Assembly (NCBI GenBank): GCA_963716145.1
Contig: OY970292.1
Coordinates: 332,951 to 396,950 of the forward strand
Reading direction: 5' to 3'
DNA from: Candidatus Levyibacteriota bacterium
GTDB lineage: Bacteria > Patescibacteriota > Microgenomatia > Levybacterales > UBA12049
DNA length: 64,000 nucleotides
Made by a program: the position numbers and the translations under genes. The notes beneath the pieces are model-generated. The model was given only the letters and a program-made list of their open reading frames with translations. It did no database searches and was not told the origin of the DNA. Below, piece by piece: positions 1-64,000 of the stretch (within the stretch, counting starts at the first letter, position 1; the number at the start of each line of letters is the position of its first letter).

Positions 1-959
1 TTTGCTATATTAAGCATTTTCCAGGGATTTGCAGTCACCGTTTCAATTCCTATGTTTTTTACAAAATAAATATCAATTCCAGGAAGATTGGCCGATCCTC
101 CTGTTAATAAAATTTGAGAAATTGGGGATTCGTTTTTATACTTTTCGCTATAAAATGCTATCGCCTTTTTCACCTCAGAAATTATATTTGCAAAAATTGG
201 CTCAATTGCTATTCCTACTTTACCGTCTAAGCTTTTATCAGAGAATCCGTAAGTCTTTTTATATTCTTCAGCCTGACTTGTATTTAATCCAAAATTTGAG
301 GCTATTGCGTGTGTCAGTGCAACTCCACCCAAAGGAATAGAATAATTAAATACGATAACACCACTTTGTGCTATAGATAAAGATGTGTTTAAGGAGCCAA
401 TATTTATAATAAGAGAGGTCAAAGAATTATGACTTTTAATTATACCTCGTATTATGGAAAGCGTTTCTGTTTCAACCGCGACAACAGATAGTCCGGCTAA
501 TTCCAAGATTGTTTGATACCTCCTAATTAACTGATTGGGGGCAGCTACCAAAAGCACCTGCATTTTTTCTTCAGTAATAACCTCTTTGGGGCGTTTAAGA
601 ATTATCCAATCAAGCGTCATGGTATCAATTGCTGCGGGCACATGTTCTTCCGCTTCCCAATAAATCGCACTCGATAATTCCTTGTCTGACAATACGGGCA
701 TGTCGATTACTTTTGTAAAGATATGATGCTCTGGAAGAGCAATATTTACCTTGTTGGTGGTAATTTTAGCATCTGTTACTAATTTGCTTATGGTTTGAGC
801 CAACTCTTGATGGTCAAAAGGGGATTCCGACTGTATGCCTGGTGATGGATTGGGAACAGAAATAGCACTATTATATGACAAAGCATCATTCTCACGATTA
901 AGCCAGACAGCTTTTATCTTAGAAGTACCAATATCCAATCCAAATGAATTACTTTTCAT
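1..959 (-). CDS. pilM: Type IV pilus assembly ATPase-like protein PilM (actin-like). Partial: the 3' end lies beyond the window start. Not in the supplied ORF track.
   Basis: Manual translation of the minus strand from the ATG at 959-957 gives MKSNSFGLDIGTSKIKAVWL..., then ...LTGGSANLPGIDIYF. This is the characteristic PilM/FtsA-like GLDIGT and LTGG motifs. There is no stop before position 1. Its start overlaps the stop of the downstream gene (TAATG). Confidence 0.8.
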   Translation of the reverse strand, partial: MKSNSFGLDIGTSKIKAVWLNRENDALSYNSAISVPNPSPGIQSESPFDHQELAQTISKLVTDAKITTNKVNIALPEHHIFTKVIDMPVLSDKELSSAIYWEAEEHVPAAIDTMTLDWIILKRPKEVITEEKMQVLLVAAPNQLIRRYQTILELAGLSVVAVETETLSIIRGIIKSHNSLTSLIINIGSLNTSLSIAQSGVIVFNYSIPLGGVALTHAIASNFGLNTSQAEEYKKTYGFSDKSLDGKVGIAIEPIFANIISEVKKAIAFYSEKYKNESPISQILLTGGSANLPGIDIYFVKNIGIETVTANPWKMLNIA

Positions 960-1855
960 TATTTAGGTGAGAAAAAAATAAAAGGAAATAGTTCGACAGG
1001 CAGTTTGGGGTATCCGCGAAAACTAACAATCTTGCGTTGAGTAGTATCAGAGATTCCCGTTGCTGTTATAACAGTCCCCTGAGCCGGTAAATCAGCCGGA
1101 GCCTTTACTCCGGCAATCGTTGGAGCATATAAGGGAATAATCCTCATCAAAAGACCGGATGTCACAGCTATAGTATACTTATATCCAAAAGTCTTCCCGC
1201 CAAAAGTATCGCCAGGAGTCAGCACGCGTAGTGGTAGCGGTGAGGTTGTTGTTTGAAATTTATTTACAGCGGCACGCGCAGAACATGGATCCAGTAAATA
1301 CTCAGTGAGCTTAGGCGCTGCTTTTGATCCGGAAATTAATATAATTTCAAGAGCTGCTTGAGTCGTAGAGCTTTCCGGACCGGTATTGCATACCTCGCCC
1401 GCAGTACCCCAATTTACAGTTAAGTTTCCGCTCCATTGACCTGTAAAATCTGGGTGATTAGATAACCAAACATCAATTGGTTCATCTTTGAGAATAATTG
1501 CACCGTTATGAAGAACAATTTCAGTTCCTGAAAGCGGCTTAACTAATGTTGAGTAATGCGAATTATTGCCAAGTGATGTATCAGCAATAGGAGTAGGATT
1601 TGCCAAAGTACGTTCAATTCCTGCTTCTGCTGCTGAAAAGGCGCGTTGTGAACTCTCATCCTCACTTGATATACGAATATTTGCAGTGCTTCTTATGGCT
1701 ACCGACAATCCCACAGTTAATGCCACGACCATAACCATAAGAACAATAAGAAGGGTTTGTCCCGCCTGCCAACGACTGGCACTGGCGGGCAGGCCACTCT
1801 CCAACCGCTTTATTTGAAATTGTTTTATAAGTTGGCTTTTTTTATATTTTTTCAC
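959..1855 (-). CDS. PilX_N-type minor pilin / pilus assembly protein, with an N-terminal hydrophobic segment
   Basis: N-terminal RWQAGQTLLIVLMVMVVALTVGLSVAIRS....SSQRAFSAAEAGIE matches the PilX_N pattern (Q-G-x-L-L-V...LT..G...R...SQ.AF.AAEAG). It sits directly downstream of the giant adhesin and upstream of pilM in the same orientation. Confidence 0.55.
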   Translation of the reverse strand: MKKYKKSQLIKQFQIKRLESGLPASASRWQAGQTLLIVLMVMVVALTVGLSVAIRSTANIRISSEDESSQRAFSAAEAGIERTLANPTPIADTSLGNNSHYSTLVKPLSGTEIVLHNGAIILKDEPIDVWLSNHPDFTGQWSGNLTVNWGTAGEVCNTGPESSTTQAALEIILISGSKAAPKLTEYLLDPCSARAAVNKFQTTTSPLPLRVLTPGDTFGGKTFGYKYTIAVTSGLLMRIIPLYAPTIAGVKAPADLPAQGTVITATGISDTTQRKIVSFRGYPKLPVELFPFIFFSPK

Positions 1856-1951
1856 TGCAAATCTATCGTAACAAGCTCACAAGACTGTGTCAACCGCGTT
1901 CATGTAAACTTGAAATGATCAACCTAGATTGAAGCTACCTGAGGCATTAAA

Positions 1952-4900
1952 TCAAGAGGTATTAATATCTCTTCTTGCTGTTAGTTTTCTTAATCTCAAA
2001 CCCATCACCACTATCACAAGCCCCAGTACTCCAACAACCCCCAGTGTAACCGGTTCAAGCAAAGGGTTTCTCCTTTGTATCTTCACATTCAGTTCATATC
2101 TTTTAACATTGTCACTTGCTGCAAGAACCATTTTTTGTTCTCCTGTATCACCATTGTAGGCAATAATGACTGTGTGTTCGCCTTTTTCTACCTCTTTGAA
2201 TGTTGCTATACCTTTATCATTTGTCTTTGCTTGTCTTGGGGTAGAGTGGAGAGTAACCGAAGCCCCTCCAACCGGGTTATTCTCCTCATCTGTTACCTTT
2301 ACATCTACATCATAGGTCTTGTCCTGAGCGGAGTCGAAGGATTCTTTTTCCATCTGATTTTCTTTTGTTTTGCTGCTATCACACTTGATCTTTAGTTTCC
2401 AACCTACTTCCAGCAGAGAGGATGTTTTAAGCGTAGGGTAAGTGTCTTGATTAAGAGTTGCTATCTTTTTGTAGTCTTCTATTTTTCCCAGCTTTTCCTT
2501 AGCAATTGAGGAGAGGGAATCACCTTTCCTGACAGTGTAGTAGCTGCAGACTAAGCTTCCATCTCCTCCAGCTCCTGTCCCATCTCCCTCTTCATCAACA
2601 GGAGTTAAGCTTGATTGGGTTATCAGGTTACCGGTTGAATAGAATGGGAGAGTCTTGGCTGAGATCTGATTTGACCATTCTCCTGTGGCGCAGCCATTAC
2701 CTGCTCTTACTCTAAAGTAGTAGGTGGTTGAGGGGTCAAGGTTTTGGACTAGATAGGTTCTTGTTCCTTTCCCACCTATGTTGGAAGCAGCAAAGCTGTA
2801 TACTCCTGATTTGGTTCCGTATTCAAGTGTGTAGTGATCATATGGATCAGATGCATCGGTGAAGGTAAGAAGAATAGAACTCCCTCCTTTGGGAAGAGCT
2901 GAGTAGAGGTTAATAGGTATAGCTCCAACAGTGGTAGCTGTACAGACAGGTGAGTCTGTGGTTGATCGGGCAGGCTGAGTTTGGATATTGCATGAGGAGG
3001 GGTTAAAGCTCCAGTTGGTATTATTACCAGAGTCTATGCTATCACAAGTAGCTAGGATAACACTGTTGATATTGTGTGAATCCTGGACATCAAGGTATTG
3101 CATGTTACGTGGACCTTGAGGATCAATATTCCAGGCAGTACCAGGGGTTGAGGAACGCAGAGAGAGCTTGTTGCCCGAGTCTGTACCTCTGAGGGTGAGG
3201 GTGCCGAGGATTGTTTGGGTGGTACCTGAGGAGAAGGTGAGGGTTACCGGGGGTAGTTCTTGTCAGATTGTAGAAGGTGGTTGTATCATTGATGTGCTGA
3301 CCTATACCATCAAAAACAATTGTTCCATTATTGTGATTGAAAGTACCTCCGGTGTGATTAAAGTTTCCGCCCCCCCCTACAGTCATCGTGCCTGAAGGTG
3401 CGGTGAAACTACCTGCGGTAATATTAAAATTGTCAGTGAAATCCACCACTGTATAGTTTCCTAAATTTAATGTGGCTCCATCTACATTAAAACCACTTGT
3501 GGATACCAATCCAGTAAAACCAGATATAACTGCAGTAGTATTGAAATTGGATCCTCCCGCTGTGCTTCCAAGCGTCAGAGTACCGGTACCGGTTAATGTT
3601 CCGTTGAGTGTAATTCGGCCTGTTTGTGGATTATTTCCCAAAGGGAGCGTGCAATCTGCATTGACGGTTGAAAATCCATTATGAAGGTTTACTAAATTAA
3701 AAGTTGCATTATTACAACTCAAAGTTTGAACAGTTGTTCCATCAAACGTCACCGTCCCACCATTGGCATTGAAGGTACTACCTGAATCAGATATAAAGTT
3801 GGATGCGAAGGTTGCAGTGCCCTCTGGAGCCGTAAAGATAGCGCCTGAATTAAGGTTAAAGCCAGCATTTACATCAAATATAGTGTAGCTACCGAAATTG
3901 TAAGCACCATTAACAGTAAGAGCGTTCGAAACGAGGCCATTGAAACCCGAGAGAGCTCCTCCTGAATTTAGGGTAAGCGTAGTGATATTAGCCGTAAGTG
4001 TGCCACTTCCCGATAAAGTACCATTGAGCACCACATTCCCACCTGCTCCCACAGTAGGATTATTTCCCACAGGCAAATTACAATCACTGCTTATAGTTTT
4101 TGTCCCGGCAGGATTTGCAATAATGACAAAGTTGAAGACCGTATTATTACAGCTTGTAACACCGCCAGAGGTATCCAAAACAACTGTGCCGCCATTGGCA
4201 TTGAACGTAGTTCCGGAATTTATAGTGAATGTGCTCCCAAAGGTTGCAGTGCCCGACAGCGCCGTAAATACAGCCCCCGAACTAAGCGTAAATATGCCGT
4301 TCACATCAAACGTTGTATAACTGCCAAAATTATAATTGGCACCAGATAAGGTAAGTGCACCCGTTACCAAACCACTAAACCCTGATAAAGTTGAACCACT
4401 ATTAAGAGTTAATGCGTTTCCAGTTCCGGCTGTTCCCATAGTCAGTGTTCCAGAACCAGATAATGTGCCATTAAGCGTAAGATCTGCGTTGCTATCACTC
4501 CCTACTGTTGGATTATTGCCCAGAGGCAAGTTACAGGTGCTTCCAACTGTTTTAATAGTCCCTCCAGTATGCGCAAATGTAACTAAATTAAATGTAGTAT
4601 TATTGCAGCTCAGGGTAGCCGTTACTGCTCCATCAAATGTGATGGTCCCGCCATTGGCATTGAAGGTGGTGCCGGAATTGAGTGTAAAAGAACTGGCAAA
4701 GGTTGCAGTGCCCGACAGCGCCGTAAATACAGCTCCAGAGTTGAGTGTGAATGTTCCATTAATATCAAAAGTAGTGTAAGTGCCAAAATTATATGTAACG
4801 CTGCTAATCGTTACCTGTCCAGCAACCAGTCCACTAAATCCTGACAAGCTTGAACCACTGTTGAGCGTTAACAAGTTGGTTGTGGCTGTAGTCCCTATTG

Positions 4901-5591
4901 TTAGGGTACCAGTGCCCGACAAAGTACCACTTAGGGTAAGATCAGCATTTGCATCTGCACCAACAGTTGGATTATTTCCCAGAGGAAGGGAGCAGTTGCT
5001 ACTGACTGTTTTTGTGACATTCGTGGTATGCACAAAAGTTACAAGGTTAAATGTAACATTGTTACAACTTAGGGTAGCGCTTGCAGTCCCATCAAAAGTG
5101 AATGTCCCACTATTATGATTGAAAGTTGGTGACCCGGAGATAGTCATAGTATTTGATATTGTCGTTGAGACGCTAGATGCTGTAAATGTGCCTCCAGACA
5201 AAATAAAAATATTCAAATCCAGTGTTTGCCCCGCGGCTGTAAATGTGCCTCCCGCTTGTTGAAAAGTGGAAGTTGGAGTTAAAGATCTGGCCAATGTAAT
5301 AGTGCCAGAGTAAGTTGAGGCTATATCTATTGTGACTATTGTCCCACCAAAACCTGCATCAACAGTGCTATTCTTAGTTGAAGTAGAATTAAAAATCGCC
5401 GTGTCCGCTGAGGCAGGACAGACATCAGTAGTCCAGTTGGTACAATCTGACCAGTTATTGGTTGATCCTCCTCCATCCCATGTGAGAGAAGCAGCATAAG
5501 ATTTATTAAGGGGAGCGGAAAACAAAAAGAGAGCCAGAAGAATACAAACGGAAAAAAGAGAAATGATAAAGGAACTCAAACGGCGGTGCAT
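1952..5591 (-). CDS. Giant secreted cell-surface adhesin, ~1210 aa. N-terminal signal peptide; at least four ~148-aa Pmp-like beta-helical repeats (FxxN...GGT[IV]); FN3 domain; LysM domain; CarbopepD_reg/Ig-like domain; C-terminal TM anchor. The reading frame is interrupted by a 1-nt indel in a G5 run at 3249-3253. ORF-track pieces 3123..5591 and 1952..3103 are one gene.
   Basis: The 822-aa ORF ends in nonsense sequence (PHLLLRYHPNNPRHPHPQRY...). The alternate frame reads ...TLTFSSGTTQTILGTLTLRGTDSGNKLSLRSSTPGTAWNIDPQGPRNMQYLDVQDS..., continuing in frame into the 383-aa ORF. Repeats TFNANGGTITFDG / TFNHNSGTFTFDG recur every ~148 aa. TTYYFRVRAGNGCATGEWS marks the FN3 domain and YTVRKGDSLSSIAKEKLG the LysM domain. 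VKVTDEENNPVGGASVTLHSTPRQAKTNDKGIATF is a CarbopepD_reg-like domain. The C-terminus is LLEPVTLGVVGVLGLVIVVMGLRLRKLTARR. Confidence 0.7.
3280..5100. repeat. About four tandem ~445-bp repeats inside the adhesin gene, encoding the Pmp-like repeat units. They also explain the spurious + strand ORFs here.
   Basis: The protein repeats are near-identical 145-150-aa blocks: ...LSCNN.TFNLV....LPLGNNPTVG...LTLNSG..LSGF.GLV....NFG.YT.FD.N..F.L.SGA.FTA..GTATF...F...SGTTFNANGGT. Confidence 0.6.
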
Positions 5592-5668
5592 ATTTTAAAT
5601 AAGCAGTAACTAACATATAGTATGCTATTTTGAAGCAGAAAGTCAATGGAGAGGGTAGGAAGATTGAA

Positions 5669-6259
5669 TTATTTACTGGAGTTTCTCAAAGTAACCGAGG
5701 TTTGGAATGGAATTGAACCGGTAGCCTCAACTAAATTACCAGCGTTTTTAGAATCCAACGTGAAGCTAAAATTAATAGTTGGCGGATCGTCAGGACTAGC
5801 CTGAGAACATGTAAAAGAACACTGAGTTACAGTCACAGCATTTGTATCAACGAGTGAGGCCCCGTTTGAAGCGATAGTACCCGTTGAACCTGTAGAACAT
5901 ACAAAAGTAGTCTTACTGTTGTCCGAGAGAGACCTGATGGCAATAGGACCATCTACTGCAGAACAAGCAGAATCCAGACTCTTAGCGTACCTTACTTGTT
6001 TTACTATTTGAGATAGTGCGTTGTTGCCATTTTGCTTCAGACTCACCAATCTATCTGACTTACTGCTTGCACGAAGAGTCGCAAAAATAATCGATACAAT
6101 AACTGTTCCTGTTGCTGCGAACAATGCTACAATTACCACCAATTCTACCAGGGTAAAGCCCCGCGGGGAATTTCCAATTTGCAATCTCCAATTTCCAATC
6201 CGCTCTTTATTGGTTGATATTTGATATTTGAAATTTGATATTTGAAATTTGATATTCAT
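5669..6259 (-). CDS. Prepilin-type (class III signal) pseudopilin / minor pilin
   Basis: RGFTLVELVVIVALFAATG follows the G/FTLVE prepilin peptidase motif with Glu at +5. The true start is uncertain. The in-track ATG at 6259 puts a 14-bp tandem DNA repeat in the leader. An in-frame TTG at 6184 would give a short leader MQIGNSPRG|FTLVE. Confidence 0.7.
   Translation of the reverse strand: MNIKFQISNFKYQISTNKERIGNWRLQIGNSPRGFTLVELVVIVALFAATGTVIVSIIFATLRASSKSDRLVSLKQNGNNALSQIVKQVRYAKSLDSACSAVDGPIAIRSLSDNSKTTFVCSTGSTGTIASNGASLVDTNAVTVTQCSFTCSQASPDDPPTINFSFTLDSKNAGNLVEATGSIPFQTSVTLRNSSK
6216..6256. repeat. 14-bp tandem repeat (gatatttgaaattt x2, plus partial copies) at the 5' end or upstream of the pseudopilin gene
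   Basis: Read directly: ttgatatttgatatttgaaatttgatatttgaaatttgatattcat. Confidence 0.5.
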
Positions 6260-6708
6260 GGTCCTTGTACCGGATTAGCAGTGGATAGACAAGAGGTAAT
6301 TTGACTTTTATGACAAAAACTACCGCCAGAACATTTTCCATCACTCCAAGAAACTGTTGCTGTCGCTTTTGCTACGCTTGAAGCACAGCCGGGAGTTTGT
6401 TCAATTGAAACCGACCGGATAAAATTATCCACATTTTTAATTGTGCATGAGGGAGAAGAAGTAGGCAAAGTTGAGGCCCCTTTGCTCAAACAGAAATTTC
6501 CGCTATAGCCTGTAAAGGCTGCATAGTTATTATTTCTAGTATTGCGAGTAATCTCAATTCCCTCCTGGGCATACTGGGTAGCAAGGCTTTGATCCCTACC
6601 ATATCCGGCGTTACTCAAAGACGATGCAACAATTACAGCAATACCTGATAAGATAATACCAACTACGCTTAGTGCTAATAGTGATTCAATTAGTGTTTGA
6701 CCCTTCAT
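6256..6708 (-). CDS. Prepilin-type pseudopilin. Start re-set to MKGQTLIESLL. The ORF-track start at 6822 lies inside the upstream gene.
   Basis: MKGQTLIESLLALSVVGIILSGIAVI has the class III signal (G|QTLIE). An ATG at 6708 lies 5 nt downstream of the stop of the preceding pseudopilin gene. The C-terminal region is Cys-rich (disulfide D-region-like). Confidence 0.7.
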   Translation of the reverse strand: MKGQTLIESLLALSVVGIILSGIAVIVASSLSNAGYGRDQSLATQYAQEGIEITRNTRNNNYAAFTGYSGNFCLSKGASTLPTSSPSCTIKNVDNFIRSVSIEQTPGCASSVAKATATVSWSDGKCSGGSFCHKSQITSCLSTANPVQGP

Positions 6709-6712
6709 GCTT

Positions 6713-7165
6713 TTATGGTAAGGAAATGTTTCCAGTATTGTTAATAATAATTGACTTGGTTTTTCCATAACCGCTAATAGTGATTGTACCAGGAGCTGAA
6801 ACCGTACCTGTGGATACATCAAAAAGAACGCTTGTCAGACCGCTTCCAAAACTTACTTGCCCGGGTAGTTTTTTTTGAGTAATCAGATGATCACCTGCGC
6901 ATACTACATCAAGATGATAATCCTGACCCGAAGGGGTTATAACCACTTTATATCCATCGAGAGGATTGGTTCCGCAGACAGAAGGCTTAACCTGGGAAAT
7001 AGCTCTTGACCGGGCAATATTCAAAAGACTCGAAAACCCGGACATACCGGATCCAAACACCTGAGAACTATTGTATGAACTGAAAACCACAACACTCATC
7101 ATGGAAATTATGCCGATGAATGCAAAAACAATTAGAAGCTCCATAAGAGTAAACCCTTTTTTCAT
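6713..7165 (-). CDS. Prepilin-type pseudopilin / minor pilin
   Basis: MKKGFTLMELLIVFAFIGIISMMSVVVF has the canonical KGFTLxE leader-plus-helix. It overlaps its neighbours by 4 nt, suggesting translational coupling. Confidence 0.75.
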   Translation of the reverse strand: MKKGFTLMELLIVFAFIGIISMMSVVVFSSYNSSQVFGSGMSGFSSLLNIARSRAISQVKPSVCGTNPLDGYKVVITPSGQDYHLDVVCAGDHLITQKKLPGQVSFGSGLTSVLFDVSTGTVSAPGTITISGYGKTKSIIINNTGNISLP

Positions 7166-7581
7166 GGATTAGTAACAGTATAAGAAACCCCTGCTCCGCC
7201 GCAAACATCTACAGCGTCTTTTTGTAAATCAGCGGTATTTTCCAGACATGCAATAAGATTATAACCCGATGCGATGATCGTGTATGTATACGCAGCAGAT
7301 GTGGTGGGATCGCAGGGAATTGCTTTAATGTAGGTTGTTCCGGAGACAGTCAAGGCGCTACCACAGCTTGGAAGAGGAGATGCTGGATATGAACCCTGAT
7401 CTGACCGATGTAGCTCCAAAACAGCCTGTAACTTGGCAAGGTCTGTTTTTCTTTGAGTATCCCGGGCTTTTTTAATTTGAAATAAAGGATTTAAAGCAGT
7501 CATAGCAGCAATTGCTAACGCACCTATCAGTGCAATAACAACTAACATTTCAACCAATGTAAAGCCTTTTTTCATGATCAT
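7162..7581 (-). CDS. GspG/PulG-like major pseudopilin (type II secretion / T4P pseudopilin G family)
   Basis: MIMKKGFTLVEMLVVIALIGALAIAAMTALNP...KARDTQRKTDLAKLQAVLELHRSDQGSYP follows the T2SS-G family consensus, including the ARDT.R..DL..L..AL motif. Confidence 0.8.
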   Translation of the reverse strand: MIMKKGFTLVEMLVVIALIGALAIAAMTALNPLFQIKKARDTQRKTDLAKLQAVLELHRSDQGSYPASPLPSCGSALTVSGTTYIKAIPCDPTTSAAYTYTIIASGYNLIACLENTADLQKDAVDVCGGAGVSYTVTNP

Positions 7582-7603
7582 AATATATTATGATACATGT
7601 TTA

Positions 7604-8452
7604 TCACATATGTAAATAGACGAGGGCTTTTCCAACCAATAAATCTCCCCAAAACAAGCTAATTAAGGTTCCTGCAACCAGGAACGGGCCAAACGGTATA
7701 GTCGCACCTCTAATTTTTTTATGCTTTATTCCGAGTATTACCAAAGGAATTACCGCACCGCTTATTACTGCAATATAAAATCCGAGTACAACTTTTGGAT
7801 ATCCCAGAATGAATCCCATTAAAAATGCATATACCACATCCCCAAAGCCCATGCCTTTTCCGCGGGTTACTAGAAAAATAAACAAAAAAAACAGAAATAG
7901 GCCGACAGCGCTCAAAATATAATTGAAAAACATTATACCGGGAGTTGGCAATAATACTTGCCGTAAAACCACGGCCGACAATCCCAACGCAACAGCATTA
8001 AAGGGGATAATTCCAAATTTCAGATCCGTAAAGAAAATAATAATTAGAGTTGAGATTAAAAAAAGATAGTACAGCAGGAAAAAACTCAAAATATGCAATG
8101 AATTTACCGGAGCACCTGTTGATCCGCCCAAAACAAAATATGCAGAAAAAGCAAACAATAGACCGGTAATTAATTCAACTAGGGGATAATACAGGCCCAT
8201 TGCATGCCCGCAATACCTGCATTTCCCTTGGAGCATTACAAAAGAAATAATAGGGATAAGATCAATCAAAGATAAAACATGCTTACAACTGTCGCAATGC
8301 GACCTTCCTTTAAGAGAGCTTTCTTCGCTAGGCATCCTATCCACCAAAACATTTAAAAAACTGCCTATAAATAATCCTAATAAAAAAAATGAGATAATTA
8401 ATAAAGCAAGCATGTACTGAGCGTATCTAAAATAGGGGGAAAAAGCAATCAA
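7604..8452 (-). CDS. pilD: Prepilin peptidase PilD (A24 aspartic peptidase)
   Basis: N-terminal zinc-binding Cys tetrad CDSCKHVLSLIDLIPIISFVMLQGKCRYCGH. Polytopic membrane body with GMGFGDV (catalytic Asp region). Confidence 0.85.
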   Translation of the reverse strand: MIAFSPYFRYAQYMLALLIISFFLLGLFIGSFLNVLVDRMPSEESSLKGRSHCDSCKHVLSLIDLIPIISFVMLQGKCRYCGHAMGLYYPLVELITGLLFAFSAYFVLGGSTGAPVNSLHILSFFLLYYLFLISTLIIIFFTDLKFGIIPFNAVALGLSAVVLRQVLLPTPGIMFFNYILSAVGLFLFFLFIFLVTRGKGMGFGDVVYAFLMGFILGYPKVVLGFYIAVISGAVIPLVILGIKHKKIRGATIPFGPFLVAGTLISLFWGDLLVGKALVYLHM

Positions 8453-8468
8453 AAGTTATCAAATGTAC

Positions 8469-8924
8469 TTACGGGCAAACTGTTGTTGCTGTTGCAGCGG
8501 CGCATAATTTTCCGTTTGATGAATTATATAATGCTTTTACAAATGATGCTGAAGTGTATTTCTTGGATTTTAAAGTTCCGGTCATTGTAAAAGCTGTTGC
8601 TGTATAGGTTGGGGTATATGTATATCCGCTTGGGGCAGTTGGTATAGCTCTCAATTCACCTGAACTTACAATTGTCGCGGCAGTAGGATATGTTCCATTA
8701 TTTGAGGCTGCATATGCTTCTGCTGCCTTTGACATAAGAGTAAGGTCACTAAAAACCTTGGCATCATTTCCTGCGTTGATTTTATCAATCGGATCAATAG
8801 TTGCAATAAGACCAACAGCCAAAACTCCAAGAACTGCTATAACAACCAAAAGCTCAACAAGAGTAAAGCCCTTCGACTTGCTCAGGGCAAGTCCTTTTTG
8901 AAGTTTTTTAAATTGCTTTTGCAT
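8469..8924 (-). CDS. Major type IV pilin, copy 1 (PilA/PilE-like)
   Basis: Long basic leader MQKQFKKLQKGLALSKSKG|FTLVELLVVIAVLGVLAVGLIA. C-terminal Cys pair KLCAAATATTVCP (D-region disulfide). Near-identical to copy 2. Confidence 0.8.
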   Translation of the reverse strand: MQKQFKKLQKGLALSKSKGFTLVELLVVIAVLGVLAVGLIATIDPIDKINAGNDAKVFSDLTLMSKAAEAYAASNNGTYPTAATIVSSGELRAIPTAPSGYTYTPTYTATAFTMTGTLKSKKYTSASFVKALYNSSNGKLCAAATATTVCP

Positions 8925-8970
8925 ATCTATATTCAGTAGAACACATATAATAAATGCTTGTCAATGAGTA

Positions 8971-8998
8971 AAATAAAAAAACCTCCGGAGAGGTTTTA
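8971..8998 (-). terminator. Rho-independent terminator between the two pilin gene copies
   Basis: aaataaaaaa ACCTC cgga GAGGT tttattt. A perfect 5-bp stem with a tetraloop is flanked by an A-run and a T-run, so it can act on either strand. On the minus strand it directly follows the stop of pilin copy 2. Confidence 0.6.
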
Positions 8999-9023
8999 TT
9001 TATACATTTTTAACATTTTATGC

Positions 9024-9488
9024 TTACGGGCAAACTGTTGTTGCTGTTGCAGCGGCGCATAATTTTCCGTTTGATGAATTATATAATGCTTTTACAAATG
9101 ATGCTGAAGTGTATTTCTTGGATTTTAAAGTTCCGGTCATTGTAAAAGCTGTTGCTGTATAGGTTGGGGTATATGTATATCCGCTTGGGGCAGTTGGTAT
9201 AGCTCTCAATTCACCTGAAGATATTATAGTTGCAGCATCAGGGTAGGTTCCGTTGTTTGAGGCTGCATATGCTTCTGCTGCCTTTGACATAAGAGTAAGG
9301 TCACTAAAAACCTTGGCATCATTTCCTGCGTTGATTTTATCAATCGGATCAATAGTTGCAATAAGACCAACAGCCAAAACTCCAAGAACTGCTATAACAA
9401 CCAAAAGCTCAACAAGAGTAAAGCCCTTCGACTTGCTCAGGGCAAGTCCTTTTTGAAGTTTTTTGAATTGTGATTTTTTGAAAGTCAT
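9024..9488 (-). CDS. Major type IV pilin, copy 2
   Basis: MTFKKSQFKKLQKGLALSKSKG|FTLVELLVVIAVLGVLAVGL. The mature region differs from copy 1 at only two positions (TAATIVSS vs DAATIISS) plus the leader. Confidence 0.8.
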   Translation of the reverse strand: MTFKKSQFKKLQKGLALSKSKGFTLVELLVVIAVLGVLAVGLIATIDPIDKINAGNDAKVFSDLTLMSKAAEAYAASNNGTYPDAATIISSGELRAIPTAPSGYTYTPTYTATAFTMTGTLKSKKYTSASFVKALYNSSNGKLCAAATATTVCP

Positions 9489-9580
9489 ATTTTTATTATT
9501 TTATTATTTAATCTGTATCCATTATTGTCAGATCGTAAAGACCTTGTCAATAGAGTAAAAATAGAAAAAGATACGAATAA

Positions 9581-11056
9581 TTAAAGCTGAGTATGCACTA
9601 TTCCAAGGTTATCTTTTGTATCAGCTTTTTGTGTGGAATTAAACTTTTTCAATTCCTCTTCATTAAAAATTTTAAGCGAGAAAGTAAATTGCGATCCTTT
9701 TCCCGCCCCTTCGGATGATGCCCATATTTTACCTTTATGAAGGTCTATTATTGAACGACAGATATATAGACCAAGTCCTGTGCCGGATGCTGTTTGATTA
9801 ACTACATATGATTCAGGAAGCATCCCAAACTTCTGAAATAACTTTGCAATATTTTCTGAAGAAATTCCGGCACCGGTATCGCTAACTTTTATTTCTATAA
9901 AATCATCTTTTTGCGTGAAGGAGACTGTGATTGTACCGCCCGCAGGCGTAAATTTTAAAGAATTTCCGATAAGATTAAATAATACTTCTTTTATTTTGTC
10001 ACTGTCTGCAATAACCGGAGAAAGGAAATTAGCAGGCTGAATTATCACATTTACCCCAAGTTCAACCGCGCGGGGATGAACTTCATCAATCACTTCCAGG
10101 ACAATTTTATTTATATCAACTTTATGCATCTCGATAGTTAATCTGCCTGACTCAATACGTGAAATGTTCAGCATATCATTAACCAGTTTTATTAGACGGT
10201 CAACTGAACTATATGCTCTCTCAATATAAAGCTTCTGCTTATCATTCAAGATTCCTCCATCTCCTTGAAGAGTCATCCATAAATAGGATTTTATCGCAGT
10301 CATGGGAGTCCTCAGCTCATGCGAGGCCAAGGAAACGAACTCGTCTTTCAGCTTATCGAGCGCTTTTAATTTTTCGTTTGCCTCCTGTAGTTGATCATAT
10401 AAAAGAGCATTATCTATGGCTATTCCAATAACCTGCACCAACCTCTCTAAAAGATCTCGGATGTATTGTGATAAATCCTGCTCTTCCTCTCGAGCGCACA
10501 CAACCATCGCTCCGAGTAACTGACCTCGTACAATAAGAGGGTAAATAAATACGGATTTTATACCAGTGGCTTCCTGAATATTCATGGCATTATCTTCTGC
10601 TGTCTTGGAAAGAATAGAGTTTATTAACATATTGGATGACTTAATTTTTACTTCATTCACGGCCTGAGCAATAAGATTATCCGTTTCTTTTAATAAAATT
10701 TCAGTAACATAAGAATCCTGCGGAATATTAGTCACCTTATCCTCTTTTTTACTTGACTGAGAAATCCCAAGCCTTTTCAGTGCCCCTTTCTCCTGATCGT
10801 ACACGAAGATCGTTGTTATCGGAAAATCAACTTCATTGACCAGAAGCGAGGTGACTTGTTGGGCAATCTCATTTTGATTTGTAACTGAACTAAGAATAAT
10901 TTCATCAATTTTTCTAAGGAGCATAAGAGTCTTATTCCTTTCTGAAAGCTCGACGCTTTTCTTGTACATTTCCTGATTGATATGCACAAGCTCCTGAGGA
11001 AGATCGGCTTTATTGGTTGTCTCAAGACCCAGAATTTTTTTGAAAAGTGGCAGCAT
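9581..11056 (-). CDS. Cytoplasmic GAF-domain sensor histidine kinase
   Basis: HisKA H-box SHELRTPMTAIKSY. HATPase_c N/G boxes LIGNSLKFTPAGG and DTGAGI...GTGLGLYICRSII. No TM segments. A GAF-like region lies upstream. Confidence 0.8.
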   Translation of the reverse strand: MLPLFKKILGLETTNKADLPQELVHINQEMYKKSVELSERNKTLMLLRKIDEIILSSVTNQNEIAQQVTSLLVNEVDFPITTIFVYDQEKGALKRLGISQSSKKEDKVTNIPQDSYVTEILLKETDNLIAQAVNEVKIKSSNMLINSILSKTAEDNAMNIQEATGIKSVFIYPLIVRGQLLGAMVVCAREEEQDLSQYIRDLLERLVQVIGIAIDNALLYDQLQEANEKLKALDKLKDEFVSLASHELRTPMTAIKSYLWMTLQGDGGILNDKQKLYIERAYSSVDRLIKLVNDMLNISRIESGRLTIEMHKVDINKIVLEVIDEVHPRAVELGVNVIIQPANFLSPVIADSDKIKEVLFNLIGNSLKFTPAGGTITVSFTQKDDFIEIKVSDTGAGISSENIAKLFQKFGMLPESYVVNQTASGTGLGLYICRSIIDLHKGKIWASSEGAGKGSQFTFSLKIFNEEELKKFNSTQKADTKDNLGIVHTQL

Positions 11057-11110
11057 AAAATTTTATTCCATATTTACTTTATCAGATTTGGGGACAAAAT
11101 TACAAAAGCC

Positions 11111-11386
11111 TTATCTTAATATCTCCGGGAGTTGATCTTGAGAGAATTGAAGTTTGGTTTCCCGGACAGCTTCTCTACATACTTCAATTGACGCCTTGCC
11201 AAAAAGTTTGGCGTATTGTTCAACCAAATCTGTAAGCACGTTTTTGGCATCCCCTTTAATCTTCACGTCATTTAGATTCTCTATTTCAAGTCCGGAAACT
11301 TTTCTGGCTTGCTCCAAAGCAATAGGGCCTATTATTACTTCCTGATCCTTTATTATTTGACTTACTATTTGAGAATAGGGTTCCAT
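11111..11386 (-). CDS. Hypothetical small protein, 91 aa
   Basis: Compact ORF sitting between the kinase and the membrane protein. No recognisable motif. Confidence 0.4.
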   Translation of the reverse strand: MEPYSQIVSQIIKDQEVIIGPIALEQARKVSGLEIENLNDVKIKGDAKNVLTDLVEQYAKLFGKASIEVCREAVRETKLQFSQDQLPEILR

Positions 11387-11391
11387 ATTTG

Positions 11392-12219
11392 TTATCTGCT
11401 CACTCTTTTTTGCTCTTTTGTATCAAAATTGTTAACTCCAAATGCTATAAGCATCATTGCTGTTGGCAACAAAATGTCAACCCAGTGACCATTGTAATAA
11501 GTTCCAACAGTTGTTGTATAGGAAAACGAAAAGTCCGCCAAATAGAGGACAACAAATCCAAGAAGTGTACTTTTAATCGGAAGCTTGTAACGCCCGCCTA
11601 AATAGTCAAATGATAAACCATAGATGAGCAGAGCAAGCGTTAAGATCATCAAATCTCCGAGAGGATATGCAAGGTCAAAAAAGAGTTTTAAGCTTTCTTC
11701 ACCGAAGGGAATAGCTCCTCCCCTGGCTACAACAATAAGCATATAGTAAGAAGCGATAATAGCTAAAACCGGAATAACAAATAAAAGAATTTTTCCCCGG
11801 AAATGATTTAATGAAAAACGTGCACCGGTCGCTTTTGATAAACTAACAATACCAATTATCAAAAAGGGGAAAGACAGGCTATAACCTACATCTGCAAAAG
11901 ACGGGTAGGGAACTTCTACCTTACTTATTATATTATAATATATGGACCAAAACATTTGACCCACTCCCCATGAAGTGATACCAAGCGAAATAAAAAATAC
12001 CGCCTGCCCGACCTTACTCTTAAGTCCCCCCCATTGCCGGGACTTAATTATTCCTGAGACACCGCCGATAAGGGGAATTAAACCAAATGCAAACTGGTAC
12101 CAATAATTTGCTGGAGTTTCTTTAATGCCGCGGAAGTAAAAAGCCGAACCCCATATAAGAATCAGGCAATAGTAAAAGAAGATAATTTTTGACTCTTTAC
12201 TTATATTTGTTAAAGGCAT
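11392..12219 (-). CDS. Polytopic integral membrane protein, unknown function
   Basis: About 8 hydrophobic helices, Trp/Tyr-rich. No recognised catalytic motif. Confidence 0.5.
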   Translation of the reverse strand: MPLTNISKESKIIFFYYCLILIWGSAFYFRGIKETPANYWYQFAFGLIPLIGGVSGIIKSRQWGGLKSKVGQAVFFISLGITSWGVGQMFWSIYYNIISKVEVPYPSFADVGYSLSFPFLIIGIVSLSKATGARFSLNHFRGKILLFVIPVLAIIASYYMLIVVARGGAIPFGEESLKLFFDLAYPLGDLMILTLALLIYGLSFDYLGGRYKLPIKSTLLGFVVLYLADFSFSYTTTVGTYYNGHWVDILLPTAMMLIAFGVNNFDTKEQKRVSR

Positions 12220-12284
12220 AGATTGTGTCTAGCTATTATTAGTATGCGCCTCGCAAATTAAATGTCAAGTGCATATTTCACATA

Positions 12285-13793
12285 TTATCTAACTACCCAT
12301 ACAGTCTCCATTGAATTATCTCTTGCAGAAATATGTACGTTAGGATAGCTTTTTAGTTTTATGTAATACTCAACGATCTCTTTGGTAAATTCTTCACCTT
12401 TTATTGTTGTAGGTATTCCCGGAGGAAATGGCGTTATATACTCAGCAGCTATTCTCCCTACGGCTTTGCTCAATGGGACTCTCTCAATCTGATACATCAA
12501 TAATTTTGTGACATCACTTAACTCTAAAATTCTGGGAATATCGGTTGGAATTTTGAGATTAAATTTTGCTGCTATTTTTCCCCTCTTTGGAATTTGCACT
12601 ATTTGCTCAAAAGCATTTACTGTAACTTGAACGTCATTCAATGTCGCGCTGAATGGGACCAAAAGCAAAACTGTTCCTATATTGTATTCCTCTACGATGA
12701 TTTTATATTTTCTCTCAAGAAGTTTTGCTACTTCATACCCATTAAAGCCTGCTTTAGCAACATCCACAATAACCTTTGTTTCATCTCGTTCATAAACCGG
12801 AGGGTGCTCTCTCTTCAACTGAGCGGTACCAACAACCTCAAGTCCGTCTATGCGGCTTATTTCCTCGGCTAGGCGCTTGGCAACCATAAGCATGTGATCC
12901 AATTTCTTTTTACCTTTTTTCTCCATCATTTCTCGTGCGGCGTCCAGAGAAGCAAGAAGTATATATGATGGACTACTTGTTCCCAAACTTCGGAAAGAGT
13001 CCATCAGCAAGTCCGCGTTTATTTTGCCATCTTTCCAATGAATCATTCCCGATTGCTGAAGAGAACCTCCTTGTTTGTGAGTGCTTTGTACGCATATATC
13101 TGCTCCTGCGTTCATGGCTGATGTAGGCAATTTGTCTGAGAAATGCAAGTGAGAACCCCACGCCTCATCTACAAATACTATTAATTCCGGATATTTTTTC
13201 CGTATGGTGGAAATGATTTTTTTTAAGTTTACAGACATTCCCTCGTATGTGGGATTTATAAGAAGTAGGACTTGAGGTTTTGTTTTGGCAATTGCCTCAT
13301 ATATTTCCTTTTCCGCATTTGGAAGGAACAATTGACGCTTTTGATCAATATGAGGTTTAAGAAAAATGAGATTTATACCATAGTCTTCACAAGCTGCCAC
13401 TATAGATCTATGTACGTTTCTCCCCGCTAACACTCTAAGGTTGGGAATTTGCTTGCTTAATGCCCGTAAAACCATAAAATTACTGCCTGTTGTACCGTTT
13501 ACAGAAAAAAGAGTATGATCAGCTCCATAAGCTTTTGCCGCATGATCATAGATCCTTTTAAATATACCGGACGGTTCAGATGGATATCCCAATGATTCAT
13601 AAGAAATAGAAATATCACTTGCGTACGGATTTTTTACTCGCGAGGACAGCGAATCAATTGAAGGAGTGCACCAGCGGATTGCTTTGTGCGTTTTATGATT
13701 GAGGGCATGTGTTAGGTGAGATCTCGCAGGTCTTATTTTTGCTTTACCTATATTTAGTGAAACTGCGGATAATAAATTTTTTTTAATTATCAT
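12285..13793 (-). CDS. PLP-dependent Orn/Lys/Arg decarboxylase, fold I (SpeA-like, Bacillus type)
   Basis: STHKQGGSLQQSGM carries the PLP-lysine motif SxHK of the OKR_DC_1 family. About 500 aa. Confidence 0.7.
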   Translation of the reverse strand: MIIKKNLLSAVSLNIGKAKIRPARSHLTHALNHKTHKAIRWCTPSIDSLSSRVKNPYASDISISYESLGYPSEPSGIFKRIYDHAAKAYGADHTLFSVNGTTGSNFMVLRALSKQIPNLRVLAGRNVHRSIVAACEDYGINLIFLKPHIDQKRQLFLPNAEKEIYEAIAKTKPQVLLLINPTYEGMSVNLKKIISTIRKKYPELIVFVDEAWGSHLHFSDKLPTSAMNAGADICVQSTHKQGGSLQQSGMIHWKDGKINADLLMDSFRSLGTSSPSYILLASLDAAREMMEKKGKKKLDHMLMVAKRLAEEISRIDGLEVVGTAQLKREHPPVYERDETKVIVDVAKAGFNGYEVAKLLERKYKIIVEEYNIGTVLLLVPFSATLNDVQVTVNAFEQIVQIPKRGKIAAKFNLKIPTDIPRILELSDVTKLLMYQIERVPLSKAVGRIAAEYITPFPPGIPTTIKGEEFTKEIVEYYIKLKSYPNVHISARDNSMETVWVVR

Positions 13794-13874
13794 TTGCTTT
13801 TAATAGTTACTTCATAATTAACATACCGGGATTGTGTTAACTTAGTGATAAAAATATAATACCAAAGATAATAA

Positions 13875-14765
13875 TTAGGCCCCAATAGTCTGAATAATAG
13901 CTAATTTTTCTTTCAGAAAAATACGCGCAAGTATTATTGTAGGTAAAGAAGACGCTCCGCTAAGAATGGCAACAACGCTTGTAAACGATGTGCTTGCATA
14001 TCCCAAGCTTATAGCTAAATAGGCAACGGCTTCACCTAACCCAATAAGCCATAAAAATTTCCACGCCCCCGGTTTAATATCTGTTAGATCTACTTTATGG
14101 AATCTTGAGATTATATAAGCAGCAATTGTCATAAATATAAACATCAAAAGCGAGTATATGGTCCAGTCTTTTCCTCCAGAAAAATTGTCCCAACCTAATG
14201 TCCATACTGTAGCAAGTGCTGTAGCTATTGCGATCTCCTTGACTCCTGGTGTGCCAACGATACGAATGCGTTTGGAACGCCACGCTGTGAGATCAAGATT
14301 AAGAAGTAGTACACCGCTAAAAATTAAGATCAATGCCGGCACTAAATTGGCTTTCAGCGTTTCTCCAAATACTAAAACCGATAATAATGCTACCCAACCG
14401 GTAAAAGAAGCAAAGATTGGGCTTAAAATCGCAACTTTTCCCTTTTCAAAGCCTTCGTAGCCAAAAAAATAAACAACTGCTTGGAGGCTTCCAAAAAAAA
14501 TAAGCCCTAGCCATTCCTGCAGGCTGGTGGGTAATGTAATAGAATTTTTAAATATGTATATATTGCCTAAAACTATAAAAAAAAGAATTATCGAACCAAG
14601 TACATGAGCCCATACCAAGCTAGAAATGGTTCCAATTTTATCAACTGCTTTTTTTGTTGCAAATTCCGAAAAACCCCAACCAAACATTCCTCCAACCCCG
14701 GCCGTAATTGCAATCAGTAATTCGTTCTGCATATTAATATTATGGGTACTTAAATACTCTGACAA
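13875..14765 (-). CDS. EamA/DMT-family transporter (10 TM)
   Basis: Two EamA-like halves with hydrophobic helices throughout. Confidence 0.65.
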   Translation of the reverse strand: MSEYLSTHNINMQNELLIAITAGVGGMFGWGFSEFATKKAVDKIGTISSLVWAHVLGSIILFFIVLGNIYIFKNSITLPTSLQEWLGLIFFGSLQAVVYFFGYEGFEKGKVAILSPIFASFTGWVALLSVLVFGETLKANLVPALILIFSGVLLLNLDLTAWRSKRIRIVGTPGVKEIAIATALATVWTLGWDNFSGGKDWTIYSLLMFIFMTIAAYIISRFHKVDLTDIKPGAWKFLWLIGLGEAVAYLAISLGYASTSFTSVVAILSGASSLPTIILARIFLKEKLAIIQTIGA

Positions 14766-14847
14766 TTTTCCTGAATAAATGCAAGAGGCATTTGTACTGA
14801 AATCTTAAGTTGACTTAAACCATCTTTTTGCCATACTATGGTAGTAT

Positions 14848-15231
14848 ATGGTTCAAAAAATTCTTGTGGTTGATGACGATCTGTTTATTAGGGAAATTTA
14901 CATTGAGGTTCTTAAAAACGAAGGGTACGAAGTTGATTGGGCTATAAATGGGGAAGAAGGATTTGAGAAATTGCAAAAGGGAGGATATTCGTTAACGCTG
15001 CTTGATTTAATGATGCCCAAATTGGACGGATTGGGAGTATTGAGCGCTCTTTTAACAAATCCGCCCAAAGCAAAAAACGGCCCAATTATTATGCTTACAA
15101 ATAGTGGCCCGGACTATCTTGTGGAGGAGGGTCTTAAAAAAGGCGCAGCTTCATTTCTCGTCAAAGCAGATCTTAATCCTGACCAATTGCTGGAAAAGGT
15201 TAAAAACTTTTTAGAGACTGCAAGACAATAA
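14848..15231 (+). CDS. Single-domain response regulator, receiver only (CheY/PilH-like)
   Basis: ILVVDDD...LLDLMMPKLDG: acidic pocket, phospho-acceptor Asp and a downstream K. No output domain. Confidence 0.8.
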   Translation: MVQKILVVDDDLFIREIYIEVLKNEGYEVDWAINGEEGFEKLQKGGYSLTLLDLMMPKLDGLGVLSALLTNPPKAKNGPIIMLTNSGPDYLVEEGLKKGAASFLVKADLNPDQLLEKVKNFLETARQ

Positions 15232-15233
15232 GA

Positions 15234-16436
15234 CTACTTGATAGAAGAAATCAGGCCATAAATCGGAGTAATTATTGAGAAGATCAAGAACCCCACCCCA
15301 ACTGCCAAGAGAACTATGATAGCAGGCTCAAGAAGTGTAGTAAGATTTTTAACTGTCTGGTCTACTTCACGCTCAAAATATTCTGAAGAGTGAATTAAAG
15401 ACTCATCAAGCTTTCCTGTCTGCTCACCAATTTTTACCATTTCAACAACCATGGGAGGGAATAGGGGAGATGCAGCCATTGCGTTACCCATAGTTATTCC
15501 TTTTTCCACTCTTTCTGAAATCAACACTATCGCATCTTTATAAAGAACATTCCCAACCACATCAGAACTCTTTATTAATGAATCCACAACCAAAGAACCG
15601 GCACCTATTAAAAGCCCAAGGGTCCTAGTAAATTCTGCCATCATTGTATACATTATTAATCTCCCAAAAAGGGGAATTTTTAAAATAAGTCCATCTACAA
15701 TAAACCGACCGGACTTTGTTTTATACCATTTTCTGAAATAGTAAACACCGCCAATTATACCAATAATTATTATATACCAACTATTAACCATAAATGTAGA
15801 AATAGCCAATACTATTTTTGTGGATAAAGGCAAAGGCAAATTAATACTAGTATAAAGAGAAGTAAGCTGGGGCATAACAAAAATCATCATAATTATGATA
15901 ACTAGAATCATTATTGTGACCACAATTAGCGGATACATTAATGCTCCTTTTATTGTTCTTTGAAGCTTGTCTTGTTTTTCCAAATTATCAGAAAGCCTAA
16001 GAAGCACCTTGTCCAAAAGTCCTGAAGATTCTGAGGTCCGGATAAGTGATACATAAATTGGCGGGAACAAATCCGGATATTTTTGCAGCGTTTCGGAAAA
16101 TACTTTACCGCTCTCAACTCCGGTAATAATATTCTGCACCACTTCTGCCATAGTAGAATTTTGGATTTGATTCCTAACAATCTCCAAAGCCTGCATAAGC
16201 GTCAAGCCTGATGAAAGCATGCTTGCAACTTGCCTGGTAAAAAAAATGCGGTCTTGAAGCTTGGGCTTATTTAAGAAATTAAATCTTGCAAAACCTCTTT
16301 TAGCGGCAGGAATAATTTTGATGGGAACCAGACTGTGGCCTCTTAAATATTTGGCTACTTCTCGGGCATCTTTAGCATCAATTAGACCCCGGACAACATT
16401 GCCATCCGGAGAAATAGCATGGTAGTATAATTTCAT
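15234..16436 (-). CDS. pilC: Type IV pilus inner-membrane platform protein PilC (GspF family)
   Basis: Two T2SSF repeats (…LSSGLTLMQALEIV… / …RTLGLLIGAGSLVVDSL…). 400 aa, 3 TM. Confidence 0.85.
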   Translation of the reverse strand: MKLYYHAISPDGNVVRGLIDAKDAREVAKYLRGHSLVPIKIIPAAKRGFARFNFLNKPKLQDRIFFTRQVASMLSSGLTLMQALEIVRNQIQNSTMAEVVQNIITGVESGKVFSETLQKYPDLFPPIYVSLIRTSESSGLLDKVLLRLSDNLEKQDKLQRTIKGALMYPLIVVTIMILVIIIMMIFVMPQLTSLYTSINLPLPLSTKIVLAISTFMVNSWYIIIIGIIGGVYYFRKWYKTKSGRFIVDGLILKIPLFGRLIMYTMMAEFTRTLGLLIGAGSLVVDSLIKSSDVVGNVLYKDAIVLISERVEKGITMGNAMAASPLFPPMVVEMVKIGEQTGKLDESLIHSSEYFEREVDQTVKNLTTLLEPAIIVLLAVGVGFLIFSIITPIYGLISSIK

Positions 16437-16439
16437 ATC

Positions 16440-17506
16440 TTACCCTATTAACCTCAACAACTCTCCCTCCCGTAAGGTGTAAGATTTGGCATTTTCAAGG
16501 GAAATTGTGCCGGTTCGCACAAGAGCCGCAAGAGATTCATCAAGAGTCGCCATACCCATATCTTTGGAGGTTTGGATAACAGAATCAATAAGGTGTGATT
16601 TTCCATCTCTTATATTGCTGGCAACTGCGGAGGTTCCCAGCATTATTTCAACAGCTGGAATTCTTCCTCCTCCAATCTTTGGCAAAAGTCTCTGGGAAAT
16701 AATTCCTTTAAGCGTTGCCGCAAGCTGAATCCTGACTTGAGACCTCTGATCCGAAGGAAATGAATCAACTATACGGTCTATGCTTTGAGCTGCGGAATTT
16801 GTGTGAAGGGTTGAGAAAACCAAGTGACCGGTTTCGGCAAGTGTAATAGCAGCCTGCATTGTCTCAGGATCCCGCATTTCTCCAACCAAAACAACATCAG
16901 GATCTTCCCGAAGAGATGATCTCAAGGCCAAACTCCAAGAGTGCGTATCTGTTCCCATTTCCCTTTGCGAGATAATACTACTGCCTTTTGGATAAACGAA
17001 CTCAATCGGGTCTTCAATCGTCAGAATATGTTCAGATCTGGTCATATTTATTTCATTTAAAATTGCTGCGAGCGTAGTTGATTTTCCATGCCCGGTGGGC
17101 CTGCGACAATAACAAAACCTTGTCTTAATCCCGAAAAAGTGTGGCAAATTTTAGGAAGACCCAGTTGCTCAATTGAACGGACACTAGGAGTTAAAAAACG
17201 CATTACCGCTGACACGGTTCCCCGCTGAAAATAAGCGTTCACCCTAAATCTTCCCAACTCCTCATCAGGAATTTCTGAAAAGCTAAATGAAAAATCCAGC
17301 TCTTTATTTGTCAGAAAAAGTTCTTTTTGTTCAGGGGTCAAAAGCGAAAAAACCATTGTCTCGATCTCAGCCGCTTTTAGCAAGGAGCTCGTTGTGAGAG
17401 TACGAAGCACTCCGTCAATACGGAAAGTCGGCGCAATACCAACCATCAAATGAAGATCCGATGCTTTATTTTTAACTGTAAGCGATAGCAATTCTTTAAT
17501 ATCCAT
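16440..17506 (-). CDS. pilT: Twitching-motility retraction ATPase PilT. The reading frame is interrupted by a 1-nt deletion at the Walker A box near 17090-17100. The ORF-track pieces 17057..17506 and 16440..17147 are one gene.
   Basis: N-terminus MDIKELLSLTVKNKASDLHLMVGIAPTFRIDGVLR. The expected VIVAGPTGHGKSTT reads as VIVAGPPGMENQ in frame 1 and PTGHGKSTTLAAILNEIN in frame 3. The rest is the canonical PilT C-terminus (…GHLVFSTLHTNSAAQSIDRIVD…). Confidence 0.8.
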
Positions 17507-17576
17507 ATTTAGTTTATGGCCAATCGCTTATAGCTTATGGGAACTATTTGCCATACGCTATTTGCTATACGCCAAT

Positions 17577-19322
17577 TTATTCCTGCGCAACGCGCAGCAC
17601 TTCTTCAATCGTAGTTTCTCCATGGACAACTTTCAAGTATCCATCTTGTTTTAAAGTAATCATACCTTCAGCAATTGCCTGTTTTTCAATACTTAGATTA
17701 TCCGCTTGGGTAATAATTAAATGCGATATTTTTTCACTTGCGGGCATCACTTCATATATTCCAATCCTCCCAATATATCCCAAATTTGAGCATCGATCGC
17801 ATCCTTTACCTCGATACAATTTTATTTCATCTTTTTCGCTTAATAGATTTCCCAAAACGCCTTTTATTTCAGCGATTAGAGCACTCGGCGGGGAAAACTC
17901 CACTTTGCATTCATTACATATCTTGCGCACTATCCTTTGGGCCGCAATTGCGTTTACGGTTGAGGCAAGCAAAAATGACTCAGCTCCTAAATCCATGAGT
18001 CGGGGAAGCGCACCTGCAGCATTTGAGGTGTGAAGAGTTGAGAAAACCAAATGGCCCGTGAGAGCGGCTTGAATTGCCAAATCAGTTGTCTCTTTATCTC
18101 TAATTTCCCCGACCAAAATAATATTGGGGTCTTGTCTCAAGAAAGCGCGAAGCCCTGATGCGAAAGTCAATCCAACTGCTGGATTTATTTGTACTTGATT
18201 AACTCCCGCAATCTCATATTCAACCGGGTCTTCAAGTGAGGCGATATTAACCTTTGTGCTATTGAGGCGGGACAAAATAGAGTAAAGTGTCGTTGTTTTA
18301 CCGCTTCCTGTCGGTCCGCAGACCAAAATAATGCCATGCGCTCGTAGAGTTGCTGTCTCCAAGTTCTTCAAAGAATTTCCGATCAAACCAAGCTCTTGAA
18401 GAGTTGGTACTCCTCCTGATTTTCTAAGAAGCCTCATTACAATCTTTTCTCCCCTTACTGTTGGTATGGTCGAGACACGTAGGTCCACCTCATCTGATCC
18501 AACTTTAAAATTCAATCTGCCGTCTTGCGGAATTCTCCTCTCATCTATCTTAAGTTCTGCTAAGATCTTTATTCTTGAGATAAGCTGCTCTTCAACATTT
18601 CTTGGAAGACTCAATTTATCATACAAAATGCCGTCAATTCTATAACGCACACGAACCCGGTCTTCCTGAGGTTCAATGTGTACATCCGATGCTCTTGATG
18701 TAACCGCGAATTCAAGAATTGTTGACACTATCTTGGCAATCGGTGCATCATTTATAATTTGCGCAATTTGCTTGCTGTCAACTGTGTGTTTTGTAGTAAA
18801 TTCCTCAGTCTCTTTAATAGCTTCATTTACTTCTCCGACAAGACCTTGTTTATATTGCAGATCAATAGCTTTTTTTACTTCTTCTGGATCGGCAGCGAAT
18901 GCTTTAATATCGTATCCTGTTTTTTGTCTTACAAAAGCAACTGAGTCCAAATCCAAGGGATTTCCCATCGCAATTGATAGCACTTTGTTTTTGTCATCAT
19001 ATAAAAAGGGGATCAAGGAGAGCCTCTCTACAACTCCCTGAGGAAGAAGCCCTAAAGCCTGAGGAGAAAAGGAAACTGTTGTAAGATCTACATAATCAAT
19101 TCCCACCAATCTTGCAACAGCCCGAGCAATTTTATCATTGGAAACTATTTTCAAATCTTTTATGATTTCAGTTGGAGATTTACCCGTGGATGCGCTTTTT
19201 ACCTGAATATCATCATATTGCTCTTTACTAAGTTGTCCATCAGCATATAAGATGTCTACTGCGGATTTTGCGTCATCCAGTTGAGACTGGTTTGATTGCG
19301 GTATTTGGATCGTATCGGGCAT
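17577..19322 (-). CDS. pilB: Type IV pilus assembly (extension) ATPase PilB (GspE family)
   Basis: T2SSE_N domain. Walker A GPTGSGKTTTLYS. Asp/His boxes. Tetracysteine CNECKVEF...CDRCSNLGYIGRIGIYE. Confidence 0.85.
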   Translation of the reverse strand: MPDTIQIPQSNQSQLDDAKSAVDILYADGQLSKEQYDDIQVKSASTGKSPTEIIKDLKIVSNDKIARAVARLVGIDYVDLTTVSFSPQALGLLPQGVVERLSLIPFLYDDKNKVLSIAMGNPLDLDSVAFVRQKTGYDIKAFAADPEEVKKAIDLQYKQGLVGEVNEAIKETEEFTTKHTVDSKQIAQIINDAPIAKIVSTILEFAVTSRASDVHIEPQEDRVRVRYRIDGILYDKLSLPRNVEEQLISRIKILAELKIDERRIPQDGRLNFKVGSDEVDLRVSTIPTVRGEKIVMRLLRKSGGVPTLQELGLIGNSLKNLETATLRAHGIILVCGPTGSGKTTTLYSILSRLNSTKVNIASLEDPVEYEIAGVNQVQINPAVGLTFASGLRAFLRQDPNIILVGEIRDKETTDLAIQAALTGHLVFSTLHTSNAAGALPRLMDLGAESFLLASTVNAIAAQRIVRKICNECKVEFSPPSALIAEIKGVLGNLLSEKDEIKLYRGKGCDRCSNLGYIGRIGIYEVMPASEKISHLIITQADNLSIEKQAIAEGMITLKQDGYLKVVHGETTIEEVLRVAQE

Positions 19323-19351
19323 TAATATTAGTGTATAATAAACACAAATTT

Positions 19352-20029
19352 ATGACAAGTTTTGTTGTTGCATCAGCTGATAAAGAAAAGCGGGTTGCTT
19401 ACATCGAAGAATATTGCCGAGAGCTGGACATTGATAAGTTTGATGTAACTCTAATTGAAAAAGATTCCTCAGCCAAAACAGTCAGCAGTATTGGAATAGA
19501 TGAAATAAAGGATATCCACAAAAATATCTTCCTAAAACCGATAAAATCTGACGTCAAGGCTATAATCTTAGAAGATGCACACTTGCTTACAACGCAAGCT
19601 CAAAATGCGCTTCTAAAAGTCCTTGAAGAGCCTCCTGAGCATACAATTATTATACTCGGCACTGATACAGCGGAAGCTCTTTTAGCGACAATTCTTTCAA
19701 GGTGTCAGGTTATAGAACTACCGACGGAAAACACAACCTTGTCTGAGGAAGAAATTCCTGAATATACAGAATTTATTGAAAATTTACATATCATGAAAAT
19801 TGGGGAGAGGCTCAAAAAAGCAGAGATTCTGGCCAAAGACAAGGATGAGGCAATAATCTGGATCTCAAAGCTAATTTTAGCATTACGGAATAAATTGCTA
19901 AGCGAAAAATCCGATTCTCGTCTTTTGAAAAATATTAAGTACGTCCAACAAGTTCATACGCTTTTGAAAACTACCAATGTAAACCCCCGCTTCGCAATCG
20001 AAAATACTCTTCTAAGCCTTAATTCTTAA
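19352..20029 (+). CDS. holB: DNA polymerase III delta-prime subunit (HolB-like). Start moved to MTSFVV to avoid overlap with pilB.
   Basis: IILEDAHLLTTQAQNALLKVLEEPPEHTIIILGT...SRCQ is the delta-prime sensor/SRC motif region. Confidence 0.6.
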   Translation: MTSFVVASADKEKRVAYIEEYCRELDIDKFDVTLIEKDSSAKTVSSIGIDEIKDIHKNIFLKPIKSDVKAIILEDAHLLTTQAQNALLKVLEEPPEHTIIILGTDTAEALLATILSRCQVIELPTENTTLSEEEIPEYTEFIENLHIMKIGERLKKAEILAKDKDEAIIWISKLILALRNKLLSEKSDSRLLKNIKYVQQVHTLLKTTNVNPRFAIENTLLSLNS

Positions 20030-20039
20030 TTCCCTGCCT

Positions 20040-20059
20040 GCCGGCAGGCAGGTTGCTTC
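20040..20059 (+). terminator. GC-rich perfect palindrome downstream of holB (candidate intrinsic terminator)
   Basis: cctgcctgcc|ggcaggcagg is a 10-bp stem followed by ttgcttctt. Confidence 0.4.
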
Positions 20060-20098
20060 TTAATTCTTTCATTGTTACAATACCTCTACTATGAACCT

Positions 20099-21295
20099 CG
20101 CATACAGGATGCGGCCTCAGACTTTTGAAGAATTCGTCGGACAAGTGGACCTGGTCGGTAAAGATAAAATTCTTCGCAACATGCTGGAGAGCAAGCAGTT
20201 ATCTTCTATGATTTTCTGGGGCCTCCGGGATCCGGCAAAACAACTCTTGGTCATCTGATTGCAAAAGCAACAAATGCTGAATTTCATCATCTCTCAGCTG
20301 TTGAGGCGAGTAAGGCAGATCTTCGGGAAATTATCAAACTAGCTGAATCAGCACTGCAGAAGAAAAAACGTACTATCCTTTTTATTGATGAGATTCATAG
20401 ATGGAACAAATCTCAACAAGACGCTCTTCTTCCGCAGGTTGAGTCGGGTTTGATAACTTTAATCGGTGCGACTACTGAGAATCCATCATTTGAAGTAATC
20501 AGCGCTCTTTTATCCCGTTCGCGTGTTTTTGTCTTAAAAAGCCTTACTCCTGAGGACTTGGAGAAAATAATTGATAGTGCGCTGAAGGATAAGAAAAGGG
20601 GAGTGGGGTCTTCAAAGAAGACTATTGACCGAAAGGCCAAAGATTTATTAATCAGATTCTCAGGAGGTGATGCGAGAATAATGTTAAACGCCCTTGAAAT
20701 GGCTGTAACTACCTACAAAGAAAAGAAAATAACAGCGGAAATTATAAAAGAAATTTTTCAGACACGCTCCGCTGGTCTTTATGACAAAAAGGCTGACGAG
20801 CATTACAACATTATCTCAGCATTTATCAAATCTATGCGCGGATCAGATGTAGACGCCTCTCTTTATTATCTGGTCAGGATGCTTGAGAATGGCGAGGATC
20901 CCAAATTTATTGCAAGAAGGATGATAATTTTCGCCTCAGAAGATATAGGAATGGCGGATAGGGGAGCACTCATCCAGGCCAATGAAGCTTTTGAAGCAGT
21001 TAACAAAATCGGCATGCCCGAATCGCAATTAATTCTTGCACATATTGTAATTTATCTTGCGGGTGCCAAAAAATCCAGAGCAGTTCCAAATGCGCTGGGC
21101 AAAGCCAAACAAGCAGTCTATGATCTCCCAAATGAACCGATTCCATTACATTTGCGGAATGCGCCAACCAAACTGATGAAAAATCTGGGTTACGGAAAGC
21201 AGTACGAATGGTCAGAAAAATACGTGGGCCTCAAAGAGAAGCTTTCATTTCTGCCGGAGAAATTAAAAGGAAAAAAGTTTTATGAACCTAATTAA
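20099..21295 (+). CDS. rarA: Replication-associated recombination protein A (RarA/MgsA AAA+ ATPase). The reading frame is interrupted by a 1-nt deletion in a C-run near 20221-20225.
   Basis: [32 protein letters not shown]...MIFWG followed by [11 protein letters not shown]. With one extra C the Walker A reads [19 protein letters not shown], continuous with the ORF-track piece 20450..21295 (…[24 protein letters not shown]…). Confidence 0.75.
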
Positions 21296-21458
21296 GACTA
21301 ATAATAGGTGATTATTGACAAATTAAGACCCATAAGAGATAATGGGAATAGCCTTGACACGGTAAACTTTCTATTGGCCATAAATTGTCATCCGTGAGAT
21401 CTATCTCAAAGACATTGAGTCACGAGCACGGACTAATCCCGTGCCAAAGCAATTCCCG

Positions 21459-21917
21459 CTATCCGTTCCTTAGTTTAACATCAAATGTAATATCGAAATC
21501 TGGGTTCTCTTTTCTCAACTTTGGTATAGCTTTCATAATCTCTTCAAGCGAAAACATGGGACGAGTACCGCTAACTTCATTTGAAACACTATCTTCATCA
21601 CTAGTTTTACCAAGTCTACCCAAAGCTCTTTTCCCTTCCATGGCTAACTGAATCCCTGCTAATACTCGCCTCGAGTTTCTATGAGCATAAACTGGCTTTA
21701 CTAGATTATGATACTTCAAGTGAGTCAATTTATTGGAAAACCATGACATATTTCCGGCTTTATCATCTAAGTCTCGTCCCCAGGCTTCCCAAGCTTGCTC
21801 AAGAGTTATTGTATCTTCGGTAGGATGATTGGAGAAAAATAATTTTACATTCTCTATTGCTGATTCTTTTGTCCTGTATTTCATTTGGTTGTTTACCTCT
21901 ACATAAATATATACCAA
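21459..21917 (-). CDS. Hypothetical protein, 140-152 aa
   Basis: Isolated ORF with ~165-bp spacers on both sides. No recognisable motif. The start may be the internal MKYRTKESA. Confidence 0.35.
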   Translation of the reverse strand: MVYIYVEVNNQMKYRTKESAIENVKLFFSNHPTEDTITLEQAWEAWGRDLDDKAGNMSWFSNKLTHLKYHNLVKPVYAHRNSRRVLAGIQLAMEGKRALGRLGKTSDEDSVSNEVSGTRPMFSLEEIMKAIPKLRKENPDFDITFDVKLRNG

Positions 21918-22082
21918 AAAATATTAAATGTCAACTATTAAAGAAGAAACAAAAGAGATGCATTATGAAACAAAGCATCAACGTACATATAAATTAATAA
22001 ATACTCCTTAGTTTCAGTATGAAGCTAGAAAAAAGAACAACTATGGATAAAAAAGGAGGTGTCTTCCAAATCTACTTTTTGT

Positions 22083-22829
22083 TCAATTATTTCCAAGTAT
22101 TTTTTCTTCTATAAACTTTGCCAAACCGTCGTTGTCAAAAATATCTGTAATATAATCAGCAGCTTCTTTCAATACATCTTGTGCATTTCCCATCGCCACT
22201 TTGTATCCGACTGATTCAAAAAGCGGCATGTCGTTATTGCCATCCCCAACTCCAATTGCTTCTTCTTTTTTGACCCCCAAAATTTCAAGCAGTTTTTCGA
22301 CTGCGTGCTTTTTGGTCGCAAGCGTGTGGGTTACGTGAATATCCCTCATTTCAGGCGACACCCATGAAGGCAAGATATGGGCTGCAAGGTTGGGTATTTG
22401 ACGATATGCTTGAGCCAAAGCTTGGGAGATCTCTGTTTTCATATTCATGACAACTATAATTGTTGCTTTTTCCGGAAGAGTAGAATCTACATCAAAAATA
22501 TCTCCATTAATTGCCATTGTTAAACCATGTTTTCTGGAAATTTCAGCGATTTGCTTTATTGATCCCTCAGGCAAATACTCCTCCCACAATATTTTCTCAG
22601 TTTTTGGGTTCATAATTTGTGAACCACCGCTTATGATACATGGATCAGTAAGATCCATTGCTTTCCAGGTATCGCGGCAGTTCTGGACAGAGCGCCCCGA
22701 TGCCGTAGAGACTCTCAGAACTTTTTTCACTTTTTTAACAGCCTCGACAACTTTCTCCGAAGGCAATCCATCAATTACTGAAGGAATAGCTGTGTAATCC
22801 AGATCAAAAATAAGAGCTTTGAATTTCAT
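22083..22829 (-). CDS. HAD-superfamily hydrolase, Cof-type (subfamily IIB) sugar-phosphatase-like
   Basis: Motif I FDLDYT. Motif IV GDGNNDMPLFE. Confidence 0.7.
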   Translation of the reverse strand: MKFKALIFDLDYTAIPSVIDGLPSEKVVEAVKKVKKVLRVSTASGRSVQNCRDTWKAMDLTDPCIISGGSQIMNPKTEKILWEEYLPEGSIKQIAEISRKHGLTMAINGDIFDVDSTLPEKATIIVVMNMKTEISQALAQAYRQIPNLAAHILPSWVSPEMRDIHVTHTLATKKHAVEKLLEILGVKKEEAIGVGDGNNDMPLFESVGYKVAMGNAQDVLKEAADYITDIFDNDGLAKFIEEKILGNN

Positions 22830-22865
22830 GCGTCAATTATAGCAAATAGGCCGGCAGCGTTTTAC

Positions 22866-24092
22866 TTATCTCCTTACAAACAAAATAGCGTTGGGGATTG
22901 CGCGTCCGGGACCGACCTTATATCCCCCTGCCCAAAGCGCGGTTGAGCCGCCGCTGTCAAGATTTAAGGCGTTCTCAAGCCCTAAAGCTTTGAGAACATA
23001 TGCGACTTCTGCAACTGTCGCGTTATACACAACTCCTATATAAACAGTTGAGCCTTTGTTACCGACAAAACTTCGTGCTCCCTTGCTCCCTTGTTTGGGA
23101 TCAGATCCACCCGAAAATGCGATATTTCCACCGGACAAAAGGAGCGGCTGGTTGGCAATCACTCCGTCCACTCCTGTATCGCGTCCCCAGCCGCTAGACG
23201 CGCCTATGAAGCGCGCATAACCTGAACCGAAAATCGCAACTGGGACATTGCTATAAACATTGTTGTCTGAGTTAAAATAAACTTTATTCTTATTCATCAC
23301 CAGTGTATCAAATGAGTTGGTTTTGCCGGCGCATGATGGGTATGATGCAGGACAAAAATAAGACCCATTGATTCCGGCAAATGCACCGGATCGCCCGACA
23401 TAATCGCCCAGTGAAAGCACCGGGCAACTATCCTTGCATGTTCCGTCCGATGCCGTATCTACTATGACCCGGGTGGATCCCAGATCAGCCGCCACAATAC
23501 TTACCGAATATGTACCGATTTCAGCTTTTACAGACTGAAAGCTGTAGCCTGATCCAGGCGGAGTATTGCTTGCAGTTGCAGGCCCGGCAGGAATACCAGC
23601 AGCTGCTGCTTTTGCCGCGGCCGCGGCTTGAGCTGCCGCCAGCTCATCGCTTGATTTTTTAATTTGTACATTCAGATCAGCAAGTTGCGGCTCAGCAGAT
23701 GCATAGTTTAGTTCAGCCAAGCTTTTAACAACATTTACATACAAAGATTCCATATCATCTGTTTTTTGTTTTTGCGATTTCAAATCTTGAATTTTTTGAT
23801 ATGCATCGATTGATCCTTTATAGTTTTTATTAATCCTATCAATATCTGCTTTTAATTTCTCATTAATTTTTAATTGGTCCTGATTTTTCAGTTCTTGATA
23901 TGATTTATTTGTCAGTAAAAGTTGATTATTTAATTTCTCACGATCCGTTTTTGCTTGCTCTATTTCTGCCTTGGAATCTAAATTCTGAAGATATGAAAAT
24001 GTGGAGAAAAGTGTGGGAATTGCGATCAGAAGTACAACTGCTACTTGAACTGCCCTGTGTTTTGCGTATTTCTTAATTTTGTGATGGATCAT
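22866..24092 (-). CDS. Membrane-anchored coiled-coil protein with a C-terminal phosphodiester glycosidase (NAGPA-like) domain
   Basis: N-terminal TM helix and a ~150-aa coiled-coil. C-terminal ...NALNLDSGGSTALWAGGYKV matches the NAGPA-family LNLDGGGS motif. Confidence 0.55.
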   Translation of the reverse strand: MIHHKIKKYAKHRAVQVAVVLLIAIPTLFSTFSYLQNLDSKAEIEQAKTDREKLNNQLLLTNKSYQELKNQDQLKINEKLKADIDRINKNYKGSIDAYQKIQDLKSQKQKTDDMESLYVNVVKSLAELNYASAEPQLADLNVQIKKSSDELAAAQAAAAAKAAAAGIPAGPATASNTPPGSGYSFQSVKAEIGTYSVSIVAADLGSTRVIVDTASDGTCKDSCPVLSLGDYVGRSGAFAGINGSYFCPASYPSCAGKTNSFDTLVMNKNKVYFNSDNNVYSNVPVAIFGSGYARFIGASSGWGRDTGVDGVIANQPLLLSGGNIAFSGGSDPKQGSKGARSFVGNKGSTVYIGVVYNATVAEVAYVLKALGLENALNLDSGGSTALWAGGYKVGPGRAIPNAILFVRR

Positions 24093-24244
24093 AACTGATC
24101 CTGCCCAATTATTAGCTTAACAATTTCCCTAAAAAGTGTAAATGGGTAATACTTTATCGCGCTTTGAAAATTATAAATAAAAAATTAATCTAGCAATCCT
24201 TAATTCCTAATTCGCTTGTACTGAGCGAAGCCGAAGTATACTTC

Positions 24245-25291
24245 TTAATTCTCTTTCTTCGCCAATTTGTAATAGCTGGTTTTGGTACTGCCGAATTTTT
24301 CGACTAAGCCTTTGCTTACTAACGAGGACAACAATGAATGCGCCTGCTGGCGAGATACTGAGAAAGCTTTTTCAAGATCTGATGTTTTGATTGCCTTTTT
24401 CTCAATTATTATTTGCAGAACTTCCTCCTCCCTTGATGTTACCAAAACGCGCTTCTCACCGGTTATCTCATCAAGCTTTCCCTCTCTCAACTCATAAAGC
24501 CGGCCGATCGCGCTCTGCATAGATGTGGCAATTCCCTCCAAAAAATACTCAAGCCAGTCTGTTTTGTCTCCATTATCTGCCGTATGCAGACTATCTGAAT
24601 ACAGATGTCTGTCAATGTCATAGTAGTCATCAAGGATGAAATATTTGGCCACTTCATAGTGTTGAAGGATTAAATAATATGTGGTCAAAATACGCCCTAT
24701 TCTGCCGTTACCGTCAAAAAACGGATGGATATAGGCAAATTGATGATGTAGGATCCCTGCCTTCAAAAGCGGATGAATTTCCTTCTCCTCAGCCAACCAT
24801 TTATATAACTCATCCAAGGCAGTTACGATCTCCTCTTTTTTGTGGAACGGGGGATTGTGTTTGACTACTATTTCCGCATCTTTCTTGTGTCCGATAAAAA
24901 CCCCACCGTCTCTTAAGCCCCATTTGCTTTTCTCCTCAAGTCCATCCATCAACTGAGCGTGAAATTTTTCTGTCAGATCAACTGTTATTTGCTGGTTTTC
25001 GCGGGCCAAGTTAGTAAGGCGAGTCAGAATTGCAAAATAATTCTTCACTTCTTTCTCCGATTTGGTAGTTGGGATTTGATCTCCCAAGATCACATTTGTT
25101 ACATCCTGAGGCGAGAGGGGATTACCCTCAATACTTGTTGAATAGTGCGTGGCCAGAATCTGATTTTCCTGAAAAAGTCTAAGACTGAGCGAGGGAATTA
25201 GCTTCTCAGCGTGGAGCTGGCCGTAAAGCCTCTCTATTGTCCCAAGACTTGAGAGCATTTTGAGCGTGAGTTTGAATTTGGGCGTAAACAT
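24245..25291 (-). CDS. Fic-family AMPylator with an intramolecular inhibitory motif (class II) and a C-terminal winged-helix domain
   Basis: Active-site HPFFDGNGRIGR. N-terminal inhibitory motif TSIEGN ((S/T)xxxE(G/N)). C-terminal wHTH-like region. Confidence 0.8.
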   Translation of the reverse strand: MFTPKFKLTLKMLSSLGTIERLYGQLHAEKLIPSLSLRLFQENQILATHYSTSIEGNPLSPQDVTNVILGDQIPTTKSEKEVKNYFAILTRLTNLARENQQITVDLTEKFHAQLMDGLEEKSKWGLRDGGVFIGHKKDAEIVVKHNPPFHKKEEIVTALDELYKWLAEEKEIHPLLKAGILHHQFAYIHPFFDGNGRIGRILTTYYLILQHYEVAKYFILDDYYDIDRHLYSDSLHTADNGDKTDWLEYFLEGIATSMQSAIGRLYELREGKLDEITGEKRVLVTSREEEVLQIIIEKKAIKTSDLEKAFSVSRQQAHSLLSSLVSKGLVEKFGSTKTSYYKLAKKEN

Positions 25292-25390
25292 AGTCAGATT
25301 ATAGCACAAAAATGATTAATTGTCAAGTTATTTGTAAATATAATTGTAAACATCATATATTTGTCAATGTATTTGTAAACCTTTATGTAA

Positions 25391-25732
25391 TCACTTCGCG
25401 TCGATCTTGGATGCCAATATAAAGTCGTTCTCAGATAAACCACTGATTGCATGGGTACTCAGGGTCAACTTGACCTTATTCCACCCGTGCAAATTGATAT
25501 CCGGATGATGCCCCTCGCTCTCTGCAATATCACCGACTTTATTTACAAAAGCCAATGCTTCTTTGAAGTTTTTGAATTTATATTCCTTCTCAATCCATCT
25601 TTCATCAAAATCCGCCCAACCGCTTAATTCATTCCGCAAATACGAACCATACTCATCAGGAGTCAAAGGTTTGACCCCACCTTCACATGGAACACATTTC
25701 TTATGTTTCAGATCACTTGATAATTGACTCAT
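25391..25732 (-). CDS. Pterin-4a-carbinolamine dehydratase (PCD/DCoH)
   Basis: ESEGHHPDI...W carries the characteristic [EDKH]-x(3)-H-[HN]-P motif. Confidence 0.75.
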   Translation of the reverse strand: MSQLSSDLKHKKCVPCEGGVKPLTPDEYGSYLRNELSGWADFDERWIEKEYKFKNFKEALAFVNKVGDIAESEGHHPDINLHGWNKVKLTLSTHAISGLSENDFILASKIDAK

Positions 25733-25775
25733 AAATTTATTTTAACACATAGCTTGAATTTACTTGACTGTTTAG

Positions 25776-27752
<1,977 letters not shown>

Positions 27753-27794
27753 ACACGTTAGTAATAACTCGTGTTATAATGAGACTATAAAACT

Positions 27795-28337
27795 ATGCCA
27801 GATTACAATACGCTACTTACTCCGGGAAATATAGACGAAGGATGGGTCAATGCGATTATAGATATCCCAGAAGGCTCATCGCTTAAAATTGAATATGATA
27901 GAGAACACGGTATATTTATGTTGGACCGGGTAGAGCCCTCCGTGTTTCCTAAACCAGTAAATTATGGGTTTATTCCGGCAACAAAAGATGAGGATGGAGA
28001 CGAATTGGATGTATTCATTGTTTGTCACGAGCCAATTCCAACAGGAGTGCTGGTAAAGGCAAAAATTCTCGGCATTTTTAATTTTGAAGACGATGGAGAG
28101 ATGGATTATAAGATTGTCTGCGTTCCTTATGATGATCGCAATTCAGGAGATAGCATAGCAACGCTTGACGATCTCGGTAAAAGATGGAAGCAAAAAATAG
28201 AATTTCACTTTGCTCATTACAAAGATCTAAAAAAACCGGGAACAACCAAAGTGCTGGGCTGGGGAGACTCTGAAGAAGCGAAAAAGATTATCCGCGAATG
28301 CATTAAGCGCTTCGAGGGAGAAGGCTTCTCCAAATAA
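27795..28337 (+). CDS. ppa: Inorganic pyrophosphatase (family I)
   Basis: DEDGDELDVFIV matches the D-[SGDN]-D-[PE]-[LIVMF]-D-[LIVMGAC] signature. Confidence 0.85.
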   Translation: MPDYNTLLTPGNIDEGWVNAIIDIPEGSSLKIEYDREHGIFMLDRVEPSVFPKPVNYGFIPATKDEDGDELDVFIVCHEPIPTGVLVKAKILGIFNFEDDGEMDYKIVCVPYDDRNSGDSIATLDDLGKRWKQKIEFHFAHYKDLKKPGTTKVLGWGDSEEAKKIIRECIKRFEGEGFSK

Positions 28338-28352
28338 AATAATCAAAGAGAT

Positions 28353-30892
28353 ATGGCACAAATAGGTAAATTACAAGAAACAAATATCTCGTCTGAGATG
28401 AAGAAATCGTATCTGAATTATGCGATGTCTGTCATCGTCGCGCGCGCCCTTCCCGATGTGCGTGATGGACTCAAGCCCGTTCACCGCAGAATTCTCTACG
28501 CGATGAATGAAATGGGCCTTGGCCCGACAGGTAAATTCCTCAAATCCGCCCGTATCGTCGGTGAGACCATGGGAAAATACCATCCGCATGGAAATATAGC
28601 AATTTATGATTCTTTGGTGCGTCTTGCGCAGGATTTTTCGATGCGCTATCCGCTCATTCTAGGGCAGGGGAATTTCGGATCAATTGATGGTGATCCACCG
28701 GCAGCGGATCGTTATACCGAAGCCAAGCTCCAACATATCACTATGGAGATGCTTTATGATTTGGACAAAGAGACAGTTGATTTCGGCCCAATTATGACGG
28801 CTCTTTCCAGGAACCGCTCTATCTTCCGGCCAAACTCCCAAACCTACTTTTGATGGGGGCTGAGGGAATTGCCGTAGGTATGGCAACCAAAATCCCGCCT
28901 CACAATCTCGGAGAAGTAATTGATGCAATCACATACCTTATTGGTAAATCCAAAATAGAGGTGTTAAAAGAGAACGAACCAAAGGCTGTTGATCCCAAAG
29001 ACCCCAACGCGAAAGCAATCCCTATTCAAAGTTCTGCTGTTTCTTTACACACCGAAGTCACAATTGATGAACTGCTTGAATTCATCAAAGGACCGGACTT
29101 CCCAACAGCCGGCGCGATTTATGACCTGAGTGAGATCAAAAACGCCTACATCACGGGGCGTGGAAAAATAATAATCCGCGGAAAAGCTGAAATTGAAGAT
29201 ATAGGACAGGGTAAATCTGCAATTATCATCACTGAACTTCCATATCAGGTAAATAAAGCGCTGCTTATCGCCAGAATTGCCGATCTTGCCAAAGAGAAAA
29301 AGATTGAGGGAATTTCTGACCTTCGGGATGAGTCCGACAGACGGGGAATGCGGATTTATGTTGAGCTGAAAAGAGACGCTTTCCCCAAAAAAGTTCTCAA
29401 TAATTTATTTAAACACACGGCGATGCAGACAAGCTTTCCTGTCAACATGGTTGCTTTGGTAAATGGTACACCTCAGACTTTAAACCTCAAATTGATACTC
29501 GAAGAATACATCAAGCACCGCTACATTGTGGTCCGCAAGAGATCGGAATTTGAACTCAGACAAGCAAAAGCAAGGCTTCATATTTTGGAAGGGCTGAAAA
29601 TCGCGGTCGATCACATAGACGCGGTAATAGCTACGATCCGGGCATCCAAAGATCAGGAAGATGCAAAGCAAAACTTGATGACCAAATTCAAGCTTTCAGA
29701 ACTTCAATCCGTTGCCATTCTTGATTTGCAGCTTCGCCGACTTGCAGCGCTTGAGAGGCAGAAAATTGAAGACGAATTATTGATGATAAAAGAAACGATT
29801 GCGTATTTGGAGGATTTACTCGCACATTCTGAAAAGATTCTTGAAGTTATAAAAGGGGAAATTGTAAAACTGAAGGAAAAATACGCAGATCCGAGACGTA
29901 CCAAAGTCTACAAAGGAAAAGTAGGGGAGTTCTCAGAAGAAGATTTGATTGCAAATGAACCAACAGTTATAACTCTTACCAATACCGGATATATCAAACG
30001 CCAATCCTTAACGTCATTTCACACTCAGCACAGAGGAGGAAAAGGAATAACCGGTATGAATGTAAAAGACGAGGATGGTATTGCTCATATCCGGTCCGCA
30101 CAGACCCATGACAACATAATTTTCTTCACCAACAAAGGAAAGGCTTATCAGCTCCGCGCTTTTGAAATTGCTGAATCATCAAGGACAAGCAAAGGCTCAG
30201 CTGTGGTCAACTTGCTTAACATTGAACAGGGAGAAAAAGTTGAATCATTCCTGGTTCTTGATAAAACACTTAAATCCGGAAACATTTTCCTGACAACCAG
30301 AAATGGAACTGTTAAGAAAAGCAAATTGTCTGAATTTGAGAACATCAGAAAAAATGGCATGATCGCGATAAAACTTGACAAGGGAGACGAACTCGTCTGG
30401 AGCAATATAACCGATGGCAAAAACGAAGTGCTGATTGTTACCCGCCACGGAAAAGCAATTAAGTTTGAAGAGTCAGCAGTGCGCCCAATGGGTCGGGCAA
30501 CCAGGGGAGTGCGTGGAATCAAAATTGACTCAACAGATCAAGTGATAGGTATGGCAGTTGTATGTAAAGAAGACAAACTCAACTTCCTGGCAATCATGGA
30601 AAACGGACTTGGTAAGAAAACAGCAGTTGGTCAGTTTCCTCTCCAGGGCAGAGGTGGACAGGGAGTGAAAGTTGCCAAAGTGACACCAAAGACAGGACAA
30701 GTTGTTATTGCCCAGATTGTTCCAGACAATTGTGAGGAAGTAATAATCACCTCCAAAAAGGGACAAATTGTAAAACTTACTACCGAATCAATTCCCAAAC
30801 TCTCAAGAGACACACAGGGCGTGATCCTGATGCGCTTCTCAGATTCTAACGACAAAGTCGCCTCCGCAACTTGTATAGAAAAAGCTTCTTAA
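28353..30892 (+). CDS. gyrA: DNA gyrase subunit A. The reading frame is interrupted by a 1-nt deletion (AAA to AA) at ~28788-28791. ORF-track pieces 28353..28853 and 28850..30892 are one gene.
   Basis: Frame 0 reads ...[17 protein letters not shown]...*. Frame 2 across the same bases reads [40 protein letters not shown], which is the conserved GyrA PNYDGS...GIAVGMAT block. Active-site region and C-terminal beta-pinwheel repeats lie downstream. Confidence 0.9.
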
Positions 30893-30893
30893 T

Positions 30894-31226
30894 ATGCGGA
30901 TTTGGGATTTGTCTCCATCCATTCTTTGCAGAAATCATCTTCTCGGTGAGCACAGAGAGCTTCATGCAATGTGGACTGTGATCACTGAAAATAAAAAAGG
31001 CTATTCGCGTCATCCTGAGACTTTACGTTGGGTAGGCAAATTAAAAGCTTTATATAACCGGCATAAAGAATTAATCAAAGAAATGAAGGTTAGGGGATAT
31101 AATCACTATAGTGAACTAAACAAAAACTTAGCGCTTGGGAAAAGCATGCAGGATAGTTTTATAAATACCCCTGAGGAGCAATTGAAAATTTTGAGAATCA
31201 AAGGCTGCAACTGCAAACTAACATGA
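30894..31226 (+). CDS. Pyrimidine-dimer DNA glycosylase-like protein (T4 endonuclease V / Pyr_excise family)
   Basis: MRIWDLSPSILCRNHLLGEHRELHAMW parallels T4 endoV [28 protein letters not shown]: N-terminal catalytic amine context and an E..RE motif. 110 aa. Confidence 0.5.
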   Translation: MRIWDLSPSILCRNHLLGEHRELHAMWTVITENKKGYSRHPETLRWVGKLKALYNRHKELIKEMKVRGYNHYSELNKNLALGKSMQDSFINTPEEQLKILRIKGCNCKLT

Positions 31227-31822
31227 TCCCTGGGGAATTTCGATGATTACTGTTTCAAAGCCGAGACTTTTAAATAATGTTGTCAATTGATTTCTTGCAT
31301 TTTTTGAAGCCTCATTTAGAATCCCACCTTTACAAGCCGCGTCTTTGATAACTTTTTCTGCTTCGCCCCGAGCCTGAGACTCGAGATTGTTGTCACCTTT
31401 TGTAAGTAGGCCTTGTTTGCGGTCATAAACTCTCGTCTGATCACTATCCAATTTGGCGACCAATATTTCGGCGCTGGCATAGTGACTTTTAGAGTATTGT
31501 TTGAAACATTAATATCTTTCTCGCTTACTTTTCCTAGATCAAAACCTGCGATTACAGTTCCATGAGCAATTAGCAAAATCCTGTCTCCATAAAGAAATTG
31601 CTTAAATGTATTTCCCGATGTCCCGACATCAATTATTTTTTCAATTGTAAAAGACGACGTCTCCAAGCGGTTGAGCGAGCGGATTTGCTTTATAACTGTT
31701 TGTGAACTCAAATTGACGGTGTATTTTTCCTTCGGTCCAGCAAATTGCTTAAAGACCAAAAATACTCCAAAAAGTATTAGAGCGAAAATAATAATTGTTA
31801 TGATAGGCCGAATACTTTTCAT
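31218..31822 (-). CDS. DUF4230-like membrane-anchored protein. The reading frame is interrupted by a 1-nt deletion in an A-run near 31468. ORF-track pieces 31316..31822 and 31218..31463 are one gene.
   Basis: N-terminal TM (IITIIIFALILFGVFLVF). ...HGTVIAGFDLGKV is DUF4230-like. Frame continuity is restored by ccgaaa(a)tattggtc, giving ...MPAPKILVAKLDSDQTRVYDRKQGLL. Confidence 0.5.
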
Positions 31823-31865
31823 CTTAGATATTTCAATTATACATTAATAGGGTATAATTAAAAAT

Positions 31866-32762
31866 ATGAGAATTGATGGTAAGCAAATTGCTGAGGAAAT
31901 TTACGAAGAGCTCAAAACCAGAGTGGGGAAGCTTGCCAAGAAAAATATAGTTCCTCATCTTGTGGTTATCTTGGTGGGAGAGAATCCCGCGTCAATTGCG
32001 TACGTTACCCTCAAGCAGAGAAAAGGAGAGGAGATCGGAGCGAAAATTACCATACTTCGCTACGATGTAAACATTAAAACCGAAGATCTTGCGGAAAAAG
32101 TAAAGCTTTTAAATATAGATCCATTTGTCCACGGAATTCTTATCCAAAGACCATTGCCGCCTCAAATTGACGTAGAAAAACTTGAATTGCTTACAGATCC
32201 TTTTAAAGACGTAGACGGTTTTAATCCTGGTTCATCATTTATTCTTCCACTTCCCCTTGCGGTAATGAGAATACTTATTGAAGTATTCTGGTTGCTGCAA
32301 GCAAGCGAAAACAAAATACCAAATTTTAAAAAATCCTCAGTCCCTCCTGCCCTAGATAATCGTGACGATATGTGGCTCAAATCTAAAAAAATTGTTGTTA
32401 TTGGCAAAGGTCCCACGGGCGGGGGACCGATTATAAAACTATTTAAAAAACTTGGAGTTAATCCATCTGTAATTGATAGTAAAACCCCAAATCCTGAAGA
32501 ATTAATGAAGGAGGCTGACATAATCATCTCTTCAGTCGGCCGCGAAAATGTAATTAAACCACAGGACATTAAAAAAGGAGTAATACTTGTAGGTGTTGGG
32601 ATCTTAAGAGGCGAAGATGGTAAATTAAAAGGTGATTATGATGAAGAAAAAATCAAAGATATCGTAGGATTTTACACACCAACTCCGGGCGGAGTAGGAC
32701 CGGTTAATGTAGCCATGCTGATGGAAAATTTGATAACTGCGACTGAAGAGCAAACCTCTTGA
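31866..32762 (+). CDS. folD: Bifunctional methylene-THF dehydrogenase / methenyl-THF cyclohydrolase FolD. Carries a ~25-aa insertion before the Rossmann GxGxxG region.
   Basis: VILVGENPASIAYV, KDVDGFNPGS and YTPTPGGVGPVNVAMLMEN align to FolD conserved blocks. Confidence 0.75.
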   Translation: MRIDGKQIAEEIYEELKTRVGKLAKKNIVPHLVVILVGENPASIAYVTLKQRKGEEIGAKITILRYDVNIKTEDLAEKVKLLNIDPFVHGILIQRPLPPQIDVEKLELLTDPFKDVDGFNPGSSFILPLPLAVMRILIEVFWLLQASENKIPNFKKSSVPPALDNRDDMWLKSKKIVVIGKGPTGGGPIIKLFKKLGVNPSVIDSKTPNPEELMKEADIIISSVGRENVIKPQDIKKGVILVGVGILRGEDGKLKGDYDEEKIKDIVGFYTPTPGGVGPVNVAMLMENLITATEEQTS

Positions 32763-32866
32763 CTTTATTTCAAATTTTATATAAATTATCAGAAGATTGG
32801 AAAAATTGGGTTTTTCTGGTATAATTTACTAAGGTTTTTGCCAAAAAACTGTACAATTAATCAAAA

Positions 32867-34474
32867 ATGCAAAAAAACAATACATACACCAAAGTCGCAT
32901 CCTACGAAGGGAAAAAGGGCGAAGTCAAAAAAGTGGTACTACTTTACTCAGGCGGTCTTGACACCTCAGTCCTTCTCAAATGGATTCAGGTAGAGTACAA
33001 AGCAGAAGTAATTGCGCTGACTATTGATATAGGTCAAACGGTTGATGACCTTGATGCAATAAAGAAAAAAGCGATTAAACTCGGGGCTATCAAAACTTTT
33101 GTAATTGACGCTAAAGACGAATTTGCAAATGAGTACATCGCAAAAGGCATAAAAGCAAATGCCAATTACCAGCACCGTTATCGTCTGGCAACTCCTTTGG
33201 GCAGACCCTTACTTGCAAAGTGGGCTGTCAAAATCGCGGCTCTCGAAGGCGCTGACGCCATAGCTCATGGGTGCACCGGTAGGGGCAACGACCAAGTCCG
33301 CATAGAGGGATCTGCCCTTGCATTAAATCCTGATATCAAAATAATTGCACCTATTAGGGAATGGAGCATGGGCAGACTCGAAGAGCTGGAGTACGCAAAA
33401 AAACATGGAATACCTGTAACTCATACAAAAGACAAACCATATTCATACGACGAAAACATGTGGGGAATTTCAGGTGAGGGAGGAGAAGTTGAAGACCCAT
33501 CTGTTATTCCACCTCTGGAAAAAATTCTTATTCTTAACAAGATTCCATCAAAGGCACCGGACAAAGAAGAAATTGTAGAATTGGAATTTGTTAAAGGGCT
33601 TCCTGTTGCATTAAATGGCAAGCAAATGAAACTTTCAGAATTGATAATGAATCTTAACAAAATTGGGGCCAAACATGGCGTCGGAACAAATATCCACATA
33701 GAAGACCGCATAATCGGTATGAAGATCCGCGATGTTTTTGAGGCACCGGCTGCCGAAATAATAATAACCGCGCATGAAAAATTGGAGCATTATGTCTGCA
33801 CCGGTATAGAAAACGAATTCAAATCGGGTGTTGATAAAAAATGGGCGCACATGTGTTATGGAGGGCTTTGGTATGATCCTTTGATGAGCGATTTGAACGC
33901 GTTTATTGAAAACGTGAACCAAAAAGTAACCGGAAAAGTAAAAATTCAACTATATAAAGGTGTAGCACAAACCGTAGCGCTTGAAACGCCCAATACTATT
34001 TTTCAGGAGAAACTCGCGACATTTATGGTCTCAGAAGGCCTTAACCAAAATGCATCCGCCGGATTTATCGAGCTTTATACACTTCCGATGAGGCTTGCCC
34101 AACGTGCTGAGAAAACAGTCCTTCTATCAATTGGTAAAAGAGCCAACAAGGTCAAACTTCTACCCGATATCAAAAAACTCTACGCAATGAAGTACAAACT
34201 TTACGCGACATATAAAACCCACAAATTCCTCAAAACCAATAAAATTGAGGCGATTGCTGTCAACAAAATTTCAAGTCCTCTTAAGCCTAATCTCGCGGAT
34301 CTTCTCAATGCCAACCGTTTTGATTTGATAATAAATATCCCGACAGGACTGAAAGCTGCGGAGACTGATGGAAAAATAATCCGTGAAAAAGCAGTCGAAC
34401 ACAATGTGCCCCTAGTCACAAGTGTCAACGTAGCAAAAGATTTTGTGAACAAATTACAAGCGGCAAAAGTGTAG
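32867..34474 (+). CDS. argG: Argininosuccinate synthase fused to a C-terminal MGS-like (CarB allosteric-type) domain
   Basis: Residues 1-~410 are ArgG, with the PP-loop LYSGGLDTS and GCTGRGNDQVRIE. Residues ~415-535 are LLSIGKRANKVKLL...KYKLYATYKTHKFLKTNKIEAIAVNKIS....FDLIINIPTG...DGKIIREKAVEHNVPLVTSVNVAKDFV, the MGS-like fold pattern of CarB C-termini. Confidence 0.8.
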   Translation: MQKNNTYTKVASYEGKKGEVKKVVLLYSGGLDTSVLLKWIQVEYKAEVIALTIDIGQTVDDLDAIKKKAIKLGAIKTFVIDAKDEFANEYIAKGIKANANYQHRYRLATPLGRPLLAKWAVKIAALEGADAIAHGCTGRGNDQVRIEGSALALNPDIKIIAPIREWSMGRLEELEYAKKHGIPVTHTKDKPYSYDENMWGISGEGGEVEDPSVIPPLEKILILNKIPSKAPDKEEIVELEFVKGLPVALNGKQMKLSELIMNLNKIGAKHGVGTNIHIEDRIIGMKIRDVFEAPAAEIIITAHEKLEHYVCTGIENEFKSGVDKKWAHMCYGGLWYDPLMSDLNAFIENVNQKVTGKVKIQLYKGVAQTVALETPNTIFQEKLATFMVSEGLNQNASAGFIELYTLPMRLAQRAEKTVLLSIGKRANKVKLLPDIKKLYAMKYKLYATYKTHKFLKTNKIEAIAVNKISSPLKPNLADLLNANRFDLIINIPTGLKAAETDGKIIREKAVEHNVPLVTSVNVAKDFVNKLQAAKV

Positions 34475-34487
34475 AAGTTTTAGAAAA

Positions 34488-35477
34488 CTAAACTAACCCC
34501 AAAGCTTTTCTCCCGTTAACGGTTGCGACCTTAACAATTTCATCAATATCAAACCACCGGTTCGCTTCCATCAAAAGCCTCAAATCATTCCAAATATTGC
34601 CATCATTCATCGGCTTAAAAATATCGTAAAGATTATCAATGCCAATTGAAACAGGTATCCCGAAATCTGTCATCTCTCCTGCAGGAGTAATCGCGTTATG
34701 AGTTGGGGTGAGGACTTCACTTCTCCAGCCATCTATCCAGGACATGGGGCAGGCAACCATCATCAATTTTGCTTTTTGCATCAATTTGTATACCCGCTCC
34801 CGCTCAGGTCTGGGATAACAATTAATTGAAATGCCGTGAATACCGACAACTTTTCCTTCCATGCCGTGTTCAATGGTTTTCCGAGCAAGCATTTCTGTTT
34901 CATGCTCAGTCGGAATATTCAATTCATCGACATGCATATGCACCATCTTATTTTGAGATTTTGCTTTCTCAAGAATTATGTCCATGTGCTCTGATTCACG
35001 GGGAGTATCTGTCTTAACAGTACTTCCTATGATATCCGCGAAATCTGCGCCGATATCAAACCACTCCCTATTTTCTTTAGTCAAAATTCCGTAAGCCGGG
35101 AGATTGATATATTTGATAATTATTTGAGACTTATACACGTCTCGTGCTTTTTCAGCGGCTTTTATTGCTTTATCTTTTACATCCGGTGTTGCGTCGATAA
35201 AAGAGACAGTTGCGACAACTCCCTGCTCGATCATCAACTCTAGGGAATTGGCGATCCTGTCATAGATCTCTGATGCAGTTGAAGATTTACGGATATCTGC
35301 GTTTGAGCCCCACTTTTGATGTCTTTTCATGTTGACCATTGTGAATTTCTCAGGAGTTATTGTGTACGCTCTATCAAAATGTGCGTGGGCGTTTACCCAG
35401 CCGCCATTCTCTTTAATCTTCTGAAGAATTATCGCTTTGAGGTCCAAATAATCAACTTTATTCGCCATTGATAACAA
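34488..35477 (-). CDS. Amidohydrolase-superfamily metal-dependent hydrolase (cytosine-deaminase-like)
   Basis: HxH metal site VNAHAHFDR. Later His and Asp ligands (MVHMHVDE ... IGIDN) are typical of the TIM-barrel amidohydrolase fold. Confidence 0.55.
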   Translation of the reverse strand: MLSMANKVDYLDLKAIILQKIKENGGWVNAHAHFDRAYTITPEKFTMVNMKRHQKWGSNADIRKSSTASEIYDRIANSLELMIEQGVVATVSFIDATPDVKDKAIKAAEKARDVYKSQIIIKYINLPAYGILTKENREWFDIGADFADIIGSTVKTDTPRESEHMDIILEKAKSQNKMVHMHVDELNIPTEHETEMLARKTIEHGMEGKVVGIHGISINCYPRPERERVYKLMQKAKLMMVACPMSWIDGWRSEVLTPTHNAITPAGEMTDFGIPVSIGIDNLYDIFKPMNDGNIWNDLRLLMEANRWFDIDEIVKVATVNGRKALGLV

Positions 35478-35533
35478 TTATATGACTTTCAAATGTATTT
35501 GACAAATAAGTTGCAACATTGTAAATTCGAATC

Positions 35534-35965
35534 ATGCTCGATTGGAAAATGTTGGCACTAATTGCCCCGCTATTTATAGCAACTTATCAGGCGCTTTCTA
35601 AATTTCTCCCCAAGAATACTTCCATATATTTAATTAGTGCTTATTCTTCCTTTATTGGAATGATATTTATGCTAGGCTTACACTTGCTATTATCGAAAAA
35701 TAAAGGCTTGATTTTAAATCCCAAGACAATCTCTCTTGTTCTGGGCATAGGGTTGTTAATAAGCTTAGCAAACTTTAGTTTCATAAAAGCATTTACGTTG
35801 GGAGCACCGCAATCAATTTTCAGTTTAATTTCGTATGTCGCGCTTATTATTTATGGAATACTTTTCGGAGTACTTTTGTTTCACGAAAAATTGAGTATGC
35901 CGCAAATCTTCGGTGCTATTCTTTCTATTGTAGGAATTTTAATAATTGTCTATTACAAAAAATGA
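35534..35965 (+). CDS. Small 4-TM EamA-like membrane protein
   Basis: Four hydrophobic helices in 143 aa, resembling a single EamA half-domain. Confidence 0.45.
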   Translation: MLDWKMLALIAPLFIATYQALSKFLPKNTSIYLISAYSSFIGMIFMLGLHLLLSKNKGLILNPKTISLVLGIGLLISLANFSFIKAFTLGAPQSIFSLISYVALIIYGILFGVLLFHEKLSMPQIFGAILSIVGILIIVYYKK

Positions 35966-37072
35966 CTTATTGAGGATTTTTGTTAATAGACTGCTTAATT
36001 TCGTACGCCAAGTTGGGTTCCACATCGCGCCCGATGCCGATAAAACTGCATCCGCACCGGCTTTACGGTAATCCCAAAAATCCTGGGGTGTCAGAACTCC
36101 GCCAAAGCTAATAATTTCGTAGTTAAGTTTTTGGGTTTTACGAATTCTATTCAATTGCATTGTCATATCAAGTCCGACATCTTTGATTGCGTGTCCTGAC
36201 AAGCCAGCCTTCAGCCTACCTTCACCTGGTAAAAGTTGTTTTCCGAAATCATCCAAAACAGGAGATGCCAAAGTATTTATGGAGCTAACAACCGATACAT
36301 ATTGATCAATTGACCCAACTATGTCAACCAAAAGTTCGTTTTGCAAATGGGAGAAATACCCAAATTTTGCAATCACCGGCGTTTTGCCCACAGCTTCCTT
36401 GACCAATTTGCAAATTGCAACTACAGCTTCTTTGTTATAGCAAACAACACCCTCAGTAGCTACATTGGGACAAGAAAGATTAATTTCGATAGCTTTGGCA
36501 CCGCTTTTTACGGCAAGCTCTGCTGTATGAGCAAAATCTTTGTAGTAATCCATTTCTGAAAAACCTGGCTGAATAGTACCGACAATGCTGGTAATTAATA
36601 ATCCGCCTTTTGGAACATTCTGATTGGCAATTTTAGCATCCGGGATCCAGTATTCCGGATCTATCGAATTATTACCAAACGAATTTACGATCGTCAGCTG
36701 ATTGTAATCGCTAAATTCTGTTTGAGTACGGCTGGGTAATTCTTCAAAATTGTGGTCTACTGAAATTTTACCCGCCACAACATGTACGACATTACTCATT
36801 TGGTTGGGTGCAAAGTGCACGCTACGCCGGGTCTTGGTGGTAACAATATCATACCCGTTGTCGAACATTGTTTTTATGTATTGACTATCAATACCTGTTG
36901 GGCATGACGCCGATCCAAAAGGAGAATTAACTTTGAAACCAAGAATCTGGTAGTCACCTTGAGGATTGGGCGCGGTTATTGTAGCTTTATAATCTTTATT
37001 TGGTCCGTTTTTGACATTATCGTCATAACTTTTGTGAATATCATAAATTGGAACGTATTTCGCCGTGACCAT
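35939..37072 (-). CDS. pyrD: Dihydroorotate dehydrogenase-family flavoprotein (PyrD-like), with an N-terminal extension
   Basis: AIEINLSCPN is the DHO_dh signature. Its TIM-barrel is FMN-binding. ...GVLTPQDFWDYRKAGADAVLSASGAM is the C-terminal FMN phosphate-binding region. Confidence 0.6.
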   Translation of the reverse strand: MVTAKYVPIYDIHKSYDDNVKNGPNKDYKATITAPNPQGDYQILGFKVNSPFGSASCPTGIDSQYIKTMFDNGYDIVTTKTRRSVHFAPNQMSNVVHVVAGKISVDHNFEELPSRTQTEFSDYNQLTIVNSFGNNSIDPEYWIPDAKIANQNVPKGGLLITSIVGTIQPGFSEMDYYKDFAHTAELAVKSGAKAIEINLSCPNVATEGVVCYNKEAVVAICKLVKEAVGKTPVIAKFGYFSHLQNELLVDIVGSIDQYVSVVSSINTLASPVLDDFGKQLLPGEGRLKAGLSGHAIKDVGLDMTMQLNRIRKTQKLNYEIISFGGVLTPQDFWDYRKAGADAVLSASGAMWNPTWRTKLSSLLTKILNKSFFVIDNY

Positions 37073-37115
37073 ATTGTTATTTTATCAAAAAATGATAATA
37101 TAATAAACAGTAAGC

Positions 37116-37715
37116 ATGAAATATAAAATTGGAATTTTTGGATCTGCATTTAACGAAAACGAAAAAACAATAGAACTCGCCAAAAAGTTGGGAAGCGTAT
37201 TGGGTGATGAGAAGGTAATTATTATAACAGGTGCCTGTGCAGGAATGCCGGATATAATAGCAAATGAAGCCGCAAAAAAAGGAGCAGAAATATGGGGCTT
37301 TGCATCCACCAGAAATGAGGAGGAATTAAAAACTCAATATGCAGAAGGCAATTTCTCAGCATACACTAAAATTTTCTACATTCCACAAAACTTTAGGGAA
37401 CTATTTTTTATTGAAAAAGACGCAGTTTTTGGTGTCCAGAAACCATCGCTTCAGAAATACCGCAACGTAATATCAACTGCCAATTGCGATGGGGCGATAA
37501 TCATATCCGGACGTTGGGGATCGCTTAATGAATTTACAAACCTTTTCGATATGGGTAAAGTCATTGGGGTTCTGACTGGGACAGGGGGGATTGCTGATGA
37601 GTTAGAAAACCTCAGTAAAAAAATTAATAAGCCTAGCGTTGCAAAAGTATTTTTTGACAATGATCCCGAAAAATTGGTAGAGAAAGTACTTGAAGAATTG
37701 GAAAAAAGAAGTTAA
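37116..37715 (+). CDS. LOG-family / TIGR00725-type Rossmann-fold nucleotide-binding protein (putative nucleotide phosphoribohydrolase)
   Basis: IGIFGSA....IITGACAGMPD...AIIISGRWGSLNEF matches the LOG family's GxGxxG-like region and its PGGxGTxxE-like motif. Confidence 0.5.
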   Translation: MKYKIGIFGSAFNENEKTIELAKKLGSVLGDEKVIIITGACAGMPDIIANEAAKKGAEIWGFASTRNEEELKTQYAEGNFSAYTKIFYIPQNFRELFFIEKDAVFGVQKPSLQKYRNVISTANCDGAIIISGRWGSLNEFTNLFDMGKVIGVLTGTGGIADELENLSKKINKPSVAKVFFDNDPEKLVEKVLEELEKRS

Positions 37716-37725
37716 ACTAACAGAC

Positions 37726-38546
37726 ATGGATTTTAATCAAAAATTAGACTCAACAATTCAAAAAAACAACTCTCTCCTTTGCGTCGGACTTGATCCGGAT
37801 TTTGAAAAACTTCCCGAATTTATTAAAAAGAAAGAAAACCCACAATTTGAATTTAATAAAGCTATTATTGACAGCACAAACGATTTAGCCTGCATTTATA
37901 AAAAAAATCCTGCGTTTTATGAAGCAAAAGGGGATGGGGGAGTGAGGGAGCTGAAAATGACCTGTGACTACATCAGGAAAACCTATCCTAATATCCCAGT
38001 TCTTGTTGATGCAAAGAGAGGGGATATAGGAAATTCTAATTACGGGTATGTTCAGTATGCATTTGATTATTTGCAAGCTGATGCGATGACTGTCATGCCA
38101 TATCTGGGAATAGAGTCACTTTCTCCTTATTTTGAAAGGGAGGGAAAGGGAATAGTTGTCGGCTGTCATTCATCAAATCCTGGAGCTGCAGAATTTCAGG
38201 AGTTATTAATTGACGGCAAACCGCTTTATGAAATAGTTGCAGAAGAGCTGATAAAGCAACATGGTGATAATCCCAACTGTATGATATTTATGGGAGCAAC
38301 TTACCCCGAACAGCTTACAAGTATAAGAAAAGTTATCGGCGATATGACTATTTTGGCCCAGGCGTCGGAGCACAGGGCGCAAGTGTGGAGATGTTTGTCA
38401 AATCAGGTATGAATTCCAAAAATGCAGGACTAATAATTAATGCGTCCAGAAGTGTTATATTCGCATCAACTGGTGAAGATTTTGCCGAGAAAGCACGGGA
38501 AGAAGCAACAAAACTTAGAGACGAAATCAATAAATATCGTGTATAA
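37726..38546 (+). CDS. pyrF: Orotidine-5'-phosphate decarboxylase, type 2. The reading frame is interrupted by a 1-nt deletion in a C-run near 38357-38359.
   Basis: MDFNQKLDSTIQKNNSLLCVGLDPD is the type-2 PyrF N-terminus. The ORF ends ILAQASEHRAQVWRC*. The alternate frame reads ...PGVGAQGASVEMFVKSGMNSKNAGLIINASRSVIFASTGEDFAEKAREEATKLRDEINKYRV*, the expected C-terminus. Confidence 0.75.
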
Positions 38547-38553
38547 TAATATT

Positions 38554-39213
38554 ATGAATGACGAAGTCGTAGATTTATTAAAAAAATCAAACGGGATCTT
38601 TACGGGACACTTTATATATACTTCGGGCAAACACGCTTCCCGGTATTTAAATAAAATGTCAATCTTCTTACATCCAATTTATGCATCGCAAATGGGTAAA
38701 TTATTCGCAGATAAGTATAAGGATGCAGAGATTGATATTGTTGTTGCTCCGGCAATGGGCGGAATAATTCTCGGGCAATGGACTGCTTATCATTTATCAA
38801 AACTTAAAAATAGAGATATATTAAGTACCTACACTGAAAAAGATAAGGGAAGTTTTTCGTCAGCCGCCGAAAGCAATCATATATTCACCAAGGGGAATGA
38901 AAAATATGTAACGGGAAAAAATGTTCTGATCGTTGAGGATATTGTCACTACCGGAATTTCAATCAAAAAAGTCGTAAAAGCCGTAAAAGATGCAGGTGGT
39001 AAGATAGTTGAAGCATGCTCGATGGCAAACATTAATCCCGATCCTGCGTCCATAAACGATGAACTTGTCGGAGCGAAATTCTCAAGCCTTGCCGAGCTTC
39101 CGGTTGTTCTGTACGACGATGGCAACTGTGAGCTTTGCGACAAGAATGTTCCAATTAATACCAACCTCGGCCACGGCAAAAAATACCTTGAAGAAAAAGC
39201 AAAGAAAATATGA
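38554..39213 (+). CDS. pyrE: Orotate phosphoribosyltransferase-like type I PRTase (PyrE)
   Basis: PRPP-binding motif VLIVEDIVTTGISI. N-terminal GHFIYTSGKHASRY. Start set at MNDEVV, after the pyrF stop. Confidence 0.65.
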   Translation: MNDEVVDLLKKSNGIFTGHFIYTSGKHASRYLNKMSIFLHPIYASQMGKLFADKYKDAEIDIVVAPAMGGIILGQWTAYHLSKLKNRDILSTYTEKDKGSFSSAAESNHIFTKGNEKYVTGKNVLIVEDIVTTGISIKKVVKAVKDAGGKIVEACSMANINPDPASINDELVGAKFSSLAELPVVLYDDGNCELCDKNVPINTNLGHGKKYLEEKAKKI

Positions 39214-39225
39214 TAAAATAGTTTA

Positions 39226-40011
39226 ATGTTGAAAAGTAATACCCCTAAAACCTCTTCTGAAATTATTCAAGTTTCCAATTTAGTTAAAAAATTCGGAGAC
39301 TTCACCGCAGTTAATAATATTTCTTTTTCTGTTAAGCAGGGAGAGATTTTTGGAATCCTCAGACCCAACGGGGCAGGGAAGACCACAACACTTGAGATCA
39401 TGGAAACTCTTCAGAAACAAACCGACGGGATAGTATTGATTGATGGAATTGATACATTACAGCACCCCTGGGAAGTAAAAAGCAGAATTGGAATACAACT
39501 TCAGGCATCCAACTTTTATCCTGAGCTGAATCTCGTTGAGCTTCTTAAAATGTTTGCGGCCATGTATGATGTAGAGGTTGATCCGATGGCCATGCTCAAG
39601 AAGGTTCAGCTGGAAGACAAAGCAAAAAGCTTTGCCAGTAAATTATCAGGCGGGCAGAAGCAGAGATTTTCAATCGCCGCGACTCTTGTAAATAAACCAA
39701 GAATTATTTTCCTTGATGAACCCACAACCGGACTTGATCCCCAGGCCCGCCTGAATCTTTGGGATATGCTTGAGGAAATCAAAAAAGAAGGAATCACTTT
39801 TGTTATCACAACCCACTATATGGAAGAAGCAGAAAAGTTGTGTGATAGAATTGCAATTATGGATGGTGGAAAGATCCTAAAAATTGCGACTCCTCGTAAA
39901 TTTATCCAAGATTTACTCTCAACCGGATTTAAAAAAGAAATCATCCGTCAGGACGCAACGCTTGAAGATGTATTCCTGAATCTAACAGGAAAGAAATTAA
40001 GAGACGAATAA
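39226..40011 (+). CDS. ABC transporter ATP-binding protein (ABC-2 type)
   Basis: Walker A GILRPNGAGKTT. Signature LSGGQKQRFSIA. Walker B IIFLDEPTTGLD. Confidence 0.85.
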   Translation: MLKSNTPKTSSEIIQVSNLVKKFGDFTAVNNISFSVKQGEIFGILRPNGAGKTTTLEIMETLQKQTDGIVLIDGIDTLQHPWEVKSRIGIQLQASNFYPELNLVELLKMFAAMYDVEVDPMAMLKKVQLEDKAKSFASKLSGGQKQRFSIAATLVNKPRIIFLDEPTTGLDPQARLNLWDMLEEIKKEGITFVITTHYMEEAEKLCDRIAIMDGGKILKIATPRKFIQDLLSTGFKKEIIRQDATLEDVFLNLTGKKLRDE

Positions 40012-40042
40012 CGCAGAATTTTCAATCAAATTACAATTACGC

Positions 40043-40096
40043 AATTTTCAAACATTGAATCATTGAAAATTCAATGAAAATTGAGAACTGAAAATT
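40043..40096. repeat. Cluster of TGAAAATT motifs (one inverted copy, three direct copies) between the ABC ATPase and permease genes
   Basis: gcaattttca...cattgaaaattcaatgaaaattgagaactgaaaattaaaa. Confidence 0.4.
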
Positions 40097-40108
40097 AAAA
40101 ATTATATT

Positions 40109-41208
40109 ATGAAAAAATATAAGAAGCCCGGGCAATGGAAAGCATATCTTGCAATTACCTGGTATGCCTTCAGGGCGCAAACCAGAAATCCAGCAACATT
40201 TGCGTTTGGATTTATCTTCCCAGTTGTATTCATAAGTATTTTTGGATTAATTGGCGGCAGCGGACAAACGCTCAATGTCGGAATTCCAAAAAGTACACCT
40301 GAAAATCAATTGCTAAAAACAATTGAAAAACAAAAATTCTTAAAAATAGAAAAATCAGATCCGCAATCCCTGGATAAAAAACTTAAGCAAGGAAGACTCT
40401 CCGGAATTGTGGAAATTGATGAGATCCAAAATACTGAAGGCACAAAATATACGGTAAATATACTTACATCAACCGCCAATGCAATTGAAGCACAATCTCT
40501 AACTTCAGCAATCCGCGGCATAGTTGATCAAACCAACTTGCAGTTAGCGGGAGTTAAAAACCCGCCAATTGCTTTGTCTCAAAAAGAAGTATCTGGCCGC
40601 CAATTCCGATACATCGATTTCGCGCTTCCGGGACAAATAGGGTTCTCTCTTCTTTCAACTGCGATTTTCGGGACAGTATTTGGCTTAATCTATTTGAAAA
40701 AAGCATTGATACTCAAACGGATGTTCGCGACACCAACCAAACCACTAACCATTTTACTAGGGCAGGGACCAGCAGACTTGTGATTGCACTTGTACAAACT
40801 CTCCTCATTCTTGCAATCGGGGTAATTGCATTTAAATTCTATCTTCCCCATGGATTCATCACATTTCTAGAGCTTCTTCTTGTTTCAGCAATCGGACTAA
40901 TCGCCTTCCTGGGGTTTGGATATTTCTTTGCAGGACTGGCAAATGACGAGAACTCTGCGGGTCCGATGGTGAACTTAGTTACGCTTCCGCAATTTTTATT
41001 AAGTGGAACATTTTTCCCAACAGACAGTTTGCCTACCTGGCTTCAGCCCATTGCCAACAACCTCCCTCTTTCTTATTTCAATATCGCGGTCCGCAAAATC
41101 ACAACGGAAGGCGGGCATCTACCCGACACAACTCCATATCTAATAGGGCTTATTATCTGGGGAGCTGCCATGTATCTGCTTGCCGCCCGCACTTTCAGGT
41201 GGGAATAA
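40109..41208 (+). CDS. ABC-2 family permease. The reading frame is interrupted by a 1-nt deletion near 40750-40780. ORF-track pieces 40109..40783 and 40780..41208 are one gene.
   Basis: The 224-aa plus 142-aa pieces sum to the usual ~366-aa 6-TM ABC-2 permease. The second piece has no independent start context (GTG inside a hydrophobic run). The frame of piece 2 stays open upstream through ...RAGTSRLVIALVQ. Confidence 0.65.
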
Positions 41209-41210
41209 GT

Positions 41211-41316
41211 AATTTTCAGTTTTCAATTTTTAATTTTCATTGAATTTTTAATAACTTAATTTTTAAATATTTAAAATTTTGATTTCATTTCAAATTGAAA
41301 ATTTCGAATTGAAAAT
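41211..41316. repeat. Second cluster of AATTTTCA / TTGAAAATT motifs in inverted arrangement, downstream of the permease gene and upstream of the SIMPL gene
   Basis: aattttcagttttcaatttttaattttcattgaattttt ... caaattgaaaatttcgaattgaaaattaaag. A TTGACA -35 box follows at 41322-41327, with TAAGAT 18 bp downstream and the ATG at 41358. Confidence 0.4.
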
Positions 41317-41357
41317 TAAAGTTGACAAACAATAGTCAATATCTCTAAGATATAGTT

Positions 41358-42113
41358 ATGTTCCAAAGTTTACGCGTGCCATTTTTAACAATAGCTTTTG
41401 CGCTTCTTTCTCTTTTTGTCTTCACAAAGATCTTCGGACCTATTCCGTTCTCAGTAAATAGCATTACCACCAACAAACAAAGCCTTTTTACCGTCTCCGG
41501 TACAGCTGAGGTTACAGCAGTCCCGGACACTGCTACGGTATCATTGGGTGTAAATAAGACAAGCCCGACAGTTGAGGCAGGGAAAGAAGAAGTGAATAAA
41601 ATAATTAACCAAGTTACTAACGATTTAAAAAATTTAGGAGTTGATGATAAAGATATCAAAACTACCAACTACTCGGTAAATCCCAATTACGATTATTCTC
41701 AAGGTGCACAAAAAATCAACGGCTACTCAATAAATGCCAATCTCCAAGTTAAATTAAAGTCAGTCGAAAAAGCAAATAATGCAATTGATATTGCTACAAA
41801 AGACGGAGCTACTAATGTCGGCGGAGTACAATTTGTAATTGACGATGAAAAGCAAATTGAGCTAGAGAATCAAGCAAGAAAAGAGGCGATTAAAAAAGCC
41901 AAGACAAAAGCAGCAAGCATCGCAAGAGATGCCGGAATACGCCTTGGAAGAATTGTGGATGTTCAGGAAAATGGCAGTGGCAACCAACCACCTATTATGT
42001 ATGACCGAATGTCAGCGGATCAAAAAAGTTTCGCGCCAAGCGAACCAACACAACTAAACCCCGGAGAAAATAAAGTTACAAGCACCGTCTCCCTCTCCTA
42101 CGAAACACACTAG
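41358..42113 (+). CDS. SIMPL/DUF541-family secreted protein (YggE-like)
   Basis: N-terminal signal/TM. ...ATNVGGVQFVIDDEKQIELENQARKEAIKKAKTKAASIA matches the SIMPL domain's core repeat. Confidence 0.6.
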   Translation: MFQSLRVPFLTIAFALLSLFVFTKIFGPIPFSVNSITTNKQSLFTVSGTAEVTAVPDTATVSLGVNKTSPTVEAGKEEVNKIINQVTNDLKNLGVDDKDIKTTNYSVNPNYDYSQGAQKINGYSINANLQVKLKSVEKANNAIDIATKDGATNVGGVQFVIDDEKQIELENQARKEAIKKAKTKAASIARDAGIRLGRIVDVQENGSGNQPPIMYDRMSADQKSFAPSEPTQLNPGENKVTSTVSLSYETH

Positions 42114-42182
42114 ACGAGTATTAAGTATGAAGAAGTAAGTATTAAGGTTTTTGCTTAATACTTTATACTAAATACTTGATAC

Positions 42183-43118
42183 CTACTTATTGCCGCTATG
42201 GAAGGCTTTATGAACGTCTCTAAGCTGTTTGTTTGTGATGTGGGTATAAACCTGTGTTGTAGCAATATTCTTGTGTCCTAGCATTTCCTGAACCGATCTT
42301 ATATCCGCGCCATTCATTAGCAAGTCTGTAGCAAAGCTGTGTCTCAATGTGTGTACGGTTGCATCAACCGGCAATCTGGCAAGCTTAGTATATTTCTTAA
42401 CAATTCTCTCCATTGACCTAACCGTAAGTCTCATTTTTTCTCCATTATCATCCTCCTGCACGCCTTGTGAGTAACGTATGAATAGCGGCTTAAAACTGTC
42501 AACACGCAAATCCTGATATCTTTTTATCCATTCCGCTGCTCTATCGGAGATAAAAACAATCCTACCTTTTCCTCCTTTTCCGATGACCCCAAACTCACGT
42601 CTTTCCAAATTTATCTTATCCTGATTAAGACTCACAAGCTCTGACACACGAAGCCCGCTTGAAAAAAGTAGTTCCAGAACAGCCCGATCCCTCGTACCAG
42701 CTTCTGTTGACGTATCAGGCATGCTGACAAGTCTCTCAACCTGATCCCGCTCCAGAAACTTGAGACTTCGACTTTCGGTCTTTGGCAGATCAATTTTGGA
42801 AGGCTCAAGTGTAGGGACGTCATTTTTTATAAGAAAGCGTAAAAACGACCTAAGCGCGATTACATAATAATTTTGTGTCACTCTTTTGCGGGTATTTCCT
42901 TTGGCATCGGTGTGATTTGCCAAAAAAACTCTATACTTTCTAATTAAACTTAAGTCCAAATCTTTAACATTTTTTCCCGGTAGGGTAACGTTGAACCAAT
43001 CTAAGAAAACCTCAAGATAATGCCTATAATCCCGGATGGTCAATTTTGAACAGTTCTTCTCAATCTCCAGGTATTCCAAAAATTGATCAATCAATTCTGA
43101 CAGGCTATTATTCTTCAC
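42183..43118 (-). CDS. Tyrosine site-specific recombinase, XerC/XerD family
   Basis: C-terminal catalytic box HTLRHSFATDLLMNGADIRSVQEMLGHKNIATTQVYTHI (R..H-R-H...Y). N-terminal SAM-like core-binding domain. Confidence 0.85.
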   Translation of the reverse strand: MKNNSLSELIDQFLEYLEIEKNCSKLTIRDYRHYLEVFLDWFNVTLPGKNVKDLDLSLIRKYRVFLANHTDAKGNTRKRVTQNYYVIALRSFLRFLIKNDVPTLEPSKIDLPKTESRSLKFLERDQVERLVSMPDTSTEAGTRDRAVLELLFSSGLRVSELVSLNQDKINLERREFGVIGKGGKGRIVFISDRAAEWIKRYQDLRVDSFKPLFIRYSQGVQEDDNGEKMRLTVRSMERIVKKYTKLARLPVDATVHTLRHSFATDLLMNGADIRSVQEMLGHKNIATTQVYTHITNKQLRDVHKAFHSGNK

Positions 43119-43173
43119 ATATTCATTCTACGACATGTGCTGAGAGATTTGCAACCCTATGTTAAAATAGATT

Positions 43174-44589
43174 GTGACTTTTAATGAAAAATATAATGAC
43201 TGCCTCAAATATATCGATAGCTATTGGAATAAAATAATATTTAAACCCTCAAAGATAAAACTGAGGTATAAATTTATCAGTGTACCAACTTTCTTAAACG
43301 ACGTTAGGGGAAATCCTCACACGCTTTTTGTACCGTACGCTTATTTTGTGCCAAATCTGGGCGCGCAAAAGAGGATTTGCTATTGGGATAGCTTTTTTAT
43401 GTTCAAAGGATTAATTGGAACCAAAAGACAAAGTTTGATGAAAAAAATGGTCAACAATTTTATGTACCTATTTAACAGATATCAAATCATTCCAAATTTC
43501 AATGCTCCTGCCTCAATTAACCGCTCTCAACCGCCATTCCTTACTTCAATGATACTTGATGCTTACTTAACACCTCTAACCGGTCATAAAATACGCAAAT
43601 ATTATTTCGGCATCCGTGGCCAGGTGCATAAAATCACAAATAAAAATTGGCTAATACGCGCAATTAACACTGCCAAAAAAGAATATGAGATTGTCTGGAT
43701 AGATAAAAAAAATCTTTATAATCATCATGTAGAGGGTTTTTGTTTGTCCCGTTATGGCGACCGGGATATCGGCTACGCGCACTCATCCGAGCTTGAGTCC
43801 GGATGGGATATGACCTCAAGATTTTACAACCGCGCTGATCAATTTTTGCCAATCGACCTCAATGTATATCTTTATAAATACGAAAAAGACTTTGCGTATG
43901 TAGCAAAAATGCTTGGGAATCATAAAGAAGCTGAGCAATGGAACAAAAAAGCCGCAAACCGAAGCGCGGAAATTAATCAATTCATGTGGGACGACAAAGA
44001 AAAATTCTTTTTCGATTACGGATATAACTATCAGCAAGTAAGCTTATTCATGTCCCTTGCGTCATATACGCCTCTCTGGGCAGGCCTAGCGACTGTGAGT
44101 CAGGCAAAGCATATGGTCAAAAAGCTTCCGCTATTTGAAACTCCTTTTGGACTAACAATATCTACTAAGGATTCTCTTGCAAAATCAATTGATTTGAAAA
44201 AAATTCAAAGAAGATATCATCCCGCGCTTGAAGATATAATTAAACCCAAGCAATGGGATTATCCCAATATCTGGTCGCCGCTTGAGTACCTGACTGTAAT
44301 CGGGCTTTTGAAATACGGATATGTAAGTGACGCAAAAAGGATAATGGAAAAATCCGTAAAAGCACACGCAAACGTATATCACACGCATCATACATTTTTT
44401 GAAAAAATTGATGGTATTACTGGTGGATCCGGCAAAGGCGCTCTTTATGGTGATCAGGACGGCTTTGGCTGGACCAACGCTGTCTTCTATCGCTACATAC
44501 AGATCCTTGACGCTTTGCATTCAAATCAATCAATTTATGTAGAGCCAAAACCTGGCATTCCTCCCCATGAACTTTCAATACCTTATTAA
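43174..44589 (+). CDS. Trehalase (glycoside hydrolase family 37), GTG start
   Basis: QWDYPNIWSPLEY matches trehalase signature 2 (QWDxPxGWAPL). DQDGFGWTNAVF is the C-terminal conserved block. Confidence 0.7.
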   Translation: MTFNEKYNDCLKYIDSYWNKIIFKPSKIKLRYKFISVPTFLNDVRGNPHTLFVPYAYFVPNLGAQKRICYWDSFFMFKGLIGTKRQSLMKKMVNNFMYLFNRYQIIPNFNAPASINRSQPPFLTSMILDAYLTPLTGHKIRKYYFGIRGQVHKITNKNWLIRAINTAKKEYEIVWIDKKNLYNHHVEGFCLSRYGDRDIGYAHSSELESGWDMTSRFYNRADQFLPIDLNVYLYKYEKDFAYVAKMLGNHKEAEQWNKKAANRSAEINQFMWDDKEKFFFDYGYNYQQVSLFMSLASYTPLWAGLATVSQAKHMVKKLPLFETPFGLTISTKDSLAKSIDLKKIQRRYHPALEDIIKPKQWDYPNIWSPLEYLTVIGLLKYGYVSDAKRIMEKSVKAHANVYHTHHTFFEKIDGITGGSGKGALYGDQDGFGWTNAVFYRYIQILDALHSNQSIYVEPKPGIPPHELSIPY

Positions 44590-44639
44590 TGTTCCAAATA
44601 ATTCTTTGATGAAATAACTGCCGCGAAAACACTCTTCTC

Positions 44640-45110
44640 CACCCATAAAATAGCTGAGGGGAGGCAAGATTTATACCTAGCTTCGATTTAGCCTCGAATT
44701 TCCAACCTATAGTAGGGGAGTGCATGGTGAATGAGGGCATGGGTAAGCCGGCAACTAATAGGGAAATTAGCAACCAAGTTTAAGATAACTAGTTGTTAAA
44801 TATAAACAAATAAAGTGATAATTTGTGACAGTTGAGGACTCCTCCCCTAGGCTTTTGAGGCTGATCCATGTCGTAAAAGTATTATTGTGCGACATACACA
44901 CTATTATCTTCTACCGCCTTGAAATGCTCCAAAATGTTTTTTGGCGTTGAGATGGCAATCGGGAAACACATACTTTAACTTTATGCTCTGATGGACCCTT
45001 TCCCGGAAAGTTTATTAAAAGTAATAGTTAATAAATTTTTTACCTACTCCTCCATATAAGAGACGAGATGACAGAAGGTCTACCGCAATCCATAAACATT
45101 AGCGCTAAGT
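44640..45110 (+). ncRNA. Candidate structured non-coding RNA in a 940-bp convergent intergenic region. It may be a degenerate RNase P RNA. Strand and boundaries are uncertain.
   Basis: No ORF of 60 aa or more on any frame in 44774-45529, flanked by two converging gene ends. There is a locally GC-richer island. GAGGGcauGGGUAAGCCGGCAACUAAUAGGGAAAUUAGCAACC (44733-44775) resembles the bacterial RNase P P4/CR-I block GAGGGGAGGAAAGUCCGGGCUCCAUAGGGCAGGGUGCCAGG. GAGGGGAGG (44656-44664) can pair with CCUCCCCU (44841-44848). Confidence 0.25.
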
Positions 45111-45529
45111 GGTTACAGTTAATTCTATAAACTGGCCGTTATTCCTCAATCAGACTACCTCTCTTTCGTAATTAAAAATGCATTTCATTTAGATTGTTAA
45201 ATCAATCCAATCATTACATTTTAGCCTCGAAAACATTAAAAAAGCATTTTCGTATTATTTTTATTTGAATGGTCTATTTTTCCCCCAGAAGAGTGAAGAG
45301 GCATTAATCCTTAAGTTTATGACTGTAATATAATATACGTGACATGTACTTCTGAAGCACGCGCTAATGAAGAGGATTTTTACGCTATAAGATATATTTG
45401 TGCCTGTGAAAACTGACCTCTGTGAAAAGTTATCCACATTACTATATCAAACTATATCATTTTATTATAGGACTTATATAAGATATCTCTTTTGTGACTC
45501 CCCTCTTCCCTGTTCTGTAAGACTCAAAA

Positions 45530-46381
45530 TTATTTTCCCCAAGGAGTAAATAAAATTAATACAAAAAATATTATGCAACCAACCCAAACATATTCCCACA
45601 TAATTCCTTTAAAGAGCCGTCTCTCAAACCAGATATGGGAAAGCCCTACTATCGCATAAAAAAATCCTGTCAGGAAAAGTGCAATAAAAGTCGGGCTACT
45701 CGGCCAGAACCACAACAAAATACTCGCTTCAATCAAGCATACGGTCAAAATTGCTGTCCAAATTAATAGTGGTTTATTAATCTTTTGAAGGGTATATGTC
45801 CATAAAGAATGATATATGAGAAAAAAGCTGTAAATCAGAACAAGTATTATGACTATTAAAAGATTTGTATGAAGAGTAAAAACGATATTTGTTAAGAAAA
45901 AATAGGACAAGAGAGTCGTAACAAAAGAAACAATCCGTGCTCCCGATAACAAAGTTATTGTCCTGGTCGAAGAGACAGCCAATATATTTTGACTAAGAAA
46001 AACCGAATATACTCCAAATGCGTAAATTATGCTCAGGAGAAGCCGGAAGACAAAGGAAGAAGGAGAAAGAAAATAGAACATTCCAAAACTTAAGCTATAA
46101 AAAAAAGGCAATATAAACGCCTCGCTAGTATGTGTCTCCTTTAAATCCCGATATATTGCCCAATAGAGAAAAAGGCCTGTTAAAATAGACAACAATATGG
46201 GAACAAAAATACCCCCTTTTCCAAATTGGTTCTCAGTTAAAAATAACCCAATTGATAAAAATAATGTTCCGATTACAAACTTCTGTCTTTTGTCAATTAA
46301 GAAAGAAAAGTTCCTTCTCCCCTTTTTGGTTCTAGTCAAAAGCCTATTTGCTTTTGCATTTTGCAGCTCCTCATTATTCAC
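45530..46381 (-). CDS. Polytopic integral membrane protein (8-9 TM), unknown function. GTG start overlapping the yebC stop.
   Basis: Continuous hydrophobic helices. No catalytic motif recognised. Confidence 0.5.
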   Translation of the reverse strand: MNNEELQNAKANRLLTRTKKGRRNFSFLIDKRQKFVIGTLFLSIGLFLTENQFGKGGIFVPILLSILTGLFLYWAIYRDLKETHTSEAFILPFFYSLSFGMFYFLSPSSFVFRLLLSIIYAFGVYSVFLSQNILAVSSTRTITLLSGARIVSFVTTLLSYFFLTNIVFTLHTNLLIVIILVLIYSFFLIYHSLWTYTLQKINKPLLIWTAILTVCLIEASILLWFWPSSPTFIALFLTGFFYAIVGLSHIWFERRLFKGIMWEYVWVGCIIFFVLILFTPWGK

Positions 46382-47132
46382 TAAGTATTTCCTCCATTAG
46401 ATCATCCTGAATATCAAAGTTAACATATACCTTATGTACATCATCGAGCTCTTCCAAAATCTCGACAAATTTTATTGCCTTCTCCGCTTTCTCTTTGTCC
46501 GAAATAGAATTAATTGTTATTGGTTTCCAGAAAAGATGGGATTCCTTAATGCTTAATCCCTGTTCAGCAAGTGCTAAACGTGCTTTTGCTGAATCTTCTG
46601 ATTTTGTATAAATAATTACATCATCTCCATTGTCTTCCACGTCCTCAGCGCTGCTATCTGCTGCAATAAGAAATATTTCATCAAGCGTCTTGCCATCTTT
46701 TCTAACTGTAATCATCCCCTTTTTTTTAAACAGATAAAGAGCACTTCCCGCAACCCCCAGACTGCCTCCGTTTTTCTCGAAAGCGTTTTTTACCTCTGCT
46801 ATTGTTCTTTGTTTTTTGTCAGTTAGAGTTTCTACTATTACACTAAATCCACCTGGGCCAAAGCCTTCATAAATAATTTCCTCAATATCCCCAACTTGAC
46901 CGCCGCTGGCGCGCTCAATTGCGCGCTTGATGTTTTCTTTAGGCATGTTAGCCGCTCGAGCTTCTTCAACTGCTAAACGCAGTCTAAAATTACTATTTGG
47001 ATCTGTAACTCCCCCACCCTCCCGTACTGCAGTGGTTATTGAGTAAGAAAGCTTGGTGAACACTTGTCCCCTTTTTTGATCCTTAGTTCCTTTCTGCCTT
47101 TTTATCGTCGACCACTTTGAATGTCCTGACAT
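46374..47132 (-). CDS. YebC/PmpR-family transcriptional regulator
   Basis: MSGHSKWSTIKRQKGTKDQKRG...DPNSNFRLRLAVEEARAANMPKENIKRAIE is the canonical YebC N-terminus. Confidence 0.85.
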   Translation of the reverse strand: MSGHSKWSTIKRQKGTKDQKRGQVFTKLSYSITTAVREGGGVTDPNSNFRLRLAVEEARAANMPKENIKRAIERASGGQVGDIEEIIYEGFGPGGFSVIVETLTDKKQRTIAEVKNAFEKNGGSLGVAGSALYLFKKKGMITVRKDGKTLDEIFLIAADSSAEDVEDNGDDVIIYTKSEDSAKARLALAEQGLSIKESHLFWKPITINSISDKEKAEKAIKFVEILEELDDVHKVYVNFDIQDDLMEEILSE

Positions 47133-47205
47133 AGAAGCTTTATTATACTCTTGATATATTGACTTTTGCAACAAATGTTAGTACAATTCTTCAATCTTCG
47201 CACTC

Positions 47206-47853
47206 ATGATATCTTTAAAATCTCAAGCAATTCAAACCGCACTAGTTGGAGACTGGACCAACGCAATTAGCCTCAATCAATTAATACTCAAGGAATATCC
47301 CGATGACATAAATACACTAAACAGACTGGGATTTGCACTACTGAGTGTTGGAAACATTAAGGAAGCAAAAACGGTTTATGAAAAAGTGTTGTCCTTGGAT
47401 ATGAAAAACCCAATTGCAATACGCAATATAAAAAGACTAAACGGCGCAAATAGCGTAAAAACAAACATAACCATAAATAATCTTTTCATTGAGGAAACAG
47501 GAAAAACAAAAATAATCGAACTAATTAATATTGCTGAAAAAAAAGTAATATCTTATCTGAGATCAGGTGAGAAAATTTCAATACGCATTAAACGAAATAA
47601 AATATTTGCATTGGACTCCGAAGAACGTTACATAGGCATGCTTCCTGATGATATCTGCCGAAGACTTACTGAATTTATTAATGGAGGTAATTTGTATGAT
47701 GCTTACATCTGGACAGTAGATGATAACAAGATTTGTGTTTTTATACGCGAAGTTAAAAGAGTAAAAAAGTATACGAATCAGCCCTCTTTTATATCAAACG
47801 AGAAATCCAAAGCAGTACTTGAAAAAATCCCTCACTTGGATGAGTCTTTGTGA
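47206..47853 (+). CDS. TPR-like repeat protein, function unknown
   Basis: NAISLNQLILKEYPDDINTLNRLGFALLSVGNIKEAKTVYEKVLSLD has TPR helix-turn-helix periodicity. Confidence 0.4.
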   Translation: MISLKSQAIQTALVGDWTNAISLNQLILKEYPDDINTLNRLGFALLSVGNIKEAKTVYEKVLSLDMKNPIAIRNIKRLNGANSVKTNITINNLFIEETGKTKIIELINIAEKKVISYLRSGEKISIRIKRNKIFALDSEERYIGMLPDDICRRLTEFINGGNLYDAYIWTVDDNKICVFIREVKRVKKYTNQPSFISNEKSKAVLEKIPHLDESL

Positions 47854-47986
47854 TAAATTACCCGACTTTTCTGTAGCTGCTTTTTTACTTTTGCTACTTC
47901 TTCAAGTTGACTTTGTTTCTTAAGTGACCACAACGCTAAAATAATTGAAATGGCTGCAATAACTATTAATACAATAAACATATAAT

Positions 47987-48799
47987 TTAATAGCCTGATG
48001 GATTCTTACTATCCTCCCCTATTATTATAACAATTTTTGCTACTGTTTCTTTATCAATTTTTTTAACCGGAAATTTTAAAACTGTTTTTAGTTTTTCCAA
48101 AGTACGGCTGGCTTGTCCAAGGTATTCAATCCGTGATAGTTTTTCCTGGACATGCGGTGTTGTTACAGCAACAACATTTGCTCCCATGTTGGTAAGACAG
48201 CGCTCAAGTCTCTTGCCTAGTCCAGATTCATCAGTCGCATTAACAACGGCTATGCTGATATTATCCGTACTTAGTGTGTCATTTTTAAACAAAACACTAA
48301 CAATCTTATCGACTTCGCTCTGCTTAGCAGTTCGCTCTATCTCTTCCACTTGCCTGCCGTTGCTTGAAACATTTTTTGAAAAGAGTATGAGCCGGGCAAT
48401 ATCAAAAATGGTCAAGTCAGTTTTGATTGAATCTTGTCCAAATGCTGCTTTTACTAGTATTGATTCCGGATTTTCTCCTGAAAGATCATACTCGGAATTT
48501 ATTTTACCATCTACTATTATTCCCAGCTCTTGCCCTATCGAACCAATAGCTATACTGCTGTTTTTTATCTTTAAGACAGAAATTGAATTTTTACTGGAAT
48601 TAAAATCTAAAATCGAGACAACGCGATTCTTCTGGGTGATTGCAACATTAAGGCTATTCCCGTCATACCTACTTTGTCTAATGACAAAAATTGCTTTAAT
48701 ACTTAGGGAAACAAGCATAACAAAAAAAACAATAAATGTGTAAAGAAAAAAAGTTTTAATACTTTTGTTATCTTTTTTAATGGCTTTCTTTTTTGTCAT
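47987..48799 (-). CDS. Membrane-anchored LytR_C (LytR/CpsA/Psr C-terminal) domain protein
   Basis: N-terminal TM. C-terminal ISIAVVNATDESGLGKRLERCLTNMGANVVAVTT is the LytR_C-type fold. Confidence 0.5.
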   Translation of the reverse strand: MTKKKAIKKDNKSIKTFFLYTFIVFFVMLVSLSIKAIFVIRQSRYDGNSLNVAITQKNRVVSILDFNSSKNSISVLKIKNSSIAIGSIGQELGIIVDGKINSEYDLSGENPESILVKAAFGQDSIKTDLTIFDIARLILFSKNVSSNGRQVEEIERTAKQSEVDKIVSVLFKNDTLSTDNISIAVVNATDESGLGKRLERCLTNMGANVVAVTTPHVQEKLSRIEYLGQASRTLEKLKTVLKFPVKKIDKETVAKIVIIIGEDSKNPSGY

Positions 48800-48855
48800 A
48801 TATTTAGTATATCAGAGATGATCAAGCAAAATCTAAATGGGGATTAAGTAAACAA

Positions 48856-49590
48856 CTAAAACTCTGTGAGGTCTTTTAATAATTCTGACAGCTCGTTTGG
48901 CAATGCACTTTCAAACCTTACTTCCTTCCCCTCAGCAGGATGAGTAAAAGTAACTTTTGCAGCATGAAGGAATACACGGGGCAGCACTTTTCTATCTTTT
49001 CTAGCAGTCTTTCGTCCTGCATACAGAAAGTCTGAGAAAACAGGAAAGTTAATATATTTTAGATGAACTCTTATTTGGTGAGTCCTTCCCGACTGAGGAT
49101 ATATCTCTACCAGACTTAGAGCCTCATTTGTTTTAGGATTCTTGTAATACTTTAAAACCTTATACAAAGTTTTAGACTCTCGTCCACCGGGTAGGATACC
49201 GAATTGTTTTCTATTCCAAGGAAGCCTTCCAACTGGGACATTTATTTCTCCGCTTTCAGGAATAATTTTTCCGTGAGCTAAGGATATATAAGTTTTATTA
49301 ACTTTTCTCTCCTTAAATTGTTTTTGGATTTTGTCGAATGCATCTATGGTTTTTGCAATTATTAAGATCCCGGAGGTTTCTTTATCAAGACGGTGAACAA
49401 TTCCACCTCTTTTATAAAAATCACTCTCGATGTCAATTAATGGACTTTCTTTAACAAGATCCAGCTTATCTTCAGTCCATTCCTGGATCGTAAATTGATT
49501 TGCAGTAGTATCAGACTTATTTACTATAATTCCAGCAGGCTTATCGATAATTAATAAATCGTCATCTTCATAAATAATTTTAATGTTCAT
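48856..49590 (-). CDS. RluA-family pseudouridine synthase (no S4 domain)
   Basis: Catalytic motif GIVHRLDKETSGILIIAKT (HRLD..TSG). Confidence 0.8.
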   Translation of the reverse strand: MNIKIIYEDDDLLIIDKPAGIIVNKSDTTANQFTIQEWTEDKLDLVKESPLIDIESDFYKRGGIVHRLDKETSGILIIAKTIDAFDKIQKQFKERKVNKTYISLAHGKIIPESGEINVPVGRLPWNRKQFGILPGGRESKTLYKVLKYYKNPKTNEALSLVEIYPQSGRTHQIRVHLKYINFPVFSDFLYAGRKTARKDRKVLPRVFLHAAKVTFTHPAEGKEVRFESALPNELSELLKDLTEF

Positions 49591-49593
49591 TTT

Positions 49594-50214
49594 TCATTTA
49601 GCTCTGAATAAACTTTGCTTCACCAGCAAAGCAATACTTATGGTAATTATTACTAATAATGAAACATTCTCCGAATTCCAAAAAAACATTTGTCCTTTTA
49701 TCAAATTAAATATTGATATTAAAAGCGAGAACGAGGAAAAAAGTATAAAAATATAAATACTCAGATTACCTTCCTTAAATGTTCTGCTCATAATTCTTGG
49801 TAGAAGCCTTCGAGTGAAAAACAAGGTAAGTAGTAAATAAATAAAAGCTTGAAAAAGATGCACAATGATTTCATTTTTTTTAAAAAATAGACCAAGCATT
49901 AAAAATGCAATAGGCAGCGAATTTAGAAAACTGAGTGCGGAAAAATCAAAGAGACGACCTAAGGGAAATTTTCTGTATTTTCCAATTAAGAACAAAATCA
50001 ACCCACCTCCTATTACAACTTGAGGAATCGATAAGCTATCTTTTGTAGAAGCAAATTGCGCAAGAATAAGTCCCACTATAGTAGCTATAAAAACAATATC
50101 AAATACTTGCTCATTTTTTATATTTTTACGTAAGAAAACATGATCCTCCTTCACAAGTTTATAAAGTGTAAATAAAAAAAATATAAATGATGGAATAAAG
50201 ATAATGATTTTCAT
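49594..50214 (-). CDS. Integral membrane protein (6-7 TM), unknown function
   Basis: Hydrophobic throughout. No conserved Lgt or other signature confirmed. Confidence 0.4.
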   Translation of the reverse strand: MKIIIFIPSFIFFLFTLYKLVKEDHVFLRKNIKNEQVFDIVFIATIVGLILAQFASTKDSLSIPQVVIGGGLILFLIGKYRKFPLGRLFDFSALSFLNSLPIAFLMLGLFFKKNEIIVHLFQAFIYLLLTLFFTRRLLPRIMSRTFKEGNLSIYIFILFSSFSLLISIFNLIKGQMFFWNSENVSLLVIITISIALLVKQSLFRAK

Positions 50215-50223
50215 GCAATTCAG

Positions 50224-51481
50224 TGCTTAATTTTAACTGCCCATATTACTCCCACGATTAAAAGGCTTACTCCAATTCCTACTATAACCACGCCGACTCC
50301 AATTAAATCAGAAAGACCCCCCACGATAATTATAGGAAGAAGAGAAAGGCCCCGATTATACTATTTAAAAATCCGTATATTTTACCGCGAATTTCCTCTG
50401 TAGTTTTTTCTTGAAGAATTGTATTGGCAGGAACAAAAACAAAAGAGTTTGCAACTCCAAGAACAAAGGCAAGAAAAACCATAATATGTAAAATGTTTAT
50501 TTCAACAACATGTGGCAGATAATCATTCAGCGCATGAACAAATCCTCTGGATGCGACTTTGGATCCATATGGCAAAAGCATCATAGCAACTCCTGAAATA
50601 AATATACCGGATGTTATCAATTTTTCTTTAATATGGCTATGAAATATTTTAACTATAAGAGTGGCTCCTATAACCATACCCAGAGCAGCCGGAGCGGCAA
50701 AAAGAAGTGGAAAATCCTCTATGGGAATTTTCAATATTTGACTTGCGTATCCCGGAGCAATAGTAGCTATAATTAAAATTAAAATTTGGGAAAGTGCGAG
50801 TAGAAAAAGTGAACGGGAAATTTGTTTTGTTCTTGACATTAAAGACAATGTATATTTTATATCTTTAAATATTTCTGGTTTTTCCTTAACTGTTTTTAGC
50901 ATGGTTGTACTTTTTATATCTATAAGTGAAATAAATCCGGCCCTTACTAGTAACATTCCTGCAAGTAAAATTAGCGTTCCTTCCGGCTTTAAAAAAATGA
51001 TGACAGGACCTGATAGAACATAAGCTATAAGAATTGATGCAAATACGGCCATGCCAAAAAGTGCATTGGCAGATAGCAGATTTTTTTCTTTCACAACTAA
51101 TGGTACCATGGGCGTTTCAGCCGGGATAAAAAATTGAACGAATACGCTAACAGTAAGAGATATGACGTAAATCATAAAAATATTATGCAATAAAAACACC
51201 AAAGCAATCATTAGAATAGCCCTAAACGTATTTGTTAAAATTAATACCTTTTTTTTGTCCCAACGGTCGACATAAACTCCCGCAATAGAACCAAAAAGAA
51301 TTGCCGGTAACGTAAAAGACAATACAACTCCTGATACTGCAGTATTTGAATGCGTAATTTTAAAAACTATAAGAACTAAAAAAAAGTTAAAAAGATGCGT
51401 TGGTATTTGAGTAAAGATTTCTCCAATCCAGAGAAAAAGAAAAGCTCTCTCAGAGAGCGCGGCAAATGTACTATTTTTCAT
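50224..51481 (-). CDS. MFS transporter. The reading frame is interrupted by a 1-nt deletion in a G/C run near 50340. The true C-terminus extends to ~50224.
   Basis: The ORF-track protein ends ...NSIIGAFLFFL* after TM11. The -1 frame continues as ...LPIIIVGGLSDLIGVGVVIVGIGVSLLIVGVIWAVKIKH*, a twelfth TM helix. Confidence 0.65.
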
Positions 51482-51483
51482 AT

Positions 51484-52038
51484 TTACGCTTTTTCCGTAT
51501 ATGCCCCGGTTCTTGTGTCAACCCTTATTGATTCACCCACATTGATGAAAAGAGGCACTCTTGTTTTTATATTGTTCTCAAGGGTTGCCTCCTTAAAAAC
51601 ATTGGTTGCTGAATTTCCCTTTGCTCCCGGTGCTGTTTCGACTACTTTGAAAACCATCTTTGGAGGAAGCAAAACGGATAGCGGTTTTCCTTCGATGAAG
51701 CTAACAGGAAATGTTTCCCCTTCTTTAAGGTAATCATGCTCAGGGATAAGCTTAATCGGAATAGCTACTTGCTCAAAAGTAGTAGGATTCATAAAAAATA
51801 CTTCTGTCTCGTCTTTATACAAATACTGCATATCCTTCTTGAGTACCGGAATATTCGCGACCTTTGCACCGTTTGTGTAGCCTTTCTCTGTGGTCGAGCC
51901 TGTTTTAAGATTCCTCACTTTAACTTTTATGTTGGCTGAACCCCTTCCCATTTTAATATGCTCATATGATAGAACTGTCAGATATTGCCCGTCCTCTTCG
52001 TATGTAGTGCCCGCCCTAAGCTCTGTTACTGAAATCAT
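51484..52038 (-). CDS. efp: Translation elongation factor P
   Basis: Three OB-like domains. Tip loop HIKMGRGSANIKV, with Arg in the position of the modified Lys of E. coli KPGKG. Confidence 0.9.
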   Translation of the reverse strand: MISVTELRAGTTYEEDGQYLTVLSYEHIKMGRGSANIKVKVRNLKTGSTTEKGYTNGAKVANIPVLKKDMQYLYKDETEVFFMNPTTFEQVAIPIKLIPEHDYLKEGETFPVSFIEGKPLSVLLPPKMVFKVVETAPGAKGNSATNVFKEATLENNIKTRVPLFINVGESIRVDTRTGAYTEKA

Positions 52039-52175
52039 GATAATGTCAATTTTAACAGCTTTCTTTATAATTTACCAGCCTTAAGAGGATTGTGTGGAAA
52101 TCAAAAATTGTTTTATATTTTCGTAGTCTCTTCTTAACCATTCATCGTTTGATAATATCTTTTCCAGCACTTGTT

Positions 52176-54647
52176 TTATTGTTCGCTCGGCCCAGGGGAT
52201 TGATGTTGTTTGAAGAATTTCTCAACTTCAACTGCGTTCTCTTTTTTTGTAAAAAATTCAATGGGCTCAGCAAATCTAGAAAATAGATGTCCCCCGCTAT
52301 ATCTTTTCACTATTTCATCCCAATGGTTTTTCAAAAAATCCCACGCCAAATACTTACCATTTGAATTTGCAAAAATAAAATATATAGCTTTATATGAATC
52401 TTGCGTACGGACATTAGAGGAAAAACCAAAATCCAAAGTTTTTTTTAAGAGATTTTTTTGTTTAAAAATACAAAGCGCTTTAAAAATACGGTCCTTTTCT
52501 TCCTGTAGAGCTGACTTATTATAGAGACTTAATAGCTCTGAGTATGTTTTATCATCTCCATACTTTGCAACAATTGAGTATACCACTCCCCTTAAATCTG
52601 ATTCTATTTGCACTTTTCCATTAAGAAAATTTTTAAACATACTTTGAGCAGTACTTATTGCACTAGGATCACCATATTTTCCAAGACTCGATAAGATTAC
52701 GCTTCTTAATAATGTCTGAGAATGAGATTCCTGCGTCTTTTTTTCCCAGCCGACTTTATCACCAATATTTTTTAAAATATTTAAAGCATAATCTTCAAAT
52801 AATTGGTACTCTTTTTCCTCTGATAGAAGATTGCACAATTTTGCTAGCTGGGTTACAATCTCATACCATACGATATAACTTTTTTCGTTCTTAAACGATA
52901 AATAGGCATTGAATGCTTGCACTGTTGGTATTTTACCGGCTTCAGCTAAAACCAGAATATCCCTTATAATTCCAAATCTATCTATTACGGATAATTCTTC
53001 TTTTTCAATAGCTTTTAATAAACTGCGTAGATCGTTCTCCGAGTACCCTACCCTAACTAGACTTGTCTCACCGCTGTTTAACTTAACCCATTTAGTCTTT
53101 CTTTTCTCTGGTAAAATCAATCTTTTTTTCTCCATCAAATGATATTCTGGTTTCTTATCAGAATTCGTTTTGACACTAACTGGAATTTTCCACACACTAT
53201 TGTCTGTTGAATTTTTTTGTGAATGAAAACTTGAAAAAAATCTCGATTGGGAAAGAATCAGCACGTCTTTTCTGCTGTCAAGCATAACCAGCGGATACCC
53301 TGCTGCTTGTGTCCAATTTTTCATAATTGCCTCAACTGGTTTTCCGGAAGCCTCATTAAGTGCTTTCCAAAGATCAGACGTAGATGCATTGCTATACGAA
53401 TGTTTCTTAAGATAACCTTGTAAGCCTTTCCTAAATACATCCTCCCCCAAATACTCTGCGAGCATTCTTATTATTGACGCTCCTTTTGAGTAACTCACTG
53501 CATCAAATATCTCACTAATCTCCGCCGGGTTTTGCACCTCTATTTCAATTGGGTGCGTATTTTCTAATCCATCAAGCTCTAGTGCTCTTGCATGATCCAT
53601 ATTTACAAACTGAGTCCATATATCCCACTGCGGAAAAATATGATCAACTGCAAGATATTCTATATATGATGCAAATCCTTCATTAAGCCATAAATGTGTC
53701 CACCATTCCATTGTCACCAAATTTCCAAACCACTGATGGGCGAATTCATGCGCTATAACGAGTGCTACCCATTGTTTATTTATTGTTGCTGTATGCTCCT
53801 CATCAACAAGAAGCGCGGTTTCCCTGTATGTTACTGCCCCCCAGTTCTCCATCGCGCCAGCAGCAAAATCAGGGATCGCTATTAAGTCAATAACCGGAAG
53901 AGGATATGCAATTTTGAAGTAGTCCGAAAAGAAGGAGATTGTTTTTACCGCAACATCCAGTGCAAATTCTGCTTGCTTTTTCTTTCCGGCTGTTACAAAC
54001 ACACGAACAACAGTACCCTCTTTTGTCTTTTTTTCTATGTGTTCAAATTTTCCAACGATAAAAGCCAAAAGATAGGTAGACATTTTTGGAGTTGGTTTAA
54101 AACTAACAATCTTGTATCCCGCGCTGTGCTCCTTAACTTCTGTCTCAATTGTATTTGAAATCGCTGTGTGGTCATCTGGGATAATTAGATTGATGTGAAA
54201 TACTGCTTTTTTCGCAGGTTCATCAAATGATGGGAAAGCGCGTCTGGCATCTGTTGATTCAAATTGTGTAACTGCAATTGTCTGCTCTTTTCCATCAATA
54301 TGATACTTGCTTCTATAAAAACCTCTCATTTTGTCATTTAAAACTCCTTTAAACTTAAGAGAGAGTTTTCCAATACCCTTTGGCAGTTGTTTTGGAAAAA
54401 TAATTGTTGCTGTCTCTGTTTTCTTATCAAAAGTCAGACTGCCTTTAATAGAATTATTGTAAATTACCTCTGGAATCTCAAGTTCGTCTGCGTGAATTCT
54501 AATAGTGTCGGTAGGTATTCTTAGATCAACTATAATCTTTTCTTCTCCCGTAAAGGTAAAGGCAGTAAGGTCGGGGTGAATAGTTATAAAATATTCTTTT
54601 GGAATAACGTTTTCAGATAAACGGACATTTTTGCTATTTTTTGTCAT
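52176..54647 (-). CDS. pepN: Aminopeptidase N (M1 family). Start re-set to MTKNSKNV. The ORF-track start at 54899 reads through the antisense of a tRNA.
   Basis: Exopeptidase motif AAGAMENWGAV. Zinc site HEFAHQWFGN...(18)...E. Confidence 0.85.
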   Translation of the reverse strand: MTKNSKNVRLSENVIPKEYFITIHPDLTAFTFTGEEKIIVDLRIPTDTIRIHADELEIPEVIYNNSIKGSLTFDKKTETATIIFPKQLPKGIGKLSLKFKGVLNDKMRGFYRSKYHIDGKEQTIAVTQFESTDARRAFPSFDEPAKKAVFHINLIIPDDHTAISNTIETEVKEHSAGYKIVSFKPTPKMSTYLLAFIVGKFEHIEKKTKEGTVVRVFVTAGKKKQAEFALDVAVKTISFFSDYFKIAYPLPVIDLIAIPDFAAGAMENWGAVTYRETALLVDEEHTATINKQWVALVIAHEFAHQWFGNLVTMEWWTHLWLNEGFASYIEYLAVDHIFPQWDIWTQFVNMDHARALELDGLENTHPIEIEVQNPAEISEIFDAVSYSKGASIIRMLAEYLGEDVFRKGLQGYLKKHSYSNASTSDLWKALNEASGKPVEAIMKNWTQAAGYPLVMLDSRKDVLILSQSRFFSSFHSQKNSTDNSVWKIPVSVKTNSDKKPEYHLMEKKRLILPEKRKTKWVKLNSGETSLVRVGYSENDLRSLLKAIEKEELSVIDRFGIIRDILVLAEAGKIPTVQAFNAYLSFKNEKSYIVWYEIVTQLAKLCNLLSEEKEYQLFEDYALNILKNIGDKVGWEKKTQESHSQTLLRSVILSSLGKYGDPSAISTAQSMFKNFLNGKVQIESDLRGVVYSIVAKYGDDKTYSELLSLYNKSALQEEKDRIFKALCIFKQKNLLKKTLDFGFSSNVRTQDSYKAIYFIFANSNGKYLAWDFLKNHWDEIVKRYSGGHLFSRFAEPIEFFTKKENAVEVEKFFKQHQSPGPSEQ

Positions 54648-54808
54648 AAAATTGCGGAAATGGGCGCAAAAAGTATATAATATGTGAGCTCGAAATACAA
54701 GGTAAGAAATAATCCCTTGCGCAAAATGCAAAGCGTTTTGAAGAGGGGCAACCGATGAAAAGCTGAATCCGCCAGCTGGCGGAGAAAGCTGCAATCGAGT
54801 TGCGACGA

Positions 54809-54894
54809 GCCGAGATGGCGGAATGGTATACGCGGTAGTCTCAAAAACTACTAGTTGCAAGGCTATGGGGGTTCGACTCCCCCTCTCGGCACCA
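54809..54894 (+). tRNA. tRNA-Leu (anticodon CAA), class II with long variable arm. CCA encoded.
   Basis: Acceptor GCCGAGA/UCUCGGC. Anticodon stem GUAGU/ACUAC with loop CUCAAAA. Long variable arm. T-arm GGGGG-UUCGACU-CCCCC. Discriminator A followed by CCA. Confidence 0.85.
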
Positions 54895-54901
54895 CACAAA
54901 T

Positions 54902-55741
54902 ATGAAATTCAAATACTTTTCCCAAAACGGCAATATATTTCCCACTGAAAAAGCAAATATTCCACTTTCCAACATTGGATATGCCTATGGATTTGGCGTA
55001 TATGAAACACTCCGAATCAGAAACGGAATTATTTATTTCCACGCCCAGCATATTAAACGCTTACTTAAATCTGCGGGAATACTGGGAATTGCACACCAAT
55101 TTATACAAAAAGATATTGAAAAATATATTTATGAATTAATCGAAAGGGAGAAAGTTAATAGCTGCAACATCAAAATACTCCTGATAGGCGGAAAAACAAA
55201 AGAAGAGTCCCTTTTATCTATTATTCCTCTTGCGCCGTTCTTCCCGAATCGAAAATTTTATATCGAAGGTGTCAAAACAATTACATTTCGTTATGAGAGA
55301 TTATTTCCTCAGGCAAAAACGCTTAACATGCTTGGAAGTTATTTAGCATACAGAAAAGCGCATGATCAGGAATGTTACGATGCGCTTTTAACGGATCATA
55401 ATAGCAACATTCTTGAAGGAACGAGAACAAATTTTTTTGCTATAAAAAATAACACTATTTTTACCCAATCATCAGAAAAAATACTGGCGGGAGTAACCAG
55501 GGAAACGGTTTTGCATATTGCCAAAAAGAACGCTTATAAAATTGAAGAAAAAGAAATTTCAGTGAATCAACTTGCTGAATATGATAGTACTTTTTTAACA
55601 AGTACCAGCTCAAAAATCTTGCCGGTCAAACAGATTGATGATTATATTTTTGGGGCAATTCCGCAAGCTCTAAAATTCCTTATGCAAAAATATGATGAGT
55701 TTTTGAAAGACTCAAATGGCGTTTTTAATGAGAAAGAATAA
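54902..55741 (+). CDS. Class IV (fold-type IV) PLP aminotransferase (branched-chain/D-amino-acid aminotransferase-like)
   Basis: GFGVYETLRIRNGIIYFHAQHIKRL ... ILEGTRTNFFAIKNNTIFT matches the fold-type IV aminotransferase pattern (E-G-x-x-x-N-x-F). Confidence 0.65.
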   Translation: MKFKYFSQNGNIFPTEKANIPLSNIGYAYGFGVYETLRIRNGIIYFHAQHIKRLLKSAGILGIAHQFIQKDIEKYIYELIEREKVNSCNIKILLIGGKTKEESLLSIIPLAPFFPNRKFYIEGVKTITFRYERLFPQAKTLNMLGSYLAYRKAHDQECYDALLTDHNSNILEGTRTNFFAIKNNTIFTQSSEKILAGVTRETVLHIAKKNAYKIEEKEISVNQLAEYDSTFLTSTSSKILPVKQIDDYIFGAIPQALKFLMQKYDEFLKDSNGVFNEKE

Positions 55742-56477
55742 ACTTCTCAATTACATCCACAACGCCATCTTTATCAACACTGGGCGCTATATAATCAGCT
55801 ATTTCTTTAAGCTCTGGTACAGCATTTCCCATCGCAACTTTCAACCCGCAAGCCATAAGAAGCGGAAAATCGTTGTACCCATCACCTACCCCGATAATTT
55901 CATTTGTTTCTATCTTTAAAATCTTAGCCACTTTTAAAATGGCATGCTGTTTGGTTGCGGATGTATGAGAAATGAGTAAGCCTACCATACCTTTTGACCA
56001 TGAAGGCACTTTGTGAACTGCAAGCGTTGGAACATCTCCAATCTTTTTGATTAAGCTGTTGCATAATTTATGACTAAGGTCAGGAATGAATATATGTGAC
56101 GGCTTTTTTGGAATGTAGCTTTCTGTATATGATATGTCTTCCCGAAGATCATGAATGAAAAAATTAATGCTCAGACTATTTAGCAACTCACAAATAGGAA
56201 TTATATCTTTTTTATCCATGATCTGCTCATATAAAGTTTTATGGTTTTTGTAATCAATAATTTCGGCTCCGCTATTAATTATCAGCGGTCCGGAAAGCTC
56301 CAATTCATCAATAATACCTGCTAGCATAAAATTTGGTCGTGCTGTTGCAATTCCTACGCTTACAAGCTTGCTGGCCTTTGCGATTGCTTCAATAACTTTT
56401 TTTGAAGGTTTCCCGTCTTTCCTGTTGGGGATTGTGGTTCCATCCAAATCAAGCATCAATGCTTTATACTTTCTCAT
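55725..56477 (-). CDS. HAD-superfamily Cof-type hydrolase (second copy in the window)
   Basis: Motif I LDLDGTT. Motif IV GDGYNDFPLL. Confidence 0.7.
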   Translation of the reverse strand: MRKYKALMLDLDGTTIPNRKDGKPSKKVIEAIAKASKLVSVGIATARPNFMLAGIIDELELSGPLIINSGAEIIDYKNHKTLYEQIMDKKDIIPICELLNSLSINFFIHDLREDISYTESYIPKKPSHIFIPDLSHKLCNSLIKKIGDVPTLAVHKVPSWSKGMVGLLISHTSATKQHAILKVAKILKIETNEIIGVGDGYNDFPLLMACGLKVAMGNAVPELKEIADYIAPSVDKDGVVDVIEKFILSH

Positions 56478-57502
56478 CAGACCCTCCTCATTCTCTTTCT
56501 AAGATTTTCTACTGTAAAATTAATCAGATATTTTGGATAGTTAATTATGAGATCTTGAGCATGAAGATATTGCACATCTTCTCCCCCAAATCCTCTTTTA
56601 AAGAGTGACACACCGGCAAAACGGTGATTCTTATTCTCCTCTGGCGCAATACCCCAAAAATTATATTTTTTTATTCCGCGTCTCTTTGCTTCTTTTATCG
56701 CCTCCCATTGCAACAAATATGCTCCCGGATATTTTCTGCCGTCTTCTGTACTTACACCATAGTGATAAACTGCTTCCTGACCGTAAAAAATAATGAAAGC
56801 TTGTGCGAGTATTTTGTTTTTAAAAGTAGCAGTAAATAGTAGCGCCTTATCTGCATTAAAAAAAACTATGAACTGTTCTCTCAAAAACTCAAAACCAAAA
56901 GGAACAAAATGCTGCCTCTTTGCTGTTTCCAGCTGCAGATCATAAAATTTCTTAATTTGCTTTTCGTCTTTTGTCGAAACAATATTAATTCCCAATTTCT
57001 CAGCTTTTTTAATTTCGTATCTTGTTGCCTTTCTCATAGCAACCAATAACTCTTCTTCAGTTTTTGTAATGTCTAGCTGTGATGTCAAGTCAGCTGTCAA
57101 GTGCATAGGCGCAGGGCGGGCGTAATTTTTTTTAAAGATGTTCATTGAAAAATTATCCTCAACAAGTTGCGGACGTATGCGAATGAACACACAATTATTT
57201 CCTTTGGCAACTTTTTTCATTTCTGAAAATACTGTCTTAACTAGGTCTTTATTGCCCCAATCCATAATCGGTCCTCCGGCAACAGTAAGATACTTCCCTC
57301 TTTTTGCACTTTCAACAACTGATAGCATTAAACCAATAAGTTTTCCATTCTTATAAAAACCTGTTTTTTTAGTTTTTTTTCCCAATGCTTGATGAAACTC
57401 TCCCCAGTACCAAGACTGCAAAAAATTTGCTTCTTCATGATTTTGAAGAAAGCTTTCCCACTCGTTTTTGTCTTCAACTAATTTTATTGTAATTTCAGCC
57501 AT
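56477..57502 (-). CDS. FemAB-family peptidoglycan aminoacyltransferase (tRNA-dependent cross-bridge formation)
   Basis: The FemAB fold pattern runs through ...GAYLLQWEAIKEAKRRGIKKYNFWGI and the N-terminal GNAT-like half. Confidence 0.7.
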   Translation of the reverse strand: MAEITIKLVEDKNEWESFLQNHEEANFLQSWYWGEFHQALGKKTKKTGFYKNGKLIGLMLSVVESAKRGKYLTVAGGPIMDWGNKDLVKTVFSEMKKVAKGNNCVFIRIRPQLVEDNFSMNIFKKNYARPAPMHLTADLTSQLDITKTEEELLVAMRKATRYEIKKAEKLGINIVSTKDEKQIKKFYDLQLETAKRQHFVPFGFEFLREQFIVFFNADKALLFTATFKNKILAQAFIIFYGQEAVYHYGVSTEDGRKYPGAYLLQWEAIKEAKRRGIKKYNFWGIAPEENKNHRFAGVSLFKRGFGGEDVQYLHAQDLIINYPKYLINFTVENLRKRMRRV

Positions 57503-58716
57503 AGATTTATTTTATGAGAAATGTATTTTGCATCTTTTTCAGATATATTTTTATGTGTTGGCAAATTTAGTATTGTCTTAGAAACTACTTCCGAATTTGT
57601 GCAATCACCTACTTTGTAATTTGTCCTATCTAAATACTTTTTCGGGGCAATAGGAGCATCATACCAGATATCGGAAATATATATGTTATATTTTTTCAGA
57701 AATTGCACAAGGTCCTGTCGATTATCAACAAATATCGGAAAACGGAGATTTGATGAGAACAAAACTTGCGAAACAAGTTTCTTAAATAAAATTTTGTAGT
57801 TTAGTTCTTTTGCATAAATATCTGCAATTTTTCTTCTGTGCTGAATATTATTTTCTAACTCAAGAAACTCATGATAAATCAACTTACAATACCAAAAAGA
57901 CAGATAGCGCAAATCATCTTTATTGGAATTTTCTACTGGCTTTGACAATAAATCTGCTCTTTTTAAAAAGTAATGAAACGCTTTTCCAATGCCCAGTCCA
58001 TAAGTTTTCCTAATCAAAAATGTTAACGTTGGATACATTTTGTCGATATTCTGAGTTCGTTTATTTGGTATTGGAAATTGGAAATTGGAAATTGGAAACT
58101 TGTCATTCCTAACAATCAAGGCACCCCCTGACACTCCATCAATCATCTTATCCTGGCTAAAAGAAAATGCTGCAAAGTCTCCAACTATTCCTGCTTCTTT
58201 TCCATTTGAATACTTTGTTCCAATAGAGTGAGCTAAGTCTTCAACCAAAATTATATTGTTTTCTTTACAAAATTTTGAAATACCTTCCATGTCACATGCA
58301 TATCCCAGGGTATTTTGGATAAAAATAATTTTAAGTTTTGGATTTTTTTTGTACTTTCTTTTTAAGGTTTCAAGCGAAAAATTCAACAAATCTTTTTCAA
58401 TATCAAGATATTCCACTCTATACCCCTCTTTTACAATTGTTTCCCATACAGCAAAACACGTAAATCCGCATACTCCTACGGTGTAATCTTTTGGCTTATT
58501 TATAATTCTGAGCGCCAATCGCAATGCATCTCTGCCTTTATAGGTTAGGACAGTTTTTCCCCCATATTTTTCCTCTAATAATTTTATTAATTTCGAGCTA
58601 TCCTCTTTTTTATTGTTGGCAAAAAGGGCTTTGATAACGAATCCTAAATTGTAATTGGAGCCAAGTGAATTAAATATGTTCATATATTGAATGTCATGCC
58701 GAACTTGTTTCGGCAT
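57484..58716 (-). CDS. DegT/DnrJ/EryC1/StrS-family PLP-dependent (sugar) aminotransferase
   Basis: FSFSQDKMIDGVSGGAL is the PLP-lysine motif (SFxxxK..xxGEGG-like). Fold-I architecture. Confidence 0.65.
   Translation of the reverse strand: MPKQVRHDIQYMNIFNSLGSNYNLGFVIKALFANNKKEDSSKLIKLLEEKYGGKTVLTYKGRDALRLALRIINKPKDYTVGVCGFTCFAVWETIVKEGYRVEYLDIEKDLLNFSLETLKRKYKKNPKLKIIFIQNTLGYACDMEGISKFCKENNIILVEDLAHSIGTKYSNGKEAGIVGDFAAFSFSQDKMIDGVSGGALIVRNDKFPISNFQFPIPNKRTQNIDKMYPTLTFLIRKTYGLGIGKAFHYFLKRADLLSKPVENSNKDDLRYLSFWYCKLIYHEFLELENNIQHRRKIADIYAKELNYKILFKKLVSQVLFSSNLRFPIFVDNRQDLVQFLKKYNIYISDIWYDAPIAPKKYLDRTNYKVGDCTNSEVVSKTILNLPTHKNISEKDAKYISHKINLWLKLQ
58071..58098. repeat. Perfect heptanucleotide tandem repeat (TTGGAAA x4, plus one imperfect copy) inside the DegT CDS
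   Basis: ttggta ttggaaa ttggaaa ttggaaa ttggaaa cttg. The unit is not a multiple of 3. It encodes FPISNFQFPIPN on the minus strand. Confidence 0.55.
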
Positions 58717-59431
58717 CTATTTCTTTTTGCGATTTGTTTTTGAGATCCTGAAATGAATTCAGGATGACATCAGCAGTCTCTTTCGGATGCGTTAGCTGCG
58801 GAGAATGACGCGCTGCCTGAACTATGTGCAAATTAGAATTTTTTATTTCTCTGTTCAAAATCTCTCCATCTGTCACAGGCGTAACCCGATCGCTTCCTCC
58901 CCAAATAATTGTTGTCGGGGTTTTAATTTCTGAAAATCTTTCTTTCAAATCTGTCCGAATCAGGTTTAACATTGTTTTCTGAACAATCGGACTGGCCTTT
59001 TCATAATCATGCTCGCGGGCAAGTTTGTACAAAACTTTTTTCATTCCCTCTGATGTTGTAAACATTTTTCCAATTTTCGCAGCAGTTGCGAAAATATATC
59101 TTTTTGTACGTATTGGCAAATCATTGTGATAAATACCTGTACTATCAAGCAGTATTAGCTGGTTAACTTTTTTAGGATATTTTAGAGTATAGGAAAGAGC
59201 AATTAGTCCTCCATTTGAATGTCCCAGCAAGATTGCGTTTTTTTCTTTGTCCAAAATTTTACTTAACCATTCAACGTAATTATCAATATCCCAGACTTCA
59301 TTTAGCGGAACAGTGAGTCCTGGAATTTTTAGTATTTCAACTTCAAAACCATTCTTTTTTAGTAAATCAACAAATGGTTTCCACCTCTCAGTCGAATAAG
59401 CCCAACCATGTAATATATAAATCTTTTTCAT
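58694..59431 (-). CDS. Alpha/beta-fold hydrolase (esterase/lipase-like)
   Basis: Nucleophile elbow LLGHSNGG (G-x-S-x-G). ~245 aa. Confidence 0.7.
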   Translation of the reverse strand: MKKIYILHGWAYSTERWKPFVDLLKKNGFEVEILKIPGLTVPLNEVWDIDNYVEWLSKILDKEKNAILLGHSNGGLIALSYTLKYPKKVNQLILLDSTGIYHNDLPIRTKRYIFATAAKIGKMFTTSEGMKKVLYKLAREHDYEKASPIVQKTMLNLIRTDLKERFSEIKTPTTIIWGGSDRVTPVTDGEILNREIKNSNLHIVQAARHSPQLTHPKETADVILNSFQDLKNKSQKEIDAETSSA

Positions 59432-59473
59432 ATCTAATCTATTCTTAACTCTAAATTCATAATTATGAATTCT

Positions 59474-60748
59474 TTACAGTCCCCACTGCTTTCTTCGGAT
59501 TTCCCAAACTTTTTCCCGCCTAGCTAATTTTTCAACATCATTTTTGTCTTTCAATAAATTCTCAATAATCCCCTCCATAAATCTTGCACCTTTAAATAAA
59601 ATTGTCTCTCCCCCTGTTATATTTTCCAATATATAGCTCAGTGTCTCTTGTGGTGCTGTAAATTTCATAACTCTATCATTATCAGTGTCCAATTCTTTGA
59701 GTTTAGGATAAGTATATTTACTGACCCTTGGACCCATCAAAATTATTTTATCAAAATTATATTTAATCAATATTTTTGCCAATTTTTCGTGCTCTTCCTT
59801 TTCGCTCTCACCCATTTCTAGCATATCTCCCACCACTGCCCATTTATTCTTTGAAAAATATTTATCAAATGTTTGCAGGACGGCTTTTAATGATCCCGGA
59901 GACAGATTATATGAACTGTCAATGATTGTCGTATCCTTTATTCCCTGAAATATTGATCCCCTGCCGGGCGGTAATACAAACTTAGAAAAAGATTGATCAA
60001 ATGAAATGTTCAATAATTCTAATAATTTTTTTGTCATTTCAATCGAGTAAAATATTTCCTCGGGTAATAAATATTTGAAATTATATTGCTCAGTTTCTAT
60101 TGTAAATTTTGTCCCATTTTTCTCTACTTCGTATTTTTTAAGACAATTCTCTTTTCTAATTGGAAAAATTTGTACACTAGTTCTTTTAAGTTGCTTATTC
60201 ATCAATTCCGAATCACCATTAATTAAAACTGATTCTTTTGCGTATTCCAGAAAGTATCCAAATTCAAAAGCAATCGCTTCTTCAATAGTTGAAAACTTTC
60301 CCTGTTTTACCAAATTATCAAAACGCGCGCTATGCGTCTTAGCAGTACTCACCCATAATACAATTTCCGGTTTTAATAATTCTGAAAGAAACTTTCCCTC
60401 CACCGGCCTATCACAATCCGCCTCAACAATATACAGTTTTTCTTGGGGTATTTCTTTAAATATTGAAAACGGTGTTTTTAAAATCAGCCCAACCCATTCT
60501 GATCTTAATAAACTATGGCGTTGGATGTCTAAAATATCAAACGGTATACCAAAACTACTATTGGCATGGTGGGAGTATTTTGCCTTATCTCCTATTTGGG
60601 ATTCCAGCATATGAAGTAGGGTCGTCTTACCATTTGAGCCGGTTACAACTATTATTTTTGGGTTCCACTTTTGCAAACGGATACGGGCAAAAAAGCGGAA
60701 ATAGCTTGCAATGGGAAAATACAAGAATCTTTTAATTTTCGCAATCAT
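59474..60748 (-). CDS. Mur-ligase-family protein (MurF/MurT/CapB-like ATP-dependent amide ligase)
   Basis: P-loop IIVVTGSNGKTTLLHML. Central and C-terminal Mur-ligase domain pattern (…VVGDMLEMG…). Confidence 0.6.
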   Translation of the reverse strand: MIAKIKRFLYFPIASYFRFFARIRLQKWNPKIIVVTGSNGKTTLLHMLESQIGDKAKYSHHANSSFGIPFDILDIQRHSLLRSEWVGLILKTPFSIFKEIPQEKLYIVEADCDRPVEGKFLSELLKPEIVLWVSTAKTHSARFDNLVKQGKFSTIEEAIAFEFGYFLEYAKESVLINGDSELMNKQLKRTSVQIFPIRKENCLKKYEVEKNGTKFTIETEQYNFKYLLPEEIFYSIEMTKKLLELLNISFDQSFSKFVLPPGRGSIFQGIKDTTIIDSSYNLSPGSLKAVLQTFDKYFSKNKWAVVGDMLEMGESEKEEHEKLAKILIKYNFDKIILMGPRVSKYTYPKLKELDTDNDRVMKFTAPQETLSYILENITGGETILFKGARFMEGIIENLLKDKNDVEKLARREKVWEIRRKQWGL

Positions 60749-60785
60749 GTATCCTCTATTTTAGCAGAAGGTGAGGTTTTTTTGT

Positions 60786-62105
60786 TTATTCTTCCCTTTT
60801 CTTTTCAACACTTGTGAACTTAATCCTATTTCCCTGGAAAAGAAGGTCGATTTCGCCGGTCGGGCCGTTGCGGTGCTTGGCGACAAGTAACTTGGTGGGT
60901 ATTTGTACGCCACTCGCCTCAGCATCAGGCCGATAAAGAAACATAACCACGTCTGCGTCCTGCTCAATTGCACCCGACTCACGTAAATCCGCAAGTTGAG
61001 GACGTTTTTCGCCTCTATGTTCAACAGCTCGCGAAAGCTGTGAAGCGGAAAGAACAGGAATATTCAACTCTCGGGCAAGATTCTTTAATGCTTGCGATAC
61101 CATGGAGACCTCCTGAACTCTATTATCATAGCGCCTTCCGGGATCAACGAGCTGGAGATAGTCAACCACCAGTAGTGCGATATTGTGCTCCATCTGAAGT
61201 CGCCGAGCCTTACTTCTCATTTCAGTCAGAGAAAGTCCCGGCGTATCATCAATAAAAATTTCAGCTTCAGCCAACTCTCCCATGGCTTGCGATAACTTGG
61301 AAAAATCATCCTCTGACAATCTTCCTGTTTTTAGTTTCCACGCATCTACATCCGATTGCGCAATCAACAGACGGTCAACTAACTCCTCCTTACTCATTTC
61401 AAGGGAAAATATGCCTATGGGAAGTTTTTGTTTAACTGCAATGTTTTGGGCTATATTTAAAACCATTGCTGTTTTTCCCTGTCCCGGTCTGGCAGCCAAA
61501 ATAAGAAGATTTGTTTTTTGCATTCCTGAAAGTAGATTGTCTAGGTCAATAAAACCGCTCTTTACACCTCTTAGACCTGACCCGGTTTTTTGAAGTTCGT
61601 CAATTCTGTCAAAACTTTCAGTCAGCGTTTCCTTCAAAGCAACAAATCCGCGTGTCAGATGGCCCTGAGAGATGGAAAAAATCGCAGATTCTGCTTTGTC
61701 CAGAACATCTTTTACTTCACTGCTATCCTCATACCCCAACTCAGCAATTGAAGACCCTGCCTGAATAAGGCTGCGCTTAGTCGCATTTTCTTTGGTGATT
61801 TTGGCATATGTATCAACATTTGCGGCTGTGGGCACCATTTCAACTAAATCAGTTAAATAAGAGGAGTCAACTTTTTTTAGTAGTTTATTTTTTTTAAGCT
61901 GCTCTGTAAGAGTCAGAAGATCAATTGGCCTACGCTCCTCATACAACGCCAGACACGCTCCGTAAATAATTCCATTTATTTCACTATAGAAGTCTCCTGG
62001 TTTAAGAATTTCGGAAACACCTATAATCGCATTCTTATCAATAAGTATAGCCCCAAGTACACTTTGCTCGGCAGTGTCATTGTGGGGAAGAGTCTTAATT
62101 GACAT
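60786..62105 (-). CDS. dnaB: Replicative DNA helicase DnaB (no intein)
   Basis: Walker A ARPGQGKTAMVLN. RecA-like H2/H3/H4 motifs (…LLVVDYLQLV…). N-terminal DnaB_N. Confidence 0.9.
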   Translation of the reverse strand: MSIKTLPHNDTAEQSVLGAILIDKNAIIGVSEILKPGDFYSEINGIIYGACLALYEERRPIDLLTLTEQLKKNKLLKKVDSSYLTDLVEMVPTAANVDTYAKITKENATKRSLIQAGSSIAELGYEDSSEVKDVLDKAESAIFSISQGHLTRGFVALKETLTESFDRIDELQKTGSGLRGVKSGFIDLDNLLSGMQKTNLLILAARPGQGKTAMVLNIAQNIAVKQKLPIGIFSLEMSKEELVDRLLIAQSDVDAWKLKTGRLSEDDFSKLSQAMGELAEAEIFIDDTPGLSLTEMRSKARRLQMEHNIALLVVDYLQLVDPGRRYDNRVQEVSMVSQALKNLARELNIPVLSASQLSRAVEHRGEKRPQLADLRESGAIEQDADVVMFLYRPDAEASGVQIPTKLLVAKHRNGPTGEIDLLFQGNRIKFTSVEKKREE

Positions 62106-62193
62106 ATTAATTTCAAATAATTACCAATTTTAAATATCCAATTTCTAATAATTCATTTGGCATTTGAAATTTGTTATTAGAAATTTAAAATTA

Positions 62194-62703
62194 TTACTCT
62201 AGTATCACAGTCTCAATTTCTGCGGGCAGTTTGTCAATTGTTGTTGCGTATTTTGGAAGAGCTTTAGCATTTTCTTGCCCAAATGCCTTGCATACTTCAA
62301 CTGATTTTTCTCCATAAAAAATAACCACGTTTGTGACAAGGGCTGTCAGAAAAGAAGCATCAAGTACGTTGTCACAATTCACCACAAGTATATTTACTTC
62401 TTTAAGTTTGGTATGTATTTTTTCAAGCGAAGTAACTTTCCCAACAAGTACACTTACGGAATCTACATTCATACTATACACCATACTCTCATCCTGGCCA
62501 ATTCCTGTTATTTTTATACCTCCTGTTTCGTACTCACCAGGTCCATTTATAACAATATCTGAACCTGCTAACGAAACTCCTTTAAGGTCTTTATCCAAAA
62601 GTAAAGCTGCGTTTGATTCTGATTTGTCACTTGGATCAACTGCCAGAACAGCATTCTTGCCTTTTATGCGAAGTGAATTTTTAGAAACTAGAGCGATTTC
62701 CAT
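62194..62703 (-). CDS. Hypothetical protein, ~170 aa. Start re-set to MEIALVSKN.
   Basis: Alternating beta-strand-like pattern (…LRIKGKNAVLAVDP…VLVGKV…ILVVNCDNV…). No His or metal ligands, so not an MBL hydrolase. Confidence 0.35.
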   Translation of the reverse strand: MEIALVSKNSLRIKGKNAVLAVDPSDKSESNAALLLDKDLKGVSLAGSDIVINGPGEYETGGIKITGIGQDESMVYSMNVDSVSVLVGKVTSLEKIHTKLKEVNILVVNCDNVLDASFLTALVTNVVIFYGEKSVEVCKAFGQENAKALPKYATTIDKLPAEIETVILE

Positions 62704-62774
62704 GCAAATAATAGTAGCACGTCTTTCTTTTCTTGACAATACCGGACTTTTGTCGTATCATCAAATCCCTTATG

Positions 62775-63206
62775 AAAGCTGAAAAAGTTGTTTTATCTTT
62801 TGTCGCGGTTTTGGTAGGTCTAGTTGCGGCAGGAATCGCATTTTATCTCTATCAGGCAACCAGAACAATTCCTTCCTCACAATCAAAACCTGTCACAATA
62901 GTAGCCACTCCTACCCCCGCCCCGCTTTCTGATAAAGCTCATCTGTTAAAAATTGATAATCCGAAAAATGAAGGAGTTTTTGATAAAAAATTAATTTCGG
63001 TCTCCGGAAAGACTGTCAGCGGAGCATCCTTGATAATATCGACGGAGGACAATGATCAGGTCGTAAAACCGGCAAGCAATGGAGATTTTACCTTAACAAC
63101 TACCATTCCTGACGGTACAAGTATTCTACAAATAAAAGCTATTTTCCCTGACGGGACTGAGAAAAAAGAAACACGCACAGTAACTTTTTCAACTGAAAGT
63201 TTTTAA
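62775..63206 (+). CDS. Membrane-anchored protein with a C-terminal Ig-like/Big-type beta domain
   Basis: MKAEKVVLSFVAVLVGLVAAGIAFYLY (TM), then a Thr/Pro linker and a ~90-aa beta-rich module (…ISVSGKTVSGASLIISTEDNDQVVKPASNGDFTLTTTIPDGTSILQIKAIFPDG…). Confidence 0.4.
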   Translation, partial: KAEKVVLSFVAVLVGLVAAGIAFYLYQATRTIPSSQSKPVTIVATPTPAPLSDKAHLLKIDNPKNEGVFDKKLISVSGKTVSGASLIISTEDNDQVVKPASNGDFTLTTTIPDGTSILQIKAIFPDGTEKKETRTVTFSTESF

Positions 63207-63209
63207 ACT

Positions 63210-64000
63210 ATGAAAAAAATAATATTTTTAATTTCAATTATATTGCTTTGTGATTCATTTACCACTATTGCTGCAGCTGTTTCACCGACACTAACTCCCG
63301 TACAAACAGCTTCCCCAACAGTAAATGAAACTTTGAACGAAAAATTGAACACCCAAATAAATCAACTTAAAGACAAAATTGCTTCCCGTGTTTCAGAACT
63401 AAACCTTGTTGAAAAAAGAGGTGTAACTGGTATAGTTGCTGAAACATCCACAAACAAAATAACCCTTACTGATATTTTAGGAAATACTAAAATCATTGAT
63501 ATAGATGAAATAACCAAGTTTGCTTCAGCTTCAGCAAAAAGTACGTTTGGTCTTTCCGATCTAACGAAAGGAACTAAAATAAATACCATTGGGCTTTATA
63601 ACAAACAATCAAAGCGTATCTTGGCGCGCTTTATAACAACAGCCATAAACCCAGTTTTCCTCTCCGGCACAATTTCAGATATAGATATTAAGAATTTCAC
63701 AATTAATATTGTTTCAGCTGAAAAGAAAAACTCAAAAATTGACATAGGAACAGCAACTAAAATCTCTTTATACAGTAAAGAGGATGGTTTGACAAAAATA
63801 GGATTTGCGAAATTAAATATCGGCGATAGAGTATCAATTGTTGGATTTCCGGACAAAACAGATCCTACATTAATCATTGCTTCAAGAGTGGTCGATTTGC
63901 CTGAACTTCCAAAAGACCCCAACGTCAGCATCACGGAGCCTACTCCCACCTTTACTCCAACTGTTATCCCCCGCGTAACACAAACACCCGCCGCTTCGTC
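63210..64000 (+). CDS. Secreted protein with signal peptide. Partial, continues beyond the window end. Not in the ORF track.
   Basis: ATG at 63210: MKKIIFLISIILLCDSFTTIAAAVSPTLTPV..., open to position 64000. Beta-rich repeats end in a Pro/Thr-rich tail (EPTPTFTPTVIPRVTQTP). Confidence 0.5.
   Translation, partial: MKKIIFLISIILLCDSFTTIAAAVSPTLTPVQTASPTVNETLNEKLNTQINQLKDKIASRVSELNLVEKRGVTGIVAETSTNKITLTDILGNTKIIDIDEITKFASASAKSTFGLSDLTKGTKINTIGLYNKQSKRILARFITTAINPVFLSGTISDIDIKNFTINIVSAEKKNSKIDIGTATKISLYSKEDGLTKIGFAKLNIGDRVSIVGFPDKTDPTLIIASRVVDLPELPKDPNVSITEPTPTFTPTVIPRVTQTPAAS

What the first reader, a model, noticed from the sequence alone, without database searches (positions are those of the whole stretch)
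32867..34474. Argininosuccinate synthase carries a C-terminal MGS-like domain of the type that binds allosteric effectors in carbamoyl-phosphate synthetase
ArgG normally ends at ~400-445 aa. This ORF is 535 aa. Its last ~120 residues follow the MGS-like fold pattern closely: LLS[IV]G.K.K..LL......G..LYAT.GT..FL...GI....V.K......P...D.I.....DL.IN.P.......DG..IRR.AV...IPL.T....A..F.

In CarB this domain is where ornithine, IMP and UMP bind to regulate the enzyme. Grafting it onto ArgG suggests direct allosteric control of the citrulline-to-argininosuccinate step, perhaps by a pyrimidine or arginine-pathway metabolite. I am not aware of this domain architecture as a described one. Arginine and polyamine genes cluster loosely here: a SpeA-like decarboxylase at 12285-13793 and an amidohydrolase at 34488-35477.
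Basis: partly seen in the sequence, partly recalled or inferred. Interest (0 to 1): 0.5.

Follow-up and report, generated by a model that had tools for sequence, protein, structure and literature searches.

The report
ArgG-MGS fusion heading a pyrimidine operon
The fusion is real and conserved across many tiny symbiotic bacteria (Patescibacteria): it joins argininosuccinate synthase to the nucleotide-binding regulatory domain of carbamoyl-phosphate synthetase, and its gene sits where the first genes of pyrimidine synthesis normally sit, which hints at an undescribed route to pyrimidines.

Summary
ORF 32867-34474 is one uninterrupted 535-aa protein: a canonical ArgG core (aa 19-415) plus a CarB-type MGS-like domain (aa ~417-535; Pfam 65 bits against a cut-off of 24). 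An independent assembly has the identical ORF. The architecture occurs in at least 173 species-level genomes, almost all Patescibacteria.

The gene belongs to a pyrimidine cluster, not an arginine/polyamine one. Across 41 loci with full flanks, the neighbours are an AtzC/CodA-like amidohydrolase (35 loci) and PyrD/PyrF/PyrE (33 loci). CarB appears in 1 locus and ArgH in 2.

In related genomes the same operon slot, downstream of atp-CBS genes, holds one of three arrangements:
- CarA-CarB-PyrB-PyrC
- that block plus ArgG-MGS and the amidohydrolase
- ArgG-MGS and the amidohydrolase alone

Sister MGS modules are fused to the amidohydrolase, to PyrD-like and to an AsnA-like ligase, and amidohydrolase-PyrD fusions exist. 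The UMP/IMP phosphate-pocket residues of CarB are conserved in every class.

Best reading (inferred, untested): ArgG-MGS is the nucleotide-regulated first enzyme of a route to dihydroorotate that does not use carbamoyl phosphate. The main rival is an ordinary arginine-pathway ArgG that is cross-regulated with pyrimidine synthesis.

The parts
32797..32825 (+). Promoter-like site upstream of the fusion gene: TTGGAA, 17-nt spacer, TATAAT, with TG before the -10 hexamer
   Evidence: Consensus scan, 10 of 12 matches. This is a consensus match only, not evidence of function.
32867..34474 (+). Complete ArgG-MGS fusion ORF, 535 aa including the stop codon
   Evidence: The ORF is identical in the independent assembly L001.
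32930..33415 (+). ArgG N-terminal nucleotide-binding (HUP) domain, aa 22-183, with the SGGLDTS ATP-pyrophosphatase loop
   Evidence: PF00764, E 2.5e-64. The loop and the Asp/citrulline ligands are conserved.
33440..34096 (+). ArgG C-terminal synthase domain, aa 192-410
   Evidence: PF20979, E 1.9e-65. The alignment to T. thermophilus ArgG (1J1Z) runs to aa 414.
34115..34471 (+). CarB-type MGS-like domain, aa 417-535. Pocket residues are S421, K428, T448, T451, K467, N490, D501, R506, T518.
   Evidence: PF02142, 65.3 bits. Matches CarB model positions 933-1050. PDB matches 2YVQ and 1CE8. Residue mapping.
34488..35477 (-). AtzC/cytosine-deaminase-type amidohydrolase (NCBIfam PRK06886 family). 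It is the most constant partner of the fusion and is convergent with it here, 13 nt away.
   Evidence: NF005365, 412 bits, above cut-off. Best PDB hits are AtzC 2QT3 (1e-12) and CodA (5e-12). Present in 35 of 41 full-flank loci. Fused to PyrD-like in L021 and L057.
35534..35965 (+). Small EamA/DMT-type membrane protein that recurs inside the cluster
   Evidence: EamA Pfam hit on the identical gene of L001, 3105-3536. The homologous clusters c34 and c48 recur in other loci, and c48 matched EamA.
35967..37072 (-). Divergent dihydroorotate-dehydrogenase-like gene (DHOdh*). The window lacks one base near 36014 relative to L001, so the window ORF runs on to 35939.
   Evidence: PF01180, E 1.3e-18. 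Best NCBIfam hit is PyrD at 75.8 bits, below cut-off. Indel.
37116..37715 (+). LOG/SLOG cluster-4 family gene, conserved in 11 loci of the cluster
   Evidence: PF18306. Cluster 13.
37726..38546 (+). pyrF (OMP decarboxylase). It is frameshifted in the window by a missing base near 38356 and intact in L001.
   Evidence: TIGR02127, 230 bits, above cut-off, on the L001 copy..
38554..39213 (+). pyrE-like orotate phosphoribosyltransferase
   Evidence: Best NCBIfam hit is pyrE_Therm at 122.8 bits (cut-off 150). Pfam Pribosyltran.

Best explanation
Shown: the gene encodes a catalytically canonical argininosuccinate synthase (citrulline + aspartate + ATP -> argininosuccinate + AMP + PPi). A short linker joins it to a CarB-type MGS-like domain whose nucleotide-phosphate pocket is intact. 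The fusion is a conserved Patescibacterial family, and its gene is part of, and usually the first gene of, a UMP-synthesis cluster. Inferred: ArgG-MGS is the committed, effector-regulated first step of a route into the pyrimidine ring that does not use carbamoyl phosphate. ArgG forms the N1-C2 bond by joining aspartate to the ureido carbon of citrulline. The partner amidohydrolase is co-transcribed in many loci and is of the AtzC/CodA type, a class that hydrolyses exocyclic C-N bonds on oxo-substituted rings. I propose that it converts argininosuccinate into dihydroorotate plus ornithine. The most likely intermediate is the six-membered cyclic anhydride of argininosuccinate, 2-(ornithino)-4-oxo-tetrahydropyrimidine-6-carboxylate. 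Alternatively, N-carbamoyl-aspartate forms first, helped by the ArgZ/DDAH-like protein found in about half of the loci. PyrD-like, PyrE and PyrF then complete the pathway to UMP. The ATP cost (two phosphoanhydride bonds) equals that of CPS. The MGS domain most likely binds a pyrimidine or purine nucleoside monophosphate, with UMP-type feedback, and so carries onto the new entry enzyme the regulatory logic that CarB has in the classical pathway.
For: ArgG identity:
- The equivalog HMM scores above its cut-off.
- The protein is 42-44% identical to solved ArgGs.
- The P-loop and the Asp/citrulline ligands are conserved in 85 fusions.

MGS identity and pocket.

Context, from 41 loci with at least 6 kb on both sides:
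- Amidohydrolase in 35, any of PyrD/F/E in 33, GME269 in 19, PRPP synthase in 15.
- CarB in 1, PyrB-type in 3, ArgH in 2.

Translational coupling: the median gap from ArgG-MGS to a co-directional amidohydrolase is -1 nt (23 loci), and to GME269 it is 5 nt (27 loci).

In-situ displacement. Downstream of orthologous atpAGDC and CBS genes, with flank orthologues 50-89% identical, related genomes carry one of three arrangements:
- CarA-CarB-PyrB-PyrC-PyrD-PyrF-PyrE-Upp-PyrG (L088-L090).
- ArgG-MGS-Amidohyd-CarA-CarB-PyrB-PyrC-PyrD (L019, L023).
- ArgG-MGS-Amidohyd-PyrD-PyrF-PyrE-Upp (L020, L022, with 4-nt gene overlaps in L022).

Fusion ('Rosetta stone') links:
- Amidohydrolase-PyrD-like fusions.
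- MGS-amidohydrolase, MGS-PyrD-like and AsnA-like-MGS-PyrD-like-PRTase fusions.

The amidohydrolase is closest to AtzC, which releases an alkylamine from a dioxo-triazine ring, and to CodA. It is not a dihydroorotase: a true PyrC coexists with it in L019 and L023.

The 64-kb window has no CarA, CarB core, PyrB, PyrC or ArgH.

From general knowledge: argininosuccinate cyclises spontaneously to anhydrides.
Against: - No biochemical data exist; the pathway is inferred from gene context only.
- I could not test genome-wide absence of CarAB/PyrB/PyrC in genomes that lack them in the operon. The contig-length matching is a weak negative.
- ArgH lies next to the fusion in 5 of 83 loci. A preprint reports argG and argH co-enriched in one Saccharimonadia genus and reads them as arginine metabolism.
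- Both modules coexist in L019 and L023.
- In 10 loci the amidohydrolase is paired with uridine kinase, a salvage context. In the window clade it is convergent with ArgG-MGS, not co-transcribed.
- The window encodes no citrulline source; GME269 and DDAH are absent.
- The MGS module also sits on enzymes that are not the first step, which fits poorly with simple feedback on the committed step.
- The AF2 linker (aa 377-407) has low confidence, so the model says nothing about how the two domains communicate.
Confidence: 0.45

Rival explanations
1. This is an ordinary arginine-pathway ArgG with a cross-regulatory domain. The enzyme converts citrulline to argininosuccinate for ArgH, which makes arginine. 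It sits in the pyrimidine operon because ArgG and pyrimidine synthesis compete for aspartate and for carbamoyl groups. The MGS domain lets UMP, IMP or ornithine balance the two fluxes. The neighbouring amidohydrolase is an unrelated pyrimidine-salvage deaminase of the cytosine-deaminase type.
For: - The ArgG core is fully canonical.
- A true ArgH (318 bits, above cut-off) is adjacent in L017, L047, L071, L079 and L081.
- argG and argH are co-enriched in Ca. Lutisaccharimonas.
- Some source annotations call the amidohydrolase cytosine deaminase. It lies next to uridine kinase in 10 loci and near Upp in L020 and L022.
- Competition between ASS1 and CAD for aspartate is well known in mammals (general knowledge).
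Against: - ArgH is within 10 kb in only 2 of 41 full-flank loci, against 35 of 41 for the amidohydrolase.
- It does not explain the 4-nt overlaps between ArgG-MGS and the amidohydrolase.
- It does not explain why the amidohydrolase is fused to PyrD-like.
- It does not explain why the ArgG-MGS and amidohydrolase pair occupies exactly the CarAB-PyrB-PyrC slot in sister genomes.
- The amidohydrolase is absent from the three canonical operons I examined, although all three carry Upp.
- Its scores against the cytosine-deaminase models are far below their cut-offs (77 bits against 403).
Confidence: 0.3
2. The MGS domain is mainly a docking or oligomerisation module, not an effector sensor. MGS-MGS contacts, like those between allosteric domains in the E. 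coli CPS tetramer, would assemble ArgG, the amidohydrolase, PyrD-like and the AsnA-like ligase into a multi-enzyme complex, a non-covalent analogue of CAD. This concerns the role of the domain and is compatible with either pathway reading.
For: - The same MGS subfamily is fused N- or C-terminally to at least four different enzymes of the cluster.
- Two MGS-bearing enzymes coexist in L017 and L077.
- The fused MGS modules resemble each other (39-44% identity) more than any CarB MGS (29-32%), including the CarB of the same genome (25-34%).
Against: The phosphate-pocket residues (K, T, T, K, N) are conserved in all fusion classes. A pure scaffold would not need them. No interaction data exist.
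Confidence: 0.15
3. The ArgG core uses a ureido substrate other than citrulline. One example is urea, giving guanidinosuccinate, which the GME/ArgZ-like hydrolase would deiminate to carbamoyl-aspartate.
For: The family-wide change S->P at the position of T. thermophilus S89 (human S92, which I recall as a citrulline ligand) occurs in 67 of 85 fusions. A guanidino-modifying hydrolase is translationally coupled in 27 loci.
Against: All other citrulline ligands (Y, R, S, S/T, E, Y) and the equivalog score are canonical. The GME-like gene is missing from half of the loci, including the window.
Confidence: 0.05
4. The fusion is an artefact: a frameshift or mis-assembly joined argG to a separate downstream MGS gene.
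For: The window does carry single-base indels elsewhere, in pyrF, the PyrD-like gene, and probably gyrA.
Against: The ORF is identical in an independent assembly. The same architecture appears in hundreds of proteins from many sources and in at least 173 species genomes. The linker is conserved.
Confidence: 0.01

Closest known systems
Canonical bacterial argininosuccinate synthase (ArgG; e.g. Thermus thermophilus 1J1Z, Legionella 6XNQ/7K5Z)
   Same: About 42-44% identity over aa 22-414. Same fold (TM 0.84-0.86). Same SGGLDTS loop and the same Asp/citrulline ligands. The equivalog HMM scores above its cut-off.
   Different: Carries an extra ~120-aa MGS-like domain after the C-terminal helix. 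Lies in a pyrimidine operon, not an arg operon. ArgH is rarely nearby. A family-wide S->P change occurs at one position that I recall as a citrulline ligand.
Allosteric (MGS-like) domain of carbamoyl-phosphate synthetase large subunit (E. coli CarB 937-1073 with IMP, 1CE8; human CPS1 domain, 2YVQ)
   Same: Same Pfam family and fold. The residues equivalent to S948, K954, T974, T977, K993, N1015 and T1042 are conserved. K993 is Lys, as in nucleotide-regulated CarB, not Trp as in N-acetylglutamate-regulated CPS1.
   Different: It is attached to ArgG, not to ATP-grasp synthetase domains; no CarB core is present. It belongs to a separate MGS subfamily shared with amidohydrolase, PyrD-like and AsnA-like fusions. 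It is only 25-34% identical to the CarB MGS of the same genomes.
CAD and other fused pyrimidine multi-enzymes
   Same: Enzymes of the early pyrimidine pathway are physically linked to an MGS-type regulatory domain. Fusions such as AsnA-like-MGS-PyrD-like-PRTase and amidohydrolase-PyrD-like follow the same logic.
   Different: The enzymes are different: ArgG and an AtzC/CodA-type hydrolase in place of CPS, ATCase and DHOase.
Arginine-derived carbamoyl phosphate for pyrimidines in Thermococcus kodakarensis (arginine synthetase pathway; PMC13260591)
   Same: It is a CPS-less organism that draws the pyrimidine carbamoyl unit from arginine or citrulline.
   Different: That route still makes carbamoyl phosphate (ArcE and ArcB) and uses ATCase and DHOase. 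The route proposed here would bypass carbamoyl phosphate, ATCase and DHOase, and would use ArgG in the forward direction.
AtzC (N-isopropylammelide isopropylaminohydrolase) and CodA (cytosine deaminase), the closest solved relatives of the partner amidohydrolase
   Same: Same amidohydrolase subgroup. HxH, H, H and D residues are invariant, in a pattern I read as the metal-ligand set of that subgroup (the assignment is from memory). The reaction type is hydrolysis of an exocyclic C-N bond on an oxo-substituted ring, with an alkylamine as leaving group in AtzC.
   Different: Similarity is only E ~1e-12. The partner forms its own NCBIfam family, PRK06886, named 'hypothetical protein'. Its substrate is unknown.
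ArgZ/AgrE arginine dihydrolase and DDAH, the closest relatives of the GME269 partner present in about half of the loci
   Same: Guanidino-group-modifying fold. E ~1e-29 to the ArgZ/AgrE N-terminal domains. The C-terminal HCLT motif, with the catalytic Cys assigned by analogy to DDAH/ADI from memory, is retained in the GME269 sequences I read.
   Different: Scores are below all the equivalog cut-offs. It is a stand-alone protein of 246-269 aa. It is absent from the window.

Membership tests
Argininosuccinate synthase (ArgG, EC 6.3.4.5) | Full-length match to the curated equivalog model, above its cut-off | tested here: met
   NF001770 scores 499.5 bits (cut-off 334). TIGR00032 scores 455.1 bits (cut-off 268.2), over aa 19-415.
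Argininosuccinate synthase (ArgG, EC 6.3.4.5) | N-type ATP-pyrophosphatase loop SGGLDTS | tested here: met
   LLYSGGLDTSV at aa 25-35. Present in 76 of 85 fusion sequences; some of the others are truncated ORF calls.
Argininosuccinate synthase (ArgG, EC 6.3.4.5) | Aspartate and citrulline ligands (human Y87, S92, T119, N123, D124, R127, S180, S189, E270, Y282; numbering recalled from UniProt P00966) | tested here: met
   The query has Y105, T137, N141, D142, R145, S193, S202 and E279. The exceptions are P110 (P in 67 of 85 fusions) and F291 (Y in 69 of 85, so a minority variant).
Argininosuccinate synthase (ArgG, EC 6.3.4.5) | ArgG fold | tested here: met
   Foldseek E 7e-42 to 7K5Z. TM 0.84-0.86 relative to ArgG targets.
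Argininosuccinate synthase (ArgG, EC 6.3.4.5) | Works with argininosuccinate lyase (ArgH) in arginine synthesis | tested here: inconclusive
   No ArgH in the 64-kb window. ArgH is within 10 kb in 5 of 83 loci, or 2 of 41 with full flanks. The rest of each genome could not be read.
Argininosuccinate synthase (ArgG, EC 6.3.4.5) | Enzymatic activity with citrulline, aspartate and ATP | not testable with these tools
   Needs an enzyme assay.
MGS-like domain of the CarB allosteric type (PF02142) | Profile match above the gathering score | tested here: met
   65.3 bits against 24.1, E 5.6e-18, aa 432-518. CarB equivalog positions 933-1050 match aa 414-534.
MGS-like domain of the CarB allosteric type (PF02142) | MGS/CarB allosteric-domain fold | tested here: met
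   Model pLDDT is about 85-94 in this region. 2YVQ matches with TM 0.74 and rmsd 2.2 A. CarB and CPS1 chains also match.
MGS-like domain of the CarB allosteric type (PF02142) | Residues of the IMP/UMP phosphate and ribose site of E. coli CarB (S948, K954, T974, T977, K993, N1015; roles recalled from the 1CE8 literature) | tested here: met
   S421, K428, T448, T451, K467 and N490. K, T, T and K are present in 11 of 11 ArgG-class representatives and in all other fusion classes, except that the single MGS-PyrD-like protein has Arg at the K993 position and one of four amidohydrolase fusions has Ser at the T974 position.
MGS-like domain of the CarB allosteric type (PF02142) | Binds an effector and changes the activity of the attached enzyme | not testable with these tools
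   Needs binding and kinetic assays. The inter-domain linker of the model has low confidence.
Carbamoyl-phosphate synthetase large subunit (CarB) | Two ATP-grasp synthetase units plus the oligomerisation domain | tested here: not met
   Only the last ~120 aa match CarB. The protein is not a CarB.
Methylglyoxal synthase (MgsA) | Match to MgsA models or their catalytic signature | tested here: not met
   No MgsA family appears among the NCBIfam hits at E <= 0.1. The best relatives are all CarB/CPS1 allosteric domains.
De novo pyrimidine (UMP) gene cluster | Conserved, co-directional linkage with pyrD, pyrE and pyrF | tested here: met
   Window: PyrD-like, PyrF and PyrE lie within 5 kb. At least one of the three is present in 33 of 41 full-flank loci. 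L022 has ArgG-MGS>Amidohyd>PyrD>PyrF>PyrE with overlapping genes.
Proposed carbamoyl-phosphate-independent pyrimidine route | Occupies the operon position of CarAB-PyrB-PyrC in orthologous operons | tested here: met
   Three states occur at one syntenic site: L088-L090, L019/L023 and L020/L022.
Proposed carbamoyl-phosphate-independent pyrimidine route | Genomes that use it lack CarAB, PyrB and PyrC altogether | not testable with these tools
   Only 10-kb flanks and the 64-kb window could be read; none is present there. No PyrB hit lies on a contig of the same length as a fusion-bearing contig, but this check is weak.
Proposed carbamoyl-phosphate-independent pyrimidine route | The amidohydrolase converts an argininosuccinate-derived substrate to dihydroorotate or carbamoyl-aspartate | not testable with these tools
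   Indirect support only: AtzC/CodA-type chemistry, fusion to PyrD-like, and coexistence with a true PyrC in L019 and L023.

The most novel reading that the evidence does not exclude
ArgG-MGS and the PRK06886-type (AtzC/CodA-like) amidohydrolase form a previously unrecognised entry into de novo pyrimidine synthesis. In many loci an ArgZ/DDAH-like hydrolase takes part as well. Citrulline, itself probably made from scavenged arginine, donates C2 and N3 of the ring. ArgG ligates aspartate to it, and the amidohydrolase releases ornithine and dihydroorotate. [quoted passage not shown] The CarB-type MGS domain carries nucleotide feedback onto the new committed step. On this reading, many Patescibacteria scored as having incomplete pyrimidine synthesis would be pyrimidine prototrophs given arginine or citrulline.
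Probability: 0.4. Interest if true: 0.9.

Novelty: new variant of a known kind. Interest (0 to 1): 0.7.

Why it matters
The six-step route to UMP is treated as universal, and metabolic reconstructions score Patescibacteria (CPR) as nucleotide auxotrophs when CarAB, PyrB and PyrC are missing.

A conserved two-gene module stands in their exact operon position. One of its genes has been annotated simply as 'argininosuccinate synthase', and it carries the regulatory domain of the enzyme it appears to replace. Three things would follow if the module really replaces them:
- Estimates of how dependent these episymbionts are on their hosts would change. They would need arginine or citrulline, not pyrimidines.
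- A new biochemical solution for building the pyrimidine ring would be added to those known.
- It would be a clear example of a regulatory domain moving with the committed step of a pathway.

Even on the conservative reading, it is a new architecture for allosteric control of ArgG, and it links arginine and pyrimidine metabolism in a very large, poorly understood bacterial lineage. The hypothesis can be tested directly with four recombinant proteins and an E. coli pyr mutant.

Tried and rejected
- **Frameshift or assembly artefact.** Rejected. The ORF is identical in L001, and the architecture is conserved everywhere.
- **Arginine/polyamine neighbourhood.** Rejected. The decarboxylase at 12285-13793 is 19 kb away among type II/IV secretion, EamA and histidine-kinase genes. 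No ArgH, OTC, CarAB, DDAH or GME269 gene lies in the window.
- **The amidohydrolase as a replacement dihydroorotase.** Weakened. A true PyrC (256 bits to the DHOase model) coexists with it in L019 and L023, and its closest relatives are AtzC and CodA, not DHOase.
- **Recent capture of the MGS domain from the resident CarB.** Rejected. It is only 25-34% identical to the CarB MGS of the same genome, and closer to the other fused MGS modules.
- **The AsnA/AsnRS-like-MGS ligase as a substitute for ArgG-MGS.** Rejected as a simple swap. Both occur together in L017 and L077.
- **The query's F291 and R139 as family signatures of altered specificity.** Rejected. They are minority variants.
- **Literature.** Eight full-text searches found nothing on ArgG-MGS, on ArgG in pyrimidine clusters, or on pyrimidine gaps of Patescibacteria at gene level. 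The supplements of the one relevant preprint are not held.
- **Genome-wide test for PyrB.** I matched contig lengths between the PyrB hits and the fusion-bearing contigs and found no match. The listed hits are all at least 62% identical to the query, so absence is not shown.
- **Cluster-member look-up.** It gave no names or accessions for the window's organism.
- **Model coordinates.** They are not available to scripts, so the pocket geometry and the domain interface could not be inspected.


Full report
**1. The observation**

The window carries one uninterrupted ORF at 32867-34474 (+) of 535 aa.
- Pfam places the ArgG N-terminal domain at aa 22-183, the ArgG C-terminal domain at aa 192-410, and an MGS-like domain at aa 432-518. 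The MGS hit scores 65.3 bits against a gathering score of 24.1.
- The NCBIfam argG equivalog scores 499.5 bits (cut-off 334) over aa 19-415. Residues 414-534 align to positions 933-1050 of the CarB model.
- By sequence, the closest solved relatives of the last 122 aa are the human CPS1 allosteric domain (2YVQ, E 1.2e-7) and E. coli CarB 946-1045.
- An AlphaFold2 model has mean pLDDT 81.4, about 85-94 in the MGS part and below 50 in aa 377-407. It matches ArgG structures (TM 0.84-0.86 relative to the target) and 2YVQ (TM 0.74, rmsd 2.2 A).
- The fusion is not an artefact. A short-read assembly of the same organism (L001) is identical over the ORF, although it shows that the window has two single-base deletions elsewhere.
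- All 120 best database hits (71-100% identity) have the same three domains.
- A scan of one genome per species confirmed 173 genomes with the C-terminal module joined to ArgG.
- Record titles are Levyibacteriota, Roizmanbacteria, Microgenomates, Saccharimonadales/Saccharibacteria, Paceibacterota and 'Patescibacteria group'. A number of MAGs carry other labels, such as 'uncultured Gammaproteobacteria', 'Chlamydiae' and 'Limisphaerales'. These have the same gene content and are probably mislabelled.

**2. Both halves look functional**

Against T. thermophilus ArgG, the ATP loop and the aspartate and citrulline ligands are conserved in 85 fusion sequences. The only family-wide change is S->P at the position of Tt S89. 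The query's F291 and R139 are minority variants.

In the MGS domain, the residues that bind the phosphate and ribose of IMP/UMP in E. coli CarB are all present. The roles of S948, K954, T974, T977, K993 and N1015 are from my memory of the 1CE8 work. These residues are invariant or nearly so in the family. Position 993 is Lys, as in nucleotide-regulated CarB, and not Trp as in CPS1.

**3. The surroundings are pyrimidine genes, not arginine or polyamine genes**

Next to the fusion in the window lie:
- an amidohydrolase of NCBIfam family PRK06886 (412 bits), convergent and 13 nt away
- a small EamA-type membrane protein
- a divergent PyrD-like gene
- a LOG-family gene
- pyrF
- a pyrE-like gene

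No CarA, CarB core, PyrB, PyrC, ArgH, DDAH or ArgZ-like gene is found in the 64 kb.

I called ORFs in 83 loci and clustered them. Among the 41 loci with at least 6 kb on both sides:

| Neighbour | Loci (of 41) |
|---|---|
| Amidohydrolase | 35 |
| At least one of PyrD/PyrF/PyrE | 33 |
| ArgZ/DDAH-like protein of ~269 aa (GME269) | 19 |
| PRPP synthase | 15 |
| CarB | 1 |
| PyrB-type | 3 |
| ArgH | 2 |

The gene directly downstream of the fusion is the amidohydrolase in 29 of the 83 loci and GME269 in 27. Where the downstream gene is co-directional, the median gaps are -1 nt (amidohydrolase, 23 loci) and 5 nt (GME269, 27 loci). The flanks outside this core differ between lineages, so the linkage is maintained by selection and is not simply inherited.

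**4. Fusion evidence**

An exhaustive HMMER search with the C-terminal 131 aa found 952 cluster representatives at E <= 1e-3. Besides CarB and ArgG, the best hits include:
- MGS + amidohydrolase
- a different amidohydrolase + MGS
- MGS + PyrD-like
- an AsnA/AsnRS-like catalytic core + MGS
- AsnA-like + MGS + PyrD-like + PRTase in one 1134-aa protein, which sits directly upstream of pyrE-like and pyrF genes

Two loci encode an amidohydrolase-PyrD-like fusion protein. The pocket residues are kept in every fusion class.

The fused MGS modules are 39-44% identical to each other. They are only 29-32% identical to CarB MGS domains, and 25-34% identical to the CarB of the same genome. They therefore form their own subfamily that has moved among the enzymes of this cluster.

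**5. In-situ displacement**

This is the strongest single result. Related Patescibacteria share an operon downstream of atpAGDC and a CBS-domain gene. The flanking proteins and the PyrD, PyrF, PyrE, Upp and PyrG proteins are 50-89% identical. At this one site three states exist:

| State | Loci | Gene order after the CBS gene |
|---|---|---|
| A, canonical | L088, L089, L090 | CarA-CarB-PyrB-PyrC-PyrD-PyrF-PyrE-Upp(-PyrG) |
| B, both | L019, L023 | ArgG-MGS-amidohydrolase-CarA-CarB-PyrB-PyrC-PyrD |
| C, replaced | L020, L022 | ArgG-MGS-amidohydrolase-PyrD-PyrF-PyrE-Upp |

In state A, some loci have extra genes interspersed. In state B, PyrB scores 304 bits, above its cut-off, and PyrC scores 256 bits. 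In state C, successive genes overlap by 4 nt in L022.

The pair ArgG-MGS plus amidohydrolase thus stands exactly where CarAB-PyrB-PyrC stands in relatives. The window's own cluster is of the 'replaced' type as far as the 64 kb show.

**6. Mechanism (inferred)**

ArgG joins the amino group of aspartate to the ureido carbon of citrulline. In terms of ring atoms, this forms the N1-C2 bond of a pyrimidine.

The partner amidohydrolase is closest to AtzC and to cytosine deaminase, at E ~1e-12 for both. AtzC removes an alkylamine from an exocyclic C-N bond on a dioxo-triazine ring. The amidohydrolase has invariant HxH, H, H and D residues, which I read as the metal-ligand set of that subgroup.

Argininosuccinate is known to cyclise to a six-membered anhydride (general knowledge). 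That compound is dihydroorotate with ornithine on C2. An AtzC-type hydrolysis would release ornithine and dihydroorotate, the substrate of the next enzyme, to which the amidohydrolase is sometimes fused.

In an alternative order, the ArgZ-like GME269 (E ~1e-29 to ArgZ/AgrE) or the amidohydrolase first yields N-carbamoyl-aspartate. GME269, and the bona fide DDAH found upstream in five loci, could equally be citrulline suppliers, because the characterised hydrolases of that family make citrulline.

The ATP cost equals that of CPS.

The MGS domain would then carry nucleotide feedback to the new first step. I put this combined reading at about 0.45.

**7. Rivals**

The main rival (about 0.3) is an ordinary arginine-pathway ArgG, cross-regulated with pyrimidine synthesis.
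- For it: ArgH is adjacent in five loci. A preprint reports argG and argH co-enriched together with nucleotide genes in one Saccharimonadia genus and reads them as arginine metabolism. The amidohydrolase lies beside uridine kinase in ten loci.
- Against it: it does not explain the gene overlaps, the amidohydrolase-PyrD fusion or the displacement pattern. The amidohydrolase also follows ArgG-MGS, not Upp.

A second rival concerns only the domain's role. Its presence on several different enzymes, and the coexistence of two MGS-bearing enzymes in L017 and L077, suggest a docking or oligomerisation function. The conserved pocket argues that ligand binding is retained.

**8. What could not be settled**

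I could not read whole genomes, so the absence of CarAB, PyrB and PyrC outside the operon is untested. No activity, ligand or interaction can be tested here. Eight literature searches found no description of this architecture or pathway. The nearest published idea is arginine-derived carbamoyl phosphate for pyrimidines in Thermococcus, which still uses carbamoyl phosphate, ATCase and DHOase.

**9. Verdict**

Its idea of a unique graft and of an arginine/polyamine neighbourhood is not.

As a protein, this is a new variant of known parts. As a system, it may mark an undescribed entry to pyrimidine synthesis in a very large bacterial lineage.

Interest 0.7. The novel reading has probability about 0.4 and would merit about 0.9.

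Noticed in passing
window ~36014 and ~38356; also 28353-30892: Compared with the short-read assembly L001, the window lacks one base near 36014 (3' end of the PyrD-like gene) and one near 38356. The second splits pyrF and extends the pyrE ORF artificially. gyrA is also split into two ORFs (28353-28853 and 28850-30892). These look like single-base assembly errors, not pseudogenes.
   Followed up: partly
L017 5561-7054; L077 4469-6010; L086 1744-5148 (P0144); P0155: A class-II aaRS-like catalytic core, closest to AsnRS and archaeal-type asparagine synthetase A, has no anticodon domain and is fused to the same MGS subfamily. In P0144 it is fused further to PyrD-like and a PRTase, directly upstream of pyrE-like and pyrF genes. 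It coexists with ArgG-MGS in L017 and L077. This is a second aspartate-adenylating ligase tied to the pyrimidine cluster, with unknown function.
   Followed up: partly
L026, L031, L041, L080 (e.g. L041 10441-13080): A variant cluster exists. Here ArgG-MGS is followed by a 456-aa amidohydrolase of the 8-oxoguanine-deaminase/TRZ-ATZ type (446 bits, below cut-off) and then, in L026, L031 and L041, by a 421-aa protein with no Pfam or NCBIfam match and a PRTase. No PRK06886-type amidohydrolase or PyrD-like gene is nearby.
   Followed up: partly
L086 489-1691; L031 13680-14993: A ~400-aa protein family with no Pfam hit lies next to the PRTase genes in two otherwise different versions of the cluster. 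The two copies are 33% identical.
   Followed up: no
window 37116-37715 and 11 other loci: A LOG/SLOG cluster-4 gene (nucleotide-monophosphate-hydrolase-like family) is conserved inside the cluster, usually between the PyrD-like gene and pyrF.
   Followed up: no
window 35534-35965; clusters c34 and c48 in other loci: A half-size EamA/DMT membrane protein recurs within the cluster. It could be a transporter for a pathway substrate or product such as ornithine, citrulline or arginine.
   Followed up: no
L008, L009, L010, L015, L070 (e.g. L010 7738-8673): A bona fide DDAH-family gene (E 8e-89 to DDAH_eukar) lies divergently upstream of ArgG-MGS in the clade closest to the window. It is absent from the window itself. 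It may be a source of citrulline.
   Followed up: partly
window 35939-37072; L003 13425-15662: The PyrD-like protein here is an atypical ~370-aa form with a ~125-aa N-terminal extension and only 76 bits to the PyrD models. Some Saccharimonadia loci carry two paralogues of it. Other loci have a classical ~306-aa PyrD, with or without a PyrK-like partner.
   Followed up: partly
record titles (e.g. L008, L016, L018-L023): Many MAGs that carry this typically Patescibacterial cluster are labelled 'uncultured Gammaproteobacteria', and single ones 'Chlamydiae', 'Limisphaerales' or 'Sulfotelmatobacter'. The taxonomic labels are probably wrong.
   Followed up: no
P0131 (980 aa) and P0191 (2714 aa): Two long proteins matched the 131-aa MGS query in 13 and 10 separate stretches. 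They had no match to any cluster enzyme seed. They may be repetitive proteins or tandem MGS-like repeats.
   Followed up: no
window 54809-54894 and 52176-54899: tRNA-Leu(CAA) on the + strand overlaps the 5' end of the longest ORF call for the M1 aminopeptidase on the - strand. The true peptidase start is probably further downstream.
   Followed up: no
L020 12931-14211; L088 14625-15935; L089 13090-14418; L036 4304-5944; L088 10942-13271: A class-II fumarase/aspartase-like gene is embedded in these pyr operons in L020, L088 and L089. A fumarate-reductase/aspartate-oxidase-type flavoprotein is embedded in L036 and L088, in L088 with an adjacent Fe-S (Fer2_3) subunit gene. This suggests that aspartate supply or fumarate-linked PyrD electron disposal is part of the module.
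   Followed up: no
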